From Guillardia theta CCMP2712 (taxonomy: Eukaryota; Protista; Cryptophyta): a DNA stretch of 64,000 nt. Positions 1 to 64,000 of this stretch are shown here, piece by piece (positions within the stretch are counted from its first letter, which is position 1; the number at the start of each line of letters is the position of its first letter). The position numbers were made by a program, and so were the translations under genes. Under the pieces are notes generated by a model. That model saw only the letters and a program-made list of their open reading frames with translations, was not told the DNA's origin and did no database searches. Where the stretch lies: positions 97,525-161,524 of the forward strand of contig NW_005434621.1 of the NCBI RefSeq assembly GCF_000315625.1. Reading direction: 5' to 3'.

Positions 1-916
1 CCTCCTCGTCTTCCAACCTCTCTGGCAGCAAGGCATCCAACCCAGCGCTGGGCCATTCTACGAGGGTGACTCCCTTCGGGATGACTTGGTCGAGGCCGAG
101 GAAAGAAATGTCCTTGGACTGCCCCAGCCTGTCCTAGCAAGTCAGCGCAGGCGCCGCAGGGGAGCAGGGAGCCTGTAGAGGTCAAGGTGATTGACGGTGA
201 AGCTCTTGCAAGGGTACTGGAGATGGAGGAGGAAGGAGGGAGAGGCCACAGTCAGCGTCTCGTCCTCTGAAAGGTCTCGTATGAAGGCTCGAGCGAAGGT
301 CGTCTTGCCGCATCCCACGTCTCCTCGCAGGAGGACGACGTCTCCGGCCTCCACGCTCTGAGACAGGATCCTGCAGGAGGGATGAGAGGAGGGGAGAGAG
401 TAGAGAGAGAGGGTAAGGGAAAGAAGGGGAGAGGAGAAGAGGAGCAGACGAGCAAGAGCATGTAGTACACCTTGCAAGTCTCTCCGTGTTCTCAAGTCCG
501 TTTAATCTTCCATGTATCGTCCTGACGTCCTGCATGCTCCCCGAGCCAGCGCCGTCGGCAGCTGAGCATGTTGTCCTGAAACTCCCTCCCCGCAATGGGG
601 CGATGGACAGGCGCGCAAGTCTGTGAAAAGCTGCCGCGTCCTCACGATGAGTCCTCCTCCTTCCTCCCGCTCAGCATCTCTCACCTAGCACATGGCGCTG
701 GTGCGGTAGGCTCCTGGCAAGAGCTGGAGCAAGGCTCCTCCTTTCCGCCCGGCCTGCATGGCAGCCTCCATGCAGACCCGCGCTCCTCGTCGGACTCTGA
801 GCATGTGCGCCGAGCCTGCGGTCAAGGCGGGGGCACTCGATGCAAGAGAAGGCCATGGCCATGTCTGACCATGGATGGGCAGCGGCTAAGAAGGAGATCA
901 AAGAAAGCCGTGCCAT
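1..916 (-). CDS. tsaE: TsaE/YjeE tRNA t6A-biosynthesis P-loop ATPase, multi-exon, 3' end runs off the window; probable bipartite plastid-targeting leader
   Basis: Spliced translation gives GDVVLLRGDVGCGKTTFARAFI, VASPSFLL, HLDLYR and VTLVEWP, which are TsaE motifs. Upstream exon MARLSLISFLAAAHPWSDMAMA-F looks like a signal peptide followed by Phe. Confidence 0.85.
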
Positions 917-1539
917 GCTGCTCTGAACCATGTCCACCTGCACAGGCTTCAGGGACATGCTGAGGTCATGCGAGCAGGGGCACGAGAACGAGGAAGGGAG
1001 AACTAAGGTGGGGAGTGAGGGAGAGAGAGGAAGGAAGCACAAGTAGCTCTTAGGAAGTAGCCAGCTGTTCCCTCCCACCTCGGCCCCCGCCCTCTCTTCC
1101 CCTCCTCCAGTGCCAACTCCCCCCACACACAACTTCACCTTCCTTTCCTATCGCTCTCCTCTCTCCCTCTCTTCTCCTTTAGGCCTCGTTCTGCTTCCCA
1201 CCAGCCTGTCGCTCCGCATCGTTTCCTGCCATGAGCTCTCCCTCCCCTCCTCCCTGCGCCCCCCGGATCCTTCTACCCAATAAAAACCTCTGATGATGCT
1301 GAGGACGCATCGATACCAGGAACGAGTGGGGACATGGGGGGGGGAGAAAATGAGAAACAGTGGGAGGAACAAGGAGAGGGAGGGGGAGGAAGAGCAAGGA
1401 AGGAGGAGAGGGAGGCAGGGGAGGAGCAGGTTTCCTCCTCTTGCTCCTTCTATCCGCTGTCGGCCATGGGGCCTTGGAGGGCCGGGGGGGCCACAAGATC
1501 AAAGAGGATGAGATTCATTGAGAAACTACATAGCAACAT

Positions 1540-2287
1540 CTACAAGAAAGCGACAGGCCCCTTCCACTGAGCGTAGCATCCATAGTCGGCGCAGGTGACG
1601 TTGTTATGCCAGGCCCAATTGCCCTCCTTCTTGATGAGGTTCTTGTCGCCGGCGAGGGCCTGGGACTTGGAGAACCACTTGTTGTTGCTCAGCTGGTCCT
1701 TGGAGTTGCCTTCGGTGCTGTACCAGCTGCACCACGAGCGTGAGGAGCGAGAAGAATCATAGCGAAGATGGAGATAACTCGGTGAAGAACACAAGGTTCG
1801 GCAAACAGAGGAGGCAAACAGCAGGGGGGAGGAGCAGGCAGGAAGGGGCTCGGACAGGAAAACATCAGCAGCATGTGCATCGTCATCCGATATGGACAGC
1901 AATGAGTGAATGAATGAACGAAAGTCATCGAGCACTGCGTCGATGCAGGGAAAAGTGCGTGCAGCAAACCGCGTTGGCGGAGTAGTGCAATGGGACAACA
2001 CAATCCGAGAAAGCATCATCATGATTTGGAACACCTCTTGATAATGAAACACAATCACCCATCTCACTCATAACAACAGCAGGTGAAGCTTTTTTCAGCA
2101 AGAAAATGCCTCCTCCTACTCCTACTTCAGGAAACATGGAACACAAGAAACACGGCCTGCATTCAGGCGTGCAGAGGAGAGAATCGTTAAGACATGCATC
2201 TAAAAACAAGCTGCATCGCGTCTTCACATGCCATGCCCCCCATCGCCGCGCGCGCACTCACTTGCTGTCCTTGAAGTGCATGTACAT
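1540..2287 (-). CDS. Small 70-aa protein of unknown function (exons 2287-2262 and 1726-1540)
   Basis: ATG exon ends at a GTGAGT donor. A GTGCAG acceptor restores frame to give MYMHFKDSNWYSTEGNSKDQ...KGPVAFL*. Strong C/G-ending codon bias. Confidence 0.55.
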
Positions 2288-2449
2288 GGTGCCGTCTGTC
2301 TCTTCGCCTGCCGTCTTCACCGCTAAGCCTCATCCTGTTAAATTAGCTCACTTCTTTGTTAAATAAGACACATAATCCTTAAAAGCCAATCTGAGGCGGG
2401 CTGTGCATCTTGTCGAAAAGCCAGGAGGAATGCGCTCTTCGCAGCGAGC

Positions 2450-3369
2450 ATGGGCGTGGGCGATGGCGGGGCTTGGCTTGTGCATGGCGGTCTTGATGGT
2501 AGTGAGTCGAGCAACATCAAGACGGTGAGCTCATGTTGTTGCCTCTGCTGCTCATGCTGCCTGCAAGCGCCTGTCTTGCGTACAACTGCACTGAAGTTTG
2601 AGTACAGGTCAAGCGATGAAATGGTCGGCGTCGGGATGAGCTATCCCAACGATCATGCGGCATACTTCGTTCAGCCTGCATACTTGAGACCCAGGAACCA
2701 CATCCTGATGGACTTTAGACGCTCTAACTCTCGCAAGAGTGTCCTGCCATACTTCGCACGCTCAAACGTTGGACAGACATTAGCTGAAACTCGGATGGCT
2801 TTGCCACTTGCAACCCAGAGCTACGAGAGTTTTTTCCATCCTGTAGCTCCAAGTGATCTTGGACACATGCTGGAACAGGAGCAGGCAGCGTCCACCAACG
2901 AAGAGCACGCTGAAGAGCATCGTTGCTATGGCCTTGTGCACGCTTGTGTCAACTGGATGGCGCTGAATGCAAAAAAGATGAGGGTGATTGTGTATGAAGG
3001 CGGATCTTGGTGCACAGATGACGAGCTCGCGAGTCAAGCTTGCTACAATGAGCCAAAAACCATCTCCGAGGTGAGGAAATTTCTGCAGTGCCTTTCCTTG
3101 ACTGTGAATGCCAGGACCATGTGTACGATATCCCAGCGAATGGAGAGACGTTCCCAGATGGCATGTGGAGCACGATGTTGAAGACCTGCCCGTTCCTGTC
3201 TGGGTGCTCGAAACCTGAGTCTTTCTCTGACACCGAGTCGAATGGGGAGATGAAGCAGGCCATGAGCGCTGTGCTCGAGTTCCATCGAGCACGACAGGGT
3301 ATGCTCAGGCAGGTTGACTCCTGTTGTATCGATAGGCAGCAAGCGAAGCTTGCATCTTTGAAACGATAG
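2450..3369 (+). CDS. Hypothetical protein, multi-exon
   Basis: Long ORF 2450-3181 joins ORF 3088-3369 via a plausible GTGAGG..CCAG intron near 3070-3114. No recognisable domain. Confidence 0.5.
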
Positions 3370-3418
3370 TAATTCATGTTGCAATCTATAAAAAAAGAAT
3401 ACATCTACCCCGCCCCGC

Positions 3419-4731
3419 TCATCTAGCGTAGGACAAACTCATCGTTGGTAATGGGATCTCTGGGTCTGCCAGGTCAGATTCTTCTGAGGAGCTCGGGTGC
3501 AGATGGAAAGAGAACTTCCCCTCCCGACTTCGCCCAAGCTCCATCTGATCTAGCTCCCATTCATGAATCGCCCCATCCTCGTCTGCAGACCATATCCGCA
3601 CCCCGTTGTGATCTTCGTGCCCTGCCCTCAACACATCAGCACCTCCCCATCCCGCGGCACATACAAGCTACCTGTAAGAGCGTAGATGGTTCTCCTGTGC
3701 CCCTTACATGTCATGATGCAGAAGCTTGTTCCTGGCTTCCACAGCCTCACCAGAGAATCGGCAGACGCGGATACCAGCACTCCATGGGACCGAGCCATCC
3801 ACAGCGCATTGACCGGGGTCTGGCGGCTGTAAGATGTATTCTCTGTCTCCCCTACCCTCGAGTCCCGATGCCCTACGAACTCAAGCGTCATGTTCCAATT
3901 ACTCATGTCCCACGTCTGGATGATCCCGTCCATCGTGCTGACCACCAGCAAGTTCCCCAGACTTGCCAAGCCGTAAGCAGGGAAGTATTCGAAGTCGTCT
4001 GTTTCAAGGACTGTCAAACACTTGAGGTTTTCCAGCGACCAAACCCTGATCGTGCCATCGTTAGATCCACTCACAATGTAAGAATAAGGCTCTTCTGTCT
4101 CCAACAGCGCGTAGATTGCGTCAGTGTGGCCTTCGAGGACCCCCAGCGATTGATCTGTGTTTGCATCCCACATTCTGATCATTCCGTCGCAATCTCCTGA
4201 GAAGAGCACACTTGAAGAATCTGCGCTTTGTTTCAGCAACAGTGTATCTATCGATCCATGGTGCATGTCTTCGAGCTTGCAACCCTTGTCTTCAGCACAC
4301 CCGACGAAAGAAACCCGTGTTCTTGAGCGAGTGTGCCATTTCTCCAAAGAGCTGGCAATGGTCCCCATCCATATGAAGTTCTGGTTCACTGCTAGGCTGG
4401 AGACGCAAGGTCTCAGAACCATGCATGAATCGCTCTGACTTGGCTCTAACTTGCCCACACACTCCCCGCTCCTCACGTCCCACAGTCGCACGTAGTGGTC
4501 CAGTCCACCGCTGTACAGGATTCCACCATGGTACGCCAGCGCCAAGACTGTGTTGTTGTGCCCTAGGAAGGACCTTGAAGGCCCAAGAACTTCTCCCTCT
4601 CCTTCCCCTCCTCGCAGCCGCAGCGACCTGGCTGTCAGGCAGAGGGTCAGCGCCATCCGTATGCCCTTGACTCCCAGCATTGGACGCATTTTCGGGTGCC
4701 CACAGATCGAGTCCGCCTCAGCATCTTCCAT
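3419..4731 (-). CDS. WD40-repeat protein with N-terminal hydrophobic leader ending in LRLRGG
   Basis: Several GH...WD repeats (GHNNTV...VRLWD, GHTDAI...IRVWS, SASADSLVRLWK). One short 3' intron joins ORF 3419-3634. Confidence 0.88.
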
Positions 4732-4765
4732 GTTCCCCGGGCGCGGGCCCGCCGAGGCAGGTGGT

Positions 4766-4781
4766 GTAACGTATACGTTAC
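4766..4781. promoter_or_regulatory. Perfect 16-bp palindrome GTAACGTATACGTTAC in the ~115-bp divergent intergenic region
   Basis: Self-complementary sequence lying between head-to-head ATGs at 4731(-) and 4847(+). Regulatory role is inferred. Confidence 0.4.
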
Positions 4782-4846
4782 GGGCGAGAACATTTTAAAA
4801 AATTTCGATTCGAACAGGCGTGTAAACAAGTAGCTGCGCATCCGCC

Positions 4847-8860
<4,014 letters not shown>

Positions 8861-9005
8861 TGACATCAGGCTGCTGCGATCCAACGCAACAAACGAAGCT
8901 CAACCCAGTTCAGAACGAGAGAACAACTGTCAGCAAGGCTGGTGGAGACAGGAGGAGGAGGAGGAGGAGGAGGAGGAGGAGGAGTATGAGACATTTTGAT
9001 TATTC

Positions 9006-9997
9006 TTACAAGAGAGCGGGATCGATAGAGTCAAGTTCTTCTGCAGTAGTTGTCACCTGGCTGTCCGAACAGACAACCTCCACTCACCGTATGTCAGATA
9101 GCCGTCCCCGTCGAGATCAGCATAGTTGACGAAGAAATCCTGGAGCGAAAGGGTGACGAGAGGGAGGAGAAGACCGGAGGAGGAGCCAAGACCTTGTAGT
9201 CGTCCTTGCGAATATTGTCAAGGCGTTTGAGGTGCGACAAGCCTAGATAAAACTGCGGGAGCAGACCCTTCAAAGATTCGCTGGGGAGCTCAACTGTACT
9301 TCACCTCCTCGCTGGATATTCTTCCGTCAAAGTTCTTGTCGAAGTGCTCCATCGCTCTGTCTGTGTCTGCTCCTTTCTCAAGCTCGCGCTCCTCCTTGTA
9401 CTTCTTTGCGGTTGGCCTCATGAACTCAACAAATTCTACCCGCCCATCATTGTCCATATCGAGCTCTGACATGATGTAGTCAAGCTTCTTCGAGTTGGTC
9501 TTGTACCCGAGCTGTCATCAACCATCAACGCTCAGTTGACATCCTGACCCGTGTACCTTCTTCAGCCCTGCTTCGAACTCTTCCTTCGACAAGAACCCGC
9601 TGTTATCTGCATCGAAAAACCTTGTGGAAGCATCTGTCATCATTGCGAGACATGTGGAAACGCTTGTCGTACCGAAACTTCTTGTGCGATTTGGTGTATT
9701 CGGACCTTTCACTCGACTTCATCTCAGCAACAGTTTGATGCAGATCATCGCCCTGATTCACCGTCACGATTCCTTGGGTTACGTAGGTAGGAGCAGAGGT
9801 GTATATCAAGGCTACGAGGGAGAGCATGGTGAAGGGAGGCACGAGCAAGGGAGGAGGAAGGTACGAGCAGGGGAGGAGGAGGGTACGAGCAGGGGAGGAG
9901 GAAGCTCTATGTGATGCTGCATGAGGAGCTGCTTGACCTTGAGCGCTGCCGCCATCACCACCAGCACCATCAGCCCGCAGCCACGTAGGGCTGCCAT
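9006..9997 (-). CDS. Four-EF-hand calcium-binding protein with signal peptide, multi-exon
   Basis: EF loops DADNSGFLSKEE, DMDNDGRVEFVE, DKNFDGRISSEE and DLDGDGYLTYEE. Leader MAALRGCGLMVLVVMAAA. Confidence 0.8.
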
Positions 9998-10073
9998 GTT
10001 TCTGCCACGCAACGAGGCAGATCGGAATGAGGGCGATGAAACGGCGCCCACCGGGCCCGGGCGCTCCGAACCG

Positions 10074-10110
10074 TGTCCTCGTACTGATTTTTAACTTAAC
10101 TTTGAGTAAA
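10074..10110 (+). repeat. Conserved 37-bp dispersed intergenic motif TGTCCTCGTACTGATTTTTAACTTAACTTTGAGTAAA (copy 1)
   Basis: Identical to 58612-58648. Variants at 61505 and at 15644-15677 (minus strand). Confidence 0.85.
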
Positions 10111-10393
10111 GTCTTGGTGCCACAAACTTTTGGAGGCGCCAAAATGGGGAAGGGGATGCAGGGGAGGGAGGGGAGGAAGAGAAGGAAGGAGAGGAAGAGA
10201 AGGGAGGAGAGGGGAGGGAGGGAGGGAGGGGAGGAAGAGAAGGAAGAGGAGGGAGGGGAGGGAGGGAAGGATTACGGAGAATCAGGCCAAGAAAGAGCAA
10301 ACAGAGAGTTGAGGTATTCAATGATGCGAGAATGAGAACGGAGGAGAGACATGTCATAGTTTCACATAAGTCTCACTTCTTCTTGACAAACAG

Positions 10394-10831
10394 ATGGCAT
10401 CCTCTGTCGATCCCCTCTCATTCCTCATCGATCCGTCCTTCGATCTAGCACAGGACGACTCTTTGGAATGGAAAGATCCGTCACGGAACCTGACCCTTAC
10501 CCTTGAAGAAGTAGCTGACAAGCCTGATCGCACAATACATCCTGGCAATGCAGACGGTGCTGATGAATTTGAATGGGAGGTCAACAGTTTTGACCCTCAG
10601 AATAGCAACAGCTTGAGCTATACGCAGGACTACAACAGCCCTTCCTCTCCATCCTTGATAACTGGGAACTGTCCTCCTCCTCCTTCTCCCCCTCCTCTCC
10701 ACTCCCCACCAAAAAAAAAGTACAAGACTCTCAAGCTTTCAAGTGGTGTCACATGGATTCAAGGAAACAGGATCGTACAGTACTTGTCGCCTGAAGATGC
10801 GAAGCGGAGTGGAGTGACTATATTCATGTAA
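10394..10831 (+). CDS. Hypothetical 145-aa protein
   Basis: ATG-initiated ORF with protein-like composition and a PPKKKYK basic patch. No homology recognised. Confidence 0.4.
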   Translation: MASSVDPLSFLIDPSFDLAQDDSLEWKDPSRNLTLTLEEVADKPDRTIHPGNADGADEFEWEVNSFDPQNSNSLSYTQDYNSPSSPSLITGNCPPPPSPPPLHSPPKKKYKTLKLSSGVTWIQGNRIVQYLSPEDAKRSGVTIFM

Positions 10832-11242
10832 GCTTCAGAATGAAAATAAAGACAAAACATCACTTGGCAATTGCGTTCATAACTATGTTATGATTTCTTG
10901 CTTCTTGAAGTTCACAATCCCGCAGTCTGCAACGACTTTGCGCTTGCCATTCTGCTGTAGCAGATGGAAGCTTGAAATCTGCCGAGCTGTAAAGGTGACG
11001 TGACAAATTCTTGTTTAAAAGTGTTGATCTGATTGTGTGCTTGCTCACGCTAACAAGCAATCTTTGCAGGAGAGGAGTTATTCGATGATGTGAACGATCG
11101 GAACGCTTAAACTCATCGGCCGATATTTCTTTCCTACTTGGTCTGCTTCGGTTTGCCTTTTTTCATTTCAGTCAAGAACACTAATTTCGACCAGCAACGT
11201 CGCAAGCAAAAAAACAGTTTTATAACATGACAGAAATATATT

Positions 11243-14200
11243 TTACAAGACGATGGAGCGAACTCCTCTCGCAGTGGACTCGCCCGATGAAGAGTCATCC
11301 TCCTCTATGTGCCGAGGCGTCGATTCAAGATCCTGCTTCGCAAAGGCAAGGTCCGATACAAATCTGATACCCTCCAACGGTAATCTAGGGAATCGAAAAG
11401 AAAACATCTCGTTCAGGTCAAGATCTGACAACATTTCTTGGGAAGGAGAGCTTATGTGCGACCTCTCAACCATCATGACATCATCAGCTGAGACAGGCTG
11501 AATCTCCTCGTCGACCTGAGGTAAACCACTCGCCAAGACTCTGTCAATGCCAGCATCCGCCTCCTGAGCTGCTTGACCCTCTGCTGTTGGTAGCTGTCCC
11601 TGTCTTGCTTCTTCAGCAGGTACTGCTTGCTGCTCGGAAGATGCACGAGGTGATCTGTTTCCTTCTTCAGGTCTCTCCCGTAAGACGAGAGCAGCTGATG
11701 CAATGCCTCTGTCTGCCATCTCTGGCATCGGCTCTTCAGATCTCTGCCCCAATGATGCCAGATCCTTCTTATGCGCAAATTTGTATACAGTCATCGACGC
11801 ACTTACCGTCACAAGGACGCCCACTCCTCCACCGATGAGGCCTAATATGAGCCCAATGTTGATGCGTTTTGTGGGTGCATCAGCTGCAGGAAGAGGAGAA
11901 GAGCTCGTCATGGTGATGGTTGTGGTCGAATTGCCTGGAGGCGATGGTATGACCGGAGGGTCTGCTCCCATGGTCATGTATCCCGAAAAGTGCATGACTG
12001 CAGCGCGAGTGAGGTTTTTGCCGGGCACAACTTCGCTTTCCTGGCGCTCCCAAGGAGGAAATGCCAATTCGTTGTTGTAGAAGATAGTCGGATTCTTTCC
12101 TGCAGGGATCTTGCTGGGATTGAATGGCGTGAAGATCTCGACTGGTTTTTGGAACCGAATTCCTGAGGGCTCGAACTGCACAATAGGTCCAGCAGGAACT
12201 ATAACACCTGCTTGAGCCCCCACGTCAAGATTCGGCAGCTCATAGACCTCCACAGAGATTGTTAGGCCCTCTCCCAATGCTCCTGCCGGAATGCTCACGC
12301 CGATTCCAGCGGCAGAGGTGATCGTTGTGGGCGCAACGGGGTCAACCAACTTTGGCGGAGGGCTCAACAACTCATTCTTTGTTGCAACTTGATTGCATAG
12401 GAAACCGAACTGACCTTTGGAGCACACGCACTTGTCACCAACAATTGTGCCGTAGCAGGTATACTGACAGCTGGGTCCAAAATTGGAATCTGCACAGACT
12501 TGTGGAGGAAGGTCTTGGAACGAGAGCGGAAGCGTCACAGACAAGGAAGGAACTGGTCGTCCTGGCAAGTCTGCGATACACAAGGAACAATACAGTTGGA
12601 TATCGACTGAGCTGCTGGGAGTTGGAGGGCTAAGGCTTGCGACTGTGAAAAACAAGTAGTTTTGGTCAGGAATTGTAACATCGACCACAAGGGTATTCGA
12701 AGTCTGGTTCCAGGAGGCTTCCCTCGCCACTCCTGAGCCTGACACGTCGATGAGACTCGCGTTTGTGCGTAACGGTAACCCCTGAATTGAGACTTTGATC
12801 GCTGTCTGGAAGAAGAAGTTCGCCAGGACTGTGATTCTGTACTCACAATACGAGGCAGTGTAACTCGTGTTTGCAGAAATCTGTATACCCGAAAAAGCAG
12901 GCGGAGCAATCAAGGTACATGTCGACTTGGTTGTTATGACGTCGTTGACACAAGTCCAAAGTCTCTCGACCCGGCACTGCGAATTACATCCATCGTAGGA
13001 GACAGTGTTGCCATCATCACATCCTTCGTCCCATGCGGTAATCCCGTCACCGCAAACCGAAGCCGCAGTAAACGATGGAGTCTGGGACACTGACTGTTCT
13101 ATCGTAGACTCACTGCCCATTAACGAAGTTGAAGTCTGTGGCAACATTGTGCTCTGAGTGACCACATTTGACGTCGAAACATCAGGCGCGGTGGGTGCAG
13201 GCGTCGTCGTGTCAGGCGCGGTGGGTGCAGGCGTCGTCGTAGACGTCGTCGTGTCAGGCACGGTGGGTGCAGGCGTCGTCGTAGACGTCGTCGTGTCAGG
13301 CGCGGTGGGTGCAGGCGTCGTCGTAGACGTCGTCGTGTCAGGCACGGTGGGTGCAGGCGTCGTCGTAGGCGTCGTCGTGTCAGGCGCGGTGGGTGCAGGC
13401 GTCGTCGTAGACGTCGTCGTGTCAGGCGCGGTGGGTGCAGGCGTCGTCGTAGACGTCGTCGTGTCAGGCGCGGTGGGTGCAGGCGTCGTCGTAGACGTCG
13501 TCGTGTCAGGCGCGGTGGGTGCAGGCGTCGTCGTAGACGTCGTCGTGTCAGGCGCGGTGGGTGCCGGCGTCGTCGTAGACGTCGTCGTGTCAGGCGCGGT
13601 GGGTGCCGGCGTCGTCGATGTTGATTGATCCTGTTCAAAGAAGTAAGGACAGACCAACACATGATGACATTCATTGTGACCAGCTTTGTTGTCGATGTCT
13701 CGGGCTCTTGCGAGGCCTCGGGCGTAGAGGAGCTGGATGACTCGATCGGCGATGTCTCGGGCTCTTGCGAGGCCTCGGGCGTAGAGGAGCTGGATGACTC
13801 GATCGGCGATGTCTCGGGCTCTTGCGAGGCCTCGGGCGTAGAGGAGCTGGATGACTCGATCGGCGATGTCTCGGGCTCTTGCGAGGCCTCGGGCGTAGAG
13901 GAGCTGGATGACTCGATCGGCGATGTCTCGGGCTCTTGCGAGGCCTCGGGCGTAGAGGAGCTGGATGACTCGATCGGCGATGTCTCGGGCTCTTGCGAGG
14001 CCTCGGGCGTAGAGGAGCTGGATGACTCGATCGGCGATGTCTCGGGCTCTTGCGAGGCCTCGGGCGTAGAGGAGCTGGATGACTCGATCGGCGATGTCTC
14101 GGGCTCTTGCGAGGCCTCGGGCGTAGAGGAGCTGGATGACTCGATCGGCGATGTCTCGGGCTCTTGCGAGGCCTCGGGCGTAGAGGAGCTGGATGACTCG

Positions 14201-14936
14201 ATCGGCGATGTCTCGGGCTCTTGCGAGGCCTCGGGTGTAGAGGAGCTGGATGACTCGATCGGCGATGTCTCGGGCTCTTGCGAGGCCTCGGGCGTAGAGG
14301 AGCTGGATGACTCGATCGGCGATGTCTCGGGCTCTTGCGAGGCCTCGGGCGTAGAGGAGCTGGATGACTCGATCGGCGATGTCTCGGGCTCTTGCGAGGC
14401 CTCGGGCGTAGAGGAGCTGGATGACTCGATCGGCGATGTCTGTACTTGCGTGGTTTGATGTAAGGCTGTGCTTGAGCTGGAAGATTCGAAGGTTGCTGAG
14501 CTTTCTGAAGCAGTCTGTGAAACCATGTCATTGCTTGTGAACATGGTGCTGTGAAATTGGGTGACATTCGGTTCTTGGTACATTGTGGTGGTGGTTGGAG
14601 CGTAAAATAATGCTGTGCTGGAACTCGAGGATATTGGTGTTGGAGTGCTGCTTGAACTGCTGAATAGAGGAGTTGTCGTCATCTCATGTGTGGATGCTAC
14701 TTGGTACGCTGCACAGAAAACAGAAGTCATTTCATTTCATTTCATATCAATTCAAAGTCAGTGCAGAGAAAAGACGTTGCTTTATCGAACTTCAGCAGGA
14801 ATTTACCATACAAAGAAGGAAACAAGAATAAAATGCAAATAAGTAGAGATTACTAACCTTGAGTTTGGTTTGCATAAAGAATGAGAAAGAGAAGAGAGAA
14901 GACCGCCGAGGAGACTGGCTTTGCACCATCACGCAT
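11243..14936 (-). CDS. Large type-I membrane glycoprotein: signal peptide, Ser/Thr mucin-like repeats, Myxococcus-type Cys-rich repeat, EGF-like, ZU5-like domain, TM helix, cytoplasmic tail
   Basis: MRDGAKPVSSAVFSLLFLILYA leader; CGDG...EGCDDGN..SYDGCNSQC; CVCSKGQFGFLC; VSIPAGAL...GPIVQFEPSGIRFQKPVEI; TM IGLILGLIGGGVGVLVTVSA. Confidence 0.8.
13183..13618 (-). repeat. 45-bp coding tandem repeat (TTTPAPTAPDTTTST), about 9-10 units
   Basis: Direct inspection. Confidence 0.95.
13694..14440 (-). repeat. 57-bp coding tandem repeat (SPIESSSSSTPEASQEPET), about 13 near-identical units
   Basis: Direct inspection; essentially one variant base among units. Confidence 0.95.
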
Positions 14937-15643
14937 CCTACTTTCCTCCCGTTTCCTCACCTCCCTCGCCATTGTCAAATCAACCACCCACCCCTTCACC
15001 TCAGACACGTCGTCAACAAGGTGGTAGCACCAACTCAATACACACCCGTACCACCCTCAAAGGTACTGAAAAGGAGGGGTATTTTGTAAACATAAGTTGA
15101 CCCTTGCCCCATCTTGACCACCCCCACCCCCCTTGTTGTCTGCTGTACTCTGCAACCAGCTGACCCTACCCCACTATCTACCCCTCACGTCTCCACATGA
15201 ACCATAATGGTTCTTGCAGTACCCCCTTTGTTTCCCTTTGAAGTACCCCCACCCCTAGTGATAGTACAATTTCTGAGGGACACCTTTATTATTATTTTAG
15301 TCACCAGTCCCCACAGCGTTGAAAATTTAAATTTGAAAACTTCTGTCCAAAACTTCAAGTTCTGAAGGAAAATTGGTTGGAATTGACTTTTTTTCAACAC
15401 AGACCCGAAAAACTAACTGTTCGTCTCGTGAAGTTGTTCAACAGTCCAGTGTACCCGGCAACTGGACCACCCCCCCTTAATCCACTGCCGTACCGGGTAC
15501 CGTCTCACACTGGTCAACAGCTATTTAGTACCCCCTTATCCAACTGAATGGACCCCCTGGTCAGAGGGGAATTCCGATCAAGTAAACAGGGGTATTCAAC
15601 TTATCCGTTACAGGTCAGTGGTACGTGACGGTTCCCTAGTCTG

Positions 15644-15677
15644 TACTCAAATTTAAGTTAAAATCAGGACGAGGACA
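15644..15677 (-). repeat. Variant of the 37-bp intergenic motif
   Basis: Reverse complement reads TGTCCTCGTCCTGATTTTAACTTAAATTTGAGTA. Confidence 0.8.
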
Positions 15678-15875
15678 AATCTCAGCGGCACCGGGGCCCG
15701 GCCCGGGGGCTGCCGGGCCGGGCCCCGGGCCCCGGGCCCCGGGCTCTTGGCCGCCGCAGTGAGCCTTTTGAGAATGCGGGTCGGCGCCGGCCCGAGCCGG
15801 GGGAGGCCTGTGCACTGAGATTCGACCGAAAGGAGCTTCAGCACTGGGGAATGCTCAGAGCAGGGAAACCGAGAA

Positions 15876-15914
<39 letters not shown>

Positions 15915-16034
15915 CTGGGGGAGGGAGGAAGAAGAGGGGGAGGAGGGGGGAAGGGAGAAGCAACTATGTGAGACAGCTTGGATTCAGTGTGTTCTGGCTA
16001 CAGATTTCGTGATTCCCTCCCTTATCTGCAGATC

Positions 16035-17550
16035 ATGGCTTCCAAGTTGACAATCAGTGAACAATATGTTGAGTGGGAGATGGGAATGAACTCGGTGAAG
16101 GGTCCGAACGTAGATGATGTGAAATCGTCGGAAGAAGCGACAGGTAAGAGCGGACAGCAGGGCTACTTTACTGTTGTTGGTGACGTGCGGGAAGACTGGG
16201 CCGAGAGAAAAGCCTGGATGGGATGGAAGCAGGTGACTGATACTATGATGATTAGAGAGAATGGTTGAACAGATGAAAAGCAGAACGACGAGCAGAGAAT
16301 CAGAGGGCATGCAGCTGCGATTGTAACATGGTGAAGTGAGCTGCTGTCTCTGCTGACTTGCACAAGGTGCTGGATTGGTTGAGATACAATGCTGCTTCGT
16401 TCCCAAGTGATGCTCCTCATGCATTAGCATCCTACAAGTGCTGATCGCTTTTGCAGAGTCTCTGTTCGCCTTCACGTCGGAAGCTGTAAAGGCTTTTGCT
16501 GTGCCCTCCTCTCTCTTGACAAGTTCAGAAAGGCGCACATCCTTCCTGTCCCTCTCCCTTCTCAGTCCGTTCCCCTTGGTCCGAAGCTTCACCAGGTATG
16601 CTGGCTGGGCCTTGCCCGCGCTGACCAGGAGCCTTGCAGCTCGCCGAGGACACCTTGCATCGCGGAGCCCAAAGGGATGAGACCAGTATGGAGGACTTGT
16701 CGTCTCACCGTTATTTGCTCGACCAGTCGAGCACTGAAGCGCATGGATGGGAGCCCGTCACGAGCCAGCGATGGAGCTCCAAGTCTCCCCGCTGCTCCAG
16801 GAGGAGCCGGGCTTCGGACAACAGCCCCGCAGCCACATGGTCCAAGTCCAGGAGCACGAGAGCTGCCGGGTCGAGGGAGTGTGAGGAGCATGGAGATGAT
16901 CGCTACGAGAGGATGAGAGATTGGAACGTCACGGTGCAAATCTCTGGCAAGAGCCTCTTCCCCAGTCCCTCCTTGCTGCTGACGTACGGGCAGGTGCTTC
17001 ACACCAGAAGCGAGCTGGAGGCCGAGCTCACGTTTACTACGGTAGGGCTGAGGATTCCTTCCCCTTCTGACCCGACCAACATCCAGGTATCGACGTGACT
17101 GTACAATTCGGAGATGAGACGTCGGATTGCGTCAGCTACACCATTACGCGCAGATTCAGCAGTATGTCCCGTCCGAGCGTGCGAGCTGAGCTGAGCCCCC
17201 TGCAGGATTCTTGTTCCTTCACCTCCAGCTCCTCCGAGAGTTTCCCCAGCTACGCCTCCCGCACATCGAGGGAGGTCGAGATATGATCAGCTCCACTTGT
17301 CAGTTCTCACCTCACTGTGCAGGCGGATGGAACATCTTCCGCCATCAGCTGAGCGCGGACTTCATAGCGGAGCGGATGATTCACTTGCAGCACTACATGA
17401 GGTTGAGATACTCCCTTGTTGGCGAGCCCCCGCCTCATGCCATCCTGCAGCGAGCTCATAGCGCACGAGGAGGCGAGGTTGAGCGAGTCAGTCTTCGAGT
17501 TCCTCGAGCTCAACTCATGGCAAGTCCTCCTGGAGTTTAAGTTGCTGTAA
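16035..17550 (+). CDS. PX (Phox homology) domain protein, multi-exon
   Basis: C-terminal exons read YTITRRFS..FLFLHLQLLREFPQLRLPHI..ADFIAERMIHLQHYM..LSESVFEFLE, the PX pattern. 5' exons uncertain. Confidence 0.65.
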
Positions 17551-20500
17551 ATTCTCTGACTTTGCTCGTGAAGCTTCCAGGTGGTAGGAACCTTGTACGA
17601 GTAGTTCATTGAAATTCATTTCCTCATCTCTTGCTCGTGATTCGACAACATGGACTGGCCTCCCCTGGCCCTGAGCATGGTCTGTCCGTGGAGGAGCAAG
17701 AGACTTCTGCTGTTGCTGTCTGCAAGCCCGGTCAAATGCCGGATGAAGGACCTTTCTTGTCCTCACCTTGACAGTTCCTTTCGCTCCCGGGGAAGGCAGT
17801 TGCTGTTTCGCTAGAGGAGAAGTTAGAGGACGGAGCCTTTCGGACACTGGCAGCACTTACTCTTGAAAAACTTGGCAAGTGCCTGTACCAGTCAGCCAGA
17901 GTTAGCAAGGAGGGAAGGGTGAGAAAGGTGGAGGACCTGGTAGCAGGGGCCGAAGCTCGTGGGAGAATCAGCAGTGAGCTTATCGCGAATCCAGGAAGTG
18001 ATCTGGACTCGGAATCAGGACCCCAGATGTTTCGAGGGTGTCTACCTTGCATCTGACGTTGGAGCCCTCGTAGCGCGAATCTACAAGCAGAATGGCAGCG
18101 TAGTCGGCGATGTGGCGGATCGCTCGTCCGATGCACTAACAGCAATTGAGAAGGAGCGAGTATCTCAACTTCACCCTGACCTGATTGACTGCCTTCATGC
18201 ACATATTCTGATAGTACGCCTGTCCAGCCTTGGCCCCCGTCAGTGTCGGAGAGGATTTGGAATCCTCGCCCTGGGAGAAATAAGAACAAAGGACTCGAGC
18301 GCATTGGAACGACCACAAGTTCTGTCACTGGCGGCAGACTCTCGACATACTTGATCTTCTCCAGCAGCCGTGGGTCTCCCCTGCCAAAATGATAAGACAG
18401 CTGTGTGGGAAGTGAATGTTAAGTGGAGTTGCTGAAAGAGCAGTGAGATGGACCAGAGGAGGAAAAGAGGAAGAGAAGATAAAGAGGGAGGAAGGAGGAG
18501 GTTGGCACGGCCACAAACCTGTTTGCAAACGGCAACCCTACCACAATGACACATCGGCCAAGCTCGTCACTGTCGTAATCATAAATCAAATCATCGCAAT
18601 CCAGGGCAAGCTCGTTGACTACCTGAAGTTGATCCCTTCGCTTAACTTTCCTCCGACTACACATAGTAGGATTGCTCCTGTCACTGGAAACCGATCGGTC
18701 ACCCTGTTCAATATCCGAGTATCAACCATACATGACGAATCCTTCGGGCTAGTATTCTCGGTGCCTTGGGTTCGAATGCACTCCTCGTATTGTCTGAGGA
18801 CAGCTTCTACCTCTCCACTCGACCTGGGCTCACGAAAAATCTTTTTCTTCTTCGCGATCTTATCCACCAACCCCTCCGTGGTCCAGTACGTCCAAAGCTG
18901 CAAGCAAGGGTGAGCAGAGATCACTTCACAACATGACGCAAACCTCTTCCTCGTAACTGTAAGATGGAAGGAAAACCACGATTCCATCTGGAGTCAACCC
19001 ACAAATGTTGACGATCAGTCTTCCAATCTCTGATTTTTGCGTTGGATCTGATCTTGTTCCGTGGCGAAAGTCAAACTTGAGGCCCGTCGGTCCAGTGGAT
19101 ACTGTGAGCGGCAAGATGTTCTCTTTGGGGATGACATGCCCGACTGATAGCGTGCGGAAACGTGAAGGCTGAATGGATGGCATGAGCTGTTGAACATACT
19201 CCGCCATTGGCTGCATGGTGCCTCCAGCGAGCACGACCGAATGAGCCTGCTGCAAGATCTCCTTGAAGTGAGTCGATGCATTCAGCAGCTGGTACGACAG
19301 ACTCAGTTTGCCCGTCGCTTCATCTTTGTACAGTGTTATCTTTCCATCCTCCTCGAGTTGGGTCAGGCAATAAAAAGGATTGAAGAGGCTGGACGATTGA
19401 AATTTGAGAATCACCAAGCTCATCTTCGCCATCAAATCCAGCCTTCTCATGATATTCGGCCAGCCGCTTTTCATAGAATCCATGCAGTTTCTGCAATATT
19501 TTTGACTTGTCGAAATATCGCAGCAACTGGAAAAAATTTACATTATCGATGCCTGCCATGATACAAAATTCTGCAACTGATACAGTTTTGCCAACCACTG
19601 GCTTCCCCTCCCCCGAAGTTTTCTTCAACGATCCTTTCTCAGATCCTTTTGACTCACTGTCGATCATATACTGATCCAATTTCTTCAGAACCAATATGAT
19701 CAGCCTCACATTCTCTGCGTTCTTTGCCGACAAACGTGTGCAGAATCTCTCCAAGTAGTCTGAGAACAGCGACTTGAGGAGTGTGATGGCGGAGTAGGAC
19801 AACGTCGAGCTGTGCGTAGTCGTTACTGCCTCGATCAAATTGTGAGCTTCATCGATTATTACAACATTCCCTTCCAGTTTCAACCCCAGCGCTTCTCTAG
19901 TCGCCTTATGAACCAACGAAGTATAAGGGATCGTCACCAGCTCAGCTGCTCGGATTGCTGCCCTAGATGCGTAGTAAGGACAGCATTGCACTTTCTTGCC
20001 ATTTTCTACGATGTCCTCGATGTCTTGAACTCTTGCCAAGATCATGTCACGCAGATCTAGCTGACGATCCTGGTCATAAAATGGACAGTTTGATTTCTTC
20101 TTCTTCGCTTTCAATGCAGACGGAGCATCCTCAATGTTTGACTCTGTATCCTCGACGCCTTTCTGTAAATCCAGGCAAGCTGCATTGATCCTTGTGCTTG
20201 ACTTCAAACTAGATACCTTCGGGTTTATGCACATTCCTTTCCGAGATGCTAGCGAAACAGCTTTCAAGTCCTTACCCCATTGAGTTCTTTTGACCTCATT
20301 CATAAATTGCGACAGCTGCGAGTGTGTCCTACTGCAGTAGATGACCTTCCTGACGTCGTATTCATCTTCCAGCCGATCCTCATTCTCCGGTTTTTGAAAA
20401 AGCGAATCCAGGGCCGATCGAAGTATCTTCTGATCATCGTTTTCTTCATCTGAGAGCAGCAACTTGACATCATCCTTGTTATGATCGTTTGCCTTTGAGC

Positions 20501-21029
20501 TGTCCCCTGAACCACCACTTGATCTCTTGGAATGAAATGTAGGTTTCGATGCTTTGTGGTCTTTGGATCGATGCATAGATCTTTCTCTTGCGTCATCAGC
20601 CATGCGCTTTCTGGCTGTGTCTAGCCGATCCTTCTCCATACTGATCGCCATATCTCTCTCTTGCTTTTCTCTCTTCCGTGTGTGTTCGAGTACCCAATCT
20701 GGGACGTCGTCATCTTTCAAGCCCATGTGTGTCGTGTCTTCCTTAACGTAGACAGGATTCTCTTTCAGCCACCTCAAGCTGCTGCAAATGAGACTCATTG
20801 ACTTTCCTGTTCCAGTGGGGCTCTCGAAGATCCCGACTGCGCCGTCACATAGGGCCCCGTACACGGCTGTCATAAGTTGCACCTGGGCAACAACGACTGA
20901 GAAACACATAAATACACCAACAGCTCAGACCTGGACAGTGTACGGAGAGAATGGAAACTTGAATTCTTCGATTCCCTATGGCGCCACCAGGATCAGCAAT
21001 TTGAAAGGGGCATCTGCCATATTCACCAT
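17515..21029 (-). CDS. DDX11: DDX11/Chl1 Fe-S DNA helicase (XPD family); 3' end approximate; apparent frameshift near 19372
   Basis: FPFSPYTVQ Q-motif, ESPTGTGKS, YCSRTHSQLSQF, Fe-S cysteines, CPYYASR, IIDEAHN, LAGGTMQP, GIVVFLPSY, VVGGKLSEGINF, VVGLPFAN, MKAVNQ. Confidence 0.93.
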
Positions 21030-22137
21030 CTTGAAGTTATCACAAGGGTTCGCCTTGAATCTTAGCTAGTGAAAGATTCTCATTCCTTCAGGTCTGCGAC
21101 AAGTGATTCAGATGCTAAGGACCATCGGTGAATAGGTCAAATCGACCATTCAGTCGGGTGCAGGTAAAAATTAGGCATCCGATCATCAAAGACAAGGTTT
21201 TGATGAGATCATGAGATATGGAGAGGAAAGAGGAGGGGATTAGAATTGAGGGAAACAGGCAGGAAGAAACAATGCAACCGCCCGCTCTCTCCTGTCCTCC
21301 CTCCTCCCTCCTCCCTCCCCTCCCCCTCCTCTCCGTCTCTCTCGGGTATCTGGCCCTCTGGCTCCTCCCTCCTCCCTCTCCCTCTCCCTCCCCCTCTCCC
21401 TCCCCCTCTCCCTCTCCCTCTCCCCTCTCCCTTTCCCATACCTCAATCGCCTGCGTCCATGCATTTCTGTTTTCCCGCCAGGTACACTAAAATTTCCCGC
21501 CAAACTCCTAAAATGGGGTGGGGTATGCAGAAAGCCTTCAAGTACCCTGTGATTCAAGCAATTTTTGGTCATATGGATAGGGTGGGGGTGTAAAATGATT
21601 ATGCAACAACGGGGGTGGGTGATGACGATCTTCCGAAGAATCTGTAACGGAAAGCAACATTCCGTTGCATGGGGTAGGAAGCAATCTAGGACCCCCCCCT
21701 TTTAGAACTTTTCATGTTTCACCACCCGTAGACATCTAATACGCTACCCCCCTTTGTGACTATTCTTCATATGATTGTGTACCCGTCCCGTTCGTATCAT
21801 AACTACCACCCACCCTGGATTCACCGCCACAACAACCCTACCGTACCATGAGCCTGCCTTACTGTGATTTTTTTCCTTTTTGCGCCAAATGCCCTTCCAA
21901 TGTTTTGCTCGCAGTTCTCCTTCTCACACTCTCTCTCTCCTCCTCACCTCCTCCTCCATTGAACTTCTCATGTACATGTATGACTATGACTCCTCCTCTC
22001 CCATCCTCCTCTCCCCTCCTCCGTTCCCTCCTGTCCTCGTTCCCTTCATTCACTTGTGACCTCGTTTCCCAGCTGCTCTCCTTTACTAATGCTGTGTACA
22101 TCACATATCCTGCCCTTGTGTCTGATATCAGAATCTT

Positions 22138-22213
22138 TCATCATCATCATCATCACCACCACCACCACCACCACCACCACCACCACCACCACCACCACCA
22201 CCACCACCACCAT
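22138..22213 (+). repeat. (CAT/CAC)n microsatellite
   Basis: Direct inspection. Confidence 0.9.
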
Positions 22214-22325
22214 CTCCATCCACTGACATTGACAGCGAATCAAAATTGCATGTTCTTTAGCACTGAAATTTGCTAGGAACCGATTTAATCATCGTGAAAT
22301 TTCAATATTCTATTCATCTTTTGTT

Positions 22326-24492
22326 ATGGTAACCCTTTAAACAGGCTGCTGGGACCAACCTCTACAGGCTTTTCATGCAATGAGTGGTCCCAAACACACT
22401 AAGTGAGCTGTGGCAGGCCTGGATCTTGTTGTTCATGTATGTTTGACTTTATCTCAGGACTGGAAGAGGTACTGCGATCATTCGGAACAAGAAGAGCCCA
22501 ACCAAGTGCATCACAGTGGAATCGAGGAATGGACAGACCAGAGACGTGACAGTGCCGAAAACACGGAATGATGTGCCGAAATCCGAGAGAGAGTCAGCAT
22601 TAATGTCCCTCCTTGCAGGGTTCTCCCCGCCGAATTCGGTGATTTTTCTATCTTCCTTTATCCGCCAGACTTAACCTACCGAACGACTGTGTAAGGATGT
22701 GCCTGAAGGTCTGATTGTTCCTTTGGTGCAGGGAGGAATGCAGGGAAAGCTGGTCCGGGGCACAAGCAGAAGTCGAGCGCTCGTGGATGCTGCCACCAAG
22801 GACCCGGGATCGTTGAGCTTGAAGAAAGCTGCGATCACGAGCAGCCCGACAAGTCAAAGAACTCCTGTGAGCGATGGTAGTCGAGCGCACCATGGAATGC
22901 CTGATCTTTGTGCAGTTGACGGCGATCAAAGCTCAAAATCAGATTGTGGACCGCCAGGCATCAGAACCATCGTTCCCCGGGTCCAGCCCGTCAAGGTCTG
23001 CTGTGAAGGGATCGACCTTGCTACAGGTCTGTTCCTTCCTGCTCGTCCGGAAACTTGAGGTTTTCCCTGAAGATGGGTTGCAGAGGGGGCCAGACCCGGC
23101 GTCTAGGTTCAGATCGTCGCTGGGGTTCGATGAGAGGCCGAGGTCAAAGCTCAGGATGTGTAGAGAGGCAGCTGGTCCCGGCGCTTCCGAGGGGACGCAA
23201 CCCGCACGTGAGAAGCGGAAGGCGCTCAAGTTCTCGGATCCACCTCGAGACAGCAAGGCGCAAAAGTGCGACACGATCGACTTGACGTTGGACTCAGAGG
23301 GCGAGGGGGATGAAGCGGAGGAAGACCTAGTCACCGAGACGGCACCCAGCCTCGATGATCTTATCCTCATCACTGGGTCGAGCTCCACGGGAACATCAGA
23401 TACTCTTGTAGATCGAGGCTGCCTGACGAGGAAGGAGCTCGAAGGTGAGTGATATTCTGTGCTGTACCACTGTCCTGGGCTGATCCTGTCCTACTCAGCT
23501 CTCCAGTCAGCTGAGCAGGAGATGACTTGCGATTTCCTGGACAGCATCTGGGTCGGACGAGACACCTTCATCCGAGAAGCTTGCAGATCCAACAAAACGA
23601 GTAGCAGGAAATTATCCAAAGGGAGCCAGAGGGTCTCCACGATCTCAGTGGAAGGGATGGGAAATTTTGCCATCACGGCCAAGGAGCTTAAGTGTCTGCT
23701 GGACAATTCCTGGTTGAACGACGAGATCATCAACTCCTACATGGCTCTGCTGCGCCTTAGGTCGAAGATCCATGAAGGGCTGAACGACACGTCCTTCCCT
23801 CGATGCGAGTTCTTCAGCAGCTTCTTCTACGCCATCCTGCGTAACGCCAAGGTTCGGTGGAGGGCCCTTATCGAGCAGCGCTGACTGCCATCCAGGGCGG
23901 ATACTCTTACAAGAATGTGGAGAGGTGGGGGCGGAGGAAGAACTTTCTAGAGTGCGACCACATCTTGTTTCCCATCAATGTTTCGAACATGCACTGGTGC
24001 CTCGCCGTGGTTTCCCCGAGGGACCTCAAGATTGAGTGAGAGGCTGATGGCGAGAAGTCTGGCGTGCGACTGAGGGGAGCTGGCAGGTACTACGACTCCA
24101 TGGGAGGAGAGAACAAGACCTGTGTTGACCTTCTTGAGAGTAAGAGGAGGAGGAGGAGGAGGAGGAGGAGGAGGAGGGGTTGAAGGTCAGCGGTGACTTG
24201 GCTGTCAGGGTACATGCAGGATGAAGGAGCATATCGCAAAATAGAGCATTTTCAAAGTTCCTGGAACAAGTTCTTTCGAGGCCCTCCCGATGTCAGCCTT
24301 GCTCTGTGCCCCGCTCTCCTCTCACCCGATGACCAGGTGCCGGAACAGAAGGATGGGTCAGGATGTGGAGTGTTTGCATGCGCGTTCGCTGACTGCATCA
24401 GCGCTGGCAAGGACGTGAAAAGTTTCGAACAGAACAACGTCTCGAGCATCAGGAGATGTATGTCGTCGCTGATCCAGTCCTGTGACATGTAG
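22326..24492 (+). CDS. Ulp1/SENP-family SUMO protease (peptidase C48); start uncertain
   Basis: WLNDEIINSYM, FFSSFFY, FPINVSNMHWCLAV, YYDS, and PEQKDGSGCGVFAC carrying the catalytic His-Asp-Cys triad. Confidence 0.88.
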
Positions 24493-24557
24493 CAGTATTC
24501 CCCCTCGTCTTTCTCCCCTTCGACCTCTTCCTTCCTCCTCTCCTCCTTGGTCACAGC

Positions 24558-26756
24558 TTATTGTTTAGTCTCCCCCATCTCCCCTCAGTTTCCTTCGATT
24601 TTCGTTTCCTTTCATTGAACTGCTTAGTTGATAGACATAAACCTCCTCCCCCCGCCCTCCACCTTCCTCCTGCTCTTCACAGAGCTCCTTCATGGGCAGA
24701 GAGAGGCACTTGGTCAAGGACAGTGACGGAGACGGCCGTCTCCTCCTTGTATCCTGACAGCGGCAGCCGGAAGGAAGCAGTAGTGCCGTACTTGGAGTAG
24801 GGAGGAGAAGTTCTTGACGATATCCTAGGAGGAGGTGAGAGAGTGCAACGCCGAGAACATCTGTCTCACCTCCTCGCGGGCGCGAAGCAGCAGAAGTAGA
24901 TCGAGCAGATCCTGCATGGCGTTAGGGAGCTGAGAGCAGGCGTGGAGGATACTCACAGGAGAAAGAAACAGATGAAGAGCAGCATAGGGAGCAGCCATGA
25001 GTTGATAGCAGCCACGAACTCCCTCCAGAAATTGCTCCTCCTACGACTAGAAGTCAGAGCGCTACTTACTAGTTGTCACCTATCCCACCTGCTGTTATCT
25101 CCTGGTATCGCCCCCAGCGCCCTCTGCGCATCCCTCCCACTTGCAATGGTGGAGTTGACAAACGCGTTGAACACAGCGTCCCAGTCCGTCTCGCACTCCC
25201 CTTGCTCCCCTAGTCCGCATCCTCGCCTCACCTTCCTCGCCTCGCACGTCAAGCTGCTGCATGCTGCACAGACGCTGTCCGTGGTGGTTGTGCACTCGCC
25301 TCTGGCATACTCCTCCCTCCCACACGCCCTGCATGGAGAACACTCTGTGCGGTAGGCCGAGTTAGAAGCAAATGAACCGCTCGGGCAAGGGACGCATTCC
25401 CCCGCTTCACTTCCTCCGCATCCCCTTCTGTACATCCCTGGGTTGCACGAAGCGCAAGCAGTACATATCCTGCTGACCAGCTGCGAGCACGTCTGCAAGG
25501 CGTACTGGCCAGTAGGACATGGCGAGCAATCTGTGCCGGAGGTGCCGGAGGGACTGGAGGACGTCTGTGCGTTCCCTCCTGGGCCTGACTGCGTGCTCTG
25601 CTGAGGCCCCGAAGATCCACTCTGCCCCCCCCCACCACCACCCGCATTTCTGCCATCGTGACCGTCGGCAATGGCGATGAGACCTGATCCGGGGTTGAAG
25701 CACCTGCAGGCGAGAGTCAACTCCTCCTCCTGGCCGCATCACTGTACAAACCAGGTCGTCGATCCTTTCACTGTGCTGGATTGGCCGACCTGTCAAGGAA
25801 TATCACCAAGGTGACAGCAGGAGACCGAAGATGGTACCAAGGCGATCCATAGGGGGGGCGGAGTCTGCCATGGAGAAACAGGGCTGGGAGGAGTCGCTGG
25901 CTCCATGGCAAGCGATTGAGTCACCGTCACTTGACCCGACTGACGCCAAGGCCGAGGGGTCAGCGGAGGCGGGAAGCAGCGAGGAGGCAACAGACCTGGT
26001 CCGCCAGAGTCTCTACGGTCGTTGGGATGCCGGAGGCATCAGCAGGAAGGAGCTGTCCAGCAGGTTTCGCTGCGTAACAATCGGCCTTGACAAGACCAGG
26101 GACCAGGAACACGACCTGACGCATGTCAACGCCCCCCCCACCAAGCAAGACGGATCACCGCACCTTGACTGAAGTGTAGGTGGGGCAGTACGAGAAGGAG
26201 CAGGAGGGCAGCGCGATGGCCGACATGAAGGTTCCGTCTTTCATGCCGTGCACGCCGAATTCCAAGGTGTATGAGATCTTGATGTTCAAATCCCTGATCG
26301 CTACTACGTCTTCAGGCCAAGCATCGATGGCCAGCCTGCAAACGGACAGCCCAGGGTTGTCGTTGCTGCTCAAGACTTCTTGCGTATGAGGAACCTGGAG
26401 CACGCAAGGTCAAACCCATAAAGCAGGAGGGATGGCAGACATACTGCAGCTTCGTTGACGACGACCTTGACGTTGGAGATCGCGCACTGGAAGAAAACAT
26501 CGCGGTACATCCGTCTCACTGCAAACTCTCGTCGCACAGTCGACTCCTCCACCACATGCTGCATGTTATGTCCATCCAAAGTCACCGAAGCTGACCACTC
26601 CATAGCCCTTGCTGCCAGCTCCGAGCCCTTTGAAGCATCGTTGATCAGCATCTCTAGGACAAGGCTGTGATGTAGCGTATCATAGGTCCCCGCTGACAGG
26701 ATCTCTGCAGAATGGAGTACCAGTGTCACGAGCAGCAAGCTCCTCACGTCCTTCAT
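24558..26756 (-). CDS. Signal-peptide membrane protein with TNFR/NGFR-like Cys-rich repeats; 3' end approximate
   Basis: MKDVRSLLLVTLVLHSA leader; CSPCPTGQY...CTACASC, CVPCPSGSF...CSPCRACG...ECTTTTDSVC; hydrophobic segment near 24960-25020. Confidence 0.65.
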
Positions 26757-28840
26757 CTTCAAATCACGCCGCTGAAACTCCCTTAGCCAAGACACACTGA
26801 TGAAAAGATTCGGGTATTGTCAAACCATCACCGGAGGTAGGATGTCTGGAGCAAGAGCCTCAGTCAGCTTGTCTGTGGCTGTCCTCCGAGCAGCCGCCCC
26901 TCTACCTGCTTTCCGACTTCACCGCCCTCCCCCCGATATAGAAACATGGCCGGTTGACTAGCGGAGCCGCAGAACCGAGTGAGTCGGGCCAGCCCTTACT
27001 GACTGAGTCACGAGTCAACTCAGTCCGGCCGCGATCCCGGTCCGCTGAGGCTCACAGCCCGGCGGGCTCGGACCGTGGCCCAGATCATCCGGGAGCCAGA
27101 TCCAGGAGCCCCCACCGGCTGGTGAGCCCCAGCCTCTGTGACTCGCAGGTGCCCGTCCGGTCGCCACCGCACTGACACTGCCGACCGCCCGGGGCGGCCG
27201 GCCCGGCGGCCGTGACACCGACGGTCGCCGCCGTGACTCGGCGAATGATCGCTGGCATCCCGGGCGCGCTTGGGACAGCAGTCGGCAGGATGATGTCTGC
27301 TGAGTACCGGGGTTGGTTCAACGTCACATTTTTTAACGAGTCTCGCACCGCGGCCGGCGAGCGTGACCGTCTCCCGGCCGGCACTGGGCCATGCCGGGCC
27401 CGGCCGCACTCAGTGATACTCAGGCATTATGCTCTTTTCAAGGGATAAGAACCCCTACTCGTGACTGGCCTCAGTTTACTACCGGGTGACCGGGGCCGCG
27501 GGAGCTCAGTGATCGGGGAGAAAAAAACCTCTTCAAGTCAGGCTGTCGAACCTTTTCAACCGTGCCCTACCCACCGGGCCCCATTGATCTAAGTTTGTGG
27601 GAGGACAACGGGGTCCTGAAGGCAACTTGCTATTCCCCCGGCATCTTTTTCTTACGGGAGAGGCCCGGCGAGTTTGACTGTCAGTACCCCACCCCCCTCT
27701 GAACGAGGCTGCCAGTACCCGATACAGTACCCCCTGACCCCCCAGTGTGATTCAATGATTGAACGCCCCCTTCAACCAGGGGTCATCGCAACTTTACTGT
27801 TCAATGGGGACCGCGCGACCGGCCTGTACAGTACCATGGCACTGGATGGTGAAGATTTCCTCTTACCCTCCCCCTGAAATATCGCAGAGGGCCTTCGCTT
27901 CCCATCATGTTCCCGCAGGCATCTTTGGGCCTTCCACCTTCCAGGACCCCCTTTGGAACCGCGGCCCTCTTGCGTCCCTTTGCCGGTAGTAACGACTCCC
28001 CACCCTCAGGCCCTACCAGGTACGGGTTCCACAGGTCACCGTAGTACCCCAATGATTCCTGGCAATTATTGGCAGTACCCCCACCTTTGTATAGATAGAC
28101 CCAGGCCTTACTACCCGTGGAATTGAGTTGCACAGACAACCCCACCCCCATGGACCATGGGACCCTCCCTAAGTCTTGGGACTAGTGGAGGCAGCTGCGA
28201 CTGGTCGCTGCAAGGGACCGGCGGGCCTACTAAGGTATAGTCAAGGAAGTTACGCCCGTAAGACCCATTGGCATGCTCCTCGCCGTCCTCGCCCTCGCAG
28301 TATCGCTTCTGCTTGCAGATGCTTCTTGTCCTGAGTCCTCTCAACAAATAGCAAGATTCCTGCTCGATAAGACTAAGTTTTCACCCATATTCGCGTCCTT
28401 CTGATCGGTCGAACTGCTGCATCTTCCTCAAGAGTGTATCTTTGACGATTCATGTGCCGTATCTCCTTTTTCATTGCTTTAAAAGGCCCTTGCGGTATCA
28501 TTAGAAGGTCTCAGCATATAGGTCGCTGAAACTTCATTCATCACGGCTTAGAACAACAATTACTTGCATGGTTTACATGCAATATCACGCTTGTTTGCAT
28601 GTCCATGCCAATCCATGGGTGTGACAATCAAAGTTTTGTCTCTCTCTTGATTATCATTTATTTGCCAATCGTTGTACATAGTCGCACATGGCAAGACAGA
28701 TCTCTTCCTCCATATCAACTTTAGAGTTCTTAGATAGCCTGTCACCAGCATGCGCCTTGTGATCAAATACTCTCTTCTTCCTCTCTTCTCTCTGTTGTCA
28801 TACTCGAGCTAATAACATGTCCTTTTGCAGCAGCTGAAGC

Positions 28841-30257
28841 ATGTCAAGCATCACCTGCGATCCTGCCATTTACGGCGAATGGTCAAGAGAAAATCAGTTC
28901 TGCGTTGAGAAGTCTCTGATCACCTTGGACGGCATCAAGTATGTGCAACTTGTCATGGTAACGAGTTTGTTTTTCATGCTTGTTTCTTGCATTGAAATCG
29001 CGAGACAGGCGGTTGTTTCTGCATGTCAGGTGTTCTTCATGGTGACACGAGCGCCCAAAGTCCCATGGGAGGCAATCTATCTCCCGACAACAGAGATGAT
29101 TACATACAGCTTGGCTTTCACTGGCAATGGTTACATCCGAGTTGCTAATGGAAAGTACCTTCCATGGGCCCGTATGGCTTCATGGTTATGTACTTGTCCC
29201 ATCATGTTGGGTTTAGTGAGCAACATGGCGCTGGTGAAATACAAGGTAACAACGAATGACATGCATATCTTCTTTCAATGATTGTTGTTGTCAGAGCATC
29301 CCTTTGAATCCAATGATGATCGCGGCAAGTAGCATTTGCACCGTATTCGGAATTACTGCATCTGTCGTTCTCGATCCCCTGCATGTATGGCTATATTGCT
29401 TCATCTCTTCCATCTTCTTCATTTTCGAGATGGTTGTCGCGTTTGCAATCTTCGCGATAACAATTCATGATTTCCAAACAATCGGAAGCCCAATGTCACT
29501 CAAGGTGGTTGAAAGACTGAAACTCATGCGTATAGTGTTCTATGTATCCTGGATGGCATACCCTATTCTTTGGAGTTTTTCTTCTACAGGAGCGTGTATT
29601 ATGAGCGAGAACACTAGTTCAGTGCTGTATCTTCTCGGAGACGCTCTTTGCAAGAACACTTACGGAATTCTCCTGTGGGCCACAACTTGGGGGCTCCTGA
29701 ATGGAAAGTGGGACAGGGATTACGTCAAGGGCAGGAACGTGGACGGCACTTTGATGCCAGAGTATGAGCAGGACTTGGAGAAAGGGAACACAGAAAGGTA
29801 CGAGGACGCAAGGGCAGGAGAGACCTTCGAAGTCAAGATGTTTGGAAGGACCTTGACCTCTGTTAGGAGGTCCAGGAGGAGGCCCAGGCGCGACATCGTC
29901 TTCAATGGCGGCGACCGGAACAGGTTGTCGGACTCTGACTCGGAGAGGAGGAGGAGGAGGAAGAAGTACCAGCGCAAGGACAGCGAGTCGGAGAACTCCA
30001 GCGACGAGAGCATGGGCTCCGAGCATGAGAAGAACAGACGCAAGGGCAAGAAGAAGAACAAGGAGAATCGCAGGTCGGCACCTCCCAAGGAAGATTCAAC
30101 CTCCGACACACTCCGAGACGCCGAGATCAAGAGGATTATGGACCTCATGAAGCGAAATGCTGGCAGCGACATTCCCGGCCTTGATGGCGATGGAAGGCTG
30201 CGAGATGATGGTGGTCTCATACCCACGAGGAACGAGGAGCATGATGATTCGGCTTAG
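28841..30257 (+). CDS. ACR1: Anion channelrhodopsin 1 (light-gated Cl-/anion channel), 438 aa; exons 28841-28957, 29009-29245, 29295-30257
   Basis: Spliced protein MSSITCDPAIYGEWSRENQFCVEKS... matches GtACR1 as I know it. Helix 3 YLPWARMASWLCTCP (R94, S97, C102); helix 7 GDALCKN (D234, C237, K238); E68; C21/C219. Two canonical GT-AG introns of 51 and 49 nt. Confidence 0.98.
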
Positions 30258-30968
30258 GAGAATGAATTCAAGCATCTACACACCTGCCTCTCCCCCTCTC
30301 TCCTTCTCGTCTTTTCGCTAGTGGCTGCGGTCGCTAGAGCTATTTTACACTTGCAACCTTGTACCACGCAAAGCTTCTTCATGTTGCCATCACTGAGATT
30401 TTCTCACTGACACGTCTCCCTGAAGCTTCATGATGGATTCTCCTCACCATAATTTCACGATTACGTTGGTCCTTCCATCCCGCCTGAAGGCATGATCGTT
30501 TCATCTCACAAGCCATCTCATGTGTCAACATCCATTTCCCTTCCTCCCTCCCCCACAGCGTCTCCCTCCTCCCTCCTTCATAGTCCACATTCCTTTCGTT
30601 CCTTCCCCCGTCTCCTCTACGGATCAACCCGGCAATTCTCCCCGCATCGGATCCCTTCTCGCATTCTACCGCCATCCTCGTACCCTCCTTTCTTCCTCAG
30701 TCTTCCCTCGCATCCTCTGCCATCTTCCCTCGCACATCCCACTGTACAGGCTTGCTCGACCCGCATCCCTGCCCCCCCCCCCCCCCCCTCTCAATAAATA
30801 AGAACCCCGCACTCCAGTGGGCGCATCTCAAAAGCGATTCATCCCTGCCCTCCTCCCGTCCTCCTCCTCCAGCCTCCCTAGCAGGAGCGACAGCTGATCT
30901 TGCCTCGTCTCCTTCTTGTCCTCGTCCCCTCCATTGCGCCCACAACTCGACCGTATCAACAGTCAGCA

Positions 30969-32475
30969 ATGCTGGGAAGAGCTGTTGCCTTCGCTTTCCT
31001 CCTCCCCCTCGTTCATTCCTTCAGCCTGCACGGACTTGGTGCAGTGCCGCGATCGTTGCCCAGGAAGGGCCATGAATGTCGCAACCATCGCAGCACAGTC
31101 TGCCTTGCAGGCTCTCGGGCATTGTTGCTTCCCAAGCCGTGCAGCTGGTACGCCATGTCCGGGGGGCATCACGACAAGAGGAGGAAGGAAGCCAGGAAGT
31201 TGAAGATAGTGAGAGCACACCTTGTCATTGTCATTGCTCTCCCTCCCTCCCTCCCTCCCTCCCTCCCTCCCTCCCTCCCTTGCTCATCCCTTCTCCGCCT
31301 AGGGGGACGTTCCGGCAGGGAGCTCTCGTGTGAGCAGGAGGCAGTCGGCCACATCGGGAAACCTGCGACTGACTCGGTCGGACATCGAGTCAGGCCTCGC
31401 GATATCGGGGACGAGCAGCAAGTTCTTTCGTAAGCTGGTAAGGCACTGCGAGCATGCCATGACGACAATCATCGGCCTCCTGTGATGTTTGCAGATCCCC
31501 TTGCGCGACATCGGCATCGAAGGGGTGGAGATCGACAAGAGAGATGACGGCGATCTTGAGGTAAACCTCCTGCTTCTCTCCATGGTGCCTACGGCAATAC
31601 TTCTTCTCATGTGATACTCCTCTGCAGATTGACATCGAAGTCCAGCAAATGGCTTCGGAATACTTCCTCAAGGTTCACATGCAATCCCATCTACTCTGCA
31701 CTTGCAACAGGTTGGTCCTCTCGTGAGGATGCTCTAGTTGCTTTGTGCTCTTCTTCTGTTCGCTTTTTCTCCTTCTGAGAATTCACCAAGATGTCTAGAA
31801 GAATTTCATCTTCCCATCTCAAGTGATTTCTCGCTTGTGCTTGCATCACGGCGGAAGCTCTGTCAGGTGAGGAGCAGAAGGTCCGCTTGGTTGGTGTAAC
31901 CCTGCGTTGCAGATCGCGAAGAGAAGGGCAGACGACGTGAGTGAGATCTCAGAGAACAAAGGTTTGGCTTTGCGCCTGCGCACGCTGCTGAAACCTGAGT
32001 AGATCTGGTCGACGATTCCATCATTGACTTCTCAGCTGGCATCAACTACATCGATCTTGACGTAGATATTCTCTCTGCGCAGCTTGCTCTGATGATAGCG
32101 TTGCAGCCTGAGGTTGGAGAGTCGCTAGGAGGAGCGATCCCCCTACGAAAGGTCTGTAGTCCAACCTGCAAGGGTCGCTGCGCTACATGTGAGTCAAACG
32201 ACCTGAGCCTTCCTACGCAAGATGGAAGCCTGACTGACTTCTGGTGAAGGTGGGCAGAACCTCAACCTGCCAGGGAACACATGCCGATGTCGCCGTGTGC
32301 CACAGGAGGAGAGACAAAGTACAGGTGCCCAGAGCTCTTTTCACGCTCTCATATGCGTCAAAGACCTCACAATGTCTTCACAGGCAGTCTCAACATGGCA
32401 AATCTGCAGAAGCTTGCATCTCTGCGACGGCAGCTGAAGCAGGAGGAGGACGAGAAGGAGGAGGGCGGAACATGA
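30969..32475 (+). CDS. DUF177/YceD family protein (23S rRNA accumulation), probably plastid-targeted, multi-exon
   Basis: Leader MLGRAVAFAFLLPLVHS-F; LCTCNR..CLEEF and RKVCSPTCKGRCATCGQNLN Cys motifs; terminal LQKLASLR. Confidence 0.75.
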
Positions 32476-32574
32476 GAGTAGTGCCGATAGAATAAAGCAC
32501 ATGTCTTAAGCATGGACGAAACAAGTCCTCGGTCTACACGGACCCACGGTTGTATTTCTACGATGCGAAGGGTT

Positions 32575-32876
32575 TTAATAGATGTTGATGACATCTCCGA
32601 GCCACTCGTTCTGGTACTCGGTGGGGTCGACAGGCTGTTCGTACAAGCCGAGTTAGCTCTTCTTATTCTTCCTCTTCCTCCCCCTCCCTCTCTTACCTCA
32701 GTGATGTGGTAGGTCACTGGTGAGTCATCGAGGTCGTCGTAGATGTTGTCGTAGACGCCGCTGGGCATGCCCTGGAAGAAGGAGGGCATGCCGTCACACC
32801 AGTGTCCACCCCAGGTCCATGGAGCATCATCGAGCATCGAGGATCTCTTAACGATCTTGAAGAGGGGAGAGCGCAT
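32575..32876 (-). CDS. Small acidic aromatic-rich protein, paralog A (79 aa; exons 32876-32697, 32634-32575)
   Basis: Paralogous to 34408 and 39609 with the same phase-0 intron. Ends PVDPTEYQNEWLGDVINIY*. Confidence 0.75.
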
Positions 32877-34407
32877 TCTGTTTCAATAAGGTCAAATCAG
32901 TGCGCGAGTTATACAACCTAACGTCTTTCTCGACCAATCTCTAACTACTGCAGAGTTCAGCTATCGATCGTCACGGTACGTCGATAATGCACAACATCGC
33001 AGAGATACATCAAAGACCAAATTATACTGGCTTCACATCCAATCGAGGCTCAGGAAACCATTTCGGCAGAAAGTGTACCTCTTGGAAAATTCACGGTTTC
33101 CTGCAAAGCTTTGACAACTTCCCTTCCAACATCCACGGTAGGAATCTCTGATCAGCTGCATGAAGGCTTGTAATTCCACTACACTCCTCCTCTTCTCCTC
33201 CTCTTTTCCTCATCTTGCTACCTCCCTGTCCTCAACTTCGCTGCATGTGCATTGCGATCTGAAACATCAAATGATGAAGAGACAGCGCGCGGGCCACATC
33301 CCCTTCCTAATCTCCTAGGAGCACTACCCCCTACCCCCCCTTCTACTACAATTGAACGCCACCCGTATTGTTTGTTTTGAGTAAACTTTAGTATGCTATA
33401 CTTCATCACCCCTGCTTCAAGGCGAGTCATATGTATCCCACCAGGGGTAGGGGTAGTCAAATAGCGAAGGGTCACTGTTTTGACTCTTGGATTGGTTCTA
33501 GCGAGGTCTTAGTTTGAAAATACTCCAGTAGAACCGGGTCCTAGTAATTTGTCATGACCTAGCATAGATTTGGATTCAAAATGTTTATCTGCTGTGTTCA
33601 ATTTGAGCCCTTTCGAAAACAAGTGATATCCATAGTACCCCATAGATTATCGATAACATTTGGGGTAAGGGGACACATGTTTGAGAAAACATATTTTTCC
33701 ATAGGGTAGTACATGAATTTATTGGTTTCAAAGATTTTCATGACCATCGTGAAATATTTCCCGGAGAGTTATCAAAAGACAGCCGAAGCGTACGAAAGGT
33801 CACGAAGGTAATGCAGTAGTCCACTTCCTCTTTGTCGCATGTTGTTCTCCTTTCATGATCGACTCCTCGTCCACCCTTCTTACATCCTCCATCAACCACC
33901 ACCATTGCAACACTCTTGCTCTCGTTTTCCGCTGCCTCTGCTCTTGATTCCGCTGTCCCCTTCTCTTCATCCTGAATCAAAACAACCTAGCTGTCTTGTT
34001 GACGTCAACTTTGAACCCCTTCGTTTCTCTTGCTCCGACATTTCGGATCGAACCCTTTCTCGTAGTGATGTTCAGGGAGACGAATTGATTGCTCTTTCGT
34101 AACAATGGTTTAACATTGTAACAATGGTTTAACATTGTAACAATGTTCGGAGTTTTCCTGTGGCTGTGTGTGCCACAAAGCTTGTTTGGAATGTGTATCA
34201 TGCTCCTAGCGCTCCCTTTCGTGTTCAAGATGAAAGTTGAAAGATGCATATGAATCAGGCTGTGATTGCACTGTGCCTCCTCCACTTACATGAGAGCACG
34301 GTATTCTGTTGCAGTCATTCACGCTTGGATGTATACGAATCCTTGTTTCATGGGATTCGCTAGATTGCAAAGCGACCATCATGCTGACAAAGCATTTGCA
34401 GTCAAAC

Positions 34408-34693
34408 ATGATGTTCAAGGTGTTGCCAATCCGCTCCCTCGAGCTCGCCCCCTGGACCTGGAAGAGCAGCTGGAACAAGGACATGCCCTCCTTCTTCCAG
34501 GGCATGCCCAACGGTGTCTACGACAACATCTACGAGGACCTCGATGACTCACCTGTGTCCTACCACACCACTGAGGTGAGAGAGAGGGAGGAGGAGGAGG
34601 AATAAGAAGAGCTAACTCGGCTTGTACGAACAGCCTGTCGACCCCACCGAGTACCAGAACGAGTACATTGGCAATGTCATCGGCATCTACTAA
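34408..34693 (+). CDS. Small acidic aromatic-rich protein, paralog B (75 aa; exons 34408-34575, 34634-34693)
   Basis: MMFKVLPIRSLELAPWTWKSSWNKDMPSFFQGMPNGVYDNIYEDLDD...YIGNVIGIY*. Confidence 0.78.
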
Positions 34694-34992
34694 GCCTTTT
34701 CTCTCCCCGTTGCTAGTGTGTTGGCAATAAATTTGATACATACCTGAGCAACGTCGTGTGAGAGTTGACCACCCCCACATCTTACTTCCTCGAGGGTTGC
34801 GGTTGCTGTGAAGTCTTACACGTCATGCGTTCACCTCTCGCCAAATGGGGCAGGATTGGCTACAACCTCTCTGTTGCGTTCCAGGAAACAAATTTTGCTG
34901 CCTCACCGTCGTCGATACAGCTTACGGAATGATCAGCCAATATCACCAAATGGTGCCCCTGCAGCAACTAGACGCCAACCAGAATCTCCTGA

Positions 34993-34995
<3 letters not shown>

Positions 34996-35033
<38 letters not shown>

Positions 35034-35140
35034 ATGCACGTCAATACCCGCCTCGTTCTCCTCCTCATCGTTCTCCTCCTCATCGTTCTCCTCCTCATCG
35101 TTCTCCTCCTCCTCGTTCTCCTCCTCCTCGTTCTCCTCCA
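34996..35140. repeat. (CTG)n followed by a 15-bp CCTCMTCGTTCTCCT tandem array
   Basis: Direct inspection. Confidence 0.85.
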
Positions 35141-35333
35141 CCTCTCCCTCGGAATTTACTTCAGTCGGGCAACTCCCAAAGTACCCTACAGGGGGGTGGT
35201 CTATTATGAATTTTTTCTTTAAGAAAGACGGGGTGGGGGTGGGGTTTGACAGAAAGTTGGCAATGGCTGGGGAGGAACTTGAACGAGGGTGCAAGCTGTG
35301 CTTGGCAGGATCAAGCAGAGGAGGTGAGAGATC

Positions 35334-37405
35334 TTGACAGCAGGGATAGACAATTTCCTCACGATCGGCATGGCAGCCCTCGCAGATGTCAATGCTTTCC
35401 TGTCAAGCCTCCCTGGGGCGAGTGTAGAAATGCGTCCTGTTGGCCCGGATGGCACTAACTTGTGTGTACGAGTCTTCCCTCCTGGCTCCTTCTCATCACC
35501 CCCCCCCCCTCTGGTCCCTTCAAAGACCATTTCATAAGAGAGTGCACAACAATCTCGATTGATGTACCACATCCTGCCATCTCTCTGCTCGCCCTCCACA
35601 TCCCCTATCCTGCCCTCCCTTCAGACATCTCGCCCTTTCGCTGGACTCTTCTACCGTTTTTCCTTTTCCAGCTCTAAGTACGCATTATGTGAAGTGTAAT
35701 TTCAGCAATCTCGATGGATGCAACGCCTGCATTCTTGTTGCAGACGCCAACCAGTCAAGACTTTTGGTCATCTCTAATCCACTTTCACCAGCCCCTTCTC
35801 ACTCGAGATCCAGGTGTCCAACTCAGATGCTGATACAGCACTGACCCACCACTGTCTTGAAACTATCATCCAGAAACGTGCGGATGGTGCGGATTTTCAC
35901 CTCCTCCCTCGTCTTTCTTGTCAACCCTGTCATCGTCTGAGGGCCTGAACATCAGTACAGGAGAGCTTCGGGGTGTTGGTGTTCTACTCGTCGTCGCAGG
36001 AGGACGAGCAAGGGGCTTCAAGGATCCAGCGGAAGGACAGGTGCATGGAAAGATTGCTCTGCTGTCGTGCTGATGATGTTCTCTTTCGCAAGATTTTCTC
36101 CCGAGCTGTTGAAGAGCTATTTGCAAGCACGGGACAAAGGCTTGCATTGGATCTTGTGAGAAAGGGTGCGGAGACTGGATTGTACAAGGAAGATGTTTGA
36201 AATCATGTATGAAGGCTCTGCAGTCTCCTGGACAAAGGTCCCCTCACCAGCTCAACTCAGATTCATAGAAGGTACTAGATTCACCCTTGACTACGTTTTG
36301 TCAAAGCTTTACGTGACTTTGCAGAAAAGTTCCAACTCACATCAAAGGCTGTCGAAATCAGCACACCTCGATCATATTCAATGGTTTACATATTGGGATG
36401 AATAGATGTTTTCATGCAACTGATGCTATCGTTAGGAAATAGCTGCCACTGCGCTGGGAGGGGCGTTAGTTTTGATTGGACTTGCTGGACTCAGGGATTC
36501 GAGGAATAAGGTAGAAATAAAATTCTATTCCAGATGTTATATAATATGTTCTGACATGAAACAGGCAGGAGAGAAAAGAAAGGTCGGGAGTAATGTGAAG
36601 GTACAAGTGTGATGAACTTGTTGCTCCCTTTCAATCTCTTATTGCATCACTGGAAGGACTTACTTTCTATTGGAGTTGGAATCGCGATCTGCTGTGTAAC
36701 GGCTGCAAGGATGTCGGGATTGAATAGAACATCGTAATTACACACATCTTCTTCTCATCACGTCATTCAGGAAATCTGCTTGCTGGCTGATAGTCTAAAG
36801 CTTGTCAGAAGTGAAACGGAGGTGGGACAAGAGGATAACGGATACCGGACACATTTCCATCGGATACATTCCATTTCCACACTTGAATGGAGCTATACTG
36901 AAACATTTCTTTGCATCAGCACTGAAGTTCGTATTCGAATCGAGGACAGAAGGGTGTTCTGTGTTCCAAGACCGATTCCTCGCCGTCATCATGCACTTAG
37001 AAGGGAATGCAAGGGCGGTGAGAATAGCCAGGAAAGAATCACGAGCAGTAAGAGGAGCAGGAGCAGGAGGAAGAGGAGGTGTTTGTCTCGGGGGGAGGAG
37101 AGATGGAGGGGCGGAGGTTATTAGAGGCGTGCGGGCCGATGTTTCACAAGTTCAAAAAGGTGTGGCAAATGACAACGGCGCAGGGTATGACCCTTGGTTC
37201 TTTTTCCTTTATCGCTATTAGGAAAATATTCACCTTTCGTGGTAGAGATGAGGCTCTCCCCTCCCCTCCTCCCTCCGGGCACCCTCCCTCCCCTCTGCTC
37301 CTCCCTGCAACCTCTCTCTAGACCTCTAGCGGCATCATCAAAGCATGTCCTGGAGGAGAGAGGATGCTGAGGGTGATAGCGAAAGAGCAGGACCTTGATC
37401 GATAG
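35334..37405 (+). CDS. Hypothetical multi-exon protein
   Basis: Successive protein-like ORF segments separated by short GT-AG introns. No domain recognised. Confidence 0.45.
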
Positions 37406-37449
37406 AAATTTACGTGAAGGCACATTGAAAGCACATTATCGTGTGTAGC

Positions 37450-39541
37450 TCCGTGCTCCGTCACCAAAATCGCCCTACAGCTGAGAGTGGAGGCCAATGA
37501 TGTACCTAGCTGAAGAGAGGGAGGGAGGAGGATTGGAGTGAAGGAGCTCCTCGGGTGGAAGGATGGAATGACCGTTGGTGCATGCGAACTCACCTTCTTC
37601 GCATCGCAAGTTCTCATCAGCTGATAGTTTTACAAGCCTCTCCGCAGGGCACCTCTTGCCGTCAACAAGATTTGATTCCATCAAGCAACCATGGAGGTTC
37701 TTTCTCCTGCTCAAGTCAACTCTGCTCACTGAATACCCCCAGGGCTCCGGTGCTGGCAGCAGCGCGCCGAGGGGATCCCAGCAGCAGCAGCAGTCTGGGC
37801 ATCAGTCAAGATCGGCAGGAGGACAGTCTGCCATGAGGTCGGCTTCCAGAAAGTGAGCATGAGCTCTTAATGCTGTTGCCTCGGATGACTCACATGCTGG
37901 CAGCTCCGGCCGGGCGAACTTGAAGCGGCATGAAGGACAAGCGCAGCCCAACTACTTCCTTGCTAAGCCTGGCGATGCGAAGAGGCAGATCCAGTACAGA
38001 GAGAATCCCTTCCTCCTGCGCGGTCCCAACATGGGCAAGACATGCCTGTCGTTCGGCTACCCCCGGGGGGTAACCGTCATAGCATGAACCGCGTGTCCTC
38101 CTGACCCCTGACGCGACCAGGGGATGGCAGATCGAGCATGTGACTTCCACTGGAAGGAGGACGATCGAGACACAGCCAACGGCAGGTGAGCAGCATGCGC
38201 CTGACTGCAGCGTCGCTGAGACCCGCACAGGTGTAAGTTCAACCATGACTGTCGGTTTGGAGGGGGCGCTCAGCATACAGGCAAAGAGATAGCGGCGGAG
38301 TTTCTTGTTGCTACTGACGTGCAGCTAGACCCAAAACCGAAGCGCATCTGGGATCGGATGGACTCGTTGGTGAAGCAGAGGACAGAGAGCGAGCGGCCGC
38401 TGATGCATGCACTCAGGGTCGAGCTGTCGTGCAGGCCAAGGTAGAGAATGTTCCACTGGACATGCTGCACCCGAACTACCGACATGTCCTCAAAGCAAAG
38501 GCAAGTAGCTGAGTATCCTCCCGTGATCTCTTACCGCCCTGAGCTCAGGAACCCAACGTCATGCAGCAGCTTGTTGAGCCGTTCAAGGGAGCTGGGGGGG
38601 CCAAGACTCCGGGCTGGAGCCCAGCGGTGGAGATGAACCTGGGGCACGGACATGGAGCCAACGCCTTCCAGCAGCATCGGGTGTGTGAGCTGCTAGGCTT
38701 TGCTTCCTCCTGACTAGCTGGGACCAGGGGCCGCTAGGAAGGAATCCTCTAGGACAAGCTGGGAAAAGATATCCGTTCACACAGGTGCTGGAGACTGATG
38801 CTTGCTGTCACAAGCTGCATGCGTGAAGTGAGGTCTTCAGGCAAGGCAGAACATGGTGGAAAGTCTATGGCGGGCTGTGGTTGGAGGGTAACTTGTCACT
38901 GAGGTGTGGAGGAGAGGATGTGAATGTCTTGCTCTAGGTCTGACCGGTCCGAGTGTTCGCTCCACTTGCTCCTTACTAGCTTCAATCCCCGGTATTGTTT
39001 CTTGCAACCAAAACTACTCTCTCGCTCTTTCACTGAACCTGTTTCAGCTCTATCCATGAAGTAGTAGCAAGGCAACTGACCCCAAAGGTGAGTCTGACCT
39101 CAATTGCACCCGAGCTAACAACAACACTTGAAGCAAGCTGAAGCAAGATTCGTCATGGCCCTCATCAAGCCACGAGCGCTATCCAGCACATCCCAGTCGG
39201 ACATGAGACCCGCAACAGTAGGCTACGAGTCTACAGAAAACAGGAGAGGAAACTGGCCATTCGCTCTTGACGGTTTTGAGCAGCCTGACGATGAAGTGAA
39301 CCATGATCTCATTATGTTGAGCCATCTGACAACCTCACGTGCAGATAGTGAAGGAAGCTGATTCGATCAAGCAGTCGTCTCCCAATGTACTGACGAGAAA
39401 TACATGGTTTTGCTTTGCTAAGCCAGATGTGTAGGTGACCAAAGAGGATTTCAAGGGGTTCTGGGAGCGTGCGAGTGATGTTGTGAGCGATGATGGATTC
39501 TTTGCTTTACTGCTCCACAACTGCTTTCGATGAGGCAGCAC
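37450..39541 (-). CDS. Possible hypothetical multi-exon gene
   Basis: Minus-strand ORF fragments and CTCAC/CTTAC donor signatures on the + strand. Structure unresolved. Confidence 0.3.
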
Positions 39542-39608
39542 ATCTTAGCTTAGCTGTGTATTGTTCTTCTATTGAACAAGTATAGAGCAAGTTGCTCCAC
39601 CAAAATGT

Positions 39609-39891
39609 TTAGTAGATTTTGATGACATCTCCGAGCCAATGCTCCTGATACTCGGTGGGGTCGACAGGCTGTTCGCACAAGCCGCGTTAGCTCTTCTTCT
39701 TCCTCCTCCTCCCTCTCTCTCACCTCAGTGGTGTGGTAGGACACAGTTGAGGTATCAAGGTCGTCGTAGATGTTGTCGTAGACACCGTTGGGCATGCCCT
39801 GGAAGAAGGAGGGCATGTCACTGTTCCAGCTGCTCTGCCAGGTCCAGGGGGCGAGGTCGAGGGAGCGGATTGGCAACACCTTGAACATCAT
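39609..39891 (-). CDS. Small acidic aromatic-rich protein, paralog C (75 aa; exons 39891-39724, 39668-39609)
   Basis: MMFKVLPIRSLDLAPWTWQSSWNSDMPSFFQGMPNGVYDNIYDDLDT...WLGDVIKIY*. Confidence 0.78.
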
Positions 39892-41704
39892 TTTCTACAA
39901 AAGGATGTCAACCCATTATCACCATTGAGAAAAATTTGATTTGTCGAGATACAAAACGCATGTTACAGAGTTTGTGAAAGCAGGACATAACATCGGGAGC
40001 ATCGCAGCCAAATCATATTCAACTTTATGAGAAGTTATGACAACATATAAATCACCAAATTCATCCATTTCCCTTGACCATGCGTGGGGAGGAGTAGAAA
40101 CAGACAAAAGAATGTATATTTTGCACGAAAAAAAGCAAGAGAATACAAGACAAGTCACAGCATTTTTGAAATATCATCGTAGCGAATTTCTTCAAGCGTC
40201 TTGTATGAATGCAGGTAAAGGTATGTGAGGAGTGTACAAGAAATGTGAACAAGCAGGCAAAAGAGATGCCTGCAGATAGACAGCAGTGATCACAGAATTC
40301 AGACAACCAAGTCACGAAAAGATATTATAGCAAAGAAAGGATGTTGCAAGACTTAGCATATGGTGGTGGATGCGGTAGTTGTGCAGGATAGGCAAATCAA
40401 CCATACGCACAGTCAGAAACAAACACAAGGCATTTCATTGCATGGGAGTAGCTAGCAAGGAGGAAGGTAAGGGCAAGCAGAAGCGTGTGTATCGAGTGGG
40501 ATCGTTGATATTCGGACGAGGCAGAGAAAGCAAGCAGCAGCTTTTCTCATCGCGCCACATTCAGCATGTTACCTCTTCGATGAAAGGGCAGGTTGACTCT
40601 TGGGCTACTGGTAGGAACAATTCTCCGTTACACCTTGTCCCCTGAAAAGCCATTTCGTAACGACCGTGACCGGTGACCGGACTTGGTCACAGTACCGTAC
40701 AGTACTGGCGTCCCCGGCCGCGCCACTGTCGGGTGACTCGGACCGGGCCCGGCCCGGACAGCGGTCGGGCCGGCCCGGCCAGTCGTGACTCAGACGCAGG
40801 CTGGCCTACCGTACTAGGCCCGGCCCCCCGCTTCACTCAGCGGCCGTACGGTCACCGTCAGTCACGGCCACACTGGCCGCACTGAGCGGCCGCGGCGCAG
40901 CGGTACCGTCGTACAGTGACGGTAGAGGCTCGGAGGACTCCTAACTGAGGTTGCCACCGTCGCCGTACTAGGCTAGGCTAGTGCCACTGGTTACTGACTC
41001 GCCGGATCTCGCGGCGGAGTCCGATAGTACGAGCCCGGCACCACTGCCCGGCCCCGGCGGCCGGGCGGCCCGGCCGCCACGCCAAGTTTAGTAGCACCGT
41101 GTAAGTTAACTAAAGTCGGAGTCCCGGCGAGCCTCGGCGCGGCCACCCGGTCCAGGCCAGAGGCCCCGGCGGTCAGCGGCTTGCTCGTAGTTAAATCATT
41201 ATAGGTACTCAAAAGAACTCTTTTGGATCAAGGAGTTCCCCCTGAATCACCAAAAGCTACAGTTTGGGGCTCATATGGTTTTACTACTCTATCTTTACTT
41301 GTCGGTTGGAAGGGAGGGGGTGGGTACATGAAGGGTGTAATTTCGGTCTTTCCGAAGTTCCCACGGTGGGTGGGGTGGGAAGAAGGTAAAACACTTTTAA
41401 TTTTGATTTAGTGAGTAGGTGGTGGGTGGGTAGGCTTGATATTTGTAGGGGTGGATATGAGTTTAGTGCAAGGGGTAGATGCAAGCATAGATTTCTTTCG
41501 AGCAGGAAGTGTAGGAGGGTGGGGTACTGCCTGAAGGATGCACAGGGATTGAAATGATGCTTGTCATGTGGTTTGGAGGGTGAAGAGAGGAGCAGGAGCA
41601 GGAGGAGGAGAAAGAAAATGAAACGATCAAGAGACAGAATGATGATTCACAAAACTTCAGTGGCTAGACAACCCTGATGAAACTGCGGGAGAAGTAAGGA
41701 AGGA

Positions 41705-44700
41705 ATGCAGGGAGAGGACAACATGGAGGATGGAGGTAAATCAAATGGCGGTGAGACTCAGAGCAAGAAGATGGGGGGGTGGAGAGATAGAATGCGCAGG
41801 GTGTCCGCATTGCCTGAACAGCCTCAGACCATGGCCAACGACTTGCTGGGAAAACGGCGCAGAGCGTCATGGTCAGCGCCTGTGGTCGAAGAACGGAACG
41901 GAGAACCAAAACGGTTTGATCTCGTTTCCTACACGAGCCGAATGGCTAAAAATACTCTGAGCGCTACTGGAAAACGACGTAGCTTTGCAAGGCTCGAAAG
42001 CTCGCCTTCAACCTTGTCTTCAGGGATACTGCACGCCAGGAGAGGAGCTCATTTGAAATCATGCCTGAAGAGCGACGTGAAGGGGAGGAGCAGTCAGAAG
42101 AGCGTGGTCAAGCGCCAGAGGATCAGGTTTGTGCTGCCACAGGAGAAGACCGCCTTGTTCAAGGTTGACCTCCTTGAACCCGACAATGTCTACTTGAGCA
42201 GCTGGCTTTACTTCTTCGTTGTCCCCTAGCCTACGAGTTGTGGGCTGGTGGGTTCAGACTCGCTCTGGGGGAGCCCAGTAGGAGCGGGTGGCTGTTTGCC
42301 TTGGATCTGACTTGTGACGTGCTGTTCTTGATCGATGGTCTCATCTACATGAACACGGCTCAAGTGCTGCACATGCAAGGAGCTCACGAGAAATTGAACG
42401 CCCAGGCTGTCGTCCTCAGAGATCGCAGGGCGATCATCAACAAGTATGTGTTCCAAAAGCTTCCCCTTGAGCTCTTGCCCAGCCTCTTCTTCTTGCCTTA
42501 CTCAGATCCTTCTACGCCACTCTATGCCTGGTGGATTCTCATGATGCTGAGGTTCCTTCCGAGGTCTTACAGGCTCTATCGCTTCTTCCGATCCATGGAG
42601 ATGAACTTATCAGTGTCGATCAGCAAGCTGCAGCTCATCAAGTTCGCTCTAGTGATCATCATGTCCAGCCATTGGATTGGTTGTCTTTATTTCTGGGTTG
42701 CAAGGATCCAAAATGACAATGATACCACATGGATCTCACAGATCAACACTTTCTTCCCGCTCTACTCCAACGAGACTACCATACCACAGAAATACCTTCT
42801 GTGCCTGTACAAGGGCTTTGACGGTCTGTCGTCTATTGGATATGTTCCTGTCGTTCCAAACAATGCTCTTGAAATGATCCTGAGCATTCTGGTCATGTAC
42901 AATTCAATCTTCATCTCTGCCTACATTCTGGGTAGCCTCTTCCACTACCTGCTTGTCTCGCAGAAGGACCCCCTCACTGAAGCCCATAGGAAGAGGATGG
43001 CAGAAGTTATCACCTTCGCAGAAGCTCGTCGCCTTCCAGCCGGCGTCCGGAAGAAGCTCATTCAGCACTTCGAGTTCCAGTACAAAAAGAGCGTTCAAAG
43101 GAAAGCCTCGGCCTCGTTGAAGCTGCCCCGGTCGCTTGAGGTGAAGGTGGCGAACTCAAGGTTCAGGCCAACCATCGACAAGTGCTGCAAGCCCAGAGGT
43201 GTCTTCTACAGGTGTAACCCGCAGTTCCTCAACAACCTGGTGACCCTCCTGAGGCCCGTCTTCCTTATGCCGGGGGACCAGTTCATCCGAGCGTCGGAGA
43301 TGGTGCTGGAGCTCTCGTTTGTCATCGACGGCAGCGTGGAAGTGGTAGACGACGATGTCGTGAGGAAGGTGATTCGCTCCGATGTGGAGGACCCTTCCAT
43401 CATCGGAGAGATTTCCTTCTTCCTTGGCGTCGTGCAGCAGTACTCCGTCAGGTCACCTCTGGATGCCGATATCGAGCTGCTCGTCCTGAGCAGGGAGGCG
43501 GCGCAAGAGCTGTTTGCCAACTATCCAGAGCAGATGGAAATCATCACCAAGAACATCCTCTCAAATTTCAACCTGGATGTCTACGGCAATGACATCGTAG
43601 ACAGCGAGAGGACGGTGGTGGAGGAGAACGAAGACCCCGACGCGATCGCGCTCAGGAAGCTGATTCAGGACACGGTGAAGAGGAGACAGGAGGAAGCTTT
43701 CCTCTCCCTGTCGTACGCTGCCACTGCGGGAGACATCGAGGAGGTGAAGAGGGTACTCAGGAAGGGCGTGGGGATCAACTCCTGCAACTACGACGGGAAG
43801 ACCGTGCTGCACATGGCGGCGTCGGAGGGGAACTTTCGAGTTGTGGAACTGCTGCTTGAGGAAGGGGCTTTGAAGAACCAGAAGGACAGGTGGGGCAACA
43901 CTCCGCTGCAGGACGCGATCAACTCGAACCAGGGCCCCGTAGTCCAGCTGCTGGTCCAGTGGAGCTGCGAGCTGGACCCTGAGACTTCGACGGCGAAGCT
44001 GGCCATGGCCGCGCACCAGGGGGAGCTGGAGGCGCTGAAGTTGATCATACAGCACGGAATAACGCCCAACACCACCGACAGCGACTTGAGGACCCCCCTC
44101 CATCTCGCAGCCTCCCAGGGGAACGACAAGGTGGTGGAGTACCTGATCAGCATGCAGGCAGATGTAAACGCCAAGGACAGGTGAGGCAGGTTCTTTGCTA
44201 GCCCCGCCAGGGTGACGCTGAAGCAGGTGGGGGAGGACGCCGCTGCAGGACGCGGTGGAGAACGGGCATGTGCACGTTGCAGAGCAGATCCACTACAAGG
44301 GAGGCTTGCTGCCGCAGAGCGCAGGGCCGGAGCAGATCTGCAAGGCAGCGTCGAGCGGGGACGTCCCTCACTTGCGGCTGCTGCATCTGTGTGGAGTGGA
44401 CCCAGGTGAAGTGGAGGAAGGTTGGGGAAAGAGGAAAGGAGGAGGAGGAGGAGGAGGAGGAGGAGGAGGAGGAGGAGGAGGAGGAGGAGGAGGAGGCGGA
44501 AGCTTGTCCTCTGACAGCCTCTTGCTCGCAGACAAGCCCAACTACGATGGGAGGCGGCCGTTGCACTTTGCGGCATCGAAAGGAAAGATTCTCGCGGTCT
44601 CGCACCTGCTGGGGGTGTCGGCAGATCCCAACGTGAAAGATCGGTGGGGCCACACGCCGATAGACGAGGGGCTGCTGGGAGGGACCTTGCGTCATCTCAA

Positions 44701-47700
44701 GTGCGCGAAGTTGATGGAGGCGCTGGGAGGGAAGATCGGAGTGTACGGGAGGAACGAGCACGAGAGGGAGGTGTTGGAGAGATTCAACAACCTTGAGATG
44801 TCAGATGTGCGATCTCTTATCAAGACGTTGATAGAGAAGGGGTTTGACAACATGCGGATCACCAGGACTTCTGACCAAGAGTACTACACGGCTCACGAGA
44901 CGTGTGTTGGGCTCATCCCGTGCGCGATCGAGATCCAGAGCTTGTTCCATGAGGTGGAGGAAAAGCTTTCGGAGCAGATCGAGCCGCACCAGCAGCTCTA
45001 CGACAGGCTGAAGGAGATCACGATGACTTGCGGGCGCGTGATCGACAAAGTGAACAACAGCAGGCTCGGGCCCATCGATGTTGGGATCACGGCTGTGATC
45101 GAGATGAAGCAGGATGGGGTGGAGGCGACCTCTCGCTCGTTCTTCCAGAAGCTCGAGCTTGGGATGGACATCACAGAGTTCATGAACGCCGTCGTGGATA
45201 ACGACTCCCTTGCGCTGTTCGAGGAGCTGGACCAGATCATCGCCTCCATGGAGAAGAAGGGAAGGGACAGCAGGCAGGGGAAGCTGATGCTTGCCAAGGA
45301 GTTCAACAAGGCCCTCATGAACCTGAACAAGGTGGAAGACATGTGGTGTGAGCTATGCAACGCCTTCCATGCGGTGGCGGAACAGCAGAACCAGGTGCTG
45401 CTGGGATCAGGGTACTCCAGAGGAGCGTTCTTGACATACGAGACCTTTCCGCTGTTCCTCGAGCACATCCAGCTTGAGCTGAACCACCTCGAGATGCGAG
45501 AGCTCTTCTTCAGCGCCGTCTCTCCCACCCGGCATGACTGGGAGGTCAAGACCGTGACGCCCGAGTCGCTCCTTTGCAGAAGCAACGTGTTCCGGTCTGC
45601 CGTGTGCAAGGACTGCGACGAGGAGTCGTCGAAGCTGTCGACCCTCGTCAAGTCCCAGGTCCTCAGAGTCCTCTGCTTCTCCCACCTCAAGTTCCTGGCG
45701 TGGAGGAGCAGGACAGTCCGGCTGACGCAGGGCCAGAAGTTTAAGAGTGAAGAGCCCTCGATGTTCATCGTCAAGTCCGGGAGGGTGCGGACGATGTTCC
45801 ACAATGACGGCAAGGACATCTGTCTCAGGCTCGAATACGGGGCCAACACCATGTTCGGAGAGGTCTGGCTGCTGACGGGCTTCGCTCCCATCCTCCTCAT
45901 CCGCGCGACTCAGAAGTCAGAGCTGATTCAGATCAGGAAGTCGGACATGGCAGTGATAGTACAGGTGAGACGGTCTCCTGACCTTCCGCTCTCCTCCCCT
46001 CCTCCTCACTGACTCACCTGCTGAACAGGCAAGGTCGCAGATCGTGGTGGCCCTGTCGCAGGCCCTGTCGGAGGAGTCGGAGTTTGACAAGTACGAGAAG
46101 GAGATCCTGCAGGACTCCATGCAGCTGGAAGATTTCTCGTCGACGCACGGCTCCTCCAAGTCCTCGGACCCTCCTCAAGACGGGAACGTGGGCAAGAAGG
46201 AGGAGGAGGGGGAGGAGGAGCGGAAGCAGCTGAGCCAGCGGGCCGGGTTGCCCAAGTCCAACATAGTCACTTTCAAGATCCGAGCGCTAATGGACAGAAT
46301 TCACGATCACCTTCAAATTCACTTCCTCGGTCCCTTGCAGTCGATCTCGTTGGCGCTGGCGCTGTGGAGGGGGCTGGCCAAGTCCAACAAGAAGCGATTC
46401 GCTGTCGTCGGGAGCTCAACGAGGGGGGAGCCTCGCAGGATTATTGACTGCGGCATCCGAATCATCGACAGCGCCTGGGACGTGTTTGCAGCTGGTTTGA
46501 ACGTGGTCTACTACAAAGAGGTCGCTTCCGTCAGACAGTTCCTAGGAGAGGTAGAGCCCATCTACCTTGACGTACATCCCAGCTGCTCTCGACGTTTCCT
46601 ACTTGCACTTCATCTAAGATGTTTCTCCTCCTCCTCCTCCTCCTCCTCCCCTCCCTCCTAATCATGTCATCACCACCACTATCATCCTACCACCTGTACA
46701 TGACGGTCTGCCTCCAGGTCGGTCAAAACTTCTTCACCACAGCTTTCGATCCGAGAAAGTGCCCCACGGAGATGAACATTGCAGAGTGGTACACGCGGTG
46801 GATCAAGTACATCGACGATGGAGATCCGGAGCAGAACAGAAGCTTTTTCTCCAACTCCTTCTCGCTGTGGAAGGAGAGCTCGTACTCTCAGGAGGTGGTG
46901 GAGGTGGGCTACAAGGAAGCTGATACGCAGGAGAAGCAGGAGAAGCAGGTGGTGGCCATGGAAGTTATGGATCATGTGCTGAAGATCAAAGACTTGCTCA
47001 TCAACAAGTCCATTGCTACCCTCCTCTTCCATGATGACCTCCTGCCTGCTTATGAGCCTACTTTCTGTGCCACTGTCGGCAACACGTCCAAGGCCATGGC
47101 CCGCTCGCAGGTAAACCCCACCTCCCCCCATAAGACCTCTCGTTCCCCCTGACTCCTGATCCTGATCCTGATCCTGATCCTGATCCTGATCCTGATCCTG
47201 ATCCTGATCCTGATCCTGATCCTGATACTGTTCTTTACGCAGATGCTTCCGTTCCTCTCCCTTCTCTTGACCGATTTCAACGGTGAAATATGCGAATTTC
47301 ATGTCAACGAATTCCTGAAGGTCTGTTTACCTCTCCTACCTCTCCCTCACTCCTTGACTCCTTCCCCATCCCTCTCCTCCCTTTCTTCTCTTGTAAATTT
47401 CAAGCAGATTTTCTCTATCGATGGTCAGAAGGCAACGACAATAACGTGGCCGGAGATCGACAGGGTTCTGAAGGACAAGCATATCAATCAGCTGCGCTAT
47501 GAGAAAGCTTTCATCGGCGAGAAGGGAACAGTTTTCAACCCTCTCTCGACGCCCCTCCTCTGTTGGAGGACTGTCCAGCAGGCCTGCGCAGTCCTCTATT
47601 TCATCTTTACCCCCATTCAGATAGCTTACCTCCCCTTCACCACCATGACGAACCCTGTGCTGGTTGCGTTCAACGTCACCTTGGACTCACTTGTCTTCAT

Positions 47701-50700
47701 CAACCTCTTCATCTCCATGAACATTGCCTACATGAACAAACAGTGAGTCGAATTTCCATCGCCTCTCTCCCTCCTCTTCCTTCCAAGCTCCTCTGTTAAT
47801 TCCGTTTCACATGCTCCCTGATCTTGCCTTGCCCTTTCTTCTCCACCCTTTTCTATCACTCCCCTCCTCTCCCTCTCCCGCCCTCTCCGCCTCCACCTCG
47901 CATCCTTAAGATTCCCGCAGGTCGCGCTGGGTTACTGAGAGGAGGAAGATAACGAAGCATTTCCTAGCGCACGACTTCTGGCTTGACGCCTTCGTCGCCA
48001 CTCCCTTCGACTGGTTCGGGTTCCTCAGCGGCGGTTCCCTCCAGCTCTGCAGCTGGTTCCGCCTGCCCAAGGTCCTCTACATCATCAGCATGGCACGGGA
48101 CTCGAAGCCCGGCTACTTCAACCTCAACACCTCCAACCAGAACGTGCGGCTCGCCATCCTTATCGGGGGCGTCCTCCATATCATCAGCTGCTTCTGGTTC
48201 CTCATGGGGAGGAGGGGGATCGGAGAGAGCCCGTCCTTGCCCACCTGGTGAGCTCGAGCTCGTCTGATGTGTTCAGCTAAGCTGCCTGCAGGTACGAGCC
48301 TCCTCTAGAGTCATCGAGGCGAGGAGGAGGAGGAGGAGGGTCGGCGACGGGAGGAGGCAGCCAGTACACCAGCTACGGGGGCATCTACTCAAACCAGTCC
48401 GGGGCCTGGGACCAGTACCTGCTGTCCTTCTACTGGATCTCCAACACAGTCTCGGGGAACGGAGTCATAGGTGATATGGACCCGCAAAACTACGGGGAGC
48501 TGGGCTACACCATCTTCCTGCTCAGCATCCAACTCACGCTGTTCAACTACGTCATCGGAGAGATCTCCACGGGAGTGCTCAAGGGAGACGAGAAGCTACT
48601 CAAGGCGAGGGAGGAGATCGGAGCTGTCGAGAGCTACCTGGCTGGCTTCGAGCTGCCCAACGAGCTCAAGCTCGAGATCCGCCGCTACTTCCACGGGACC
48701 TCCGGGTCGACCAACTTCATCAGCGCATCCGAGATCTTCGACTCCGTCTCGCACTCCCTCCGCATGGAGATCTCGTCCAACATGACCAAGGAGCGGCTGG
48801 ACAACGTGTCGCTCTTCCTGGGCTGCAGCCCTCAGCTGAAGGCAAACATCCAGGGCCTCGTGCGGGAGATGCACTTCGGCTCCGACGAGTTCCTGTACCA
48901 GTCCAACACAGTGGCGCACGAAATGTACTTCATAGTGTCCGGCTCCGTAGACCAGCTGATGCAGGACTCCGAGGGGAACTACATCCACGACCAGACGGTC
49001 CCTGCTGGGGGGTCAGTTGGGGACCTGAGCTTCTTCTTCGGGGTCAGACACATCAACAGCGCGAGGGCGAGCAGGTCGGGAGCGATCTGCCTGCAGCTGG
49101 TGCGGTCGCAGATCATGCCGATCCTCAAGGCGTACCCCGACGACGAGGAGATGGTGGCGCAGAATGCTTTGCGGCAGTTCCAGCTCACCAAGTATGCTCG
49201 GAGCGCTGCTGGGACGAGCAGGTACGGGAAGAGCATTGCGAGCTTCGGCACGCTGCGGTCGGCGCAGGAGATCATCGAGCAGAGGGAGGAGGCGCTGAAA
49301 GGAGACGAGGACGAGATCAGCCTGCCCACGGCGTACCAGCAGTCGGTGCAGGAGGAGGCGAACTTTGATGCGGTCATCCTGTCCAACATCGAGCAGAAGG
49401 TAGCGTTCCTGAACCAGCGGAGGAAGGCTGAACATATCGCCGCCTTCTGCGCAGCTGCAGGGCGGGGGGAGACGGACAAGATGGAGAGGTTCCTCAAGAT
49501 TGGACTGCACGTCGACGAGACAGACTCTAACGGGAGGACGGCGCTCCATGTGGCTGCTTGCGAGGGCCAGGTGGAGGCGACCAAGTTTCTCCTGCAGCAC
49601 AGAGCCAGCGTCTCGATCAAGGACAAGTACAAGAACACTGCTCTGCACGATGCTGTGCGGCACGGGCACGACCAGCTCGCCGCGCTGCTGCGAGCGCAGA
49701 ATCAGACGCTGTCCCTCCCCAGCCCGGAGGCAGGAGTTTTCCTCTGCAAGTTCGCATTCAGGAACGAGGAGCAGCAGATCCAACGCTTCCTCGCCAACGG
49801 CGTGGAAGTCAACGAGCCCAACTACGACGGTAGAACAGCGCTGCACATCGCGGCGTGCGAGGGGCACCTGGGGCTGGTCAAGTTCCTGCTGGGCAGGGCG
49901 GCGGATGTGAACTGCAAGGACAGGAAGGGACGTTCCCCTCTCACCGACGCCCTCCGGCATGGCAGGGTGGAGGTGCAAGACATGCTACGAGACGCAGGTG
50001 GGCAGCTGCTGGGGATCGACGTGGCGTCGGAGCTCTGCATGGCGGCAGCGGCGGGGGACGTGAAGGCGATGGACGGGCTGATCAGGAACAGAGCGAGTCC
50101 GGACTCGTGCGACGAGCTGAACAGGACGGCTCTGCACCTTGCCTCTTCCAACGGAGAGATCACCGTCCTCGATTTCCTCCTCCGTCGCATCAGCGTCAAG
50201 ATCAACATCAACCCCGTCGACATGCACGGAGGGTCCCCGCTGGAGGACGCGTACCGGGAGGAGCAGAAAGTCGCCATCGCCATCTTGCAGGCGCACAAGG
50301 CGATGAGGAGCAACGACCCGGAGCTGCTCGAGATGCAGGACATGCAGAGGAAAGCGACGCTGTCGCGGCAGCGTCAGCGGCGGAGGCCCCAGGTGGAGGA
50401 GACCATCGAGGGGAGTGAGGAGACGAAGGCACTGGTGTGGGTGAGGGGGAGGATGGGGAAGCTTGTCCCGAACCAGCTGAGCATGGTGATGGCCATCAAG
50501 GAACAGCTCGACGCCGACCTCGACCAGCTCTCCGCCATTCTCAGCAGGATGGAGGAGAGGGCTGCGGAACTGGCAGTCAAGTCCGGGGGGAAGAAGAATG
50601 GAGGAGGAGGAGGAGCGTCGGAGGAGGTGGAGGAGATGAACAAGGAGATCATCTCCGCTGCCCAGTGCTTCCTTACAACTGTCTCAACGTGGACAGAAAT

Positions 50701-51132
50701 CCTGTCTCAGATCGTGAAGTCGACTGGGGAGGAGCTGCCGCAGTTGGGCATCCTCCTGCTTTCTTCGCACAAGTACAGGGTCACGGCAGAGGAGCTCGGG
50801 GGGATTTTCAACAAGCTCGTCGACACCTCCAACTTCATGGAGCAATCCCTCCATCGCCTCCTCCAGGTGTGTACAAACCCTCCTCCTGTTCCCCCCTCTC
50901 TCCTCCTCCTTGCTTCCTCCTCTCTGCTTCCTCCTTCCCCTCTCTCATCATCTACTGCTCTCCCACCCCTCCTCCTCATCATGACGCGGCGGGGCAGGTG
51001 ATGGAGCTCGAGCTTCCAGAGGAGTTGGGCGAGCAGGAGGCAGCGAAGAGGAATAAGATCGAGAGGAAGATGATCGAATCTTTGGGGTTCGCGACCAAGA
51101 GCATGTTGCAGAACGTCTTTCGCTCCTTATGA
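41705..51132 (+). CDS. Tandem two-unit Shaker/CNG-superfamily ion channel: [6TM-pore-CNBD-ankyrins]-CNBD-like-[6TM-pore-CNBD-ankyrins]; 3' end may extend to ~51418
   Basis: Unit 1: S4 LRFLPRSYRLYRFFR, SHWIGCLYF, pore LSSIGYVPVVP, CNBD GEISFF, ankyrins YDGKTVLHMAA and WGNTPL. Unit 2: HIISCFWF, pore NTVSGNGVIGDMDP, CNBD GDLSFF, ankyrins GRTALH. ORF blocks are joined by short introns with no intergenic gap. Confidence 0.85.
47155..47226 (+). repeat. (GATCCT)n intronic microsatellite
   Basis: Direct inspection. Confidence 0.9.
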
Positions 51133-51939
51133 TTCTCCTCCTTCTCAGACTCCCTCCTCCATCCTCTTCAAGAAGTCGTCCTCCCTTGGCCCATCGTCAG
51201 AGCAGCGCCATGGGCAGGTGGAGGAGGCGCAAGAAGGAGAGCAAAGCGAAGGATGGAAGATCAGGAGCAGCAACGGGTGCTGGAGCAGAGCCAAGAACAG
51301 GAGCGGGAGCAGGAGCAGGAGCAGGGGCGGGAGGAGGAGGAGGAAGAGGAGGATTCACCTGATTGCCATCAAGGCCTCGAGCGCTACCCACCTGCTCGTG
51401 ACGCAGATGAAGTCATGACGCAAGGAGAACAGGGAGGGCAAAGACGCGCACCCGGTCTGAGCAGTGACGAGGAGGTACTCGTTGGTGGGATCCTGCGAGG
51501 ACGGGACGGAGTGAGAGGAAAGAAGGGGTAGGAGGTACAACGGATCGAGGAGAAGGAGCAGGAGCAAGGGAGCAGAAGCAGGACCTTGGAGAAAGAATAA
51601 GCGCCTAGCGTGAGGGACTGGACGAGACGAGAGCAGATGAGGCAGTGAAGAATTTCCTTCTCGTCCTGCAGGGAGTGAGTGAGTCATCGTGAATGCAAGG
51701 AAAGTGTTCATACCTGTGTAAGGGAGACTTCCTTGTTGTATCCTACAATGTCAATGTCATGTTGAAGAAGTAAAGGTGAGAGATGTTGGAGTGCAGTGTA
51801 GCAACCGCGATCACAGCACGTCATGCATGACAACAAAACAAAACACTTGTCTTGATCATCGCAACACACAACAAATGCATTACATCAAACATGATAAACA
51901 ACAGCAGAGGTGCATGTAAGGAGTGAGACGCCGACCCGC

Positions 51940-53900
51940 GTAAATATGAGTGGCGGTAGTCAAGATGTCTTTCTTTCCCAACATCAAGTAGGCCATGCAG
52001 ATTGCCAGCTGCCCGCATCGTCACCAGGAGCATGTCAACGTCATGAGAGTCACCTCGAAGATCAGACATGTGTATGTACAGTCGCCAAAGTCAATGATGC
52101 CCTGCACTCTCCTGCGGTCCTGCCATGGTCTTCTTTATCCTCCCGTCCCTCCTGCCGCCATGTGCGGACCTGGTCGATGAGGATGTTCTGCTCGTTGGCG
52201 TCGTTCTGGATCACTGCCTGCAGCAAGAGTGAGAGTGTCGACCAGGTGGGAGGAAGGAAGAGGAAGAGGAAGAGGAAGAGGAAGAGCAAGAGCAAGAGCA
52301 AGAGCAAGAGGAGGAAGGGGAAGGGAAGGGGATCAGCCAGGAGGAGAAGAAAGATGCAAGAGGGTCAGCATCATCGACGCCAGGAGGAGCAGAGGAGACA
52401 GAACAGCACGGCACTGGCTCCATCACCTTCCTCAGGCTCTCCATCTTGGGCGAGACCTTCTCCTCAAACCTCCGTATCACCTGCGAATGAGTCGCCATGA
52501 GGAGGAGGGGGGGATGGAGCTCAGGTCTCTACCTCCCTCTGCAGCGCTCTCCTGCCCTCGTCCTTGATGAACTCACTGCTGTCCGTCAGCACAGAAGCTG
52601 CCGGGGGGGCTGGCAGGGAGGCACCTGAAGCTGGACAAGCTGGGAACGTTCTTTAGGTCCCATAGGAGATCACGCTCCTTCAACGCGCTGGCAGCTCCTT
52701 CAGCAACGAGGGCAGAAGAACGCAGCAGCTCACGAAGGGACTTTGGGCATCGCAAGCAGGACTTGATCCATCTTGCCCACAAACCTGGACGCCTCCTGCT
52801 CAGCGGCTGCTCGTAGTCGAGGACGGGGCAGCGATACGCCAGCCACCCTGCTTCCAAGTACCTTCCTATGTCCTGAAGCAAGGCAGGCGACTCCTCCTCC
52901 CGCTGGCCGATGATGCTCTGCTGAACTTCACCGCCTGAGGGGCGAGGGGATGGAACACTCACCCCGGGAATGTACTGGAGCAGACGAACCGCGTGCTGAC
53001 GTGAGTCTGCAAGAGAGGGAGAAGGAGAGTGAGCCGAGGAAAGAAGAGGAGGAGGGAGGGAGGGAGGGAGGGAGGGAGGGAAGAAGAGGAGGGAGGGAGG
53101 GAGGGAGGGAGGGAGGGAAGGGAGACGAGCGATCAAGAGAGCATCGGGGTAGCAGCAGTATACAACAACGAGAGTCAAAAACACGCAAAGTGCCAACCGC
53201 TTCCCGAGATGCAGGGGAGGATGATACATCCGACACAGGACGTGTTGTCCGCGGTCTTGATCGGAAGCGGCACATCGACAGCATGCAGACTGTGAAGCAT
53301 GTCAAGACAGGAGGCTGGAGATCAAACTGTTTCACCTGAGGTACGATAGCACGTCGTTTTGTGCGACGACGAGAGGAAGATTGTCTGACTCGACTCCGTT
53401 GTGGATCTGGACCATGGTGAGGGAGCAACTTTAGGAGGAGAGAACAACAAGCGCACGTCTGGCGGTCTACAACAAGGGAAGCACATCAAAGAGTTTTGGT
53501 GTCACAACATCACAACGAACAAGAATCGTGACAGTTATCAAGAATCACGACAGCGAACAAGCTTCACGAAAGCGAACAAGTCTCAAACAGACATCATAAC
53601 ACCTCATACGATCACATCACACCGCAGCATGTCATCTGCCTTTACCTTCATCACCACGTCCACGTACTGGTCAGGCTCGTTGGCGAAACAAATCTTTGAA
53701 AGAAAGAAGTTGCGGTCGTCGTACGAGTCGAACTCGTCAACCTGCTGGACTCTCAGCTGGGAGTTGCCTGGGCACCAGAGCACATCACATGCGTCTGGTC
53801 AGTCCTGACAACTCCGAAGACCTCCCTTGCATGCCTGAGGACCTGCGGGGGCGACCTTGTTATGGGTTGCGACCGGGTCAACGAATGCCAGCTTACATCG
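51940..53900 (-). CDS. Hypothetical multi-exon protein
   Basis: Protein-like minus-strand segments (52573-52990, 52400-52480, 51940-52220) separated by pyrimidine-rich introns. Ends approximate. Confidence 0.4.
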
Positions 53901-54106
53901 TCCACAGATATCTTCGCTGGTTTCTGCTCTTTCCTCCGGACTTCCTGTGATTTCATCCTTCACTTTTTTGATGCAACGCAAGAAGCCAACGCCCGCTGTG
54001 TCCTTCCTCTTTTCTGCCGCGTCCTCTCCTCCTCATCCTCTCCATCCTCTGCTCGATCCCTATTCTGATCCTTACATTCTTCACTTGTTCTTGACTTCTT
54101 GTACGA

Positions 54107-54164
<58 letters not shown>

Positions 54165-54719
54165 TCCTTCATCTCCTTCATCATCATCATTATCTTCATC
54201 TCCTTCATCTCCTTCATCTTTATCCTCGTCCTCCTCGTCCTCCTCCTCACCTCCGAAGCGCTCCCCGACATGTCGCAATCCCTCCACCTTTTATTATCAC
54301 CCTACCCCCATGAATGACCTCTACCCCTGGTCTCATGACCCTACCCCCCAAAAATACCAATGGGATGATTTTTATGGAGTATATGTTTGGTGCAGAGCAC
54401 AAATATGATTCTACTAAAGGATAATTCACTATCGTCCTGATATCATGTTGAAGAGGGTCCACTCTTCCGTGAATACCCCCTGCAGCATCACCACCACCCA
54501 CTCTCCAGGGGAATTCTTCTACCCCTACCTCCAAATATGTCTCCGGCAAAGTGGTTCATGTGCCTTATGACAGGAGGAGGAGGAGGAGGAGGAGGAGGAG
54601 GAGGAGTATTTCTCAAGTGCGTACAAATCAACCCCTTCTTTCTCGTTCCTTCGCTGGCTGGGCAGCCCCGAAACCTCCCACCCGCCTTCTTTTCCCTCAC
54701 TTGCCTCAACTCTCCTCCC

Positions 54720-57645
54720 TTTCATCATCTCCCTCAGTGCTCCGCCCATCACAGGTTTGTCGTTCATTATCATTAATCCCTCTGCTCCAGCTCCTGTTCG
54801 CTGCCCTTGTTTCCCCTGAGCCCGACTGTCTCCACCTGCTCTCTGTCAACTCCTCACCTCCTCCGCCGCCTCCGCCTCCGCCTCGTACTCGCACTCGCAC
54901 TCGCACTCCTCTTCCTCCTCCCTCTCCTCCTCCCCGCCCAAAACCCATTCACCTGAAGGTCGTCGCCCCATGATGCCAGTGCTGGCGCGTTCCGCAGCAG
55001 GATGACGCCAAACACGCACTGGTACCGCCATGAGCGAGAGAGAGAAAGGGGAGCGAGCAGGGGTTATAGGAACAACCAGGACAAGGGAAGCGACAGAGGC
55101 AGGAGGATGGAGGAGGAAGAGAGTGGTACGGGAGGACATGTAGTTTCTTACCTGTGAAACGAAGTCGAGGATGATGTATAAGAGAACAGCAAGGTCGCTG
55201 GGCAGGGCTGAGCAAGTTTGAGGGATCAAGAAGGAGCAAGCAAACAACCCGACCATGCGCTCCGTCGATGAGGACCCAAGCCCAGGGATAGATCAGGATG
55301 GAGAGCTGTGGCCATCCAACTTGAGGAAAGTACTGGCAGTGGAAGAGAGATGGCGGAAGGAGGGGAGGAGAAGCAGAAGGGCCGAAAAGAAAGAGATAGA
55401 CGCACGGAAGAAGGAGGGAGGGTACACATGGGACTGAAATTGGCAGAGAAGATGAAAGGAGGTACCAGAGTGATACACATCAGGACGCCGTAGAGTTTAC
55501 GTGTTGAACGACCTTGCCTATTTCGATGTCAGAGCCGTCTCCATCCTCTCCCCTCCCTCCTCTCCCATCCATGAGCTTCACCGACCTTGCAGCTGCAGTC
55601 GGCAAGATCCCAATCATAGGAAGACAGACCCCAATGCAGAATGCGTTTCCAAAGACCTGAGATGTAGGTGGTTCAGTGGGAGTCGGGACTAACAATGGGA
55701 AGAGAAGAACTAAGACTATCGAACACAGAGTGTGTCACAAGGGGAGAGGTGAAGGAGGACCGCGATCAGCAGGAAAAGTAGAGGCGGAAAGGGGTAATTC
55801 GAGAAGGGAGGAAGAGCTCATACCCAGAATCCCCATCGAGAAGGAGTTGAGACAAATGCACCAACCATCCAGCAGAGCGTCTGGAAGCCAGTCAGAGAAC
55901 GCCGAGGATGGGAAGGGAAGGTGAGGGGGGAACGGGGAGAAGAGACAAGAGGAGCGGGTGAGAAGTAGAGCAGAGCAGAAGAGGGTCAAGGCAACCATCA
56001 TCGTGTTGCAGAAAAACATGAAGACTCTTGTGCTGAAGCCAGCGCCAGTGATGAGGAAGAGATCGAGGAGGATGAGAGGAGTCGTGACGAGCTGCGGCGG
56101 GTTAGCATAGCAAGTTCATCTCACTCACCCGCATCGGTCACCTGCGCAATGTGGCGACCAAAAAAGAGAGGGTAAGTCTGAAGTGTCTTCCATTCTGAGC
56201 AGGAGGAGGGTCAAGGGAGGGTACTTGCTCCCAAGTTCACCTACCGTGCGGATTCTGTGGCTCCCCCTGGTTCAGAAGTCAGCAGGTGAAACGAGCGACG
56301 TTGAGACTTACCAAGTGCGCAGAGAAAGGTTGAGAGTAGTGCCATGACACTGGAAGAGAAATCAGCCAATGCAACCCCATCGTCGACCCGATCCTGCTCT
56401 CCTCCCTCTCTCCCTCCCTCCCTCCCTCCCTCCCTCCCTCCCTCCCTCCCTCCCTCCCTCCTTTGCGCTCCATCCTCTCTTGCCCTCCCTCCCCCTCCCT
56501 TTCTGTCCCTCCTTATCCGTTGCGTCCTTTCCCCTCGCACTAAAGAATCGAGCAAACTTCTGACCCTCACCTGCTCCCTGAGGCCCCTTGATTCTCCACA
56601 GCGGCTGATTTGGAGGTCACGCAATACGACATCATATCTTATGTTGCCAGCCTCCTGACCTGAATTCCGTTCCCAGTGGCCATGGCGAGATAAGACATCG
56701 TAGTGACGCTGCAAGATCAAGTCATCCAATGCTTCAGTCCAGCTTGACCCCGCAAACTTCTCACCTGGTAACAAAGAAGGTGTTGAAGTAGAGGAACCTC
56801 CTCGCGCTCTCTGCCCTCAGCCCCCAGCTGCGTAACGCGCTCAGTGGTGGGATATGGCAGGGAAGCATCTGCTTCTTCATCTCTTACATCAGGAACAGGA
56901 ACGAGCAAATCAGCATCACAGCAAAGTTGAGGTAGAGCAAGAAGACACCAAACGGTGAGACCCCAACAACATGCATGATGTTTCTCAACTCCATCGCCTT
57001 CCAACTCTCAAGAAAAGCTTCCTCCATCGCCGACATCGGATCCTGCTCCCCGGAACACGTCCCTGTGCCCCCGTCTGTGTTGGGATGGAAGAAGCTGACG
57101 TTGATGGATTCAACCTTCGGACACTTCCTGTCCCGGCAGTCTACCGCAACGACGTACCAGTTGTGGGAGAACTTGCCTTGAATGTTCTTGAAGGCATCGA
57201 TCTGAGGTGCATGCATCGAGTTCTCCGTGATGGTAGCTTTCGCTGCCTTGCTGATCTCTTCGCAGGAACGGCCCATCATGTTCTTCTTCCAGAACGCGTC
57301 CCAAGAATTGTGCTCATCATCGAAGAAGAAGACAGTCATGGGAGGCGAGCTGTCTTTCCTCGTGATCTTCACTGTCAGCCTCGGAAGCTTGTGGTCGGGG
57401 TCTTTATCCTCCTCTTCGGTCGTCGCGCCGATGCAGAACATCCCAACCAGCACCGATTCCTTGCCAAAACAAATCGGATTTCTGATTTGAATGTTTGTTG
57501 TGTTGCCTGACGCCTGCGTTACAATGGTCTCAGGGAGCTGAGTGAGCGATGGGACCATCGGGAGCTGTTTCAGCGTTCTCATGGGGAATGCTGCGGTGCA
57601 GCCCAACAGCAGTGCTACCGATGCACATAGCCGATTCACGCGCAT
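54720..57645 (-). CDS. Multi-pass membrane protein with signal peptide and GPR180/TMEM145-like lumenal domain; 3' end approximate
   Basis: Signal MRVNRLCASVALLLGCTAAF; FFFDD...W...SC...WYVVAVDC pattern; several hydrophobic exons downstream. Confidence 0.5.
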
Positions 57646-58611
57646 TCCGTCCGGGTATCGTCCCTCCCTGAAAGACCCTGCATCAGCATCTCATACACAA
57701 CACCAGCTGATCTTTCAGCGCAAACTGCTGTCAGGTCAGCTGATGGGGAGTCAGAGTTCATGTGTTCATGGCATGCACCCTCCTTCCTGTCCATTTCTTC
57801 AACCCTTTCCGAATCCTCTCTCCTCCTCTCCATTCCTCCCTCCAATCTCCTCCTCCCTCCAATCTCCTCATCCCTCCTCTGTCATCCCTCATCTCTCCTG
57901 CACGTCATTCAAGCACATCTTCTGACTTGTTATGCATGATCCCAACCATTCTCGTCCTCTTTGCAATCCCCGCCATCTGTTCTTCGCCTTCCCAGCGCTC
58001 TTCCTCTTCAGCTGTCATGCTGTCGAACCTCGTAAACTTCAACTTTGAGTAAATTTAATTAGTTAAGTGGAAGGGAGAAAACGCGGATAGGTTGGAAAGG
58101 CATATCAACAAGTCCGCCTCACTACTGACGTAACAAGAAGAGAGAGACAGTTGAAACCTCTAGATGGCAGCGGCGGTCATCATGTTGCTAACTTAGTAAG
58201 CCAACGGTTGACAGTGGGCCACTGTTCACGCCGGGTTCAAGTTGTGCACTCAGTCAGCACTACATTCATGACCCCCCGGTCCGGGCGTCACGTATTTAAC
58301 TTGAAGCCTGTGAAGTTATAAAAAATCAGTGCGAGGACTGGCATGGCAGGAGACTCAATTCAGTGATTCGACGTCGGAGCCTGCTGGGCCGCCTGAGGTG
58401 AGTGTCGCACAGGCCAGCGGCACGCGGCTGGCACTGCCCCCGGTGACATGGCGACTCGTGACTCCGAGTGAGAAGAGAAAACCCTGACATCCGATCCATC
58501 GGAGAACCAACCCCCCGGCCCGGCGGGCCGGGCCCGGGCGGCCTGCCGACCGGGTGATGACCGCTGTCCGGGTCCGATCAGGGTCCAAACTTCCGATAGT
58601 ATGCCCTTACC

Positions 58612-58648
58612 TGTCCTCGTACTGATTTTTAACTTAACTTTGAGTAAA
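58612..58648 (+). repeat. 37-bp intergenic motif, identical copy 2 (degenerate inverted copy at 58313-58338; partial tandem copy at 58689-58715)
   Basis: Exact match to 10074-10110. Confidence 0.85.
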
Positions 58649-59093
58649 TGTTAGTATGATGCCGCGAGCGATGGCAACGCCAGTATGGCTGATCTTTAAC
58701 TCAACTTTGAGTAAAGATTAGTATGGCACAGTGACTCCGGGCGATACGACCGCTCGCCAACCCGCCGATCATGAAAGTACGACTATTGGGTGACAACTCG
58801 TGGATGACTCAGTACCCCTATTTCTGAGTGTAATGTCCCCTTCATCAGGGGGTGAGGTACTGCCTAGTACTAATGACGATTTTGCCAATGACCACAAGCA
58901 CCACCCACCCGTATTATGTGTTAAGTACCCCCACCACCTCCATTTCCTTCTCGAACCCCCTCCTGAGAGCCTCGAAACAAAGTACTCTGACCCTCCTACC
59001 CCTACTCAAATATTTTCCTCACGCCTTTCTTCTACCCCCTCTCCTTCGCTCCCTCGCTCCCTCGCTCCCTCCTCCTCAAACTAGTCCATCCTC

Positions 59094-61313
59094 ATGGTCC
59101 ATGAAGCCAGTGCTCTGGCGTGGGGCCTTGCCTCCGCCGCATCCCTTCCAGCAGGGGCTCTCGTCGCCATCATAAAGAGCCCTCCCGACAAGATGTCTGC
59201 CAACCTGATGTCGTTCGGAGGAGGCGCCTTGCTGTTTGCCCTCTCCATCGAGCTCTTCGGAGTCACCCTTGCACACAAAGATCACTTCATGATTCACGAG
59301 TTCAACAAGGTACTTGCTGCACAACCCTCAACCTGATCCTTCACTTCTCACTTGCTCTACCAGATCATAGTCGTCATGGCCTTCGCTGCCTTGGGAGGAG
59401 GAGTAGTCTTCACTGGGCTCGATCACTTACTGAACAATGCTGGAGCTTTTTTGCGCAAGTTTTCTACTCTCCACTCAGAACAAACAAGAGGATACATGGG
59501 TAGGCTGCTGGGATCGAAAACCATTTCAGCGTTACAATCTATTCGTGTGTTCCGTAACCTGCCTCGCTCAGCGCTGGAAGCCATTTTACCCCACATGCAG
59601 AAGATTACCTTCGACTCTAACTCAAGGCCAATCCACTCTGAGATAAGCGAGGAGTCGCTGATCTATTTTGTTGTGCGAGGAAAGATCGCTTTGAATTTCT
59701 GCGACAAGGAAGGGAATGTCCTGCCTCTGTCTCATCGCGAAATCAAGAAGAACGAGATTTTCGGTCACGAAGCGCTCTTAGCCGGCGGAACAGTGCGTTG
59801 TACTGCTGTAGCAGTCACTAAGACCGTCTGCTTGGCAATTGCTCCTCACGCACTGGAGCTCGTGCTCAAAGAGTTTGATCACAATTATCAGGACTCCTGC
59901 TCAATCTCCCTCTCCATTCAAAAGATTGTAGAGACTAAAGAGGACATCCCGCTGGCTGCCATGAATGGAACAGACTATGAGACGATCTTTCAGGGCGGAT
60001 GCTTCCAAAGCTTCACCCTTGAGCACAAGAAGGCTCTGTTCTACAACATGTTTCAAGAAGCGTACTTCCTGGGGGAAGAGGTCTTCCAGGAGATCGACAG
60101 CATGTCTTCGCTGTTCTTCATTGCGAGCGGCAGCGTAACAGTGTCAGAGGGCTCCTGCACCTCGGTGATACGTACAGGTCAGCTACTTGGGGGAGATGTC
60201 ATAGACATCAGAGCTCGCCGAAAGTCGGTCAGTCGAACTTCAGCTACAGCTTCTGCTGAAAGCAGGATTTACCGCATCCGAAGTGAAGAGCTTGCAAGGC
60301 TGCTCAGCGAGGATCCCACCCTTGAGCCTGCGCTGCTGGATGCTTGCCTGTGGCAGCCAGCAAGCTCGCTCGACGAGAGGGATGAGTTTGAACTTGACGT
60401 CTCAGCTCAAGATTCTCCCCAGTCTCCACGGGACAAGGACACAACACCGCATGCGGCAGAGACCGCCGCTCTGCTGCACGGCGATGGCTGTCTGGATGGC
60501 ATGAACAGGTCTGAAGCTCGCAATAGCTTTCAACAGCCCAGGACCTCCATCGCGGCAAGTTTGCGGAAATCATTTTCTTCCCGCAGAGCGTCTCATCAGT
60601 CCGAGCGCTACTCGGCTGAGCCGGTTATCAAGGGAAGGCTTTCTACGGAACTTGGCCGCATCCGAAGGCAGACGTCAGTGGACATCGAGAGAAGGAAGTC
60701 GCAGGATGCGCAGGACGAAAAGCTGAAGAACCCGAGCAAGAGGCCCAGCACAAGCGTGGAGGCCGCGAGAGCGTCCGTTGAGACCCCCGAACTCCCCAAC
60801 CAGATCTTGGAGGAGAACGAAATGGCCGAGGCGGTGGCTGAGGACCTCAGCAAGGACAAGAACGTTGCGCTCATGATCTGGCTCGGAATTCTCATCGACG
60901 CCATCCCTGAGTCCATGGTGATTGGCTTTATCGTCGCCGAGGGATCTCGAAACCCCCTCGTCTTCGTCATCGGCGTTTTCCTCTCCAACTTCCCTGAAGC
61001 CATGGCGTCGGCTAACACCATGAAGCACGTCGGCCTCAACACCGTCACCATCTTGCTCCTCTGGACGTCTACCTGCGTCATCACTGGCCTTGGTGCGATG
61101 TTTGGGGCCGCGATCATGCCGAGCTCGGGCTTGAGCGGAGACTTCGAGCTCTTCGTGAAGGCCATGGAGGGGCTGGCGGCGGGTGCCATGCTGACCATGA
61201 TCGCTCAGACTATGCTGCCAGAAGCATGCGAGAAGGGAGGAGCCCTGACGGGAATCTTCTGCTCCTGCGGTTTTCTCTCAGCTCTGCTGGCGAAGCTCCT
61301 CCCCATATCATGA
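59094..61313 (+). CDS. ZIP (ZupT/GufA-like) metal transporter with two CNBD-like domains inserted in the TM3-TM4 loop; intron ~59310-59363
   Basis: N-half SLPAGA...LMSFGGGALLFALSIEL; C-half LGILIDAIPES, FLSNFPEA, GLAAGAMLTMIAQTMLPEA; inserted IYFVVRGKI...IFGHEALL and LFFIASGSV...GQLLG. Confidence 0.85.
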
Positions 61314-61504
61314 GATTCATAGGCCTCTCGGTGGCTCCGTCATCCGGATCTTCGGCGGTTAACCCGGCGGCGCGGCTATCATATCGGTCCAATATGCATG
61401 CCCCAGTGATTGAAGACGGTACCTCTTATGGCGCCGTCTCTTGTCTTCTCGCCGTATGGCCTGTGCGACAGCCAGGGCCTCCGAGCGGCCTCTATTCTCT
61501 TAAT

Positions 61505-61541
61505 TGTCCTCGTACTGATTTTTAACTTAACTCCGAGTGAA
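61505..61541 (+). repeat. 37-bp intergenic motif, copy 3 (first 28 nt identical)
   Basis: TGTCCTCGTACTGATTTTTAACTTAACTCCGAGTGAA. Confidence 0.8.
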
Positions 61542-62119
61542 GAAACTCTGAGTGAAGAAAGAAGCCCGATAGGGCAGCGGCACTGCGGCAGCCTGTCACA
61601 CTGTCAGAGTGCCGCCGCCCCCCGGCCTCAGCCGCTGAGCCTGAGGGTGCCCGGCCACTCGCGGCTCGGACCGTCCAGAGTCCGGTCACGCCCGGCCGCG
61701 GCCCGGATCGGACGGTCGGCGGCGACTCGGATCTGATGATCGGCGCCGGACGGTCCTGGCACCGCCGGCTCACAGTTTGGGCCCTCGTCCCCGCATCGCC
61801 CAGCGAGTTGACTAAAATCATGCAGATGGTCGCAAACTTCGGCTGCAAGGCCGAGCAGTGAGATGATGAGAGGGGAGGAGAGAGGAGGGAGGGAGGAGGA
61901 GCAGCAGCAGCAGGACAGGAGCAGAAGCAGCAGTGATGGGAGGAGGCAAAGGAGGAGGCAAAGGAGGAGGAGGAGGTCAGCGGGTTCGATGGGTACTGTC
62001 TTTCCAGATATGAGGTGCAATGGCAGCGACCGTAGGCTGTACATCAGCACGATAACAGTGACATGGATGCTTGTGCAGCTGTTTGCGGCTTGACTTTGGT
62101 TCTTGCAGCTGACTTCAAG

Positions 62120-63674
62120 ATGAAAGCTTGCTCCCTTCACCTCCTAGCTCTTGCTTTGTCTTGCGTTGCGCTGCGATTGGACGGCGCTCCTCCTCCAGGA
62201 ACTCGCATCAGGCAAACGCAGTGCACGTCCTGGCCCAGGCCCCTCAACATTCTTGGCTTTGCGAACCTCTGCGCAGACATGTACATGCACCCGTGTCAGA
62301 ACACGGTCTCCGTGGAGATTTACCTGGAGGGTGCAACAGACGACCTTTTCTTCCAGGTGAAGCTCGAACGCTCCTCCGTGTCGGTCTCAGCTGCTCTCAG
62401 GAAATCTCTCCGGACGAGGGAGGGTTCTGCGCGAAGCCACCGGCAACCTCTGCAGTGACCAGCGCGTGCGGAACTGACTCCATGATCTGCATGAGTTTTA
62501 TCAAGGATGGTCAAGACACGCTGCACATTGGGCCGAGGTTTTTGTCCGGTAGGGAGCGGAGGATGAGAGGATCTAGTCGCTGAGATGTTTGTCAGGTTGC
62601 CCGAGTGTCACCCTCAAGAACTGCCGGACATTCCCTGGAGCTTATCTTCCGGAGATCCCGATGCAGCTTGACTGTTAGTTCCTCTCACCTTGCTTTGATT
62701 GCTCCATCCCTCCCTCCCCCATCCCCCTCCTTCGCTCGTTCCCTCCATGATGGAGAGTATGTCCAGGTTTCCAACTAGGATTCAACTGTTCGAACCTGCA
62801 AACATGCGACAAATGCATCGAAAAAGGTTCAGAGTGGCAGGAGGCTATCGAGGGAGCGTACTAATACTTCCATCAAGGGTGCGGATGGTGCAGCGAGGGA
62901 GGAGGGCAGTGCATGGAAGGAGGTCTTCACGGCCCGATGTGCTCGACCTGCGGTAGCAACTGCTCGTGCTCATGGAGCTACGGCCAGTGCAAGGTCACTT
63001 CCTGGGAGGGAGGAGTGTCTGTGTTGAGCCCTCCGTGCAGGTGCCGGAGGCTGACATGGAGAAATTTGAGCGCGACCTGAATCAGACAGCCGAGGCCCTG
63101 AAGAAAGCGACCAATGAGTGAGAAGAAGCTGCTGAGAGTTTCTTGCCTTGCTTGCTTGCTCTGTCCTGCCCACTCTCCATGTCCTGCTCACTCTCCATGT
63201 TCTGCTCACTCTTTCGGTCTCGCTGACTCTCTGTGCCAGGCTGGAGGACCTCGAGGACGTCATCCGTGACGGCAAGGCCGTAAGAACGAGCCTCGTGTTA
63301 CTCAGGTTACCACGTCTGACATGCCTCGATGGGTTAGGTGGACATCTCCGGAACTTCCTACAAGTGCAAGTGAGGATGCGTCTTGCCTGCCCTGCTCGCC
63401 CTTGTGACAGCCCAGCAGGACTGATGGGCAGATGAAGAGCTCTAGAGCCATCTCGACGACCTTTGCCGTCCTGATCTGCCTCTTTACCTTCCTGGGATCG
63501 ACACTCGTGGGGTACGCAACCAACCCCTTCACGCGTCCAGGTTGTGTGCCGACATGCTGCAGGTGCTACTCTGGGAAGCAAGGATACGCCGATGCCCTGT
63601 TGGAGAGGCTCTCGTCGCTGAAGAGGAGGGTGATGTCCAGGAACACCATGGACGCAGGGTCGCTCTACTCTTGA
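62120..63674 (+). CDS. Cys-rich type-I membrane protein with a PSI/plexin-repeat-like motif, multi-exon
   Basis: Signal MKACSLHLLALALSCVA; CSNLQTCDKCIEK..CGWCSEGGGQCMEG; TM FAVLICLFTFLGSTLVGY. Confidence 0.55.
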
Positions 63675-64000
63675 GAGCTCCACGCGTAGGAGAAGGGGAG
63701 GAGATGGTGGTGGAATGAGCCAATGTGAGTGAGAGGAGAGTCAAGGAGGAGGAGGGTAAGGGTGAGGAAGGGGATGGGAGGGAAGCGGAGGAGGGTCTAG
63801 GAGGGGAAGGAGGAGAGTGAAGGAGGAGGGAGAGAGGATGATTTAGTGTTTGTTTGACGGAGCCGTGGTATCTTGCCTACTGTTCTATCTGTGTGCTTTT
63901 AATATCTACAATGTGTCCACATTAATCTTTGTCTACGGGCATTCTGTCGATGTCAATGACGGTCTCGTAAGGGATCTGATTCCTTACAAACTTGAGCTTC

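Follow-up and report, generated by a model that had tools for sequence, protein, structure and literature searches.

Is the microbial rhodopsin encoded at this locus of Guillardia theta CCMP2712 the known light-gated anion channel GtACR1 and, if so, does the locus hold anything beyond the published picture of that protein? The question was addressed within a window of 64,000 nucleotides, which is the whole stretch of DNA that was analysed (contig NW_005434621.1; features in Table 1). A first-pass annotation, made from the letters alone, had proposed two short introns and a product of 438 amino acids. This gene model held: three exons summed to 39 + 79 + 320 codons, with zero internal stops. 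Both introns were exactly skipped in contigs of runs X1 and X7 (two studies), for which the RNA type was a tool's guess, spliced contigs being what is expected of transcripts. Both were kept in the DNA-like run X15. The splice junctions, for which the annotation had looked to cDNA, were thus both supported by the X1 and X7 contigs. Raw RNA reads (run X22, n = 59) clustered near the 3' end, away from the junctions. The X1 and X7 contigs both ended 19 nt beyond the stop codon, where the X22 reads also dropped off, although contigs are unable to prove a transcript end.

Table 1. Positions of the features of the GtACR1 gene and its surroundings, numbered from the first letter of the window.
Feature	Position	Strand	Description or source
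Ulp1-type (Peptidase_C48) protease exon pieces	23857-24492	+	
Cys-rich ORF	25076-25720	-	TNFR/NGFR repeat (PF00020)
Pyrimidine tract and AG trans-splice acceptor	28820..28830	+	AG at 28829-28830; X7 contig, one run
5' UTR, trans-splice site to ATG	28831..28840	+	10 nt
Exon 1	28841..28957	+	Residues 1-39; extracellular cap (Cys6, Cys21) and beginning of helix 1
Intron 1	28958..29008	+	51 nt, GT-AG; stop-free, in frame; absent from X1 and X7 contigs
Exon 2	29009..29245	+	Residues 40-118, helices 1-3; Glu60, Glu68, Thr71, Tyr72, Arg94, Ser97, Thr101, Cys102; Pfam PF01036
Intron 2	29246..29294	+	49 nt, GT-AG; absent from X1 and X7 contigs
Exon 3	29295..30257	+	Residues 119-438 and stop; helices 4-7, then cytoplasmic tail; Tyr207, Cys219, Glu223, Asp234, Lys238, Asn239
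Lys238 codon	29652..29654	+	Retinal Schiff-base lysine (PMC6336409)
Cytoplasmic domain	29826..30254	+	Residues 296-438, 143 aa (PMC10637977)
Conserved tail motif	29826..29879	+	Residues 296-313 (18); 12-sequence alignment, predicted beta-hairpin
Short 3' UTR	30258..30276	+	To the limit of the transcript contigs; X1 and X7 contigs, X22 reads
Repeat element, three diverged copies	32574-32834, 34405-34700, 39602-39894		One copy inverted

The gene model was compared with known structures one exon at a time, with residue numbers summed across exons. Against GtACR1 chain A of PDB entry 6EDQ (6edq_A), exon 1 matched residues 1-39 (E 7.7e-22), exon 2 residues 40-118 (E 2.8e-50), and exon 3 residues 119-295 (E 9.7e-119). 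The displayed alignments of exons 1 and 3 were free of mismatches; for exon 2, the mismatch-free alignments printed were those to 7L1E and 6CSM, two entries that match the exons like 6EDQ. Because the exon borders abut in the PDB chain, these matches independently confirmed the positions of the introns. Exons 2 and 3 also matched the bacteriorhodopsin-like seven-helix domain PF01036 with 64.9 and 105.8 bits, respectively (cut-off 24.6). In the protein database, the UniRef entry of GtACR1 and a GtACR1-EYFP construct were 100% identical to the product, and the orthologue of Hanusia phi 88%. The length agreed with that of published full-length GtACR1 (438 aa, JGI 111593), of which the usual construct comprises 295 aa (PMC10637977), and the composition of the tail (143 aa, 29 acidic and 39 Lys/Arg residues) was that of the published GtACR1 tail. 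No difference from GtACR1 was found. The locus as a whole is almost certainly the nuclear gene of this light-gated anion channel, as the first-pass annotation had recognised, and nothing counts against this identity or against channel function. The ACR1 orthologue of Hanusia phi (P0001, EukProt) comes from another species and was 88% identical over exon 3, with 91% identity in helices 4-7, 83% in the tail, 94% in residues 296-313, and 65% in the final 30 residues.

Two other readings of the locus were weighed against this evidence. With more than 40 rhodopsin genes in G. theta and a glutamate pattern that by itself leaves selectivity open, a paralogue, cation channel, or pump that merely resembles GtACR1 might be considered. 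This reading is refuted by identity to the characterised protein, which is mismatch-free over residues 1-295, whereas the nearest cation channel structure from G. theta, GtCCR2, was matched with an E value of only 7e-07; its probability is negligible. A second protein product, with 17 extra residues in helix 1, would arise if intron 1 were retained, as its length is a multiple of three and it contains no stop, so that a naive open reading frame reads through it. Retention is nevertheless very improbable. Both RNA-type contigs skip the intron, though contigs drop rare variants, and showed no sign of its retention. The protein was crystallised without the 17 residues, and intron 1 is AT-rich, like intron 2 (GC content 0.39 and 0.35, respectively, versus 0.47-0.51 in the exons). 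Gene callers may, for their part, read through this intron and add the 17 residues to helix 1.

All residues named by the first-pass annotation (Glu68, Arg94, Ser97, Cys102, Asp234, and Lys238 in the motif DALCKN) were present at their stated numbers in the exon translations, and Cys21, Glu60, Tyr72, Tyr207, Cys219, Glu223, and Asn239 likewise occurred at the expected numbers. The retinal-binding lysine of helix 7 was thus present as Lys238, and Ser97 put a non-carboxylate at the position of bacteriorhodopsin Asp85 (equivalence from PMC8691836). Both cysteines of the Cys21-Cys219 cap disulfide, a pair conserved in ACRs, were found (conservation of the pair, and roles of Cys6 and Cys21, described in PMC6336409). 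The annotation had described helix 2 as lacking the Glu cluster of chlorophyte cation channelrhodopsins, with Glu68 as the main survivor; Glu68 was indeed kept, but so was Glu60, at the position of ChR2 Glu82. Equivalents of ChR2 Glu82 and Glu90 were therefore both retained, with Ala61 and Ala75 at the positions of Glu83 and Glu97. The further claim that this signature defines anion channels goes too far. The glutamate pattern of ACRs was defined in PMC8406140 and is insufficient alone for anion selectivity, some prasinophyte homologues with the same pattern being cation-selective (PMC8406140), and mutants of Glu68 remain anion-selective (PMC5335703). Proof that the product is an anion channel lies in its identity with the measured protein, rather than in the residue pattern.

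The chlorophyte cation channelrhodopsins ChR2 and C1C2 matched exon 2 weakly (E 5e-07 to 2e-05). They share with GtACR1 the seven-helix dimer, Arg94, Cys102, Asp234, and the equivalents of Glu60 and Glu68. In GtACR1, Ala61, Thr71, Ala75, and Ser97 stand for their Glu83, Lys93, Glu97, and Glu123, and, unlike these proteins, GtACR1 conducts anions and has the Cys21-Cys219 cap disulfide.

The channel mechanism has been studied in detail elsewhere. GtACR1 is a dimer with retinal bound at Lys238, and each protomer is crossed by a tunnel with a small polar and aliphatic lining and three constrictions; chloride current is almost lost in the R94A mutant and is reduced more than 30-fold in the S97E mutant (PMC6336409). 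The L state is the conducting state and fast closing accompanies deprotonation of the Schiff base, while protonation of Asp234 is under debate (PMC8691836). Changing Cl- or NO3- moves the reversal potential by about 50-57 mV, and GtACR1 mediates an anion efflux that depolarises guard cells by 60-80 mV (PMC8270491). Anion conduction, and the reversal-potential experiment that the annotation had suggested for it, are thus already covered by published measurements (PMC8270491; PMC6336409). The pre-mRNA of the gene described here loses two short introns, as the contigs show, to yield a 438-aa seven-helix rhodopsin, which according to published work dimerises and binds all-trans retinal at Lys238. 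In the published mechanism, isomerisation of retinal by light opens the tunnel of small neutral residues. As Ser97 takes the place of the usual proton acceptor, the Schiff base stays protonated during the open state, in which Cl-, Br-, and NO3- flow passively. Closing is governed by Schiff-base deprotonation, involving Glu68 and Asp234, and by Cys102, and the 143-aa tail is reported, from an indirect assay, to tune the photocycle.

Since function, structure, and use of the protein in neurons and plants have all been published, locating its gene adds no discovery. GtACR1 already serves neuroscientists as a neuron silencer, several crystal structures are available, and its use in plants has also been reported. 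The gene, its channel function, and its structure were known; new details were found only at the two ends, as a spliced leader on the transcript and, in the tail, a short conserved motif.

At the 5' end, the X7 contig started with 10 non-genomic letters immediately before the acceptor AG. Together with this AG, they reproduce the 3'-terminal 12 nt of the G. theta spliced leader, which is 17 nt long (leader sequence from PMC5619915). This match of non-genomic letters to the 3' end of the leader shows trans-splicing of ACR1 mRNA at a site 10 nt upstream of the start codon. At least some ACR1 transcripts therefore receive the spliced leader at 28830/28831, as observed in one contig of one run. 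A cis-spliced intron in the 5' UTR was rejected as the source of these letters: no exact copy of the 10 letters occurred within the window, the one match with a single mismatch was at chance level, and the letters matched the published leader exactly (PMC5619915). Trans-splicing affects about 21% of the genes of G. theta (Roy 2017, PMC5619915), and the UTR is 10 nt or shorter in 36.6% of trans-spliced G. theta transcripts. With cryptomonad spliced-leader trans-splicing as described (PMC5619915), ACR1 shares the 3' end of the leader, the pyrimidine tract and CAG acceptor, the short UTR, and a NAGNAG site, formed by a second AG 3 nt downstream of the acceptor AG, which is a possible alternative acceptor. 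No difference was seen; trans-splicing of ACR1 is an ordinary process for G. theta, and no statement on trans-splicing of this gene specifically was found in the literature.

Upstream of the acceptor, the X1 contig continued unspliced past 28500, with 226 further letters beyond, and a low-depth X7 contig reached 28563. The unspliced stretch 28500-28830 is possibly a precursor outron or a long 5' UTR form without leader.

The cytoplasmic tail (residues 296-438) is rich in Arg, Asp, Ser, Lys, and Glu and mostly disordered. It had no Pfam family, and its best score in the ESM Atlas (0.87) was to unrelated Arg/Ser-rich proteins, with low recognition. One study of ACR tails reported neither overall conservation nor conserved residues, found the tails of GtACR1 and GtACR2 to be 36% identical with some predicted secondary structure, and proposed an unspecified contact between tail and channel (PMC10637977). 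In an alignment of 12 sequences, residues 296-313 formed a motif with invariant Lys299, Gly302, Ser307, Val308, Arg310, and Arg313. It begins directly past the end of the standard 1-295 construct, so that laboratory versions cut it off with the tail. In ten homologues with 40-58% identity to GtACR1 in helices 4-7, the motif block was 50-78% identical, versus 3-26% in the linker (residues 265-295) and 8-22% in the stretch after the motif. A profile built from these ten homologues gave 16-50 bits for left-out sequences (GtACR1 40.2, Hanusia 40.5, and seven others), while the best of 840 shuffled tails reached 5.1 bits. The motif mostly lay 29-38 residues beyond the helix-7 block. By profile, it was absent from relatives below about 42% identity, save traces in P0020 and P0022, and it appears limited to GtACR1-like relatives. 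In a limited literature search, no earlier account of the motif came up.

AlphaFold2 was applied to exon 3 by itself and to P0014, a natural homologue in full length. Both models showed the motif as a two-stranded hairpin, at pLDDT near 45-55, and an additional helix near residues 390-407, with pLDDT of about 45-60 across the two elements. At such low pLDDT, the predicted beta-hairpin is only a hint of the shape of residues 296-313. As the homologues are related, conservation of the motif indicates constraint, not function. We tentatively suggest, as a possibility held with less than even confidence, that residues 296-313 form a hairpin module which docks on the cytoplasmic face of the channel or on a partner protein and so mediates the effect of the tail on gating, nitrate preference, or placement within the cell. 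For the question of how the tail acts, the motif represents a small and precise target.

Elsewhere in the tail, residues ~390-407 (30108-30161) made up a second, more weakly conserved element, predicted as an amphipathic helix; Hanusia phi has the same residues here, and most homologues show a similar stretch. A conserved C-terminal motif with terminal Cys (SMC, NMC, AMC, SQC) occurred in P0004-P0010, P0014, P0015, P0017, and P0019 and was absent from GtACR1 and its Hanusia orthologue; in those homologues it is a possible lipidation or binding signal.

No in vivo test of the native role of GtACR1 was found in the literature. Light-driven nitrate uptake during nitrogen starvation, with the tail conferring nitrate preference, was proposed from a yeast pH assay by authors who themselves call for in vivo tests (Ohki et al., 2023; PMC10637977). 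In that assay, activity of the full-length protein with NO3- was 2-4-fold above that with Cl- (PMC10637977), and GtACR1 mRNA was found to be 136-fold up in nitrogen depletion (PMC7714340). Against this proposal stands simple arithmetic (Nernst and competition), for which typical values of seawater, internal anions, and membrane potential were assumed for G. theta. At -100 mV, passive net influx would require an inside nitrate concentration below ~2% of that outside. In seawater of 550 mM chloride and 10-30 uM nitrate, nitrate would account for ~0.01-0.02% of the anion influx at a 4-fold preference. On the same assumed values, the chloride equilibrium would lie between -84 and -43 mV for 20-100 mM inside chloride, so that depolarisation would be expected in a cell whose resting potential is about -100 mV or more negative. 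As this arithmetic speaks against bulk nitrate uptake in the sea, an electrical signal is favoured over nitrate uptake, which we consider rather unlikely, and native roles other than these two appear unlikely as well, if anything slightly more so. On balance, the native job of GtACR1 would, slightly more probably than not, be a light-triggered electrical or ionic signal that is raised in nitrogen starvation, and not bulk nutrient uptake.

Neighbouring open reading frames tested between 24 and 35 kb included no second rhodopsin and no linked operon, and no neighbour forms a unit with the GtACR1 gene. A region upstream (26950-28300) was GC-rich and without a long open reading frame; one frame tested there had no Pfam match. 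Downstream, the three copies of the repeat element were 81-94% alike over 200-300 nt and overlapped open reading frames without Pfam match, which suggests a small gene family or repeat.
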